Positions 1-44,988 of a stretch of DNA of 44,988 bases are shown here, piece by piece. The notes under the pieces were generated by a model. It saw only the letters and a list, made by a program, of their open reading frames with translations, was not told where the DNA came from and searched no databases. The stretch's first letter is position 1; every line of letters begins with the position of its first letter. Where the stretch lies: sequence record SRR20825006_2606. One strand, given 5' to 3'. The position numbers and the translations under genes were made by a program.

Positions 1-60
1 GGCAAAACTTGTTTTGTCTCAGGGTGAGGACCGTGGGGATATGAGCTTGTAAGCTGATGT

Positions 61-215
61 GAAATAGCAGAACCCCCCAAAACCCACTGGTTGCCATTTC
101 AAAAGAGGAAAGAAGTCAGAGACTTCTTATTTGAGTTTTCTTTTAAGTCACCGCCTCGCTAAAGACTTAAAATAGCTTTTGAGGGTGTTTTTGATAGTTG
201 GGAGCTAGCTATTTC
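61..215. repeat. Structured palindromic intergenic element (REP/MITE-like or ncRNA)
   Basis: Terminal inverted repeat GAAATAGC (61-68) / GCTATTTC (208-215); inner stem TCAAAAG (99-105) / CTTTTGA (176-182); two apical hairpins AAGAAGTC-AGA-GACTTCTT (110-128) and TTTTAAGTC-N14-GACTTAAAA (141-172). Confidence 0.45.
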
Positions 216-218
216 GGA

Positions 219-253
219 AATCCATAATCCATAATTCTGAATTACAAATACTA
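219..253. repeat. Degenerate heptamer tandem repeat (AATnnnn x5)
   Basis: AATCCAT AATCCAT AATTCTG AATTACA AATACTA, 7-nt period, abutting the stop codon of the glycosylase gene. Confidence 0.45.
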
Positions 254-1198
254 CTTCCTCGCCTTCTTTTCTTTTTCAGCTAGAATCCAATCTACATAAA
301 GGAATTCAAGCGCTGCGCCTTCATTTCCTTTCCAAGCTTTTATGAGCTCTTGAAAACGTTTTTCAGAAGTGGTATTCGGGTCTTCGCCGTAGCTCCATAT
401 AATCCATCGGCGGAGCCCTTTTTCTTCACCTTTCTGCAAATTACTCGGAAATACTGCATCGGTCTTTCCACGCATCATCAATAAATCTTGAGCTGCTGTT
501 GGCCCGATTCCTTTTATCGAAATGAATTGCTCGTAAGCTGTTTGAGGATCGGTATTGGATATGAAATCCATATCAATGTTGCCGCCTACAATATCCGTTG
601 CTAGGTTCACCAAATACTCACCTTTGCGAACGGTTGGTCCTAATTTGCGGATGTTGGCTGGGTCGGCGTGCATAAGTTGATGGGGGCGAGGCCAAGCAGG
701 AATATTTTTCCCTTTATGAACCAAAGTGCTTCCATAAGCTTCCCTAACTTTGAACATCATCTTTTTGGCGGTAGGTTTGTGGTTCATCTGCATTTCCACA
801 ATTCTATTCTGAATGTCTTCAAAAAGATTCGCACGTGTCATGCGCTTCAATCCGTATAACTCGGTTAGTTTATTGCCAACTAAAGGATCAGATGCCGCAT
901 TATCATAAAGCGGGCGTAAATCCATTTCGGTTCCAAGAATTTTGGTAAGGCTTTTATTGGCTATAGAGATTTCTTCTTTACTAAGCGACTCATACGACTC
1001 AATATGAAATTCGGGTGCGTCAGGATCACCATTAAAGAAAACGGTTATAAGAACATCACGGTCGCCAACGGGAATGGGACGTGTAAAGCCTTCTTCAAAA
1101 ATAAGTTCTGGGTTATGCTCGTGATCAAAATAGGAGACTACATCTAGGCAAAGAAACCAGTCGTGCGGTGGAATGGATTTGAGAGACCAATTAGACAT
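251..1198 (-). CDS. AlkA-like DNA-3-methyladenine glycosylase family protein (HhH-GPD superfamily)
   Basis: 315 aa; HhH motif IKGIGPTAA; AlkA-like segments LFEDIQNRIVEMQM, AWPRPHQL, DAVFP, AWKGNEGAA. Confidence 0.75.
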   Translation of the reverse strand: MSNWSLKSIPPHDWFLCLDVVSYFDHEHNPELIFEEGFTRPIPVGDRDVLITVFFNGDPDAPEFHIESYESLSKEEISIANKSLTKILGTEMDLRPLYDNAASDPLVGNKLTELYGLKRMTRANLFEDIQNRIVEMQMNHKPTAKKMMFKVREAYGSTLVHKGKNIPAWPRPHQLMHADPANIRKLGPTVRKGEYLVNLATDIVGGNIDMDFISNTDPQTAYEQFISIKGIGPTAAQDLLMMRGKTDAVFPSNLQKGEEKGLRRWIIWSYGEDPNTTSEKRFQELIKAWKGNEGAALEFLYVDWILAEKEKKARK

Positions 1199-1201
1199 TC
1201 T

Positions 1202-1265
1202 AAAAAAGGTTTGGGAATTATACTAGATAGCTTGATAAGTAATTAGCTACTAATATAATTCCCAA
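1202..1265 (-). terminator. Long hairpin / probable intrinsic terminator after the RND permease
   Basis: TTGGGAATTATA (1211-1222) / TATAATTCCCAA (1254-1265) with inner TAGCT/AGCTA pairing, followed on the minus strand by ACC and T6. Confidence 0.55.
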
Positions 1266-1307
1266 TGAATCTAATTATAGGATTCTTTTCCTTCGGCTAC
1301 AATAAAA

Positions 1308-4300
1308 TCATGATTTGGCTAATTCTACTTTTTCAGCTTTACTCTTAAATGGATTTAAATTCCAAGCACTGGCTTTAACAAGTAGATTATCTACAGAAAT
1401 ATAAACTACAGGAATAAAGATGAGTGTAATAAGTGTTGATGCAGTAAGACCACCAATTACTACACGAGCTAGAGACGCTTGAATTTCAGCACCGGGTCCA
1501 ATCCCAAATGAAAGCGGTAACAAACCAAGAACGGTAGTTAACGTTGTCATTAGAATTGGGCGTAATCTAAGTTTCCCAGACTGGATTACAGCGTCTACAA
1601 CATTCATTCCTTGTTCACGGCGTAACATGTTAATGTAATCTACCAGAACAATGGCGTTATTCACCACAATACCGATAAGCATTATGATCCCCATCAAACT
1701 TTGGATGTTAATAGTGGTGCCTGTAAGTAGTAGCGTTGGTACCACACCAATTATTGCTAAAGGTACAGAACACATTACAACCAAAGGATCGACAAAACGT
1801 TCGAACTGGCCGGCCATTACCATGTAGATTAATATCAAAGCCATTACAATAGAAAGGCCGAAATCTTTGGCAGCTTCTTGCTGTTCTTCGTATTCACCAC
1901 TAAATACAATGCTGTATCCAGCCGGTAATTGATAATCCGAAAGTGAAGCTTGCGCGAGTTCTACTGCATCACCAAGGGCTAATTTAGAATCGAGGTTTGC
2001 ACTAATTCCAGTAACACGTTGGCCGTTAATTCTATTAATTCCTTCAGGTCCACGACCCGCATTTTTTTCAATTACGGAGGAAACAGGGATTACAGCGCCA
2101 CTCGGAGTACGAATGGAGATGTTATCTAAATCGAGTGAACTTAAACGATCTTCTGGTCTAAGACGGACAGTAATAGGATACTCGTCGCCATCTTGTCTAA
2201 AAGCGCCAGCTCGGCTACCGCCAATGTTAGTTTGAACGGCTCTTGCCACTTCGTTAATGGAAAGCCCGAGATTCGATATTTTTTCTCTATCAAAAACGAT
2301 GTTTTCCTCAGGAGTTCCCTCACTTCGGTCAACTCTAACACCAGTGATGCCAGGAACGCTTTCAAGCTTTAGCTTAACATCTTGTGCAATTTGATAAGAA
2401 CGATCTAAATCGAAGCCTCTAACTTCAAGTTGTAAATCTTCAGCTCCACCGGATCCAAAAATTCTTCTTAGTATCCATAATCCCGATTGAGCTGTAACGC
2501 GGACATCAGCACCAGGAATAACTCCTTCAACTCTTTTTTGCACTTCAAGTGCTAAATCTGAAGTATTTCCTTTTCTTTTGGATGCATCTACCATTGTAAT
2601 TTCAACTTCCGCACGGCCGTCTCTAATATCAGTGGTAAGGTGGGCAATATCATCAAAAGGAATAGTGCTTCTGATAATATCTTCGAGTTCTTTCAGATAT
2701 TCGTTAATAACGGTGATGTTAGTACCATCAGCCATTTTAAGATCAATCTGAATTTCATCAGCATCGGTTTGAGGCGCAAGTTCTACAGGAATGATTGGAA
2801 CCAATAAGAAGCTTCCGAAAACAAGTAGAATCGTTACAGAGAAAACCATTTTTCTATGTGTAAGCACTGTTGTTAACCAGCCTGAATAACGAGTTTCTAA
2901 GCGATTAAAGAATAACTGGAACTTGCCTTTCTTTGTAGATCCATCATTTTTCTTAACACTTAAAAAGCGACTAGAAAGCATAGGTACCAATGTTAATGCT
3001 ACCAATAAAGAACAGATAAGTGCGAAAACAACCACTAATGCTAACTGTTGAAATAATAAGCCTGAAACAGTTTGCATAAATACTACTGGTAAAAAGATAA
3101 CAGTAGTTGTTAGTGTAGATGCGATGATAGCACCCGTTACTTGTTTAGTACCAACAAGTGCACTAGTCTTTAAATCCTCGCCCTCTTCTTCACGTATCCT
3201 AATAATATTCTCTAATACCACAATGGCATTATCAACAATAAGCCCGACCCCAAGGGCCAATCCTCCAAAACTCATTTGGTTGAGTGTTAAATCATTGAAA
3301 TAAAGCAACGCAAAGGTGGCAATGATAGAGATTGGGATAGAAACAGCTATGATAAATGTTGATGAACCGTTTCTAAAGAATATGTAAAGCACAAATACTG
3401 CTAACAGTGCTCCCCACATAGCGGAACTTTGTACATTATCAATGGAACTCTGTATAAACTTACTTTGATCAGTTGTGATAAAGAGTTTTAAGTCACTTCG
3501 TTCGGCATTTATCCTATCTACCTCGGCACGGATATCATCGGTTACGGAAACAGTATTAGCACCGGTTTGCTTTCTAATACCAAAACGTAACATTGGTTGC
3601 CCATCAATAGTAACTAATCGGTTTAAATCCTGATAGCCAAAGCTTACTTCTGCAACATCTTGAACTCGAATGGGCTTGTTGTCAACAGTAGTAATTACCG
3701 TATTTGCAATTTGATCGATATTCTCAAATTCACCTTTCGTTCGCACATAGAGTTGTTGCGTTCCAGAGTTTACGTTACCACCTGGAAGATTTGCATTTTC
3801 ACTAGAAATAGCCTGTTGAACTTGGGCGGCAGATAATCCACTCGCAATTAGGCGATCTCTTTTGAGGTCAATCTTAACTTCACGATTAATTCCACCCCAA
3901 ATATCGATAGCACCAACGCCATTAATCTGCTCGAAACGCTTAGTGATTTCGCGGTCTAGTACTAAAGTTAAGTCGGCTAAGTTTTTATCTGAACTTGCAC
4001 CAATTATAACAATAGGGAAGTTGTTTGGGTCAAATTTAAAGACTCGAGGAGATTCAACTTCAGGAGGAAGAGATCCACGGAGGCGGTCTAAAGCAGCGCG
4101 AACATCGTTGGCGGCTACATCAATATCTACGGATTGATCAAACTCTAATGTTACTTGGCTTCTTCCTTCCGTCGATTGCGACCGCACTCGCTCCACACCA
4201 GGAACGCCTGCAAGTGCATTTTCAACTTTTTCTGTAAGAATAGTCTCAATTTCTTGAGGTCCTACATTGGGATATTCTGTTCTTACCGTAAGTTGAGGAT

Positions 4301-4424
4301 ACTCGATTGGAGGAAGGAGATCAACTGGTAAAAATCTAAAACCTATTACACCAAGTGTAATGACGATCAAAAAGAACATCGTGGTGGCAATAGGGCGTTT
4401 AATCGAAGTTTCTGTAATTGGCAT
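1308..4424 (-). CDS. Efflux RND transporter permease subunit (AcrB/AcrD/AcrF family)
   Basis: 1038 aa; N-terminal SIKRPIAT, GLIVDNAIVVLENI, LVALTLVPML, GIVVNNAIVLVD, RLRPILMTTLTT motifs. Confidence 0.95.
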   Translation of the reverse strand: MPITETSIKRPIATTMFFLIVITLGVIGFRFLPVDLLPPIEYPQLTVRTEYPNVGPQEIETILTEKVENALAGVPGVERVRSQSTEGRSQVTLEFDQSVDIDVAANDVRAALDRLRGSLPPEVESPRVFKFDPNNFPIVIIGASSDKNLADLTLVLDREITKRFEQINGVGAIDIWGGINREVKIDLKRDRLIASGLSAAQVQQAISSENANLPGGNVNSGTQQLYVRTKGEFENIDQIANTVITTVDNKPIRVQDVAEVSFGYQDLNRLVTIDGQPMLRFGIRKQTGANTVSVTDDIRAEVDRINAERSDLKLFITTDQSKFIQSSIDNVQSSAMWGALLAVFVLYIFFRNGSSTFIIAVSIPISIIATFALLYFNDLTLNQMSFGGLALGVGLIVDNAIVVLENIIRIREEEGEDLKTSALVGTKQVTGAIIASTLTTTVIFLPVVFMQTVSGLLFQQLALVVVFALICSLLVALTLVPMLSSRFLSVKKNDGSTKKGKFQLFFNRLETRYSGWLTTVLTHRKMVFSVTILLVFGSFLLVPIIPVELAPQTDADEIQIDLKMADGTNITVINEYLKELEDIIRSTIPFDDIAHLTTDIRDGRAEVEITMVDASKRKGNTSDLALEVQKRVEGVIPGADVRVTAQSGLWILRRIFGSGGAEDLQLEVRGFDLDRSYQIAQDVKLKLESVPGITGVRVDRSEGTPEENIVFDREKISNLGLSINEVARAVQTNIGGSRAGAFRQDGDEYPITVRLRPEDRLSSLDLDNISIRTPSGAVIPVSSVIEKNAGRGPEGINRINGQRVTGISANLDSKLALGDAVELAQASLSDYQLPAGYSIVFSGEYEEQQEAAKDFGLSIVMALILIYMVMAGQFERFVDPLVVMCSVPLAIIGVVPTLLLTGTTINIQSLMGIIMLIGIVVNNAIVLVDYINMLRREQGMNVVDAVIQSGKLRLRPILMTTLTTVLGLLPLSFGIGPGAEIQASLARVVIGGLTASTLITLIFIPVVYISVDNLLVKASAWNLNPFKSKAEKVELAKS

Positions 4425-4433
4425 GGCTGAGAA

Positions 4434-5729
4434 TTATAGAGTTAATCCGTTGTTATTGTCAGTCTTTTTTTTTCCTTCAATAATCTCTTTGAGGAGATCT
4501 TCTTTTTGCATGGTTTGAAGATTCAAAACATGGTCCCATGTGATAGTCTTAACTCGGGCTTCATTCTTTCCTTCAGCAAGTAGATTCTGGCCTAAAGTGA
4601 TAATCCACTTTCCACTCTCTAAGCCTAGAACACCTACGGCCATTTTACCTCTAGCAATAATGTCAATTTCTTGGAAAATAACACCAGTTGGTTCGGTAAG
4701 AGATGAACGATTTTCAGAATTATCACTTACAGGTTCAATTTCTGAGCCAATAGAGTTGGCGATGTAAATACCTTCGCGACCTGTTTGTGGGTCGATAAAA
4801 ATGGCACTAGTCGGAATTAGTGTAGCTTGCTGACTTTCGCCGAAATGAATATCAACAGGTACATACATTCCTGGTTTTAGTAAATCTCCAGCATTAGTAA
4901 TATCAATTTCTGCTTCCGTACTTCGCGTTATTTCATTTAGAAAAGGGCTTATACGTGAAAGTTCAGCAGAGATTGTTCTAGGTATTCCATTAGCATCATT
5001 AATGGTAATAGTAGCCGTTTGTCCAACTTTAATACGGCTAAGTAGATTTTCTGTTAGAACAATTTCAACTCTCAGCTTTGATAAATCACCAATAGTAAAA
5101 ATCTTGGTGTTTGTAGTAGCCTGCATTCCAACGCGAGCATTTCTTTGCCCGATGGTTCCAGTTACTGGAGAGTTTATAACTGTTTTGGAAAGTTGATTTT
5201 TACGTTCATCAACAAGAGCTCTTGATTGATCAATTTGTGCTTTGGCAAGTTCCACATCAGCTTCAGCGGAAGTTTTCTGTGCGTTGATTTGCTCTATTTG
5301 CAATTCGCTTGTTAGGTTCTTCTCAGCTAGTGCAGTAATTCTCTTAAACTGAGCTTCTAATTCTTTTAAACGAGCATCAGCTTGTTTTAATCGAGCTTCG
5401 TTGATTCTTAACCCAGCTTGAGCTTGTTGCAATTGCTTCTTAAAAGGTTCGTCTTGAAGCTTAACAAGAGGTTGACCTTTAGTAACAATGTCACCGTTTT
5501 CAACATACACTTCAGCAATTTGTGCATTCGCTTCAGGATAAAGCTCAATCTGGTTTTCAGAAATTACGTTTCCACTAAATCTTTCAACTAGAGGTAACGA
5601 ACCGTATTGAGATTGAACAGCTTCAACTGCAGGTATAACCAAATTTTGGAGCGGTTTTTGGGTGGTCTCATCTGAAGAACATGAGGTGAGTAGCAAAAAG
5701 CATAGCCCTAAGAAATAATTCCGTGCCAT
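4434..5729 (-). CDS. Efflux RND transporter periplasmic adaptor (membrane fusion protein), lipoprotein
   Basis: 431 aa; lipobox-like LLTSC; lipoyl-like VENGDIVTKGQPLV; coiled-coil hairpin; ISPF/LKPGM motifs; 9 nt upstream of the permease. Confidence 0.9.
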   Translation of the reverse strand: MARNYFLGLCFLLLTSCSSDETTQKPLQNLVIPAVEAVQSQYGSLPLVERFSGNVISENQIELYPEANAQIAEVYVENGDIVTKGQPLVKLQDEPFKKQLQQAQAGLRINEARLKQADARLKELEAQFKRITALAEKNLTSELQIEQINAQKTSAEADVELAKAQIDQSRALVDERKNQLSKTVINSPVTGTIGQRNARVGMQATTNTKIFTIGDLSKLRVEIVLTENLLSRIKVGQTATITINDANGIPRTISAELSRISPFLNEITRSTEAEIDITNAGDLLKPGMYVPVDIHFGESQQATLIPTSAIFIDPQTGREGIYIANSIGSEIEPVSDNSENRSSLTEPTGVIFQEIDIIARGKMAVGVLGLESGKWIITLGQNLLAEGKNEARVKTITWDHVLNLQTMQKEDLLKEIIEGKKKTDNNNGLTL

Positions 5730-5999
5730 ATAGTAGATTGTGTGAGTGAATGTATTATTAACTGAAAATTATGAACAAGAAAATACCGTTAACGCGTTCT
5801 ATTCTCATGTTAAAACTAATTAAAAAGGTAAAAATTGGTTACAGCAAAAATCGTTATGAAGTGCGTATCTGTAAGTTATTTAGTGCTATATGTAAATTAA
5901 GGCAGGAGTGGTATTATTACACTAGTAAAACTTAAAAACCTTTAAAGGTTTTAATAGAAGGGTGTTTTTAAAAGAAAAATTCTAAGATATCTGTTATCT

Positions 6000-6932
6000 C
6001 TACTCTACAATAAGTTCTTCTTTCCGAGTTCGCAATTCTAGAGGAATGGAGTCACGAATGGTATTGGTAAAAGCAGTAACAATATTCTTTTTCAGAAATT
6101 CACGACTATAAACCAAACGAATCTTTCTTGTAGGAACTGGATCCATAAACTCTTTGATTACACCATTTGCACAGCGAGTATCATGATCTTGCATTGCAAG
6201 GTAAGGCATTAGCGTAATTCCGAAATTCTGCTCTACAAGGCGTTTTAAAGTTTCTAAATTACCGCTTTCAAAAGTTACAGGAGCTTTTTGTCGCTTGTCG
6301 TTATTCTGTTTGCATAATTTTATAGTTTGATCTCTAAAGCAATGTCCCTCATTAAGTAACCAGAGGTCTTGGGAATACAAATCATCAATGCAAAGCTTGT
6401 CTTTACTAGCGAATTCATGCTCACCATATAAATAAGCTAAAAAGGGCTCTAGAAAGAGTTCTTCTTCGTAAATATGCTGAGTTGTTGAAGTTGCTATTAT
6501 ACCAACATCAAAATGATCTTCGTGCAATCCATCTAATACATCAGCAGTAAGTGCTTCCTCAAAAGTAAGCTTAACTTTAGGGTATTTAGTAATGAATGTT
6601 CTGAGAAATAATGGCACTAGATAGGGTGCGATAGTTGGAATAATGCCAACTCTAAATGAACCGCTGAGTTCGCCATCTTGCACAGAAACCATGTCTTCAA
6701 TATGCTTAGATCCGCTCAACATCACTTTGGCTTGTTCAATAATTTTAATGCCCATTTCAGTTGGGATTACGGGCGTTTTCGAACGATCAAAAATTAGAAC
6801 ACCAAGCTCATCCTCAAGCTTTTGAATCTGCATACTAAGTGTTGGCTGCGTGATGTAAATTTTCTGTGCAGCAGTAGCAAAGTGTCGATACTTATCAACA
6901 GCAACGATATAAGAAAGCTGGGTTAACGTCAT
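6000..6932 (-). CDS. oxyR: Hydrogen peroxide-inducible LysR-family regulator OxyR
   Basis: LysR HTH (HFATAAQKIYITQPTLSMQIQKLEDELG); OxyR redox motif LNEGHCFRDQTIKLC with both Cys. Confidence 0.9.
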   Translation of the reverse strand: MTLTQLSYIVAVDKYRHFATAAQKIYITQPTLSMQIQKLEDELGVLIFDRSKTPVIPTEMGIKIIEQAKVMLSGSKHIEDMVSVQDGELSGSFRVGIIPTIAPYLVPLFLRTFITKYPKVKLTFEEALTADVLDGLHEDHFDVGIIATSTTQHIYEEELFLEPFLAYLYGEHEFASKDKLCIDDLYSQDLWLLNEGHCFRDQTIKLCKQNNDKRQKAPVTFESGNLETLKRLVEQNFGITLMPYLAMQDHDTRCANGVIKEFMDPVPTRKIRLVYSREFLKKNIVTAFTNTIRDSIPLELRTRKEELIVE

Positions 6933-7012
6933 GAGATTCTAATTCTATAATGTTTGTTGAACTCTTGAATCTAATGAAGTCCAAGTTAAGAAGCCTACAG
7001 AAAATGATAGGC

Positions 7013-7044
7013 AAAAAAAGAGCCGGTGTATAAAGCACCAGCTC
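7013..7044 (-). terminator. Intrinsic terminator of the 7066-7770 gene
   Basis: Minus strand GAGCTGGTG...CACCGGCTC followed by T7. Confidence 0.75.
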
Positions 7045-7065
7045 ATTTAGTAGATTGAAAAAAGC

Positions 7066-7770
7066 TTAGTCGATAAGTGTATCGTAGTATTCGAGTAACA
7101 AGGCAACATTAATAACATTGTTTACTTTGTTACGAGTTTTCTTTGTGAAAGCCTCAAGCTCTGATTTATGGTCGCCGAGGTCATTAATAATATTTTTCTT
7201 TTTGATTTTAGTCTTAACAAATTTGCCGTCACCTCGTTTTAAAATAGTTGTCTCAAGGTTTGAAAAGCGATCGGTAGTTATTCCAGTGAGAGGATCCTTG
7301 GAGTTACCTCTTCGTCTAGTTGTTTGATATTTGATGTATAGTTTAGTTTTACCATCATGAATTACTCTAATAGGCATATCAGCAGTAATATCAAAGTCAG
7401 GGCTAACTACACCAAGAGCAAAGGTTTCATTCTTTTTAGTAAAAGTGAATCCTTTCATCTTAGACTTATTAAGAACTTTTATTTCATCTCTTTCTTTATA
7501 AAATACTTCGCCTGTGTAAGTATTAAAGCTTAGAAGGGTAGTTTTACTTTGAGTACCGTTAATGAGAGTTACTATTCCTGGTTCCCAATCATCATTGTAA
7601 TATGGAGTGCCTACAATTTCTTTAACATCATTCGTGGTGTAAATTTGTGTCCCTGTTGGATTAGTTACTTCAACTTGATCTAAACGCGCTGTTTGGGCTT
7701 TTAAAGATGTTACAGTAAATAAAGCAGGTAGAATTAACAGAATGGTTGATGAACGGAATAAAGTTTTCAT
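7066..7770 (-). CDS. Hypothetical secreted protein
   Basis: 234 aa; signal peptide ending LKAQ; GTPYYNDDWEPG motif reminiscent of Bacteroidota hypothetical exported proteins; has its own terminator. Confidence 0.7.
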   Translation of the reverse strand: MKTLFRSSTILLILPALFTVTSLKAQTARLDQVEVTNPTGTQIYTTNDVKEIVGTPYYNDDWEPGIVTLINGTQSKTTLLSFNTYTGEVFYKERDEIKVLNKSKMKGFTFTKKNETFALGVVSPDFDITADMPIRVIHDGKTKLYIKYQTTRRRGNSKDPLTGITTDRFSNLETTILKRGDGKFVKTKIKKKNIINDLGDHKSELEAFTKKTRNKVNNVINVALLLEYYDTLID

Positions 7771-7977
7771 GGGTAAAAAAGGTTATTAAACTTAAAAAAT
7801 GAAAATAATACTATGAGGATAAAGGTACAATAAATAAGTAGCTTTAAATGGTATTTATTGTTAAATGCTCATGAATTAAAGGATTCAAGATTACAAATAA
7901 ATTGAAATTCAACTTAGTTTTAAGAAAGTTGAACTGTATATTAAAACGTTATTTTCTCCTTTTTCTTATGGGCACTT

Positions 7978-10900
7978 ATGTATTTAATTTTTGATACCGA
8001 AACTACCGGTTTACCACAAAACTATTCAGCACCAATTACAGATTTTGATAATTGGCCACGATTGGTTCAATTAGCGTGGCAACATCACGATCATACTGGC
8101 AAGTTAATTTCGAGTGGAAATTATATCATAAAACCTGAAGGTTTTACCATTCCTTATAACTCAGAGAAGATACATGGTATTTCTACTCAAAAGGCCATCG
8201 ACGAAGGGCATGATTTAGAAACGGTTCTACATATTTTCCGAAAAGAGATAGATAAAACATTTTTCTTAATAGGCCATAATGTAAGCTTTGATGAGAAAGT
8301 GATGGGAGCCGAATATTTGCGGAAGATGATTCCATCTGCAATTATCTCTAAACCTAAAATTGACACTAAAGACGAGAGCACACAATTTTGTGCAATTCCA
8401 GGTGGTAGAGGTTTTAAATGGCCTACACTGTCTGAATTACATAGAAAATTATTTAATTACGATTTTGCGGACGCTCACGATGCTGCAGCCGATGTGGAAG
8501 CAACTACAAGGGCTTTCTTGGAACTTGTTCTCCTAGGTGTAATTCAAGTTAATTTTCCTCTAGATGCTCGACTCTACGAACCATCTGCTAGCTATATAGT
8601 TCGAGAGAATTATATCGACTTAGTTTCCCCATCTCGACTAAAAAAAAAAGATGAGGATTTAAAAGAAAAGGAATCAGTCGAGCTCGTTTCTGAAGAGGAA
8701 ATTATAGAAGTAGCTCAAGATTTTGCATTTACTCATCTTCATTGTCATTCTAAATTTTCAGTACTTCAAGCTACTGCTGGTGTAAAAGAACTGGTAAATA
8801 AAGCGAAGGAGGAAGGAATGCCCGCGGTAGCCCTTACAGATTTGGGTAACATGTACGGCGCTTTTTCATTTGTTGATGCTGCTAAAAATGCGGGAATTAA
8901 ACCTATTGTAGGTTGTGAATTCTATTTAGTGGACGATCGGAATCAAAAGAAGTTTACTAGAGAAAATCGAGATAAACGGTATCAGATTCCAATGCTGGCA
9001 AAAAACCAGAATGGTTATAAGAACCTCGCAAAAATCAGCTCCATTGCCTTTACCGAAGGGTATTACTATAAATTTCCGCGTATTGATAAGGAGATTATTA
9101 AGCAATACAGTGCTGATATTATCTGTTTGAGCGGTGGCCAGCGTGGCATTATTGCAGATCTAGTTCTGAACAAAGGAGAAGCTTTTGCTGAAGAAGAATT
9201 GCTTTGGTGGAAGGATATTTTTGGGGATGATTTTTATCTAGAAGTGATGAATCACGGGCTGGATGAAGAACTTAGAGTAAATGAAGTTTTTAGAGAGTTC
9301 TCTCGTAAGCATAACGTGAAATTGGTTGCTTCAAATAATGCTTTTTATCTGGAGAAAGAAGACTCGGCTGCACACGATGCATTAATTTGTATTGATAGCG
9401 GAACTTTGGTAAGTACACCTATTGGTAGAGGTAGAGATTTTAGATATGGCTTCCCTAACAAGGAGTTTTATTTCAAAACTACAGCGGAGATGTTGGAATT
9501 ATTTCCAGAGATGCCCGAGGCCGTTACAAATACTCAAGAAATTGTAGACAAAATAGAGACAATCACGCTTGCTAGAGATGTGATTTTACCGAATTTTGAA
9601 TTACCAGAAGGCTTCACTTCTGAAGATGACTATCTACGGCATTTAACGATGGTGGGTGCAAAACCTCGTTACGCCGACTTTAACGATGTTGTTAAAGACC
9701 GAATAGAGATGGAGCTGGGAATTATCAAGAACATGGGCTTTGCTGGGTACTTCTTGATTGTGCAAGATTTTATTGCAGCAGCTCGTGAAATGGGAGTGTA
9801 TGTAGGGCCTGGTCGAGGTTCTGCGGCTGGCTCTGTAGTTGCTTACTGTACAGGAATTACAAACATTGATCCATTAACGTACGATTTACTCTTTGAGCGT
9901 TTTCTAAACCCTGAACGTGTAAGTATGCCCGATATCGATATCGATTTCGATGATGATGGAAGGCAAAAAGTAATTGAATATGTGGTAAATAAATATGGTA
10001 AAAACCAAGTAGCTCATATTATTACGTTTGGTTCTATGGCAGCAAGATCTTCGGTTAGAGATGTTGCACGAGTGTTAGATCTGCCATTATTTGATGCAGA
10101 TAGAATTGCGAAGTTAGTTCCTGAAAAACCAGGAACCTCTTTAGACGATGCATTTAAGGAAGTTAAAGAGCTTCGAGAACTCAAAGCAGGTGAAGGCTTA
10201 GAAGCCGAAACGCTAAAGATGGCGCATGTACTTGAAGGTTCTGTTAGAAATACCGGAATTCATGCTGCAGGTATAATTATTGCACCATCCGACCTTACCG
10301 AATATATACCAGTTAGCACCGCAAAAGACGCTGAGCTTAATGTCACCCAGTTTGATGGTAGTGTGATAGAAAGCGCAGGTATGTTAAAAATGGATTTTCT
10401 AGGTCTTAAAACACTTTCAATCCTAAAAACAGCAATTGGCTACGTTAAAGAGAATTTTGGGAAAGTATATAATTTAGACGATATCTCATTAACGGATGAG
10501 AAAACTTACAAGCTCTATCAGAAGGGTGGTACTTTAGGAACCTTCCAGTTTGAAAGTGAGAATATGAGGAAGTACCTCAAAGAATTGAAGCCTTCAAATA
10601 TAAATGATTTGATTGCTATGAACGCATTGTACCGTCCAGGGCCAATGCAGTTCATTCCCGATTATATTAAAAGAAAGCACGGCTATGAAAAAGTTGAATA
10701 CGATCACGAATATATAAGAGGTATTCTAGAGCCTACTTTTGGTATTATGATTTATCAAGAGCAGATAATGAGTTGCGCCCAGAAGCTTGCTAATTACTCC
10801 TTAGGAGATGCGGATTTACTTCGCCGAATAATGGGTAAGAAAAAGCACGAAGAAATGGTGAAACAAGAGAAAATCTTTGTTGAGCGTGCCATTGAAAACG

Positions 10901-12183
10901 GTATTGAGCCAAAAGTAGCTAAAGATATTTTCGATAAAATGGCCATGTTTGCTAGTTATGGCTTCAATAAATCTCACTCTGCTGCTTATTCTGTTGTTGC
11001 TTATCACACCATGTATTTTAAAGCAAATTATCCTGCTGAATATATGGCTGCGGTGATGAGCCATAATATGAGTGACATCAAAAAGATTGCCTCTTTTATA
11101 GAAGAATGTCAAAAAATGAACATTCCGGTAGATCCTCCAAATATAAATACAGCTCGTGGCAAATTCGTTGCCAAAGAAGGTAGAGTTCAGTACGGAATGT
11201 CGGCAATTAAAGGAGTTGGATCATCAGCATTACAACACATTGTTGAAGAAAGAGAAGTGAATGGGTTATTCGAAAGTATATTCGACTTTGCTACTAGAGT
11301 TGATTTAAGAATATGTAATCGACGAACACTCGAAAGTCTAATTTCTGCTGGTGCTTTTGATGAACTAGATGACAACCGAGCTCAACTTCTTTCTGGGGTT
11401 GAAGATATTTTGTCATACGCTAATAGAAAGCAAGAAGAAAAGCGTATGAATCAGGTTAATTTGTTTGGAGGTGCCTCCGGCGGCGGTATAGCTCAAGAAC
11501 CGAAATTAAAACCAGTTCCAAAGTGGAGCCAAATTGAGCGACTTAATAATGAACGGGAACTTATAGGCTTTTACTTAAGTGGACATCCATTAAATAAATA
11601 TTCGGAAGAACTTAGATTATTTGGTAAACAGAATTTGGGTGAAGAGTGTATTAATAGACTCCAACATGAGTCCATTATTAACTTTATAGCCATTATAACT
11701 GCCAAACGCCAATTTACCGATAAAAGAGGAAGGCCTATCTCAATCCTTTCAGTTGAAGATTTATATTCTTCGTTAGATATAGCCGTGTTCAGTAAAGAGT
11801 ATGATAAGTTTGCTCCACTTTTAGAAGTAGATAACGTAGTTTACATTACAGGGAAATTCACCAAATCAGAAAGAGGCGATAGAGTAAGTGTTATTTCTGT
11901 TGAACGAATTGAAAACTTACGCGAAAGGTTCCAAGATAGATTGCGACTTAAAATAGACATTAAAACCGAAGGCCTAACGGTTGGTGATGTTACAAAGATG
12001 GAAACTTTGTTCCAGCTAAATAAGGGGAATACAATGGTGAAACTAGCAGTTCATAGCAAAGAAGCTAATGCTCCGATAAAGATGAATGTGCGTAATTATG
12101 TTGTAGAACCAAACAACGAATTACTAAAGGGATTGCGTGATGTTTTGGGTGAAGATTGTGTAGAATTGGAGTTTGCGTCATAA
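7978..12183 (+). CDS. dnaE: DNA polymerase III alpha subunit with fused N-terminal DEDDh 3'-5' exonuclease
   Basis: 1401 aa; FDTETTG/GHNVSFD/AHDAAADV exonuclease motifs; HLHCHS PHP start; GPGRGSAAGS, MPDIDIDF, KMDFLGL, YGFNKSHS DnaE motifs. Confidence 0.97.
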   Translation: MYLIFDTETTGLPQNYSAPITDFDNWPRLVQLAWQHHDHTGKLISSGNYIIKPEGFTIPYNSEKIHGISTQKAIDEGHDLETVLHIFRKEIDKTFFLIGHNVSFDEKVMGAEYLRKMIPSAIISKPKIDTKDESTQFCAIPGGRGFKWPTLSELHRKLFNYDFADAHDAAADVEATTRAFLELVLLGVIQVNFPLDARLYEPSASYIVRENYIDLVSPSRLKKKDEDLKEKESVELVSEEEIIEVAQDFAFTHLHCHSKFSVLQATAGVKELVNKAKEEGMPAVALTDLGNMYGAFSFVDAAKNAGIKPIVGCEFYLVDDRNQKKFTRENRDKRYQIPMLAKNQNGYKNLAKISSIAFTEGYYYKFPRIDKEIIKQYSADIICLSGGQRGIIADLVLNKGEAFAEEELLWWKDIFGDDFYLEVMNHGLDEELRVNEVFREFSRKHNVKLVASNNAFYLEKEDSAAHDALICIDSGTLVSTPIGRGRDFRYGFPNKEFYFKTTAEMLELFPEMPEAVTNTQEIVDKIETITLARDVILPNFELPEGFTSEDDYLRHLTMVGAKPRYADFNDVVKDRIEMELGIIKNMGFAGYFLIVQDFIAAAREMGVYVGPGRGSAAGSVVAYCTGITNIDPLTYDLLFERFLNPERVSMPDIDIDFDDDGRQKVIEYVVNKYGKNQVAHIITFGSMAARSSVRDVARVLDLPLFDADRIAKLVPEKPGTSLDDAFKEVKELRELKAGEGLEAETLKMAHVLEGSVRNTGIHAAGIIIAPSDLTEYIPVSTAKDAELNVTQFDGSVIESAGMLKMDFLGLKTLSILKTAIGYVKENFGKVYNLDDISLTDEKTYKLYQKGGTLGTFQFESENMRKYLKELKPSNINDLIAMNALYRPGPMQFIPDYIKRKHGYEKVEYDHEYIRGILEPTFGIMIYQEQIMSCAQKLANYSLGDADLLRRIMGKKKHEEMVKQEKIFVERAIENGIEPKVAKDIFDKMAMFASYGFNKSHSAAYSVVAYHTMYFKANYPAEYMAAVMSHNMSDIKKIASFIEECQKMNIPVDPPNINTARGKFVAKEGRVQYGMSAIKGVGSSALQHIVEEREVNGLFESIFDFATRVDLRICNRRTLESLISAGAFDELDDNRAQLLSGVEDILSYANRKQEEKRMNQVNLFGGASGGGIAQEPKLKPVPKWSQIERLNNERELIGFYLSGHPLNKYSEELRLFGKQNLGEECINRLQHESIINFIAIITAKRQFTDKRGRPISILSVEDLYSSLDIAVFSKEYDKFAPLLEVDNVVYITGKFTKSERGDRVSVISVERIENLRERFQDRLRLKIDIKTEGLTVGDVTKMETLFQLNKGNTMVKLAVHSKEANAPIKMNVRNYVVEPNNELLKGLRDVLGEDCVELEFAS

Positions 12184-12286
12184 ACTCTTGCAATACAGTT
12201 AATAACTACAAACAATGTGCAACTTGGTTCTAAAATTCACGATATTTGTTCACGAAAAAGATATTAATAAAACTTAGGTAACCTTG

Positions 12287-12613
12287 ATGGGAAAATCATT
12301 AGAATTTACAGATAGCAACTTTGAAGCTGAAGTAGTTAACTCAGATAAACCTGTACTTGTCGATTTTTGGGCAGAATGGTGCGGTCCTTGTCGTATGATT
12401 GGACCAGTTGTTGAAGAAATGGCTGGCGAATACGAAGGTAAAGCAAAAATTGGGAAAGTTAACGTTGATAACAATCCAGAGATTTCAGTGAAATACGGTA
12501 TTCGTAGTATTCCAGCGTTACTAATTTTCAAAGATGGGCAAGTAGTGGATCAAATTGTAGGTGCTGTCCCAAAAAGTCAGTTGACAAAACAACTTGATGC
12601 TCAGTTAGCATAA
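12287..12613 (+). CDS. trxA: Thioredoxin
   Basis: [10 protein letters not shown] active site; ATG at 12287 preferred over TTG at 12284. Confidence 0.95.
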
Positions 12614-12633
12614 GTATTGCTAGATGATCTTTG

Positions 12634-12668
12634 AAAGCCGTTTTATTTACTTAAAACGGCTTTTTTTT
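12634..12668 (+). terminator. Intrinsic terminator after trxA (possibly bidirectional)
   Basis: AAAGCCGTTTTA-N6-TAAAACGGCTTT with T-run; lies between convergent genes. Confidence 0.85.
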
Positions 12669-12694
12669 ATTCAATTATTAGTAGGGAAAAATGG

Positions 12695-13102
12695 TTAATT
12701 TGGCAGTTTAAATTTTAGCACCAATCTCCTACCATCATTTTGATAAAGAACTTCATCAGCAAATTCTCCCATCAAAAACACTCCACGACCGCTTGTTTTT
12801 AGAAGGTTTTCTTCGGCAAGAGGATCGGGAATCGCTTCTGGAATAAAACCATCACCTTCATCGTCTGTAGAAATACTTAGAGTGTTACCATCATAATCAG
12901 CTATAATGGTAACTTTTTTTGATGCGTCGAGCTTATTTCCATGAATAACCCCATTAGTAGCTGCTTCGCTAACGGTAAGCATCAATTTAGCGTAAAATTC
13001 GTCATCAAAATTTAGCTCAGCTTGGAGGTCGTTTAAGAGTCCTTCAACTTTTTCAAGTTCCTCGTAGGTTGAGTGTAAAACTAGTTGTTTCCGTAAGTTC
13101 AT
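12695..13102 (-). CDS. RsbW-like ATP-binding protein / anti-sigma Ser/Thr kinase (HATPase_c_2)
   Basis: 135 aa; N-box SEAATNGVIHGN, G1 DDEGDGF, G2 SGRGVFLM. Confidence 0.85.
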   Translation of the reverse strand: MNLRKQLVLHSTYEELEKVEGLLNDLQAELNFDDEFYAKLMLTVSEAATNGVIHGNKLDASKKVTIIADYDGNTLSISTDDEGDGFIPEAIPDPLAEENLLKTSGRGVFLMGEFADEVLYQNDGRRLVLKFKLPN

Positions 13103-13105
13103 CTA

Positions 13106-14413
13106 TTATGCATAAATTCCGCGCAGTTTTAATGTGGTTGCCACGCGATCTATTGCATACACATATGCCGCTTGACGAAGTGTAATACTATACTTTTCAC
13201 TTACCATAAACAAGTTATCGAAAGATTCTCTCATCATTCTATTAAGTCTTCGATTTACACGTTCTTCTGTCCAGAAATAACCGTGTCTATCTTGAACCCA
13301 CTCAAAATATGATACTGTTACACCGCCCGCATTTGCGAGAATATCGGGAATAACCATGATCCCTTTTTCTTCTAGAATTTTATCCGCATTTGCAGTTACA
13401 GGTCCATTGGCACCCTCAGCTATAATTTTAGCTTTTATCCTAGGAGCATTTTCTTTATTAATTTGATCTTCTTTGGCAGCAGGGATGAGTACATCGCACT
13501 CAAGTTCAAGAAGTTCTTTATTTGATATAGACTCTGCACCAGGGAATCCTTCAAGAGAAAAACCGTGATCTTTTGAATAATCCAAAGCCTCTGGAATATC
13601 AATACCATTAGGATTGTAGTATCCACCGCTAACATCACTAATCGCAATTACACGAGCGCCTTGCTCATAAATAAGTTGTGCCGAAACCGAGCCAACATTT
13701 CCAAAACCTTGTACAACAACAGTAGCATTACTTGGCGAAATACGAAGTTTACTAAGCCCAGCAAGCGTGGTTGTAATTACTCCACGTCCAGTAGCCTCTT
13801 TCCGACCTTTAGAACCTCCTAAAATAATTGGTTTTCCAGTAACAACAGCAGTTTCATTTTTATGACTCTTCATGCTGTAAGTGTCCATAATCCACGCCAT
13901 CGTCTGTTCATTGGTATTCATATCAGGAGCGGGGATGTCTCTATCAGGGCCAAAAACATCAAACATGCTTGCGGTATATCGCCTTGTTAAACGCTCAAGT
14001 TCATGGATAGATAGTTCCTTAGGATTAACGCGAATGCCACCTTTAGCTCCTCCAAATGGAACGTTTACACAGGCACATTTCCATGTCATCCATGCAGCAA
14101 GGGCTTTTACTTCGTCTAGGGTTACATCGTCTGCGTAGCGGATACCACCTTTAGATGGGCCTAGAATACTATTATGAATAACTCGATATCCTTCAAAAAC
14201 TTCAATTCTTCCATCATCCATTGTAATGGGAATAGAAACTATTACAACTTTTTCAGGGCTAGAAAGGTATTTAAAAACTCCTGGGTTTAAATCTAATATT
14301 TCGGATGCGAAACGGAATCGCTCCATCATAGATTCAAAGGGAGATTCATTTTCAAGATGGGGCGCAGGCTCTTTGTAATAGCCATTAACTAGCGCGTCTT
14401 TAGGTTGGGGCAT
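13106..14413 (-). CDS. gdhA: Glutamate dehydrogenase (Glu/Leu/Phe/Val dehydrogenase family)
   Basis: [59 protein letters not shown] motifs. Confidence 0.92.
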
Positions 14414-14740
14414 TAGATGATATAAAAGATTGTCAGTATAGTTGAAAAAGCGCTTCCAAATATAAGAATTAAGTATAATAATTATACTAAAATGTTGAAA
14501 TATATAATATAATTATTGAGATGTTGAGGAAAACTTAAATAAAATCCTTTAAAACGATATTTAAAATAATATGGAAAAGAGAAAATCGATAAAATTACAA
14601 TATGGGACGTCTTTTGTTTACAACAGAATTATCCATATTGAGTTGAATATTCTTATAGACAATGAGCATAACTAATAATTTAACTTATTAGTTATTTGAT
14701 ATTAATGATCAAATATGACATTATATACTGATGGAATAGA

Positions 14741-14769
14741 ATTATAAGTGCATTTTAGACACTTATAAT
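14741..14769. promoter_or_regulatory. Perfect inverted repeat upstream of the HNH gene (operator or 5' leader hairpin)
   Basis: ATTATAAGTG-N9-CACTTATAAT, 60 nt before ATG 14830. Confidence 0.35.
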
Positions 14770-14829
14770 GATGGCATTCTTCAAATCGGAGTCGAGACAA
14801 GAGCTTTTAAATCTTTAAATGAATGCTTT

Positions 14830-15330
14830 ATGACCGCAAACGTATTGGTGCTTAATCAAGATTATCAACCGTTGAGTGTTTGCTCCATTCAACGATCTAT
14901 GAAACTGCTTTTTTTAGAAAAAGCAGAGTTACTTCACGATGACCCTAAAAGAGTTTTACGAACAACAAGAAGAGATTATTCCTATCCCTCAGTAATAAGG
15001 CTGAGAAACTATATTCGCGTTCCATATACAAGGTTAGTTTTGTCTCGGAGAAATGTAATGCGAAGAGATGACTTTACGTGCCAGTATTGCAATAAAAAAA
15101 CAAAACTTACTATAGATCACGTAATCCCAAAAAGTAGAGGTGGCTCTGATACTTGGGAAAACCTTACTACAGCTTGTGAGAGATGTAATGTTAAAAAAGG
15201 GAGCTTTACTCCGAAAGAAGCAAATATGGTTTTAAAAACCAAACCCTATCGTCCCATCGCATTTACTTTTTTTCGTGATATAAACGGTGGGGTTCAGGAG
15301 CCCTGGAAACCGTATTTGTACATGACTTAA
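14830..15330 (+). CDS. HNH endonuclease (small McrA-like family)
   Basis: 166 aa; N-terminal VLVLNQDYQPLS; RDDFTCQYC...LTIDHVIPKSRGG..WENLTTACERCNVKKG Zn/HNH motif. Confidence 0.9.
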   Translation: MTANVLVLNQDYQPLSVCSIQRSMKLLFLEKAELLHDDPKRVLRTTRRDYSYPSVIRLRNYIRVPYTRLVLSRRNVMRRDDFTCQYCNKKTKLTIDHVIPKSRGGSDTWENLTTACERCNVKKGSFTPKEANMVLKTKPYRPIAFTFFRDINGGVQEPWKPYLYMT

Positions 15331-15577
15331 TTATATTGGTGTGATCTTTTTCTGTATTTAGAATGTCCTATATGTAATATAGTTTTTACCGATTAAGTTG
15401 TGTTTGTAAAAGCATAAATCAGTCTTCAAAAAAGCTTATCTTATCTGATTACACAAGTGAAGCAAAAGCCTGATATTTGGGTTCATTTCTCTTAAGAATT
15501 AACGAAAATATTGAACTAGTTCTTGATTTATGATTCAAAACTACTCCAAATTCAGAAGCTAAAAAGAAGTTTATACA

Positions 15578-16708
15578 ATGAGCACAAAAGGAAGAGTATT
15601 AGTAGCCATGAGTGGGGGAGTTGACTCCTCAGTTGCAGCAGTAATGTTGCGAGAACAAGGCTATGAAGTAATTGGTATTACAATGAAAACTTGGGATTAT
15701 CACAGAAGTGGTGGTAATAACGGGAAAGAAACAGGTTGCTGTACGGTTGAATCGATGAATGATGCACGCCATATTGCCGTAAATCATGGATTTAAACATT
15801 TTATTGTAGATATACGGGAAGAATTTGGTGATTGGGTCATCGATCGCTTTGTTGGTGACTACCTAGACGGAAGAACCCCAAATCCTTGTGTGCTTTGTAA
15901 TACGCATATTAAATGGGCAGCACTTTTAAAAAGAGCGGATAACTTAGGCTGTGACTTTATCGCAACTGGTCATTATGCTAGAGTAAGAGAAGAAAACAAT
16001 CGGTTTGTGATTTCAAGAGGGTTAGATCCTAAAAAGGATCAATCGTATGCTCTTTGGGGGGTTGCACAAAAGCATTTAGCTCGCACAATTTTTCCATTGG
16101 GAAATTATCCTAAAACAGAAATTCGCCAAATTGCAGAAGATCACGGTTTATTGAATGTGGCTAATAAACCAGATTCATACGAAATCTGTTTTGTGCCCGA
16201 TGATGATTACCGCCGCTTTTTAAAAGATAAAGTTTCTGGCCTTGAAGAAAGAGTAAAAGGTGGAAAATTCGTTGATAAAAACGGAATTATTCTTGGCGAA
16301 CATGAAGGGTATCCTTTTTATACAATTGGCCAACGTAGAGGCTTGAATTTACCAATGGGTAAGCCTGTTTACGTTACTCATATCGACGCTAAAACAAATA
16401 CGATTACTGTTGGAGAGAAAGAGGAATTAATAAGTTCTACCTTAATAGCACGCGAAATTAACCTTTTGAAATATGATCGCGTGCCAACTTCTGAAATGGA
16501 AGTTACAGGAGCAATTCGATATAATGACGATGGAGCAATAGGGCATCTTACACAAACAGGTGATGACGAAATAAAAGTACATTTCCCTGCAGGTAGAGAT
16601 GCAATTACACCAGGCCAAGCAATTGTTTGCTATGAAGGCGACGATGTTGTAGCTGGGGGATGGATCAAAAAAGTTAATGTAGGCTTTGATGAACTAATCG
16701 ACTCCTAG
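15578..16708 (+). CDS. mnmA: tRNA 2-thiouridine(34) synthase
   Basis: AMSGGVDSSV PP-loop, TPNPCVLCN, ATGHYAR, KDQSY, YTIGQRRGL, ITPGQ motifs. Confidence 0.97.
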   Translation: MSTKGRVLVAMSGGVDSSVAAVMLREQGYEVIGITMKTWDYHRSGGNNGKETGCCTVESMNDARHIAVNHGFKHFIVDIREEFGDWVIDRFVGDYLDGRTPNPCVLCNTHIKWAALLKRADNLGCDFIATGHYARVREENNRFVISRGLDPKKDQSYALWGVAQKHLARTIFPLGNYPKTEIRQIAEDHGLLNVANKPDSYEICFVPDDDYRRFLKDKVSGLEERVKGGKFVDKNGIILGEHEGYPFYTIGQRRGLNLPMGKPVYVTHIDAKTNTITVGEKEELISSTLIAREINLLKYDRVPTSEMEVTGAIRYNDDGAIGHLTQTGDDEIKVHFPAGRDAITPGQAIVCYEGDDVVAGGWIKKVNVGFDELIDS

Positions 16709-16709
16709 A

Positions 16710-16735
16710 TGTAACAAGCTCGTCTTTACTACGTT
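16710..16735 (+). promoter_or_regulatory. Putative ECF sigma promoter for the 16771 gene
   Basis: TGTAAC-N16-CGTT, matching the generic ECF AAC/CGT architecture, 35 nt upstream of the ATG. Confidence 0.5.
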
Positions 16736-16770
16736 AGAAGGCAGCACTTCAACCAATTAATAATATAATT

Positions 16771-17553
16771 ATGAAAAACAGAATTTCTTTAAGCTTTATA
16801 CTCACTTTGGCATTTGTGATGTTTTCGCAAGTTGCTTCCGCTCAGTTTCAAGGGCAGATTAAAATGAATGTTTATGGCAATAGCGATGGTGATATTGAAG
16901 TGAACGAGGTTAATATGTATGTAACCGCCAATCGCATTTTTTTGAAAGGAGAGGATAAAGTTAGTTTTGCAGACGGAATGGAGTCGGGTGGCTTATTGAT
17001 TCGTAATGATAGCAAAGACTTTATTTTACTAATGAGCGACAAAGAAGCTTTGCAGATAACAAAATCTGAAATTGAAGGTCTTTTTGATATGGCTTCTATG
17101 GTAGGTGGAGGCAAGGCAAATGCCAAAATGGATGGTAAAGACGTTAAACCTAGCTATAGATACTCTAATAAGACTCGCACAATAAATGGGTTTAAAAGTG
17201 CCGAAATGATTGTGGAAGATTCTAGTGAAAAGAAAAAAGGTAGCTACCTTTCTATATGGCTAACTCCAAATATCGACATTAATTGGGGTATGCTTTCTGA
17301 GCCATGGAAAAACTTACCAGAAGAAGTTGAGACAACCGTAAACGGCATGTCCCGTGAAACCATCTTTAACGGAAAGAATTTCCCTACTCTAATAGAGTAT
17401 TATGATAGTGAAAAGGATGAAACTATAAAGATTATGGAAGTTACTTCTATTAAAGAATCAAATGTTGCTAAAGCAATGGTTCAAATTCCAGCAGGTGTAA
17501 ATTTAGTAGGGATTAGCGAACTAATGTGGAAAATGATGATGAATGATAATTAA
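16771..17553 (+). CDS. Secreted protein, DUF4412-like
   Basis: 260 aa; signal peptide ending ASAQFQG; FQGQIKM start, KTRTINGF segment and a C-terminal 'VQIPAG' typical of DUF4412-like proteins. Confidence 0.6.
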   Translation: MKNRISLSFILTLAFVMFSQVASAQFQGQIKMNVYGNSDGDIEVNEVNMYVTANRIFLKGEDKVSFADGMESGGLLIRNDSKDFILLMSDKEALQITKSEIEGLFDMASMVGGGKANAKMDGKDVKPSYRYSNKTRTINGFKSAEMIVEDSSEKKKGSYLSIWLTPNIDINWGMLSEPWKNLPEEVETTVNGMSRETIFNGKNFPTLIEYYDSEKDETIKIMEVTSIKESNVAKAMVQIPAGVNLVGISELMWKMMMNDN

Positions 17554-17582
17554 GACTTAGCATATCAACATATAATGATTTT

Positions 17583-17617
17583 AAAGGCTACTTGGATATT
17601 TCTCAGTAGCCTTTTTT
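17583..17617 (+). terminator. Intrinsic terminator after the DUF4412-like gene
   Basis: AAAGGCTACT-N12-AGTAGCCTTT with T-run. Confidence 0.8.
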
Positions 17618-17642
17618 ATGTCTGTGAATTAAAGCCTGGGCG

Positions 17643-17719
17643 AAAAAAGAACCGCCCATTCCTGGTACGGTTCCTTCTCTATCGCTGAAAATTTATCTCT
17701 GATATTAATGCTAGCAATA
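17643..17719 (-). ncRNA. Candidate ECF-sigma-dependent small RNA (sRNA-1)
   Basis: Own promoter CAATCC-N16-CGTA (17750-17725) and own terminator GAACCG-TACCA-GGAA-TGGG-CGGTTC-T6 (17673-17643); no usable ORF; insulated by terminators on both sides. The 5' end is estimated. Confidence 0.55.
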
Positions 17720-17724
17720 TAGAT

Positions 17725-17750
17725 TACGTACTAATGCATTAACTGGATTG
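17725..17750 (-). promoter_or_regulatory. Putative ECF (SigK-like) promoter of sRNA-1
   Basis: CAATCCagttaatgcattagtaCGTA; same elements and spacing as the motif upstream of the ECF sigma gene. Confidence 0.6.
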
Positions 17751-17760
17751 GATTTTGAGC

Positions 17761-17790
17761 AAAAAAAAGCTCTCCCAAAATGGGAGAGCT
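17761..17790 (-). terminator. Intrinsic terminator of the sigma/anti-sigma operon
   Basis: Minus strand AGCTCTCCCATTTTGGGAGAGC followed by T8. Confidence 0.88.
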
Positions 17791-17816
17791 AATAATAATA
17801 GAAGAAGTGGTATAAA

Positions 17817-18611
17817 TTACATGCTTCCCAAGAGATACATATCTCCAGTAGGCTGTGGTGATCCACCTTCAGGTTCTAAAGTAATCGCAAAAGCCCCATC
17901 CGAAGCCGACTGCTGAAACTGCTCAATCTTAAAGAAATTATCTTTTTCTGAATTATTAACAGCAAATACACCCGCGCTAATAGGCTGGTTATTTACCACA
18001 AACCAAAGTTGATAATCTTTACTAAGCGGTACATTGGGTAGATTAGCAACTTGGAGTAAAGCTTGCCCATTATCTTTATCCCAAACCACTTTTCCGTAAC
18101 CAGTTGGGTTAACATCTAAACCATCCATCAATATTAAGTCTACATCTCTAGCTTCTAGAATCGCCAGTAATTCCGATTTTTGATCTATTTCAGTTTTTAA
18201 CTCACGAATGGTCACGTCTCGTTGAGCTAGTAAATCAGATGAATTAGTAAGATCGTTTTTTAAGTTTTGGTTAAAGAAAAACAAACCTAACGAAAGCATC
18301 ATAAATACTACAGAAGCTGCGGCAGCAAATCTAAATCGGGGCAAGTAATGTACATTTGCTCCATGTTTAGAATTAACGGATGCCCAAGCCATCTGTAGAA
18401 GTTGTTCCTTAATATGCTCTGAAGGTTGTTGCTGAGTGGCTAAAAGTGCCATTTCTGACGCAATTATTTTCATGTCTTCAAAAAGCTGATTTTGTTCTTC
18501 GCTAGCAGATTCTAGAAGCGATAAAAACTCACTTTTTTCATCATTGGTTAATGCGTTAAGTACATAACCTGTACAAAGTTCTTCGAATTGATTATTTATT
18601 GAATTACTCAT
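17817..18611 (-). CDS. Anti-sigma factor, RskA (anti-sigma-K) family
   Basis: N-terminal GYVLNALTNDE, one TM helix, coiled coil, C-terminal KDYQLW...FAITLEPEGGSPQPTG RskA signature; 4-nt overlap with the sigma gene. Confidence 0.9.
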   Translation of the reverse strand: MSNSINNQFEELCTGYVLNALTNDEKSEFLSLLESASEEQNQLFEDMKIIASEMALLATQQQPSEHIKEQLLQMAWASVNSKHGANVHYLPRFRFAAAASVVFMMLSLGLFFFNQNLKNDLTNSSDLLAQRDVTIRELKTEIDQKSELLAILEARDVDLILMDGLDVNPTGYGKVVWDKDNGQALLQVANLPNVPLSKDYQLWFVVNNQPISAGVFAVNNSEKDNFFKIEQFQQSASDGAFAITLEPEGGSPQPTGDMYLLGSM

Positions 18612-19225
18612 AGTGCTAACTCTCCTCCAAGTAGCTCTCTTAGTTTTAACATCCCATCACGCATTCGCGTTTTAACTGTGCCCAAAGGAAGATCTAGTTT
18701 GTCTGAAATTTCAGATTGACTAAGCCCATCAAAATAAGCCACTTGAATAACGGTGCGTTGTTTTTCAGAAAGCTTCTGAAGCGCAGTGTAAAGTTGAGAA
18801 GCTCTTTCAGAAAGAATAGTACTTTCTAAAGGGCTGTTTTCGTCTGAATATAGAGGTTGAAATACATCATCATCATTCAAACTAGTTGACTGTCTTTTTT
18901 GCTCTTTGTAGACTTTCGATCGCAATCGGTCTATACCTTTGTTTCGAGTTAACGATACAATCCATGTATATGCAGATCCTCTTTCTGTATCAAATTGGTC
19001 TGCTTTTTGCCATATAGTTGTAAAAACCTCTTGCAATAAGTCTTCTGCTTCTTCTTTCTTTTTTAAAACGGAAAGTAGAAGGCCAAATAATATTTTGTGA
19101 TACTTGTCGTACAAGAGAGAGAGAGCAACAGGATCTTGTGAAGCTATGCGTTTCATCAAATCCCTATCCTTCTCATTATCTTGTGTTAAAAGCCTACCAA
19201 TGGCAGAAAGAATAAAAAATAGCAT
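18608..19225 (-). CDS. ECF RNA polymerase sigma factor (SigK-like)
   Basis: EAEDLLQEVF (region 2), WQKADQFDTERGS, AYFDGLSQSEISDKLDLPLGTVKTRMR (region 4); coupled to an RskA gene. Confidence 0.92.
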   Translation of the reverse strand: MLFFILSAIGRLLTQDNEKDRDLMKRIASQDPVALSLLYDKYHKILFGLLLSVLKKKEEAEDLLQEVFTTIWQKADQFDTERGSAYTWIVSLTRNKGIDRLRSKVYKEQKRQSTSLNDDDVFQPLYSDENSPLESTILSERASQLYTALQKLSEKQRTVIQVAYFDGLSQSEISDKLDLPLGTVKTRMRDGMLKLRELLGGELAL

Positions 19226-19248
19226 ATGTGTTTTGTTTCAGTAGTTAA

Positions 19249-19274
19249 TACGTAAGCAATGCAATCATGGATTG
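19249..19274 (-). promoter_or_regulatory. Putative autoregulatory ECF promoter
   Basis: CAATCCatgattgcattgcttaCGTA, 23 nt upstream of the sigma ATG; resembles ATCC-type -35 / CGTA -10 ECF promoters. Confidence 0.65.
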
Positions 19275-19313
19275 AACTTAGCTCGTTACTGTAAATTCAA
19301 ATAACGGTATTAT

Positions 19314-21338
19314 TTATAAAAAGACATCTAAGTTATTAACATCTGTAACAGGTTCTGCACATGAATAATTAGTGCAGATATAAATACTTGTTCGCCCGTC
19401 TTTCGGTAACAGATCTATAACGTAAGAAGAAAGAGCTCTTATTTTGTCTTCTTTTTGAGGCCTAAAAACAAGTACCTTTTGAGGATTAAACGCTGTTCTT
19501 ATAACCGAAATGAAAGGTTTAGTGTCTGTGTTTCCTTCAGAAATCACAATCTCTTTTGGATTATGATGAACAAACTGAATTGCAGAAATACCGAGTGTAA
19601 TACTTGAGCCCGCCCTAATAAGTTCACTCGAAAAGAATTTTCCTATAGCATCTGCCTTTTGCTCAAAATCGGTGATACCAGTAAGTTTACTTAAACGGAG
19701 TAAATTAAGCATCCCAACGGAATTTGCAGAAGGAATAGCTCCGTCGTAAATATGTTTCTGAAGACCTAAAGGCTGATCAGTAGAATCTTTAGTTTGGAAG
19801 AATCCACCAAGCTTAGAATCCCAGCATTTTTCAATCATTGCTTTATTGAATGAAAGCGCAGACTCCAAATAATCGGAATTAAAAGTGGCTTCATAAAGCT
19901 CAATGGCAGCCCAAACTAAAAATGCATAATCATCAGCGAACGCATCAATTTCAGCTTCACCTTGTTTATAACGGTGTTTTAAATTGCCATCAATAATCAA
20001 ATTCTTCTCTAAGAATTGGAATGATTTTTCAGCAGCATCCAAATAAGTTGAATTCTGAAGTACAGCTCCAGCTTTTGCAAGAGCAGCAATCATCAACGCA
20101 TTCCAGTCTGTGAGGACTTTATCATCTAAGAGAGGTTTAGCTCGATTGTTCCGCACCTCAAATAAAGAAGCACGAATGTCTTTGAATCGTAATTCTTCAG
20201 TACTGGAGAGAGCTTTCTTTAAATGAGGAATGTTATTTCCCGTAAGCTCCTTTGTGGCCTCATCTTCAAAATTACCCTCAGACCTAAATCGATATATATC
20301 CTTAAACCAAACAGCATCTTCAGTAGATAAAATGCTATCGATTTCCTGTTCCGACCAAATATAGAATTTCCCTTCTTCGCCTTCTGTATCGGCATCTTCG
20401 GCAGAATAGAAAGCTCCCGAAGGGTCGGTTAATTCTCTAGATACATACTCAGAAATCTCTTCAATCGTCTGTTTGAAGAGTGGATTTTGACAGACCTGAT
20501 AACCTTCGGTATAAGCCATCATTAGTAAAGCTTGATCGTACAACATTTTCTCAAAATGAGGGAGAAGCCATTGAGCATCCGTTGAATAACGATGAAAGCC
20601 AAAACCGACATGATCCCAAATACCACCTAAACGCATTGAGGTTAAGGTTGCTTCTACAGCATCTTTAAAGCGATTTTCTTTAGTATGATTCCATTGTCGT
20701 AGCAGAAACATCAAATTATGTGGACTTGGGAATTTTGGAGCCGAACCAAATCCTCCATTTTTATCATCATATTGCTGGGTTAATTGAGCCGCCGCAAAAT
20801 CAATGGCTTCAGTACCAGGAAATAAACCAGATTCAAACTCTTGTGATCTATCGAAACCACCTTGTATACTTTCTACGGCTTTCTGAACTCTTTCAGGTTC
20901 GTGATCCCACATTCCTTTTACACCAGGAATTAATTGCTTCAGACCAATTCTATTAAACCGAGCTTCTTTCGGTAAATATGTAGCAGCAAAAAAAGGTTTT
21001 TTGTCAGGGGTCATGATAATTGTTAATGGCCATCCGCCATGCCCATTTAGCATTTGGCAAACCATCATATAAGTACTATCAATCTCAGGGCGCTCTTCTC
21101 TATCTACCTTAATGTTAATGAATGCATCATTCAGTTTCGATGCGATTTCCTCATCCTCGAAACTCTCATGAGCCATCACGTGGCACCAATGGCATGTGGC
21201 ATAACCAATGGATAAGAAAATTGGTTTATTCTCAGATTTAGCTTTTTCAAAAGCTAAATCTCCCCAAGGATACCAATCAACGGGATTGTCTTTATGTTGA
21301 AGTAAATACGGGCTTTTTTCGTGTTCTAAACGGTTCAA
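19314..21338 (-). CDS. Thioredoxin domain-containing protein, YyaL/SPATA20 (DUF255) family
   Basis: [60 protein letters not shown] motifs; TTG start. Confidence 0.92.
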
Positions 21339-21386
21339 AAGAATGGTTTTTAAAATGAAATATGGTTAGATCTGACTTCTAGAAAA

Positions 21387-21875
21387 TTAACTATCAAGAT
21401 CTTTTTTGAATCTCTGGCTATAATCAACAATAAATCGCTCGTAAGGAGCATCCATCAGTTTAGAAGAAATCAAAAAATCTGCGGAAGAACGATTACATGC
21501 TAATGGGATATTATAAACCACACTAATTCTCAGTAATGCTTTAACGTCAACATCATGAGGTTGAGCTTGTAATGGATCCCAAAAGAATATCATTATATCG
21601 ATTTGGTTATCAATAATTGCGGAGCCAATTTGTAAATCGCCCCCTAGTGGCCCACTTTTGAATGTGTAAACTGGGAGTTTGAGTTTTTCTGCAGCTAGTG
21701 AGCCAGTAGTTCCAGTTCCAAATAAGTTGTGTTGGGCTAAGGAGTCTCTATTATAAAACGCCCAATCTAGCAAATCCATTTTTCGATGGTCATGAGCAAT
21801 AAGAGCAATGTTTTTTTTAGGTTTCATTGCTATGATGGAGTTAGCAATGGAAGGGTGGTGTATTTTCTTTGCCAT
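21387..21875 (-). CDS. mgsA: Methylglyoxal synthase
   Basis: IALIAHD, GTGTTG, SGPLGGDLQIG, FFWDPLQAQPHDVDVKALLR motifs; alternative start at 21827. Confidence 0.95.
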   Translation of the reverse strand: MAKKIHHPSIANSIIAMKPKKNIALIAHDHRKMDLLDWAFYNRDSLAQHNLFGTGTTGSLAAEKLKLPVYTFKSGPLGGDLQIGSAIIDNQIDIMIFFWDPLQAQPHDVDVKALLRISVVYNIPLACNRSSADFLISSKLMDAPYERFIVDYSQRFKKDLDS

Positions 21876-21948
21876 AATTTTTTATTGGCAATATACATTA
21901 ATCAAAGCATCATCGCTTTGTTATAGCCGAGGATATTGAAGGGATAAA

Positions 21949-23796
21949 TTAAATTACGAGGCGTAACTGAGAGCGTTCCATCCGGATTTGTTTCACTCTA
22001 AATGATTCATTATCGAATCCTTTGAGCTCTTTTTGGCTATCTTTTATAAAAAGAGTGTCTCTGTTTCTTTCTAAATACAGTTTTACGTCTTCATTATTAT
22101 AAAAGGCCTCTGAAACAACAATCTCTTTCTCTTTGGCTACATCAACTAAGCGAGAAGCAATATTTACTGAGGTTCCAAAATAATCGATTCTATCGTTTAA
22201 ATTTACCGTGGTGCAATCACCTAAATGAATGCCAGCTTTAAGTTTGAAAGCATCGCCCATTCCCGTTGAGCTTGAAAAAATTTGCTGAATTCGTTCAACA
22301 GCTTTTAGTGCGGAAACCGGTTCTCTAAAAACAGCCATTACCGAATCACCGATAGTTTTAACAATTCCTCCACGTTCTTCGGCCACAATTTGCTGTATAA
22401 TTTTGAAATGGCTCATCAGTTGACCAATAGCAAACTCATCACCTTCTTGAACATATAAATCGGTAGAATTCATTAAATCGGTAAACAAGATGCTTACATT
22501 AGTAGCTAATATTTTTTCGCCATCATTTAGGATTTCTTTCGCAAATAATGTTCTAAAATCATGAGAGGAAGTTACTTCAGATGCGTAGATAGCCTCCTGT
22601 TTCCAGTTCTCTTTTTCCAAATAGCACACAACCTTTTGAGAGGAATGGTTGATAATTGTGAGGTTTGGTTTTGTAGAAATAACAGCCTCTTGTCCTGAAA
22701 AGTCGTCGTCTTTGATATAAAGTGTAATAGTTTCCGGGCCGTCTTCACGAACATGAAGTTTCAAAACACCGTCATGTTGGTACGTTTTAAAAATATATGT
22801 GCCTTCTTCGAGCCGGACATTTAGATACTGTTTTTCACCAATTTTTAAAAAATGTTGTGTCGCTCTGTAAGGAGTATTTTGTGGCCCACCAAAGCAATAT
22901 TTTTTAGCTGAAAGCTTTCTTATTAGTGGGTTTGGAGTAAATACTAAGTGTATATTTTTATTAAAATCAATGTTGTAGCTGATATTGCATTCCTCACAAT
23001 GCAAATTATCGTGAGTATCAGTCATTTTTCTAAAACTATGAGTAAGTGCTTTACAGTTCGGGCACGATATATCCCATTGGAAATCAAGCAAGTCTAACTT
23101 CGCAGCGTGAAGAAAAACATTGAGCACTGAATATTTTTTTTCCCCCCAATACTCTGCTAATTTATAGGGATGAATTGCACGTAACTCAGCATCATCGGCT
23201 TTTCTTAGGTAATCAAAAAGATGGTTAATAATTCTTTGTCGACGAGTGTTTGCAAGGAGTTTTTTTCGAATCAGTTTCATTCTTTTTCCTGCACCTCGAA
23301 CGAGGTTTTTTTCCTGTGCTAACTCATACGTTAGTAAATTATCAACAGCGCAGGCATCAATCCTATGTAAGAACTTCGTAAACCTTTGGCGAAGAACTCT
23401 TGTAATGTATAAACTAAGAGGAAGTGAGAATAGCTTATTGATGGAAAGAATCCATATGCGTAGATGAACAGAAGTGCCTGCAGAATTCTTACTTAATGTA
23501 AATAATAGGCGAACATTCTTAAGAAGTCCGATTTTATAATGCCTTGTACAGCCAAAACGGTAAGGCTTCTCCCACATATAAGGTTCCTCTTGCCACACAA
23601 GGTGTGAGCTTAACCGAGTTGAAGCTAGCTCTAAAAAACCTTTGGAAGAGCTTCTAGAAAAAGGAGTTTTCTGGATTGGGTATAACCTAATATTCCTGAA
23701 AATACTATTTGTATCAGAAATTAGTGGCCATAGCTGTTCAGGGGTGGCCTTAAGTTGAAACTTCCAACTAAAAAAATGTTTATGTCTGTCCTTCAT
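21949..23796 (-). CDS. Class III adenylate/guanylate cyclase with N-terminal SRPBCC-like and DUF5939-like Zn-ribbon region
   Basis: C-terminal LFTDLMNST, VKTIGDSVM, KAGIHLG, IDYFGTSVNIASRL; N-terminal ATPEQLWPLISDTN; CPNC...HCEEC; ATG 23796 preferred. Confidence 0.85.
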   Translation of the reverse strand: MKDRHKHFFSWKFQLKATPEQLWPLISDTNSIFRNIRLYPIQKTPFSRSSSKGFLELASTRLSSHLVWQEEPYMWEKPYRFGCTRHYKIGLLKNVRLLFTLSKNSAGTSVHLRIWILSINKLFSLPLSLYITRVLRQRFTKFLHRIDACAVDNLLTYELAQEKNLVRGAGKRMKLIRKKLLANTRRQRIINHLFDYLRKADDAELRAIHPYKLAEYWGEKKYSVLNVFLHAAKLDLLDFQWDISCPNCKALTHSFRKMTDTHDNLHCEECNISYNIDFNKNIHLVFTPNPLIRKLSAKKYCFGGPQNTPYRATQHFLKIGEKQYLNVRLEEGTYIFKTYQHDGVLKLHVREDGPETITLYIKDDDFSGQEAVISTKPNLTIINHSSQKVVCYLEKENWKQEAIYASEVTSSHDFRTLFAKEILNDGEKILATNVSILFTDLMNSTDLYVQEGDEFAIGQLMSHFKIIQQIVAEERGGIVKTIGDSVMAVFREPVSALKAVERIQQIFSSSTGMGDAFKLKAGIHLGDCTTVNLNDRIDYFGTSVNIASRLVDVAKEKEIVVSEAFYNNEDVKLYLERNRDTLFIKDSQKELKGFDNESFRVKQIRMERSQLRLVI

Positions 23797-23920
23797 ATTT
23801 AAAAGAAAACCTGGCAATGAGGTATAACTCGATAATTGTTTGCTGAACTCGTATCTTTAGTCACCATTTTGAAGAGGATATCTTAAAATGGTTGTTACAA
23901 AATTTTAATAATACATAACA

Positions 23921-24352
23921 ATGGCAATAGAAAGAACTTTGACTATTCTGAAACCTGATTGTGTTCGTAAAGAACTAATTGGGGAAGTAACTCAGCGCAT
24001 CCAAGAAGCTGGATTTACTATTCTTGCAATGAAATTGACAAGACTAACAATGGAAACTGCGGGCGGCTTTTATGCGGTTCATAAAGAACGTCCTTTTTAT
24101 GGCGAGCTATGTGAATTCATGAGTAGCGGAGCGTGTGTACCTATGATTCTTGAAAAAGAAAACGCAGTAGCAGACTTTAGAAAACTTATTGGTGCTACAA
24201 ATCCAGCTGAAGCAGAAGAAGGCACAATTCGTGCTGCATTTGCTGATAGTTTAGGTGAAAACATCATTCACGGTTCTGACTCTGTTGAGAATGGATTGCT
24301 TGAAGGAGCGTATTTCTTTACTGAATCTGAAGTAGTAGCTAATAGAGCTTAA
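23921..24352 (+). CDS. ndk: Nucleoside diphosphate kinase
   Basis: [38 protein letters not shown] motifs. Confidence 0.97.
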
Positions 24353-24376
24353 AAAATACTTCTAATTCCGTTTTTT

Positions 24377-24408
24377 AAAAGCAGCCTTTTTAAAAGGTTG
24401 CTTTTTTT
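24377..24408 (+). terminator. Intrinsic terminator after ndk
   Basis: AAAAGCAGCCTTTTTAAAAGGTTGC followed by T7. Confidence 0.8.
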
Positions 24409-24440
24409 ATTTGTGCCTCAGTTAATGATTCATAAATTCC

Positions 24441-25676
24441 ATGATGAAACTAACACAATATATTCTCCCGATTCTATACCTAGCGGTAGCATTAAACTGC
24501 TCCCCTAAAGAATTTCCCCAACCTGCTGTTGTAAAAACCGGCGCAGAAGTTCTTATCCAAGAACACCTACCAGAGCTTAAAGGTAAGAAAGTGGGGCTTT
24601 TTATGAATCCAACAGCTCGGATAGGAGATGTACATGTCTTGGATACTTTGCTGACCCTTGGGGTTGAAGTAACAGCTCTATTTGCACCAGAACATGGATT
24701 TAGAGGTGATGCTGGCGCTGGAGAAAGTATAAAGTCTGGAATTGATAGCGCATCAGGATTACCAGTCCACTCTCTGTATGCTGGAGGTAAAATTCTAAAG
24801 CCTTCTCCTGAAGTTTTAAATACACTAGATATTATTCTTTTTGATATGCAGGATGTTGGCGCTCGATTCTACACGTATAATGTTTCTATGAAATTACTGT
24901 TAGAAGCTGTTGCAGAAACAGGTACTGAAGTTTGGATACTCGATCGACCAAATCCTGCAGGAGGCGAGTATGTTGCCGGCTGGATATTAGAAGATGAATA
25001 CCGCTCTTTTGTTGGGGATTACCCAATACCAATCGCACACGGTTTAACTCTTGGAGAGCTTGCATTGATGGCCGTTGGAGAAAGTTGGCTAGAAGCAACA
25101 AAGCCCGTAAATGTTAAGATAATCCAAATGGAAGGCTGGAAGCGATCTTACAAATGGCCAGATACTGGATTAAATTGGTTCCCACCATCACCTAATCTTC
25201 CAGCTTTTGAAAATGCATACGCATATTTAGGAACCTGTTTTATTGAAGGAACAAGCTTATCTGAGGGTAGAGGTACAGATAACCCATTTTTAATTTTAGG
25301 CGCACCAAATACGAAGGTTCAATTAAAAGAACTGGCTGAGATTGGCGCAAATTATGGTGTTCAACTTGATACAGTTTCGTTTACTCCAAGATCAATTCCA
25401 GGCAAATCTTTAAATCCCAAACATAAAGATTCAAAAAGCTTTGGCGTTAATATTGTAAGTCTGTCCACAAAAGAGAAGAGTCTTGAAGACCCTGTGAAAT
25501 TTGGAATTGAGTTGATGTATATACTAATGGATGCTACCCCCAAAGCCGAGTACAAAAGCTTTATTAAGAAACTATCTGGGACAGATAAAATTCTTAATAA
25601 GCAAGAACTGGATTCGTGGGGTTCGAACTTTGAAAATTATGTAACTAAAAGAAAAGCTTACTTAATTTACGATTGA
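24441..25676 (+). CDS. namZ: Exo-beta-N-acetylmuramidase NamZ (DUF1343/YbbC family), probable lipoprotein
   Basis: LFAPEHGFRG, FDMQDVGARFYTY, LDRPNP, HGLTLGELA, PPSPNLP, SEGRGT motifs; Cys after the signal peptide. Confidence 0.85.
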   Translation: MMKLTQYILPILYLAVALNCSPKEFPQPAVVKTGAEVLIQEHLPELKGKKVGLFMNPTARIGDVHVLDTLLTLGVEVTALFAPEHGFRGDAGAGESIKSGIDSASGLPVHSLYAGGKILKPSPEVLNTLDIILFDMQDVGARFYTYNVSMKLLLEAVAETGTEVWILDRPNPAGGEYVAGWILEDEYRSFVGDYPIPIAHGLTLGELALMAVGESWLEATKPVNVKIIQMEGWKRSYKWPDTGLNWFPPSPNLPAFENAYAYLGTCFIEGTSLSEGRGTDNPFLILGAPNTKVQLKELAEIGANYGVQLDTVSFTPRSIPGKSLNPKHKDSKSFGVNIVSLSTKEKSLEDPVKFGIELMYILMDATPKAEYKSFIKKLSGTDKILNKQELDSWGSNFENYVTKRKAYLIYD

Positions 25677-26410
25677 CGTCTTCGCCATTCATAGCAGACT
25701 AGAGCAGCGCTTACTGATGCGTTTAAGGATTCAACGTCGTTCGTCATTGGAAGCGTAACGGAGTCGGAACATTTTTTAAGTATATTCTTTTCGATTCCTC
25801 GTCCTTCATTACCAACTAAAAACGCAACAGGCTTATTGAAGTCCTTCTCCCAAACTGTTTTGGTAGCTTCTCCGGAGAGTGCAACAACTTCAAATCCAGC
25901 GGCAGTTAAATCTTTTATGCCTTGGTTAGAATCATGTACTCTAATAATCGGAATTCTTCCAGCAGTACCTGCCGAAGTTTTGAATACGGTTGCATTAATC
26001 GGAGCTTGCCCTTGCCCTGAAACTAAAACTGCTGAAATACCAGAAGCTGCTGCTGTTCTAAGGATAGCTCCAAAGTTGTGAGGGTCTTCAATTCCATCAA
26101 GAAGCAAGACCGCAGGATTGTTACTTTGGTCTAGAGTTTCTACCCAATCAAAGAAGTTTGCATACTTGACGATACTCATCAATGCAACAAAACCTTGATC
26201 GTTTACTCTTCCAACAAGGTTATCAATTTTAACTTGCGGAACCTTAGAAACAGGAATTAGGTTCTCAGAAATGAGATCTGTGATTTCAGATATGGTAGAT
26301 GGTTGAATAGAATTTTTAATAAAAATCTTTTCAATTTCATCAGGACGTTGTTGTAGGGCCTCTAAAATAGGCTTACGACCATAAATGAAAATATTTTTAA
26401 TATTTTGCAT
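25667..26410 (-). CDS. rlmB: 23S rRNA (guanosine-2251-2'-O)-methyltransferase (SpoU family)
   Basis: YGRKPILEAL, DGIEDPHNFGAILRTA, KTSAG, VGNEGRGI, ESLNASVS motifs. Confidence 0.9.
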   Translation of the reverse strand: MQNIKNIFIYGRKPILEALQQRPDEIEKIFIKNSIQPSTISEITDLISENLIPVSKVPQVKIDNLVGRVNDQGFVALMSIVKYANFFDWVETLDQSNNPAVLLLDGIEDPHNFGAILRTAAASGISAVLVSGQGQAPINATVFKTSAGTAGRIPIIRVHDSNQGIKDLTAAGFEVVALSGEATKTVWEKDFNKPVAFLVGNEGRGIEKNILKKCSDSVTLPMTNDVESLNASVSAALVCYEWRRRQS

Positions 26411-26484
26411 AATTATTTTATTGTTATGACACTTTTACTATAATGTAGTAATAAAAGTCGTGTGTGAGTCTAAATAATAAGGAC

Positions 26485-26835
26485 ATGTTTGAGCAATCTA
26501 AAGAGAAATATCCGTTAACTTCGGAAAGTTTATCGCTAAAGAATAAATCTAAGACAGGTAAGGTCAACGAATCTGTTTTTTTAAGTCGTATCCAGTCAGT
26601 AAATATACTGCATTTTATATCTGCCACCGCGCAGCTTTTTTTAGGAGTTTGCGTGGTAGCGCTTTCATTGGCTGAATTAATTCACCCAACTTGGCTAGCA
26701 ACTGTAATGACAGTACTAGGTAGCCTTACTAGCGTTATAGGTTTGTATTTTATGTATAACATTTTTTCAAGTATTGGAACCTTCGATTCTTTGCTTAATA
26801 AAGCAATAAAAAGAGTGATTACTTTCCAGAATTAA
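26485..26835 (+). CDS. Hypothetical membrane protein (2 TM helices)
   Basis: ATG 26485 preceded by TAAGGA; two hydrophobic segments; no family recognised. Confidence 0.6.
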   Translation: MFEQSKEKYPLTSESLSLKNKSKTGKVNESVFLSRIQSVNILHFISATAQLFLGVCVVALSLAELIHPTWLATVMTVLGSLTSVIGLYFMYNIFSSIGTFDSLLNKAIKRVITFQN

Positions 26836-26924
26836 CTATTGGCTTGTGTTTTGATTCTAAAGGATTGAAGCTAATTCGATACATTGAGATTTTTGTATCG
26901 TCAATATAAGTATGGCTTTAAGTC

Positions 26925-27827
26925 ATGAAGTATAGAATATTAGCTTTACAGTTAGTAATGTTAGGCATCAATACATTTGTGCTTTATGCCCAAGGTAGCA
27001 TAATGAAATACGAGCATAAGTCACTCATAAAAAATACTATGGATACTAATGATAATGGGTTTATTGTAATCGCTCATCGTGGTGCACGTGCTTATTACCC
27101 TGAGAACACAATGGCTGCATTTAGGGCGGCGATTGATTTCGATGCTGAAATGTTGGAGTTAGATGTGCAGCTAAGCAAAGACAATATTCCTGTAATTTTT
27201 CATGATACAAAGCTAGATAAAAAAACAAATGGCTCCGGTTTCGTTTCCGATTATACATTGGAACAACTGCAAGAATTAGACGCAGGATCATGGTTTGACG
27301 AGAAGTTTAAAGGAGAAAAAATTCCAACTCTTGTGGAGCTTTTGGAATATGCTAGAGGTAGAATTTCAGTAAATATTGAGATCAAAACGGAAGCTGTGAA
27401 AGATGTTGCTCTCTATAATTCTGAAAATAGTGTGGAGAAGCAAGTAGTAGCACTTATAAAAGCTCTGGGTATGAAAAGCAGTGTGATGGTATCAAGCTTT
27501 GATTACAGAGCCGTTAAAAGAATTAAAGAGCTTGATCCAGAAATTTATACAGCACTTTTGTACGAAAAGGAGCAGTCAAATGGATTAAACCCTAAAGAGC
27601 TTGTAGACTTGTATCATGTTGATGCATTCAACTGTAGTGGTAGAGAGTTAAACCGAAAGTGGCTCGATATTTTAAATCACAATGAAATTCCTTTTTTTGT
27701 GTACACCATTAACGAAGCTACACAAATGAAAAAGGTAATAGAAGCAGGTGCTAAAGGTATATTTTCTGATAAACCAGACTTACTCAAGCAAGTTTCTGAT
27801 GAGATGTTCCCCTCCAAAACAGAATAA
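26925..27827 (+). CDS. Glycerophosphodiester phosphodiesterase
   Basis: IAHRGARAYYPENTMAAF, ELDVQLSKD, FHD, NIEIK, SSFD, YTIN, IFSDKP motifs; N-terminal signal peptide. Confidence 0.92.
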   Translation: MKYRILALQLVMLGINTFVLYAQGSIMKYEHKSLIKNTMDTNDNGFIVIAHRGARAYYPENTMAAFRAAIDFDAEMLELDVQLSKDNIPVIFHDTKLDKKTNGSGFVSDYTLEQLQELDAGSWFDEKFKGEKIPTLVELLEYARGRISVNIEIKTEAVKDVALYNSENSVEKQVVALIKALGMKSSVMVSSFDYRAVKRIKELDPEIYTALLYEKEQSNGLNPKELVDLYHVDAFNCSGRELNRKWLDILNHNEIPFFVYTINEATQMKKVIEAGAKGIFSDKPDLLKQVSDEMFPSKTE

Positions 27828-27867
27828 AATCCATTTTGTTAAATCATTTATTGAACGGGGACTGTGA

Positions 27868-29559
<1,692 letters not shown>

Positions 29560-29592
29560 TTTTAATACTCTCGTTTCTGTATAATAATCTTT

Positions 29593-29629
29593 AAAAAGGA
29601 ATGTAGTTCACCACTACATTCCTTTTTTT
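29593..29629 (+). terminator. Intrinsic terminator after pyrG
   Basis: AAAAAGGAATGTAGT-N5-ACTACATTCC followed by T7. Confidence 0.88.
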
Positions 29630-29743
29630 GTTAGATAAACAATTCAAGTTTGTGTTATATCTGCCCATGTAAAAGGTTGGTATAAATTTTATCAATCCTA
29701 AAATGATTGTTTATATTGAACTGATCTTAAATTAAATATACTT

Positions 29744-31405
29744 ATGAAGTACTTTTCACAACTATCAATATTATTACTACTAGTAATTACAGCGTGCTCC
29801 AAACAGAGTGATACACAGGTGATTACAAATGTTAACGGCTATACCATTACTGGAGATTCTGTTTTGGAGTTTTCGACTATCGCGATGGAGAATGGGAAAA
29901 TTGTTGGTATTGGTGGTGATGAAATTCGGCAGAAATTCTCAGAAGCAACAATTATTGATGGAGAATCAAAAACGATGTTACCTGGCTTAACAGATGCTCA
30001 TGGCCATGTTATGGGGTTAGGATTTCAGGAACTACAAGTGAATGTGGCGGGGATTAAGTCTCTAGATGAAACACTTAAGAAAATAAAAGAATATGCAGAT
30101 GAGAATCCTGATTTGGAATGGATACAAGGTCGTGGCTGGAACCAAACATTGTGGAAAGAAAATGAATTTCCTACAGCCGCAGATTTAGATAAAATAATCT
30201 CAGATCGACCTGTTTGGTTGAGTAGAGTAGATGGGCATGCAGGTTGGGGAAACTCAGTAGCACTCCAAAAAGCCGGTATCAGTAAGGATACACCTGACTC
30301 ACAAGGCGGAAAAATCATTCGAGACTCAAAAGGAAACGCAACTGGCGTTTTTATTGATGCTGCACAGTGGAATATTGACTCTATTGTACCTGAAGCAACA
30401 GAAGTGGAAAGAGAAATGGCGTTTAAAAAAGCGCTTGAGCAAATGAAAAGGATGGGCTTAACATCAGTACATGATGCTGGAGTGAGTGCAAGTGATTGGA
30501 ATTTGTATAAAAAAGTAGCTGATGAGGATAATCTTACTACAAGAATTTATGCTATGATTGGTGGTGCCGGAGAAGAGTTCGATAAATTATCGGAAAAAGG
30601 ACCAGTTGATTCTTACTCGGACGATATGCTTGCTTTGCGAAGTGTGAAGCTCTACTCAGATGGAGCGCTTGGTAGTAGAGGCGCTGCTATGATTGATTCT
30701 TATTCTGACGATCCGGGAAATAATGGGTTACTTTTTTACGACCAAGAACAGATGAACGAAATGGTTCTTAAAGTTACTGAAAAAGGTTTTCAAGCAAATG
30801 TACACGCCATTGGTGATAGAGGAAACAGAGAAGTTCTTAATGCGTTTGAATATTCAAAAGATAAGCTGGGAGAACAAGGACTTAGAAATCGAGTAGAGCA
30901 TGCACAAATTGTATCATTAGATGATATTCCTAGATTTAAAGAGTTGAATATCATCGCATCTATGCAACCAACCCATGCAACAAGTGACAAAAATATGGCT
31001 GAGGATAGAGTTGGTTCCGAGCGAATAAAAGGAAGTTATGCTTGGAAGACATTCCTAGAGCAGGGAACTATTGTTGCTGCCGGTTCTGATTTCCCCGTAG
31101 AGCATTCTAATCCATTCTTTGGATTGTATTCAGCTGTTACACGTATGGATCATGAAGGAGCGCCAAAAGGGGGCTGGTACTCAAATGAAGCTTTAACGCG
31201 AGAAGAGGCATTGAAAGCTTTTACTATAGATGCCGCTTATGCTGGACATCAAGAGGAGTCACTTGGTAGTTTAGAGGTTGGGAAATGGGCAGATTTCATT
31301 CTCATAGATAAAGATTATTTCAATGTATCGGCAAGCGAAATATGGAATATTAAAGTGCTTCAAACTTGGGTGGCAGGCAAAAAAGTATACACTGCTGAAA
31401 TGTAG
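29744..31405 (+). CDS. Amidohydrolase 3 family (YtcJ-like) lipoprotein
   Basis: Lipobox ITAC; PGLTDAHGH, KLYSDGALGSRGA, HAIGDRG, RVEHAQ, MQPTH, GSDFPVE, GKWADF motifs. Confidence 0.9.
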   Translation: MKYFSQLSILLLLVITACSKQSDTQVITNVNGYTITGDSVLEFSTIAMENGKIVGIGGDEIRQKFSEATIIDGESKTMLPGLTDAHGHVMGLGFQELQVNVAGIKSLDETLKKIKEYADENPDLEWIQGRGWNQTLWKENEFPTAADLDKIISDRPVWLSRVDGHAGWGNSVALQKAGISKDTPDSQGGKIIRDSKGNATGVFIDAAQWNIDSIVPEATEVEREMAFKKALEQMKRMGLTSVHDAGVSASDWNLYKKVADEDNLTTRIYAMIGGAGEEFDKLSEKGPVDSYSDDMLALRSVKLYSDGALGSRGAAMIDSYSDDPGNNGLLFYDQEQMNEMVLKVTEKGFQANVHAIGDRGNREVLNAFEYSKDKLGEQGLRNRVEHAQIVSLDDIPRFKELNIIASMQPTHATSDKNMAEDRVGSERIKGSYAWKTFLEQGTIVAAGSDFPVEHSNPFFGLYSAVTRMDHEGAPKGGWYSNEALTREEALKAFTIDAAYAGHQEESLGSLEVGKWADFILIDKDYFNVSASEIWNIKVLQTWVAGKKVYTAEM

Positions 31406-31432
31406 AAATCATTGTCAGAAAAAATTCTTCAT

Positions 31433-31460
31433 AAAGCCTCTTTTTAAAGAGGCTTTTTTT
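31433..31460 (+). terminator. Intrinsic terminator after the amidohydrolase
   Basis: AAAGCCTCTTTTTAAAGAGGC followed by T7. Confidence 0.8.
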
Positions 31461-31510
31461 GGAGCTGATTAAAATATACCATAGATTATATGTATAAAAC
31501 ATGTGTATAT

Positions 31511-32572
31511 ATGAATGAATTACAAAACCCACTTCGAGGAAGAGGCGCCTCAGATAATCCAGTCAATCGTTTTGAAGGCAATTATGTGGATTACGAACTT
31601 GATGAAGAAACGGGTGAAAAGCCATCTCCTAAAACCCAACTATTCTCTGACGATACCAAACAAGTTATATCATGGAATAAGAGCCCTGATATTCCATTCG
31701 AAGCTGGCTTAAATCCGTATAGAGGATGTGAACATGGTTGTATTTATTGTTATGCACGTCCTTATCATGAGTATTTAGGGTTCTCTGCTGGGGTAGATTT
31801 TGAAAGTAAGATTGTAGTTAAATATAACGCGGCAGAGTTACTCAGAAAGCAATTCATTTCTCCAAAATGGAAACCACAAGTGGTGGTGATGAGTGGCGTA
31901 ACCGATTGCTATCAGCCTATAGAGAGAAAGCTAGAAATAACTCGAAACTGTTTAAAAGTCTTTGCCGAGTTTAGAAATCCAGTAGGTATTATCACAAAGA
32001 ATCATCTCGTTACGAGAGATATAGATTACCTTAAAGAGCTTAGTGATCAGAACTGTGTTAGCGTAACTATTTCTGTTACTTCTTTAGATAATAAGCTAAC
32101 GGAAATTATGGAGCCGAGAACCTCGCGTGCAAAAAGAAGGCTCGAAGCAATTGAGAAGCTAGCGAAAGCTAACATCCCTGTAAGAGTTAATGTTGCGCCT
32201 ATTATACCCGGTTTAACCGATCATGAGCTTCCAAGTATATTACAATCAGCGTATGATGCCGGCGCAACACAAGCAAGCTACATTATTGTAAGATTACCTT
32301 ATAAGGTAAAAGACTTGTTTTGTGATTGGCTCGAGCAACACTACCCTGATAGAAAAGAAAAAGTAGAAAATAGATTACTAGATATGCGGGGGGGCAAGCT
32401 TTATAATTCTGATTGGAGCAACCGGATGAAAGGTCAGGGTGTTTTTGCTAAACAAATTAAAGATGTATTTGATGTACAAATAAAGCGACTAGGAATGAAT
32501 TCGGTTCATCATCCCTTAACTACTGACAATTTCATTAAAAAATCAGGAGACCAGTTACAATTGTTTACATAA
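31511..32572 (+). CDS. Radical SAM protein, PA0069/Rv2578c (spore-photoproduct-lyase-like) family
   Basis: RGRGA..NP..RF, NPYRGCEHGCIYCYARP (CxxxCxxC), TDCYQPIER, APIIPGLTDHE, C-terminal QLQLF; start at 31511 preferred over 31490. Confidence 0.9.
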   Translation: MNELQNPLRGRGASDNPVNRFEGNYVDYELDEETGEKPSPKTQLFSDDTKQVISWNKSPDIPFEAGLNPYRGCEHGCIYCYARPYHEYLGFSAGVDFESKIVVKYNAAELLRKQFISPKWKPQVVVMSGVTDCYQPIERKLEITRNCLKVFAEFRNPVGIITKNHLVTRDIDYLKELSDQNCVSVTISVTSLDNKLTEIMEPRTSRAKRRLEAIEKLAKANIPVRVNVAPIIPGLTDHELPSILQSAYDAGATQASYIIVRLPYKVKDLFCDWLEQHYPDRKEKVENRLLDMRGGKLYNSDWSNRMKGQGVFAKQIKDVFDVQIKRLGMNSVHHPLTTDNFIKKSGDQLQLFT

Positions 32573-32618
32573 AGTGTGGTAAATGAATTATTAAATGACA
32601 TTCGTTTACAAACTTGTG

Positions 32619-32644
32619 GGAAACTTTTTCCAAGTTCGTTCGTC
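32619..32644 (+). promoter_or_regulatory. Putative ECF sigma promoter of sRNA-2
   Basis: GGAAAC-tttttccaagttcgtt(N16)-CGTC, close to the SigW/SigM-type consensus TGAAAC-N16-CGT(A/C). Confidence 0.55.
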
Positions 32645-32649
32645 TTTAA

Positions 32650-32731
32650 TGATGTAGCCTCCCGGTACCCAATGCTAGAGAGTCATATTAGAGATAATAA
32701 TATATTTATTTTTGGGTATCGGGTTTTTTTT
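32650..32731 (+). ncRNA. Candidate ECF-dependent small RNA (sRNA-2)
   Basis: Follows an ECF-like promoter; 12-bp stem CCCGGTACCCAA (32661-32672) / TTGGGTATCGGG (32712-32723) enclosing a 39-nt loop, then T8; shares a motif with sRNA-1. The 5' end is estimated. Confidence 0.5.
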
Positions 32732-32851
32732 GTCCGGTTGTCAAGCTTTTCTATTACTTGCCGTTCTTGAAAGAAGTCTCAATTATTGTCCCGCTCATTC
32801 AATATCTTTAGGCAAAATTCATTATTAATTTATAAATCTGACATATTTATA

Positions 32852-33439
32852 ATGGCTGCAACCTCATCTAGAATGCTACAATTGGGAACAAAGGCTCCAT
32901 CTTTTTCGCTTATCAACGCCACTGGCGGAGTAGTTTCTTTGTCTAATTTTGATGAAGCAAAAGTTTTAGTGGTTATGTTTATATGTAACCACTGCCCATA
33001 TGTTATGCATTTAAATAAAGCACTGGTAGAATTTGCTAACGATTTTAAAGCAATGGGAGTAGAATGCGTAGCAATCAGTTCTAATGATGTTGAGAAATAT
33101 CCTCAAGACGGAATTGAATTTATGGCACAATTGGCTAAAGAAATGTGCTTTCCTTTCCCGTATTTACTTGATGAAACACAAGAGATAGCAAAGGCTTATC
33201 AAGCTGCTTGTACTCCCGATTTTTATGTTTTCGACAGTAATAAGAACTTGTACTATAGAGGTCAGTTCGATAATAGTCGACCAGGAAACGACAAACTTGT
33301 AACAGGTTCTGATTTAAGAGGCGCAACACAAGCTCTTCTTGGTGGGAAGTCATCCTATGAGCCTCAAATACCTAGCATTGGTTGCAATATAAAATGGAAA
33401 TCAGGCAATGAGCCTGAATATTTTAAAGTTAAAAAATAA
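32852..33439 (+). CDS. Thioredoxin family protein (AhpC/TSA, PRX-like1)
   Basis: LGTKAPSFSL, FICNHCPYV, ISSNDVEKYPQD, AACTPDF, YRGQFD, SIGCNIKWK motifs; ATG 32852 preferred. Confidence 0.9.
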   Translation: MAATSSRMLQLGTKAPSFSLINATGGVVSLSNFDEAKVLVVMFICNHCPYVMHLNKALVEFANDFKAMGVECVAISSNDVEKYPQDGIEFMAQLAKEMCFPFPYLLDETQEIAKAYQAACTPDFYVFDSNKNLYYRGQFDNSRPGNDKLVTGSDLRGATQALLGGKSSYEPQIPSIGCNIKWKSGNEPEYFKVKK

Positions 33440-34083
33440 TGGATAAGATTGAACTTCAGAAGCTAAGAGAAGATTATTCCCTAAGCAGTTTAGACGAAAG
33501 TGATGTGCTTCAAAACCCAATAGAGCAATTTAAGCAATGGATTCAGGAAGCTTTAAAAGCGGGTGTTCCAGAGCCAAATGCAATGAATTTAGCTACAGTT
33601 GATAACGAGGGTAGACCTCATTCACGTATCGTTCTATTAAAAGGATTTGATGAAAATGGTTTCGTGTTTTTTACAAATTACGCTAGTGATAAAGGCCGTG
33701 AAATTGAAGCAAACCATAATGTATCAATTTGTTTCTTTTGGATAGAGTTGGAACGACAAGTCCGAATAGATGGTGTTGCCAAAAAGATAACAAAAGCGGA
33801 GAGTGAGGCTTACTTTAAATCTCGACCTCATAAAAGCCAGGTAGGTGCATTAGCTTCAAACCAAAGTGAAGTTGTTGAAAATAGATTGTTCTTAGAACAA
33901 AAATTTGAAAAGCTGGAAGCAGAGTTTGTTGAAGGTGAAGTGCCAATGCCAGAAACGTGGGGTGGATATGTAATTGAGCCATCCGTCATAGAGTTTTGGC
34001 AAGGAAGAAGAAGTCGCTTACACGACAGGATTAAGTACGAACGGAAAGCAGATAACTGGATTATAAAAAGACTATCACCCTGA
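33439..34083 (+). CDS. pdxH: Pyridoxamine 5'-phosphate oxidase
   Basis: LREDY, RIVLLKG, FFTNY, ERQVRI, YFKSRP, EFWQGRRSRLHDR, RLSP motifs. Confidence 0.97.
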   Translation: MDKIELQKLREDYSLSSLDESDVLQNPIEQFKQWIQEALKAGVPEPNAMNLATVDNEGRPHSRIVLLKGFDENGFVFFTNYASDKGREIEANHNVSICFFWIELERQVRIDGVAKKITKAESEAYFKSRPHKSQVGALASNQSEVVENRLFLEQKFEKLEAEFVEGEVPMPETWGGYVIEPSVIEFWQGRRSRLHDRIKYERKADNWIIKRLSP

Positions 34084-34084
34084 T

Positions 34085-34741
34085 ATGCCCAAAATTAAGA
34101 AAAGACGGTTCGAAGAAATGCGAGCCAAAGAAAATGTGCTTGAATGGAGCGATTACAATAGCGCTAATCCATTTCCAAAAGGCACATGGAATGCAGATGT
34201 TTTTAAGAATTCGAACCCTATAACTCTCGAGTTGGCTTGTGGAAAGGGAGAATACTCAGTAGGTCTTGCCCAGCTATATCCAGAATTGAATCTGGTTGGA
34301 GTTGATATTAAAGGTAATAGAATGTGGGTTGGTGCAACTGAAGCTCAAGAAAAAGGATTAGAAAATGTTCGTTTTCTAAGAGCATATATAGATCATTTAG
34401 ATCAGTTTTTTGCTGAAGGCGAAGTTGATGAACTTTGGATTCTCTTCTCAGATCCCTACATCAGAAAAGAAAGAAAACGTCTTACTGCACCCAAGTTCTT
34501 AGCTTTATACAGGAAGTTTTTAAAACCAGGAGGTATCATAAATCTAAAAACAGATAGTGATGTTCTCTATGAATACACCAAAGAAATAATTGAAGAGGAG
34601 AACTTGGAACTTCTTCGGGATATTTCGGATGTGCATGCAGAGTGCCCCAATGACTCTGAACTGGCTATAAAAACGTACTACGAACAAATGCATCTTAAAA
34701 ACGGAAAGCCAAGCAAATTTCTTTCCTTTAAGCTCTCCTAG
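34085..34741 (+). CDS. trmB: tRNA (guanine-N7)-methyltransferase
   Basis: LELACGKGEY, GVDIKGNRMW, FSDP, RLT, LKTDS, TYYE motifs (Bacteroidota-type TrmB). Confidence 0.92.
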   Translation: MPKIKKRRFEEMRAKENVLEWSDYNSANPFPKGTWNADVFKNSNPITLELACGKGEYSVGLAQLYPELNLVGVDIKGNRMWVGATEAQEKGLENVRFLRAYIDHLDQFFAEGEVDELWILFSDPYIRKERKRLTAPKFLALYRKFLKPGGIINLKTDSDVLYEYTKEIIEEENLELLRDISDVHAECPNDSELAIKTYYEQMHLKNGKPSKFLSFKLS

Positions 34742-34778
34742 AAATTTTTGTAGAATACTTGATTTTAGAGATGGAATA

Positions 34779-34807
34779 GTTAACTTCGATAAGTTAACAC
34801 TGTTAAC
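34779..34807. promoter_or_regulatory. Putative TetR operator
   Basis: Perfect palindrome GTTAACA-C-TGTTAAC (34793-34807) plus a third GTTAAC at 34779, ending 12 nt upstream of the TetR ATG. Confidence 0.6.
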
Positions 34808-34819
34808 CAGTTATAAATA

Positions 34820-35422
34820 ATGGATACTCAGGAAATTACTTTACGAGACAAAATACTAGAAATTAGTAGGCGACAACTTTTTGTTGAAGGGCATAAATCG
34901 TTATCAATGCGAGGTATAGCAAAAAAGGTTGGAGTTTCTGCAACGAGTATATATCTATATTTCGAGAATAAAGATCATCTCTTACACACATTAATTGAAG
35001 AATCGGTTGAGGACTTAAGTTCCACAATCGAGCAAGAAGTAGTTGGTAAAGTAGGTACCATCGACAAATTTGAAGCTACAATTAATGGTTACGTTAATTT
35101 TGCTATGAATAACCCCGAAAAGTATGACATTATCTATAATGTGAATTCTACAGCAATGTCTCGCTACCCGAAAGAAAAGTTTAGGAAAGCACGACGAAGT
35201 TATGAATCGCTAGTTAAGGTAATTGAAGAGGGAGTTTCTGAAGGATTGATGGCCTTGGAAAGCCCCGTAATTGCTGCATATTCAATTTGGGCACAATTAC
35301 ACGGGGTTGTATCGGTAGTTCTTAACCAACGTTTAGATAGCCGAATAGATAAAGATAGGTTTATAAAAGAGTCTCTAGAGCATATTGTTCAAGGGTTCTT
35401 AGTTAGAACAACAGTTTCATAA
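34820..35422 (+). CDS. TetR/AcrR family transcriptional regulator
   Basis: HTH LSMRGIAKKVGVSATSIYLYFENKDHL; C-terminal WAQLHG (WHG-type). Confidence 0.92.
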   Translation: MDTQEITLRDKILEISRRQLFVEGHKSLSMRGIAKKVGVSATSIYLYFENKDHLLHTLIEESVEDLSSTIEQEVVGKVGTIDKFEATINGYVNFAMNNPEKYDIIYNVNSTAMSRYPKEKFRKARRSYESLVKVIEEGVSEGLMALESPVIAAYSIWAQLHGVVSVVLNQRLDSRIDKDRFIKESLEHIVQGFLVRTTVS

Positions 35423-35436
35423 ATAATGGAGAAAAA

Positions 35437-37929
35437 ATGGATGGATTAATGAATTTACTTGGATTCTTTTCTGAGATGCCGTTATGGGCGTCTATTGGTT
35501 CTGTAGTATTGGTATTGCTAGTATTAGGTTATACAGGCGCGCCTCTATTTCTGTGGACTATTGCAGGCTATGCAGTATTAATTGGGTTAGCTGCACCAGA
35601 ATGGCTATTTATTGTATTTACAGTTGTGGCTGTAATATTCAATGTTAAGCCAATACGACGAACTTTGATAAGTGCACCAGTTATGAAATTACTGGATGTA
35701 CTAAACTTCCTGCCAACAATTTCAGAAACAGAACAAACCGCTATTGAAGCTGGTACCGTTTGGGTTGAAGGTGAATTGTTCTCCGGAAAACCAGACTTTA
35801 AACGAATTTTAAACGAATCATACCCTGAGTTAAGCGACGAAGAGCAAGCTTTTTTGGATGGACCTGTGGAAGCGCTTTGCGGAATGGTTACTGATTGGGA
35901 AGTATTTGTTAAAAAAGACTTTGAAGATGATGTTTGGGACTATATGCGTAAGGAAGGATTCTTTGGGTTAATAATTCCAAAGAAATATGGAGGACATGAG
36001 TTTACAGCAACAGCTCATAGTGCAATTGTAGCAAAACTAGCTTCTCGATGTGGCCCACTCGCTACTACAGTTATGGTTCCTAACTCATTAGGGCCAGCTG
36101 AACTATTGATGCATTATGGTACTCAGAAACAAAAAGATCATTATTTGCCTAAGCTTGCAACGGGTGAAGAAATGCCATGTTTTGCTCTTACTGAGCCAAG
36201 TGCAGGTTCTGATGCCGGTGGAATGACCTCGCATGGTGAAGTATTTAAAGGCGAAGACGGAGAACTGTATCTAAAATTAAACTGGAATAAGAGATACATC
36301 ACTTTAGCTGCAATATCTACAGTAATTGGTTTAGCATTTAAGCTACGAGATCCAGAAAATCTTTTAGGTAAAGGCGAGGAGCTTGGTATTACTTGTGCTT
36401 TGATTCCATCAAGTACTAAAGGTGTTGAGTTAGGTAAGAGACACGATCCGTTAGGAGTTCCATTCTATAATTGTCCAACGCATGGTCGCGACGTAATTGT
36501 TCCTATAGATGCGATTATCGGGGATAAAGAAGGTGCTGGTAATGGCTGGCGAATGCTTATGGAATCATTAGCAGTAGGAAGAGGGATTTCACTTCCGGCT
36601 CAGGGATTGGGTGGCGCTAAAATGTCGACCAGAGCAGTTGGAGCTTATGCTGCTATCCGTAAACAATTCGGATTGAATATTGGGAAATTCGAAGGTATTG
36701 AAGAACCAATGGCTCGAATTGGTGGCTACACTTATTTGATGGAAGCTGCACGAAAATATACAACGGGCGGTTTGGATAAAGGTGCCAAGCCAGCAGTTGT
36801 GACTGCCATCGCAAAGTACAATTTCACTGAGTTAACCCGTGAGATTATAAACGATGCAATGGATATTGTAGGCGGGTCTGGAATTTCTAGAGGTCCACGA
36901 AATATTTTTGCAAACGGTTATACATCATTGCCAATTGCCATAACTGTAGAGGGTGCAAACATCCTAACAAGAACCTTGATGATATTTGGACAAGGCGCTA
37001 TTCGTTGCCATCCATATGCCTTTAATGAAATCAATGCATTGATGAATAAAGACACCAAAGCATTTGATGATAATTTCTGGCAACATATCGGGCATGTTGT
37101 TCGCAACAAAGTACGAGCTTTCCTTCTCAGCATAACGAGAGGTCGTTTAGCTAGTTCTCCAGTTGGTGGACCTGCAGCTAAGTATTTTAGAAAACTAGCT
37201 TGGGCTTCCGCTTCTTTCGCTTTTTTCACGGATATCGCTTTGGGGTCTTATGGCGGTAGCTTGAAGATGAAGGAAAAAATCGCAGGCCGTTACGCCGATA
37301 TTCTAAGTTTTATGTATTTGTCAGCAGCAACATTACGACGTTTTGAAGCAGAAGGAAGACGCAAAGAAGATCTCGATTTCTTCAACTGGTCAATGCAGTA
37401 TATGTTCTATAGAATGCAGGTTGGTTTTGAAGGAATTCTTAGAGAAATACAAGTTCCAGGTCTAAGTTGGGCATTCAGGTTAATAGGAGTATGGTCGCGA
37501 CTAAACCCAATCGGAACTTATCCTTCTGATCAATTGGGACATAAAGTTGCTCAAGCTATGCAGGTTCCTGGCGAACTAAGAGATCATATAACAGACGGAA
37601 TCTACATTTCTAAAGATCCTCAAGATGCGCTTGGTCGTTATGAGCATACATTAACGCTTATTACTGAAGCTGCACCTATCTACAAAAAGATGTTTGTAGC
37701 TATGAAGAAAAGAGAGTTACCAAAGGCACCACTTTCTGAATTAATTGCACCTGCGTTAGAGAGAGGAGTTATAACTAAAGAGGAGGCTGATTTGGCTACA
37801 AGAGCTGAAGATGCACGAACAGATGCTATTCAAGTTGATGACTTTACTTTGGAAGAATATTTAGCTGAGACACCCACAATGCCTTCTGGAAATGGACTTC
37901 CAACAGAAGAAGTGGTAGGGGTTTCGTAA
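35437..37929 (+). CDS. fadE: Acyl-CoA dehydrogenase, long membrane-anchored FadE type
   Basis: 830 aa; N-terminal TM helices; ISETEQTAIEAG, VMVPNSLGPAELL, CFALTEPSAGSDAG, KRYITLA, ITVEGANILTR; C-terminal IQVDDF. Confidence 0.92.
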   Translation: MDGLMNLLGFFSEMPLWASIGSVVLVLLVLGYTGAPLFLWTIAGYAVLIGLAAPEWLFIVFTVVAVIFNVKPIRRTLISAPVMKLLDVLNFLPTISETEQTAIEAGTVWVEGELFSGKPDFKRILNESYPELSDEEQAFLDGPVEALCGMVTDWEVFVKKDFEDDVWDYMRKEGFFGLIIPKKYGGHEFTATAHSAIVAKLASRCGPLATTVMVPNSLGPAELLMHYGTQKQKDHYLPKLATGEEMPCFALTEPSAGSDAGGMTSHGEVFKGEDGELYLKLNWNKRYITLAAISTVIGLAFKLRDPENLLGKGEELGITCALIPSSTKGVELGKRHDPLGVPFYNCPTHGRDVIVPIDAIIGDKEGAGNGWRMLMESLAVGRGISLPAQGLGGAKMSTRAVGAYAAIRKQFGLNIGKFEGIEEPMARIGGYTYLMEAARKYTTGGLDKGAKPAVVTAIAKYNFTELTREIINDAMDIVGGSGISRGPRNIFANGYTSLPIAITVEGANILTRTLMIFGQGAIRCHPYAFNEINALMNKDTKAFDDNFWQHIGHVVRNKVRAFLLSITRGRLASSPVGGPAAKYFRKLAWASASFAFFTDIALGSYGGSLKMKEKIAGRYADILSFMYLSAATLRRFEAEGRRKEDLDFFNWSMQYMFYRMQVGFEGILREIQVPGLSWAFRLIGVWSRLNPIGTYPSDQLGHKVAQAMQVPGELRDHITDGIYISKDPQDALGRYEHTLTLITEAAPIYKKMFVAMKKRELPKAPLSELIAPALERGVITKEEADLATRAEDARTDAIQVDDFTLEEYLAETPTMPSGNGLPTEEVVGVS

Positions 37930-37969
37930 GCAAACTCTCAAATTCTCATTGTTATTGTGACATAATATT

Positions 37970-38003
37970 AGCTCTGTAGATTGATCTCTGCAGGGCTTTT
38001 TTT
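37970..38003 (+). terminator. Intrinsic terminator after fadE
   Basis: AGCTCTGTAGA...TCTGCAGGGC followed by T7 (G-U pairs in stem). Confidence 0.75.
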
Positions 38004-38081
38004 ATGATTGTAATACTTTCTACTACTAAGAGTAATAAAGAGATGAGTAAAAAGGTGTATATGCTGTAATACTATGAAATA

Positions 38082-38096
38082 TAGATTATTATTCTT
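38082..38096. promoter_or_regulatory. Possible Lrp-family binding site
   Basis: TAGATTATTATTCTT matches 13 of 15 positions of the E. coli Lrp consensus YAGHAWATTWTDCTR; lies upstream of an Lrp gene; AT-rich context weakens it. Confidence 0.3.
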
Positions 38097-38189
38097 TATC
38101 TAATATGATATTAGAATATCAGCAAATAATTTACTTTTATTCTAGTGATATGTATTGTGTAAATAATAGCCAAAAATGAGATTGTTGCT

Positions 38190-38660
38190 ATGCAAAAACT
38201 CCGTTTAGATACCATTGACCAAAATATTCTTGATATACTCCAATCAGAAGGGCGTATTGCAAATAATGAACTTGCAAATCGTATTGGGCTTACGCCAACC
38301 CCCACGTTAGAGCGTGTGAGGCGCCTTGAAAGGGAAGGTGTTATTGAAGGCTACCAAGCAAGGTTGAATAAAGAAAAGGTTGATAAAGGTTTTAGTGCAT
38401 TTATAACAGTTACGTTAGCTGTGCATCAACTTAATTTATTGGAAGAGTTTAGTAATGCAGTTAAAGCGATTCCTGAGATACTGGCTTGTTACAATACTAC
38501 AGGCGAAGGTGACTTTCTTCTTCATGTAGTTGCAAAAGATGTTAAAGACTATGAACTATTGATGAGAACCAAGTTGACTATGCTGCCTGATGTTCAACGG
38601 CTACATACTAGTATTGTCTTAAATACAATTAAAGAACAATCAAACATTCCTGTGCAATGA
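38190..38660 (+). CDS. Lrp/AsnC family transcriptional regulator
   Basis: LDTIDQNILDILQSEGRIANNELANRIGLTPTPTLERVRRLEREGVI HTH; TGEGDFLL ligand-binding domain. Confidence 0.95.
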   Translation: MQKLRLDTIDQNILDILQSEGRIANNELANRIGLTPTPTLERVRRLEREGVIEGYQARLNKEKVDKGFSAFITVTLAVHQLNLLEEFSNAVKAIPEILACYNTTGEGDFLLHVVAKDVKDYELLMRTKLTMLPDVQRLHTSIVLNTIKEQSNIPVQ

Positions 38661-39883
38661 TTAAGCAAAAGAATAATACGATATCGTTTGAATCTAAAGC
38701 AGTTCATGCTGGTGAGCTTAATAGAGACCAATATGGATCACACATTCCTCCCATTTATCAAACTTCTACTTTTGTGTTTAAAAATGTTGATGAAGGTGCC
38801 AAAGCATTTGCTCATGAGGAAGGAGGAGCTTCTCATATTTACTCGAGGTTAGGTAACCCAACAGTAGAACATCTAGAGAGAGCTATATGTGAGCTAGAAA
38901 CGTTCGGAATGGAAAATACTACATCTTATACAGGGATGGCATTTGGAAGCGGTATGGCGGCAATTAGCACGGGTATCATTAGCTTTGCGAAAGGAAAGCA
39001 TGTAATAGCTCAGGATGCACTTTATGGATGCACAAGCCAGTTTCTGAAAGAAGAAGCTCCTGTTTTGGGAATCTCAACATCTTTTGTAGATACCAGCGAT
39101 ATAAAACAGATTGAGTCTGAGTTGAAAAAACATCCTAATACGGCAGTAATCTATTTAGAGAGCATCGCAAATCCAACAATGATGATAAGCGATATTGAAG
39201 CTATTTCGATGTTGGCAAAAGAGCATGGAGTTTTAGTGATGGTCGATAATACCTTTGCAACGCCATATCATATCCAGCCCTTAATGTTAGGTGCCGACGC
39301 GGTTGTTCATTCAACAACAAAATATATGGGGGGACATGGTACTGTTATTGGTGGAGCTCTAGTTGCCAAGAAAGAGCTTTTAGCTGAAACGGAATTGTTT
39401 CTATATCGCAAAAATTTAGGTGGTATTGCAGGCCCGATGGATGCATGGTTGACTTTGAACGGAGTAAAAACTTTGCCACTTCGTATGGAAAAACATGCTA
39501 CAAACGCAATGAAAATAGCTCAGTTTTTGGAAGCTCATCCGAATGTTGAGAAAATTTGGTATCCGGGATTAGAATCTCATCCTCAATATTCACTTGCTCA
39601 AAGAATTATGAGAAATGGTTATGGTGGGATAATAGCATTTGAACTGAAAGGTGGATTTGAGGCTGGTAAGTCTCTAATGAATAATGTAAAACTGTGTACT
39701 CTTGCTGTAAGCCTAGGTACCGTTGATACACTCATTCAACATCCAGCATCTATGACACACTCTATAGTTGATGAGGAAATCAAAAAACAAGCACATATTA
39801 CAGATGGCTTGGTCCGACTAGCTGTCGGAATAGAAAGCGCTGAAGATATTATTTATGACCTTGAGCAAGCTTTAGAAGTATAA
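38657..39883 (+). CDS. megL: Methionine gamma-lyase (Cys/Met metabolism PLP-dependent family)
   Basis: PIYQTSTF, YSRLGNPT, SGMAAI, LYGCT (MGL-type Tyr-Gly-Cys), VDNTFATP, HSTTKYMGGHG, QHPASMTHS motifs. Confidence 0.75.
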   Translation: MIKQKNNTISFESKAVHAGELNRDQYGSHIPPIYQTSTFVFKNVDEGAKAFAHEEGGASHIYSRLGNPTVEHLERAICELETFGMENTTSYTGMAFGSGMAAISTGIISFAKGKHVIAQDALYGCTSQFLKEEAPVLGISTSFVDTSDIKQIESELKKHPNTAVIYLESIANPTMMISDIEAISMLAKEHGVLVMVDNTFATPYHIQPLMLGADAVVHSTTKYMGGHGTVIGGALVAKKELLAETELFLYRKNLGGIAGPMDAWLTLNGVKTLPLRMEKHATNAMKIAQFLEAHPNVEKIWYPGLESHPQYSLAQRIMRNGYGGIIAFELKGGFEAGKSLMNNVKLCTLAVSLGTVDTLIQHPASMTHSIVDEEIKKQAHITDGLVRLAVGIESAEDIIYDLEQALEV

Positions 39884-39934
39884 ACTAGGAGGGAAGTGTT
39901 TTATAAAACTTCAGTTTAAAAATACTTGTGATGG

Positions 39935-39977
39935 AATTAGTTTGAGGGCTTTAATCTAGGCGACCCTCAAACTAATT
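39935..39977. terminator. Hairpin between convergent genes (probable bidirectional terminator)
   Basis: Perfect 14-bp inverted repeat AATTAGTTTGAGGG / CCCTCAAACTAATT. Confidence 0.65.
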
Positions 39978-39995
39978 TTAACATTCATTCAAAAA

Positions 39996-40772
39996 TTACC
40001 AGCTACCACCGGCGCCACCGCCGCCTGACCCGAAGCCACCGCCGCCGCTAAAGCCACCAAATCCTCCGCCACCGAAGCTGCTTCCTCCTCCACCTCCGAA
40101 GCCACCGCCACGATTGCCACCGCCCATCATGCTTCCCCAAAGGAGAACATCAACAGGTCCGAGAGTACGGCGACCACCTCTGCCACCGCCTTTACCAACT
40201 CGAGAAATAATAACAAAGATTATAACGATAAAGAAAATAATGAGGTCAATAGGAATATCGGGCCCATCACTTTGCAATTCAGGAGCACCTTCAAACTCAC
40301 CAGCGGCAAGCTGAATCATAATATCTGTTGCTCTGTCCAATCCGTTATAAACGGTCCCACTTCGTAGATTTGGAACTAACACATCTTGAACAATTCTATT
40401 AGTCATAGCATCAGGAATAGCACCTTCAAGGCCGTAACCAACTTCAATCTTAAGCTCTCGGTCGTCTTTTGCTATCAGGACAAGAACGCCATTGTAGCGA
40501 TCTCCTTCCCACATCTTCCATTTACTGAATAATTCGTTGGCAACTTCATCACGCGAGTAGCCTTCCAAACTTTCTATGGTTGCTATAGCAATTACGTTGG
40601 TTGTTGTATCACGATAATTTCTAAGCTTTCTTTCTAATTGGTTTACCTCACTCGATGAAAGCATATTGGCGTAATCATTAACCATTCCTTTAGGTTGTTG
40701 AGGAAGGAAATCTTGCGAAAAAGCGGTTGATGTAATAACTAAGGCGATAAATATTGAAAGAAATTTACGCAT
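39996..40772 (-). CDS. TPM domain protein (YgcG-like) with Gly-rich C-terminal tail
   Basis: VNDYANMLS, NGVLVLIA, IEVGYGLEGAIPD, TM helix, GGGGFGSGGGGAGGSW tail; ATG 40772 preferred. Confidence 0.92.
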   Translation of the reverse strand: MRKFLSIFIALVITSTAFSQDFLPQQPKGMVNDYANMLSSSEVNQLERKLRNYRDTTTNVIAIATIESLEGYSRDEVANELFSKWKMWEGDRYNGVLVLIAKDDRELKIEVGYGLEGAIPDAMTNRIVQDVLVPNLRSGTVYNGLDRATDIMIQLAAGEFEGAPELQSDGPDIPIDLIIFFIVIIFVIISRVGKGGGRGGRRTLGPVDVLLWGSMMGGGNRGGGFGGGGGSSFGGGGFGGFSGGGGFGSGGGGAGGSW

Positions 40773-41211
40773 CTGTTTTGCCCCCATAACTAATGTCATC
40801 TGATAGTTCGTTTACATCATCTTTTTGGTAAGGGAAGAATTCCTTTAATTTTTTACCGATGTGTAAAATAGCTTCTTGCAAGCCTGTCTCGTAATCATCT
40901 GCCTGAAAATACTTGGTCATTAGTTCAAGTTCAGCAGTCCAAAAATCTTGACCTACTTTTGAATTAATACCTTCATCGCCCCAAATAGCAATTTTATGGT
41001 CTTTGGTTGCAACATATATGATGGTTCCGTTATGTAGCTCCGTTTCATGCATTTTAAGTTCAGCAAAAACTTCTTTAGCTCGTGTAATGGGATCTTCTGC
41101 CTTACATTTCGCCTCGATATGTACTCTAATTTCTCCAGATGTATTCGTTTCTGCTTCCTTTATGGCCGCTATAACTGTTCTCTCTTGTTCTTTGGATAAG
41201 AATTTTGACAT
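40765..41211 (-). CDS. TPM domain protein (small partner)
   Basis: AIKEAETNTSGEIRVHIE, IWGDEGIN, FFPYQKDDVNELSD motifs. Confidence 0.9.
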   Translation of the reverse strand: MSKFLSKEQERTVIAAIKEAETNTSGEIRVHIEAKCKAEDPITRAKEVFAELKMHETELHNGTIIYVATKDHKIAIWGDEGINSKVGQDFWTAELELMTKYFQADDYETGLQEAILHIGKKLKEFFPYQKDDVNELSDDISYGGKTDA

Positions 41212-41237
41212 GAATACCGTTTTGATATATTTAAAAT

Positions 41238-41287
41238 AAAAAAGGAAATGAGATTTGAGTTAACATAAAAGTCAGCTCAAACCTCAT
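41238..41287 (-). terminator. Hairpin/terminator between lemA and the TPM genes
   Basis: Minus strand ATGAGGTTTGAGCTGAC-N6-GTTAACTCAAATCTCAT followed by TTCCTTTTTT. Confidence 0.55.
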
Positions 41288-41304
41288 ATCACGAATAGGA
41301 TTGC

Positions 41305-41895
41305 TTAATTATTAAAATCCACTGTAGGAGCGTTTTCGGCACCTTTATCAGCTTCAAAATAAGCTTTACGTTCAAAGCCACCTATGGAAGCAAAAATGCT
41401 TGAAGGGAATTTTCGGATTGCAGTATTATAGCCTTGAGCAGCGTCATTAAAACGTTTACGCTCAGTAGCAATTCTGTTTTCGGTTCCTTCCAGTTGAGAC
41501 TGTAAGTCGCGGAAGTTAGCGTTAGCCTTTAGTTCCGGATACTTCTCAACGGTTACCAATAATCTTGATAATGCACCGCTTAATTGATTTTGAGCTTCTT
41601 GAAATTGTGCCAGTTTAGCAGAATCGTTCAAGTCGGATGCACTAATATTGATAGAAGTTGCTTTACTTCGTGCTTCAATTACAGAAGTAAGCGTTTCTTG
41701 TTCAAAATTAGCAGCTCCTTTTACGGTATTTACTAAGTTTGGAATTAAATCAGCTCGGCGTTGATATTGGTTTTCAACTTGTGCCCAAGCTCCCTCAACG
41801 TTTTCTTCTTGGCTTACTAGCCCGTTATTAACACTGATGCCGTAAAACACTAACAGGAGTAAAACTCCTAGCCCAATAAGATATTTTGCTTTCAT
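41305..41895 (-). CDS. lemA: LemA family protein
   Basis: WAQVENQYQRRADLIPNLVNTVKG, YPELKAN, LEGTENRIATER motifs. Confidence 0.95.
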   Translation of the reverse strand: MKAKYLIGLGVLLLLVFYGISVNNGLVSQEENVEGAWAQVENQYQRRADLIPNLVNTVKGAANFEQETLTSVIEARSKATSINISASDLNDSAKLAQFQEAQNQLSGALSRLLVTVEKYPELKANANFRDLQSQLEGTENRIATERKRFNDAAQGYNTAIRKFPSSIFASIGGFERKAYFEADKGAENAPTVDFNN

Positions 41896-41930
41896 ATTTT
41901 TGATTTTTGTTAATTACCTTGTGCCTCGCT

Positions 41931-41956
41931 TACGAGCCAAAAGTAGATTTGGTTCA
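41931..41956 (-). promoter_or_regulatory. Putative ECF promoter of the lemA operon
   Basis: TGAACC-aaatctacttttggct(N16)-CGTA, 35 nt upstream of the lemA ATG. Confidence 0.5.
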
Positions 41957-41991
41957 AATTTCTTTCACAATCTTAATCAAAAATCGTTCCA

Positions 41992-42696
41992 TTGTCAGAC
42001 CTTACCCCAAAATTCATATTTTTTGACCTAGACGACACCTTATTAGATCACAAAAAGGCAGAACAAGCAGGCTTAGCAGATGTTCATGCTCATTTTGATG
42101 CCTTAAATGATGTCGAAATTGGAAATCTGGTAGAAACCTATCATCAAATTAACAAAGGACTTTGGGATGAGTATGGGCGAGGAGAGATTGATAGACACAT
42201 TTTACATCGCCGTAGATTCGAGGAAACCTTTATTGAGCTTGGTATAGATGCTAGCTTGTATAAAGAAGCTGGTAAGGTGTACCTGAACTATTACAGAAAC
42301 CATTGGAAATGGGTGAAAGGTGCCAAAATAGCATATGATAAAATTGCTAGCCATTTTGATGTTGGGGTAATAACAAATGGCTTTGCCGAAACGCAGTGGA
42401 AGAAGATTGATCAATTCGGTTTTAAAGAAACGGCTAAACATATCGTTATTTCTGAAGAAATTGGAGTGATGAAGCCACATCCTAAAATATTCGATTATGC
42501 TACTGAACTTGTTGGTTTAGAGCGATCAGAAATTCTATATGTGGGCGATTCACTTACCTCTGATGTTATTGGCGGGAATAATGCAGGCTGGAAAGTTGCT
42601 TGGTTTACTAAACAGCCTACAGAGCAAGGCACCAAACTCTCAGATTTAGTATTTGATGATTTTAACCAATTATTGGCAGCCTTAGGAATAGAATAG
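41992..42696 (+). CDS. HAD hydrolase, YjjG-family noncanonical pyrimidine nucleotidase
   Basis: FFDLDDTLLD, ITNGF, KPHPKIF, VGDSLTSDVIGG motifs; TTG start. Confidence 0.9.
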   Translation: MSDLTPKFIFFDLDDTLLDHKKAEQAGLADVHAHFDALNDVEIGNLVETYHQINKGLWDEYGRGEIDRHILHRRRFEETFIELGIDASLYKEAGKVYLNYYRNHWKWVKGAKIAYDKIASHFDVGVITNGFAETQWKKIDQFGFKETAKHIVISEEIGVMKPHPKIFDYATELVGLERSEILYVGDSLTSDVIGGNNAGWKVAWFTKQPTEQGTKLSDLVFDDFNQLLAALGIE

Positions 42697-42716
42697 AACT
42701 CTGTTTCCGATAGTTA

Positions 42717-43427
42717 TTAGCTACTAGTTCCTGGGAATATGCAAAAAGCATCTATGCGTTCTCGAAGTACTTCTGTAAGGTGAAGGTCCTGCAGTGCAAT
42801 GCCTCTTATGATGAGAAAAACTCCCAATGAAAAGGCTAAGTAGGGTAAGTATTTCCGGATTGCAGACCTTAGGTCAAGCGAGATAAAACTGGGAGCCAAA
42901 TAAATCGAAAACATTGCAGGAATGGTACCTAGTCCAAACAAAGCCATATAAGCCATACTATGCAAAGGTGTGTTTGTTAATACAGCGGCAGACAGACCTG
43001 TGTAAACAAAAGCACAAGGTAATAATCCATTAAGGACTCCCATTCCAAAAAGCGAAGCTTTAGATTTTCTACGTAGAAGTTTCCCGTATGCAGTAGTTAT
43101 TAACTGCACAAACTTTTGGTAGAATTTAGGTTTAGCTCGGTTTCTAAAAAACCGTGGGAAAAAAACAGCGACAAGAATGGAAACGCCTAAGGCTATGGAG
43201 AGCCAACTTTGAAAACCAGAGAGAGTAATTCCTCGTCCCAAAAAGCCAAATAAAAGGCCGAAAAGGGAATAGGTTAGTACTCGTCCAAAGTTATAAATAA
43301 GTGCATTAGAAGATAAAGAAAGTAATCTGGAGCTCGTTCTGGGAATAGACAGAGCAATTGGCCCACACATACCTACACAATGGAAGCTGCCTAGAAAACC
43401 TAAAACTAATGCCGTCCAAAGTTCCAT
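42717..43427 (-). CDS. Sulfite exporter TauE/SafE-like (DsbD_2) membrane protein of the cco/fix cluster
   Basis: GSFHCVGMCGPI, YNFGR, NGLLPCAFVY, FGLGT motifs. Confidence 0.88.
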   Translation of the reverse strand: MELWTALVLGFLGSFHCVGMCGPIALSIPRTSSRLLSLSSNALIYNFGRVLTYSLFGLLFGFLGRGITLSGFQSWLSIALGVSILVAVFFPRFFRNRAKPKFYQKFVQLITTAYGKLLRRKSKASLFGMGVLNGLLPCAFVYTGLSAAVLTNTPLHSMAYMALFGLGTIPAMFSIYLAPSFISLDLRSAIRKYLPYLAFSLGVFLIIRGIALQDLHLTEVLRERIDAFCIFPGTSS

Positions 43428-43428
43428 A

Positions 43429-43875
43429 TTAGATCATAATGGTTTTTTCTTCTAGATAATCTTGATCGTCCATAACCCAAAATATTTTTAGAATCCATTT
43501 TCCTTTTTCCATGCCTTTAACAGGTATTATTTGTGTGCCTGTTGCATTTACGGATAGAGGAATCATTTTATCTAATGCAGGATTATTTGGACGATATAGA
43601 TTTATATCACCTTGTGCTCTCCCAACTAGCTCAGTAGGGAATACAATGCGAAGCGCTTCAATTTCTTCATCAAAAACCACAAGAATAGGATGCTCAAGAC
43701 CAGCAGATCTAGATCTACTGTCGATGGTTTCTTGGTACTGAACCCCTTCCTCATAATGATCGTTAGAAACAAGAAAGAAGTCTAGGCTAATAAAATAGCT
43801 AACAAGGCTTAGCGTGGCAATCACAAATATTGTTATGGAAAGGGCGATTCCTTTGCCCCAATCAAATTTCATCAT
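43429..43875 (-). CDS. fixH: FixH/CcoH family protein
   Basis: WGKGI N-terminus plus TM helix, LVSNDHYEEG..YQ, LYRP, KGKW; lies downstream of ccoG. Confidence 0.8.
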   Translation of the reverse strand: MMKFDWGKGIALSITIFVIATLSLVSYFISLDFFLVSNDHYEEGVQYQETIDSRSRSAGLEHPILVVFDEEIEALRIVFPTELVGRAQGDINLYRPNNPALDKMIPLSVNATGTQIIPVKGMEKGKWILKIFWVMDDQDYLEEKTIMI

Positions 43876-43889
43876 TATCGTATATTAAA

Positions 43890-44987
43890 TTAGTTGGCAG
43901 GCCCTAAGAAGCCTGTTTTTTTTGTGTCAATTTGTTTGCCATCAGCAAAAATTGCGAACTCAATTTCTGTTTGTAATCCCTCTAAATCGTCTTCGTTAAT
44001 TTTAACTAGAAAACGACCCTCTACTAACTCTTGTGGAGGTATTGTATCGATATTCCCAAGGGGAGTAAGGACACCTTTTGGCGAAATGAGTTTGATCTCG
44101 TAATTCTTGGTATCGAAGGTTTTGTTGATAACTTTGATTTGATAAATATTACTATAAATACCGTTCGGTAGCTCTTGATAGAGTGTTCCGGGTTGGCGAA
44201 ACATTGTTGTTTCAACTTCGGAGCGCTTTAATAGTAACGTTGTAAAAATGCTAAATAGAATAATTAGTACAGCGCTATAACCCGCTATACGAGGGGTAAA
44301 GAACTTCTTTTCTCCGTCACGAATTATGTTCTCCGATGAGTAACGAATTAAACCAACAGGTTTATCTATTTTAATCATTACGTCATCACAAGCGTCTATA
44401 CATGCTGTGCAATGAATACATTCTAGCTGTGTACCATTGCGAATATCAATCCCCATTGGACATACTTTAACGCACTGATTGCAGTCTACACAGTCACCAA
44501 AAGCAGTATCTTCTGAAAAGCCTAAATCGGCTAAGGTTGCTTTACGGGTTTCTACTTTAAAACGGTCGCCAATTGATGCTCGCTCTTCTCCACGTTTGTA
44601 ATCGTACATCACATTAATGGAGTTATTATCAAGCATAACAGATTGCATACGTCCGTATGGACAAACAAAATGGCATACTTGTTCTCTCATAAATGCAAAT
44701 ACACCATAAAACACTCCGCTAAAAATAACCATAGCTGCAAGACCACCAGCGTGTTCTGAAGGTGATGCTGTAATGATTTCGAAGAGTTCGTCTTTCCCTA
44801 TTATATATGCCAAAAAGAGATTAGAAATAAGAAAAGAAATGGCATAAAAGACGATGTGTTTAGAGCCTTTTTTAAGGATTTTCTCTTTGTTCCAAGGAGC
44901 ACGGTCTAATCGCATTTGAGCGGCAGAGTCGCCTTCAATCCAGTATTCGATTTTTCTGAAAACCATTTCCATAAAAATGGTTTGTGG
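43890..44987 (-). CDS. ccoG: Cytochrome c oxidase accessory protein CcoG (5' truncated at the window edge)
   Basis: Frame stays open to the edge (PQTIFMEMVF); REQVCHFVCPYGR, CVDCNQCVKVCPMGIDIRNG, ECIHCTACIDACD 4Fe-4S motifs. Confidence 0.93.
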   Translation of the reverse strand, partial: PQTIFMEMVFRKIEYWIEGDSAAQMRLDRAPWNKEKILKKGSKHIVFYAISFLISNLFLAYIIGKDELFEIITASPSEHAGGLAAMVIFSGVFYGVFAFMREQVCHFVCPYGRMQSVMLDNNSINVMYDYKRGEERASIGDRFKVETRKATLADLGFSEDTAFGDCVDCNQCVKVCPMGIDIRNGTQLECIHCTACIDACDDVMIKIDKPVGLIRYSSENIIRDGEKKFFTPRIAGYSAVLIILFSIFTTLLLKRSEVETTMFRQPGTLYQELPNGIYSNIYQIKVINKTFDTKNYEIKLISPKGVLTPLGNIDTIPPQELVEGRFLVKINEDDLEGLQTEIEFAIFADGKQIDTKKTGFLGPAN

Positions 44988-44988
44988 G

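Follow-up and report, generated by a model that had tools for sequence, protein, structure and literature searches.

Two candidate ECF-dependent small RNAs of Balneolaceae are probably unrelated and share a short motif by coincidence

Described systems and the two loci

MicA, RybB and MicL are small RNAs that are transcribed from ECF-sigma promoters, end at an intrinsic terminator and, according to PMC4102768, supply repression in a regulon where the sigma factor itself can only activate, with MicL transcribed from within the cutC coding sequence. The two loci described here (termed sRNA-1 and sRNA-2) likewise appear, from their promoters and terminators, to be genuine small transcription units, each with a promoter of ECF type and an intrinsic terminator, and their RNAs may serve as a repressing arm of the same kind. 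They differ in phylum (Balneolaceae), in sigma group (SigK/RskA-like for sRNA-1 and an ECF sigma factor of no assigned group for sRNA-2) and in having no sequence or Rfam relation to MicA, RybB or MicL, and Hfq (PF17209) has no match in 3 of 3 genomes, each 99% complete. Small RRM_1 proteins are found in 3 of 3 genomes.

Other systems with more than one small RNA per genome offer partial parallels. NgncR_162/163 of Neisseria are likewise multiple and are proposed in PMC9973317 to act on common targets, whereas the two families described here are not cross-detected by covariance models. MicV and VrrA, according to PMC6694218, have a common sigma factor and a seed conserved across species, whereas the two promoters here are different and a single clade holds the shared word. 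The CsrB/RsmZ RNAs, on whose analogy titration of an RNA-binding protein had been proposed for this pair, have in common with it no more than the concept of repeated purine-rich motifs, with two AGAGA per RNA here compared with many GGA loops, one AGAGA in each RNA being family-specific and the other lineage-specific. The proposal lacks its partner protein, as none of 3 Balneola genomes (each 99% complete) has a match to CsrA (PF02599) in a search that did match the control genomes.

The gene pair beside sRNA-1 resembles the SigK-RskA modules (ECF18/ECF19), in which an ECF sigma factor adjoins an anti-sigma factor with an RskA C-terminal domain, and for which PMC7509140 describes conserved SigK binding sites and autoregulation of the M. 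tuberculosis gene. The best NCBIfam matches of the sigma factor described here are PRK12519 and the SigK subfamily, the latter being its best named match; both lie below cut-off (155.5 bits compared with 226 for SigK), in which it differs from those modules. Searches of the literature on the CHRD domain with ECF and on Balneola with sRNA found neither a small RNA nor a CHRD-domain protein as a member of a SigK-RskA regulon, and no work on sRNA in Balneola.

An Rfam search of the whole stretch of DNA analyzed, 44,988 nucleotides and termed the window, gives nothing at gathering score, both loci producing sub-threshold terminator-like matches only, and no ORF of at least 20 amino acids fits within either RNA unit as read from the sequence. 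Balneolaceae have two conserved families of candidate sRNAs that Rfam does not contain, each with a recognizable ECF-type promoter and a candidate cognate sigma factor. If the sRNA-1 regulon is confirmed, the recruitment of an sRNA by an ECF sigma factor as its repressing arm would extend beyond Proteobacteria.

The sigma/anti-sigma operon and sRNA-1

The minus strand of the window carries a SigK-like ECF sigma factor gene of 205 amino acids (18608-19225; Pfam Sigma70_r2/r4/ECF) followed by an anti-sigma factor gene of 264 amino acids (17817-18611) with an RskA_C domain (PF10099, 85.1 bits with a cut-off of 29.4; NCBIfam NF052375, 102.4 bits with a cut-off of 100). The operon ends at an intrinsic terminator composed of a 10-bp stem followed by T7 (17768-17790, minus strand). 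Its presumed autoregulated promoter is a pattern match to CAATCC-N16-CGTA at 19249-19274 (minus strand), a motif that all orthologous loci (30 of 30) have on the same strand, 658-700 nt 5' of the anti-sigma start, and that none of the 30 has on the opposite strand upstream of the sigma gene. In 29 of the 30 loci a second copy of the motif is located on the 3' side of the anti-sigma gene, and 10 loci have a third. The gene behind the third copy, checked in one genome (G010), encodes a CHRD-domain protein (Pfam CHRD, three repeats), and a CHRD gene lies 3' of sRNA-1 in 10 relatives and is absent from the window.

The second copy in the window (17725-17750, minus strand) forms the putative promoter of sRNA-1 and is kept before the RNA in 13 genomes. 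The candidate transcript is ~80 nt long with a predicted 5' end (17643-17722, minus strand) and is detected by covariance model R2 at 17643-17707 (66.4 bits, E 3e-13), with a predicted fold of -23.2 kcal/mol (z -4.24). On the 3' side of the anti-sigma gene, the order in 13 genomes of the genus is terminator, CAATC[CT]-N16-CGTA and an RNA of ~60-80 nt; the family is single copy and found in 14 of 151 family genomes. The terminator hairpin with T6 (17643-17674, minus strand) follows the consensus helix, in which 7 of 13 consensus pairs show compensatory changes. At the 5' side of the hairpin lies the family-conserved core, AGCGATAGAGAAGG in the window (17673-17686, minus strand; consensus AG[CT]GATAGAGATAAGG), with the family pattern AG[CT]GATAGAG..AAGG. 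All 13 members from the genus have the GATAGAG element (13 of 13), within AG[CT]GATAGAG, which is invariant among them, and six members from a second genus retain the promoter together with the core TGATAGAGATAAG. The copy of the core in the window is a degraded form of the ancestral one (GATAGAG--AAGG) and is accompanied by a second AGAGATAA upstream.

The arrangement of the locus would be that of a compact regulon with one promoter word for sigma factor, anti-sigma factor, small RNA and CHRD-domain protein. In the proposed working, sRNA-1 (~17722-17643, minus strand) would be a member of the regulon of the adjacent SigK/RskA-like pair, and the sigma factor, when released by the anti-sigma factor, would transcribe its own operon, sRNA-1 and, in relatives, the secreted CHRD-domain protein; the promoter CAATCC/T-N16-CGTA is found on all three. 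The working part of sRNA-1 is most likely the single-stranded core AG[CU]GAUAGAG(AU)AAGG just 5' of the terminator, which may act as a base-pairing seed on mRNAs. The conserved segments of the two RNAs, AG[CT]GATAGAG in sRNA-1 and the loop consensus GAGAGTAGCTTTTTAAACATAG in sRNA-2, are the candidate seeds, and both presumably function in this way. The block 17621-19337, covering sRNA-1, the anti-sigma gene and the sigma gene, is missing from the close relatives G009, G002 and G021, which keep sRNA-2 with its clade-specific loop motif.

Candidate sRNA-2 and its putative promoter

The second candidate transcript, ~83 nt long with a predicted 5' end (32649-32731, plus strand), is detected by covariance model R1 (79.6 bits, E 4e-14) and has a predicted fold of -22.7 kcal/mol (z -3.21). 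Its parts are a short GUAGC tail at the 5' end, a stem of 11 bp, a loop of 40-65 nt containing conserved sequence and a U-tail. The 5' arm of the stem is at 32661-32672, and the 3' arm together with T8, forming the terminator, is at 32712-32731 (both plus strand); 5 of the 11 consensus pairs show compensatory changes among 24 sequences. Of 151 Balneolaceae genomes, 47 have a match to R1, each as a single copy, with three genera positive in 14 of 14, 11 of 11 and 11 of 11 genomes, and the strict pattern is matched by 31 public Balneola/Balneolaceae-type records.

The element lies directly downstream of a radical SAM gene of the PA0069 family (31490-32572, plus strand; NCBIfam NF033668, 476.7 bits with a cut-off of 360) and holds the same 3' position in all genomes of the genus that were found to have that gene (22 of 22). 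A convergent gene is placed 3' of the hairpin in most members of the genus, so the element is not a leader. Its terminator is probably common to the upstream radical SAM gene, much as MicL reportedly uses the terminator of its host gene.

The putative ECF-type promoter of sRNA-2 is a pattern match to GAAAC-N16-CGTCT (32620-32645, plus strand), and GAAAC-N16/17-CGTCT is exact in 31 of 37 sRNA-2 members across genera (spacer of 16 in 26 and of 17 in 5). Among the 18 sigma-70-family genes of the nearest genome, G001, for at least three of which the start-codon calls are unreliable, one ECF gene has AAAAC-N17-CGTCTTA upstream, and the motif is kept before its orthologues, reading CGTCT in 5 of 6 genomes examined from three genera and CGTCC in G007. 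The resemblance of the sRNA-2 promoter to the motif before this other ECF sigma factor, its candidate cognate, is suggestive only. If the motif before that sigma gene is its auto-promoter, as presumed, the Balneolaceae-wide sRNA-2 would be transcribed by a conserved ECF sigma factor encoded elsewhere in the genome. The expectation that the two RNAs carry different ECF signals agrees with their promoters, CAATCC-N16-CGTA and GAAAC-N16/17-CGTCT, which would answer to two sigma factors.

The shared motif and its interpretation

The preliminary description had drawn attention to two similar strings, TGCTAGCATTAATATCAGAGATAA in sRNA-1 (17693-17716, minus strand) and TGCTAGAGAGTCATATTAGAGATAA in the sRNA-2 loop (32673-32697, plus strand), and had read the RNAs as possible siblings of one family. 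Both strings are exact in position and letters, the promoters and terminators of the two RNAs are unrelated as described, and the count of two AGAGA in each RNA is also correct; only 0.87% of 80-nt segments of the window contain two. True sibling sRNAs are paralogues that can be aligned over most of their length. Here the best local alignment of the two ~95-nt units scores 23 and spans 25 nt only with an identity of ~19/25, and the middle of the match is unlike in both sequence and length (CATTA compared with AGAGTC). With filters off, R1 has no match at sRNA-1 at any E up to 10, and R2 reaches merely 9.0 bits at the sRNA-2 loop (E 5.9, rank 15 of 23).

Orthologous loci do not conserve the 13-mer, which 1 of 13 members of the sRNA-1 family and 4 of 37 of the sRNA-2 family have. 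In sRNA-1 the string occupies a variable, lineage-specific 5' segment where 12 of 12 orthologues have gaps or unlike sequence; ATATCAGAGATAA and TGCTAG occur in one of the 13 members only, and the closest orthologue, G017, reads TAACAGAAATTTA at this place. In sRNA-2 it is clade-specific, with ATATTAGAGATAA confined to the close clade of the window (4 of 37 members) and TGCTAG found in 3 of 37, G002 having TCTTAG in its place. Within the loop, 25 nt running from TAGAGAG to ATAATAA are identical between the window and its four closest relatives, with variable positions on both sides. Outside this clade the loop reads GAGAGTAGCTTTTTAAACATAG(ATGACCAC or TAGCC). Each half of the match has come from dissimilar family-specific ancestors, so the RNAs are not paralogues, nor is a joint function demonstrable. 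The paralogous sibling family is rejected, with no homology beyond the short word of the 25-nt alignment, no profile-level relation and a single copy of each RNA per genome. As the sibling claim fails, no new RNA family linking two stress pathways should be recorded on the present evidence.

The similarity is also of a size met elsewhere. A score of 23 is reached in 20 of 2000 dinucleotide shuffles (1%) and in 68 of 3000 pairs of real intergenic segments that were drawn from the window with matching sizes (2.3%). A 13-mer matching in at least 12 of 13 positions is present in 47 of 1500 size-matched real intergenic pairs. When whole intergenic regions are paired in orientation, 46 of 702 pairs score at least 23; these regions are delimited by 39 of the 50 window ORFs after 11 nested ORFs were dropped. 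For one pre-chosen pair the match is only marginally significant (p ~0.01-0.03) and ceases to be so once several candidate pairs are allowed. The 13-mer ATATYAGAGATAA occurs twice in the window and twice in G001 (3.7 Mb), where its reversed control occurs once; the further copies anticipated by the preliminary description were not found in that genome. The three outcomes that the preliminary description had named as refuting its proposal, frequent similarity by chance, absence of further copies and lack of conservation in orthologous loci, are all observed, and neither the sibling relation nor a single output from both RNAs is supported.

The likeness in TGCTAG and ATATYAGAGATAA is probably a coincidence of lineage-specific sequence, and the two loci are most likely two independent, unrelated candidate ECF-dependent sRNAs, each with its own terminator. 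Some observations count against coincidence, namely that the match of the pair is somewhat unusual (1% of shuffles, 2.3% of real pairs), that both RNAs have two AGAGA and that the close clade has no variation in the 25-nt loop segment.

An unlikely alternative is that selection in the lineage of the window gave both RNAs the seed of the sRNA-1 family, (U/C)AGAGAUAA, with two ECF regulons repressing overlapping mRNAs. The 9-mer TAGAGATAA in the window-clade loop is identical to the core consensus of the sRNA-1 family, where 8 of 13 members have it, and of all 37 loops those of the window clade match this core best (score 18, mononucleotide-shuffle p 0.000-0.010), with the G019 loop holding AGCGATA (score 14, p 0.024). 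The invariance of the loop segment and the degraded core with its upstream second copy in sRNA-1 fit as well, and the Vibrio RNAs MicV and VrrA offer a precedent of one seed in otherwise unrelated sigma-E sRNAs (PMC6694218). However, the signal is post hoc and falls to ~0.05 after allowing for ~10 independent lineages and any shared word, and the other cassette-less lineages G005, G011 and G020 have only background scores of 10, 14 and 8. On the side of targets, TTATCTCT is not enriched in the window (four sites, two being the RNAs; at least four in 31 of 100 shuffles) and the family-core target TCTCTATCGC has counts equal to its reversed control in five genomes, with no conserved perfect target standing out. 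The detailed scenario, in which the sRNA-2 loop was remodelled in this lineage to show UAGAGAUAA, the seed of the sRNA-1 family, sRNA-1 gained its second copy upstream of the degraded seed and two different envelope or redox stress signals converge on a single set of targets, is distinctly unlikely. Were seed convergence true, redundancy may have let sister species delete the sigma/anti-sigma/sRNA-1 cassette.

It is also quite unlikely that one or both are not free-standing regulatory RNAs, the sRNA-2 hairpin being simply the radical SAM terminator, its upstream motif having some other role, and sRNA-1 a non-functional remnant beside a cassette being lost. Between the hairpin and the stop codon of the radical SAM gene there is no further site resembling a terminator. 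The cassette is missing from three close relatives, and the window is without the CHRD gene that 10 relatives have 3' of the RNA. Yet GAAAC and CGTCT are invariant at fixed spacing across three genera with a spacer free to vary, a promoter-like pattern, and the conserved sequence of the sRNA-2 loop is far in excess of the needs of a terminator. The sRNA-1 core is kept in two genera, and the RNA sits in tandem with a separately promoted CHRD gene.

Compared with two independent RNAs, the movement of a ~25-nt piece between the loci in the lineage of the window by ectopic recombination or gene conversion, which would make the match homologous yet recent and local, is very improbable, for although both matching segments are lineage-specific and a distance of only 15 kb separates the loci within a block syntenic across genera, the middle of the match is unlike, the identity is only ~19/25, and both segments are derivable by small changes from those of their own orthologues (GCTAGCATTAATAT from CTAGCTATTACATAT of G013 and ATCAGAGATAAATTT from AACAGAAATTT of G017 in sRNA-1; AATGCTAGAGAGT from AACTATAGAGAGT of G011 in sRNA-2).

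Two candidate ECF-dependent sRNAs

The two intergenic units, sRNA-1 (about 17722-17643, minus strand) and sRNA-2 (about 32649-32731, plus strand), are credible as new ECF-dependent sRNA candidates. Neither they nor any other part of the window give an Rfam match at the gathering score, and permissive thresholds return only sub-threshold terminator-like matches; a search of open-access papers and preprints found nothing in print on Balneola sRNAs. Comparison of genomes shows two single-copy conserved units; each has a predicted ECF-type promoter and a terminator helix with covariation, together with a conserved segment predicted to be unpaired.

sRNA-1 is placed directly after the terminator (17790-17768, minus) of an operon composed of an ECF sigma factor gene (18608-19225, minus), for which the top named NCBIfam match is SigK, below cut-off, and an anti-sigma factor gene with an RskA C-terminal domain (17817-18611, minus). 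The pair is similar to the SigK-RskA modules as described in an excerpt of PMC7509140. The sRNA-1 promoter, CAATCC-N16-CGTA (17750-17725, minus), is a repeat copy of the motif located by pattern match before the sigma gene (19274-19249, minus). Of the 283 genomes in the order, 127 have an anti-sigma orthologue match; within the genus the figure is 16 of 23. Among the 30 loci with orthologous anti-sigma genes that were compared, every one has a CAATCC-type motif at a distance of 658-700 nt before the anti-sigma start, in each case on the coding strand and in none on the opposite one; 29 loci repeat the motif 3' of the anti-sigma gene, and 10 have a third copy. The layout in those 10 genomes is terminator, motif, sRNA-1, motif and gene, the third promoter copy (CAATCTGAACG-N-CGTA) being 3' of sRNA-1. 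In G010 (L052 2495-3790), the sole genome checked with Pfam, the product of the gene behind it is secreted and contains three CHRD domains, and no CHRD-type gene directly follows sRNA-1 in the window or in the genomes G001, G017 and G006. Comparison of the loci shows the predicted sRNA-1 promoter word to be common to the adjacent sigma operon and a CHRD gene, a domain for which nothing in print linked to an ECF sigma factor was found among open-access papers and preprints. A scan of G001, the genome nearest to the window, with CAATCY-N15-17-CGTA gives 37 sites compared with 19 in the reversed control, a pattern too loose to define a regulon.

Across the alignment of 13 sRNA-1 members from the genus, the promoter words are invariant, as are the core T.AG.GATAGAG..A.GGA and the terminator, whose helix has compensatory changes at 7 of 13 pairs; the 5' segment varies in length and sequence, with its longest version in the window and G001. 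The covariance model of the family detects sRNA-1 in 14 of 151 family genomes, once in each (8/14 in the genus and 6/11 in a second genus), and in the six second-genus copies both the CAATCC promoter and a core reading TGATAGAGATAAG are retained. Because this core is conserved in the 13 genus members and in the second genus, and the segment with the motif discussed below is variable, the functional core of the family is predicted to be AG[CU]GAUAGAG(AU)AAGG, which in the window (17686-17673, minus) reads AGCGAUAGAGAAGG. An nhmmer profile of 24 core columns finds only sRNA-1 loci above noise. The window sRNA-1 has two candidate seed words, the core AGCGAUAGAG and the upstream AUCAGAGAUAA.

After G001, the next closest genomes are G009, G002 and G021; all three lack window positions 17621-19337 (from 17568 in G021), the block with sRNA-1 and the anti-sigma and sigma genes, and have 65-133 nt in its place between flanks that are 83-92% identical. 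The window and G001 both have the cassette, which forms a clean presence/absence polymorphism and by this comparison is dispensable.

The sRNA-2 unit and a candidate sigma factor

A PA0069-family radical SAM gene lies on the 5' side of sRNA-2 and an AhpC/TSA-type redoxin gene on the 3' side. In every genus genome with an identified radical SAM gene (22 of 22), the element is 3' of that gene; in G020 it occurs in a different context. Between the sRNA-2 hairpin and the redoxin gene lies a conserved promoter-like region belonging to the latter. A convergent gene lies 3' of the hairpin in most genus genomes; sRNA-2 is therefore not a leader. Housekeeping promoters of the Bacteroidota type have the consensus TTG ... 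TAnnTTTG, and the genus-conserved block upstream of the redoxin gene (32783-32812), TTGTC.C..TCATT.AATATCTTTG, resembles it.

Twenty-four aligned sequences show an 11-bp stem, five of its pairs covarying, that closes a 35-65 nt loop and is followed by a T-run. The covariance model of this family detects sRNA-2 in 47 of 151 family genomes, once in each, with every genome represented in three genera (14/14, 11/11 and 11/11), and a strict sRNA-2 pattern matches 31 public records titled Balneola, Balneolaceae, Balneolales or more broadly (Rhodothermia, Bacteroidota, unclassified bacterium). Of the 37 members, 31 have an exact GAAAC-N16/17-CGTCT upstream and four have variants of it; the spacer sequence is free to vary, and a conserved GTAGC begins 5-9 nt past it. 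AAC/CGT is a promoter type of ECF sigma factors, and the element before sRNA-2 has the predicted signature of this type.

Among the 18 sigma-70-family genes of G001, at least three of which have unreliable start-codon calls, one conserved ECF gene has AAAAC-N17-CGTCTTA upstream, and before its orthologues (six genomes, three genera) CGTCT is present in five and CGTCC in G007. The encoded protein has 189 amino acids with 82-89% identity across three genera (L243 1330-2683, G001 contig 3; orthologues L258-L262). An ORF of 226 aa lies 3' of its gene; it has no Pfam match and may encode the anti-sigma factor. Motif likeness makes this ECF sigma the best candidate to drive sRNA-2. The pattern GAAAC-N15-18-CGTCT across the whole of G001 gives 13 sites compared with 40 in the reversed control, none of them resembling a further sRNA or lying before a sigma gene.

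The loop consensus across the family is GAGAGUAGCUUUUUAAACAUAG followed by AUGACCAC or UAGCC, and UAGAGAGUCAUAUUAGAGAUAAUAA is restricted to the window and its close clade. By eye, the loop also has a conserved GAGAG and a downstream pyrimidine run (CUUUUC; UCUC in one genus), a possible inner helix extending the stem. GTAGC recurs at least twice in 25 of the 37 members, at the 5' end (window copy 32655-32659) and once or twice in the loop, and TGTAGCTT is also found in the terminator of most genus sRNA-1 members; the recurring word could be protein-binding or due to chance.

The motif common to both RNAs

The preliminary description proposed that the two RNAs may be siblings on the strength of a common TGCTAG plus a 12/13 match. 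The strings are present as described, TGCTAGCATTAATATCAGAGATAA on the minus strand (17716-17693) and TGCTAGAGAGTCATATTAGAGATAA on the plus strand (32673-32697), and each unit does carry AGAGA twice. The top local alignment of the two units (about 95 nt each) is this 25-nt block, with a score of 23. The window has a G+C content of 37.7%, and the score is reached in 20 of 2000 dinucleotide shuffles and by 68 of 3000 size-matched pairs of real intergenic segments from the window; a 13-mer matching at 12/13 or better occurs in 47 of 1500 such pairs. For whole intergenic regions, 46 of 702 oriented pairs score at least 23 (27 regions, delimited by 39 of 50 ORFs as chosen by the analyst). Mildly unusual for a single pre-chosen pair, the match becomes unremarkable when several comparisons are permitted; as an observation it is literally correct but statistically weak. 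The top intergenic alignment scores in the window (32) belong to 26411-26463 with 37930-38189 and to 14414-14829 with 41212-41304, above the sRNA-1/sRNA-2 pair. A free-standing HNH endonuclease gene (166 aa, 14830-15330) is located within a long intergenic stretch.

The sibling relationship does not survive comparison with orthologues. The motif falls wholly inside the variable 5' segment of sRNA-1 and is present in one of 13 members, whereas GATAGAG is present in 13 of 13. Window TATCAGAGATAAA corresponds to TAACAGAAATTTA in G017, the nearest sRNA-1 orthologue, and GCTAGCATTAATAT to CTAGCTATTACATAT in G013. Among the 37 sRNA-2 members the 13-mer is found in four and TGCTAG in three (TCTTAG in G002), with window AATGCTAGAGAGT being AACTATAGAGAGT in G011. 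The two halves of the match therefore have separate, family-specific ancestors that are unlike each other. The window has two occurrences of the degenerate 13-mer, and in G001 (3.7 Mb), used as a stand-in for the window's own genome (99.76% identity over 3780 nt), the 13-mer occurs twice compared with once in the reversed control and nowhere beyond the two loci. With filters off, the sRNA-2 model returns 13 window matches at E up to 10, none at sRNA-1, and the sRNA-1 model returns 23, with the sRNA-2 loop at rank 15 (9.0 bits, E 5.9). The two families are not detectably related.

The rival to coincidence, a lineage-specific seed acquired by both RNAs with overlapping targets that would pair with AGAGAUAA, is improbable. 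Such convergence would fit the sRNA-2 loop of the window clade, where the 9-mer TAGAGATAA equals the sRNA-1 consensus core carried by eight of 13 members. Among all 37 loops, those of the window clade match that core best (score 18, shuffle p 0.000-0.010), the G019 loop is second (score 14, p 0.024) with the remainder at background, and a 25-nt loop segment is unchanged in the window and four close relatives. However, this signal is post hoc and comes from about 10 independent lineages, the cassette-less lineages G005, G011 and G020 do not have it, and the complementary word TTATCTCT, with four sites in the window, is not enriched. The exact core pattern TCTCTATCGC searched in five genomes is likewise without excess, its counts equalling the reversed control with no common target standing out and one of the matches in each genome being the RNA locus itself. 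An excerpt of PMC6694218 describes a common seed in MicV and VrrA, a true precedent for the proposal, but the feature defining that pair there is seed conservation in orthologues, unlike sRNA-1 and sRNA-2. Coincidence is the preferred reading.

Predicted mode of action

As two separate units, both RNAs would work like the sigma-E-dependent sRNAs MicA, RybB and MicL as outlined in an excerpt of PMC4102768. Release of each sigma factor would lead to transcription of its own RNA, which would base-pair through its conserved segment, and the radical SAM gene and sRNA-2 may use one terminator. Hfq and CsrA were not found in any of three genomes searched, each 99% complete, and the CsrA result leaves the suggested analogy with CsrB/RsmZ titration without a partner protein. 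Small RRM proteins are present in all three genomes, and a chaperone, if there is one, would therefore belong to the type reported for Bacteroides RbpB (PMC11697453).

Contigs of the sequencing runs X1-X3 do not cover sRNA-1 or sRNA-2 and are uninformative on expression; X1 and X2 have cDNA-adapter-like loose ends. In X1, RNA by guess only, a 272-nt contig matches 18846-19117, inside the ECF sigma gene, with full identity, and the other short contigs identical to the window are in coding regions, at most a weak hint that mRNAs of the organism are in that run.
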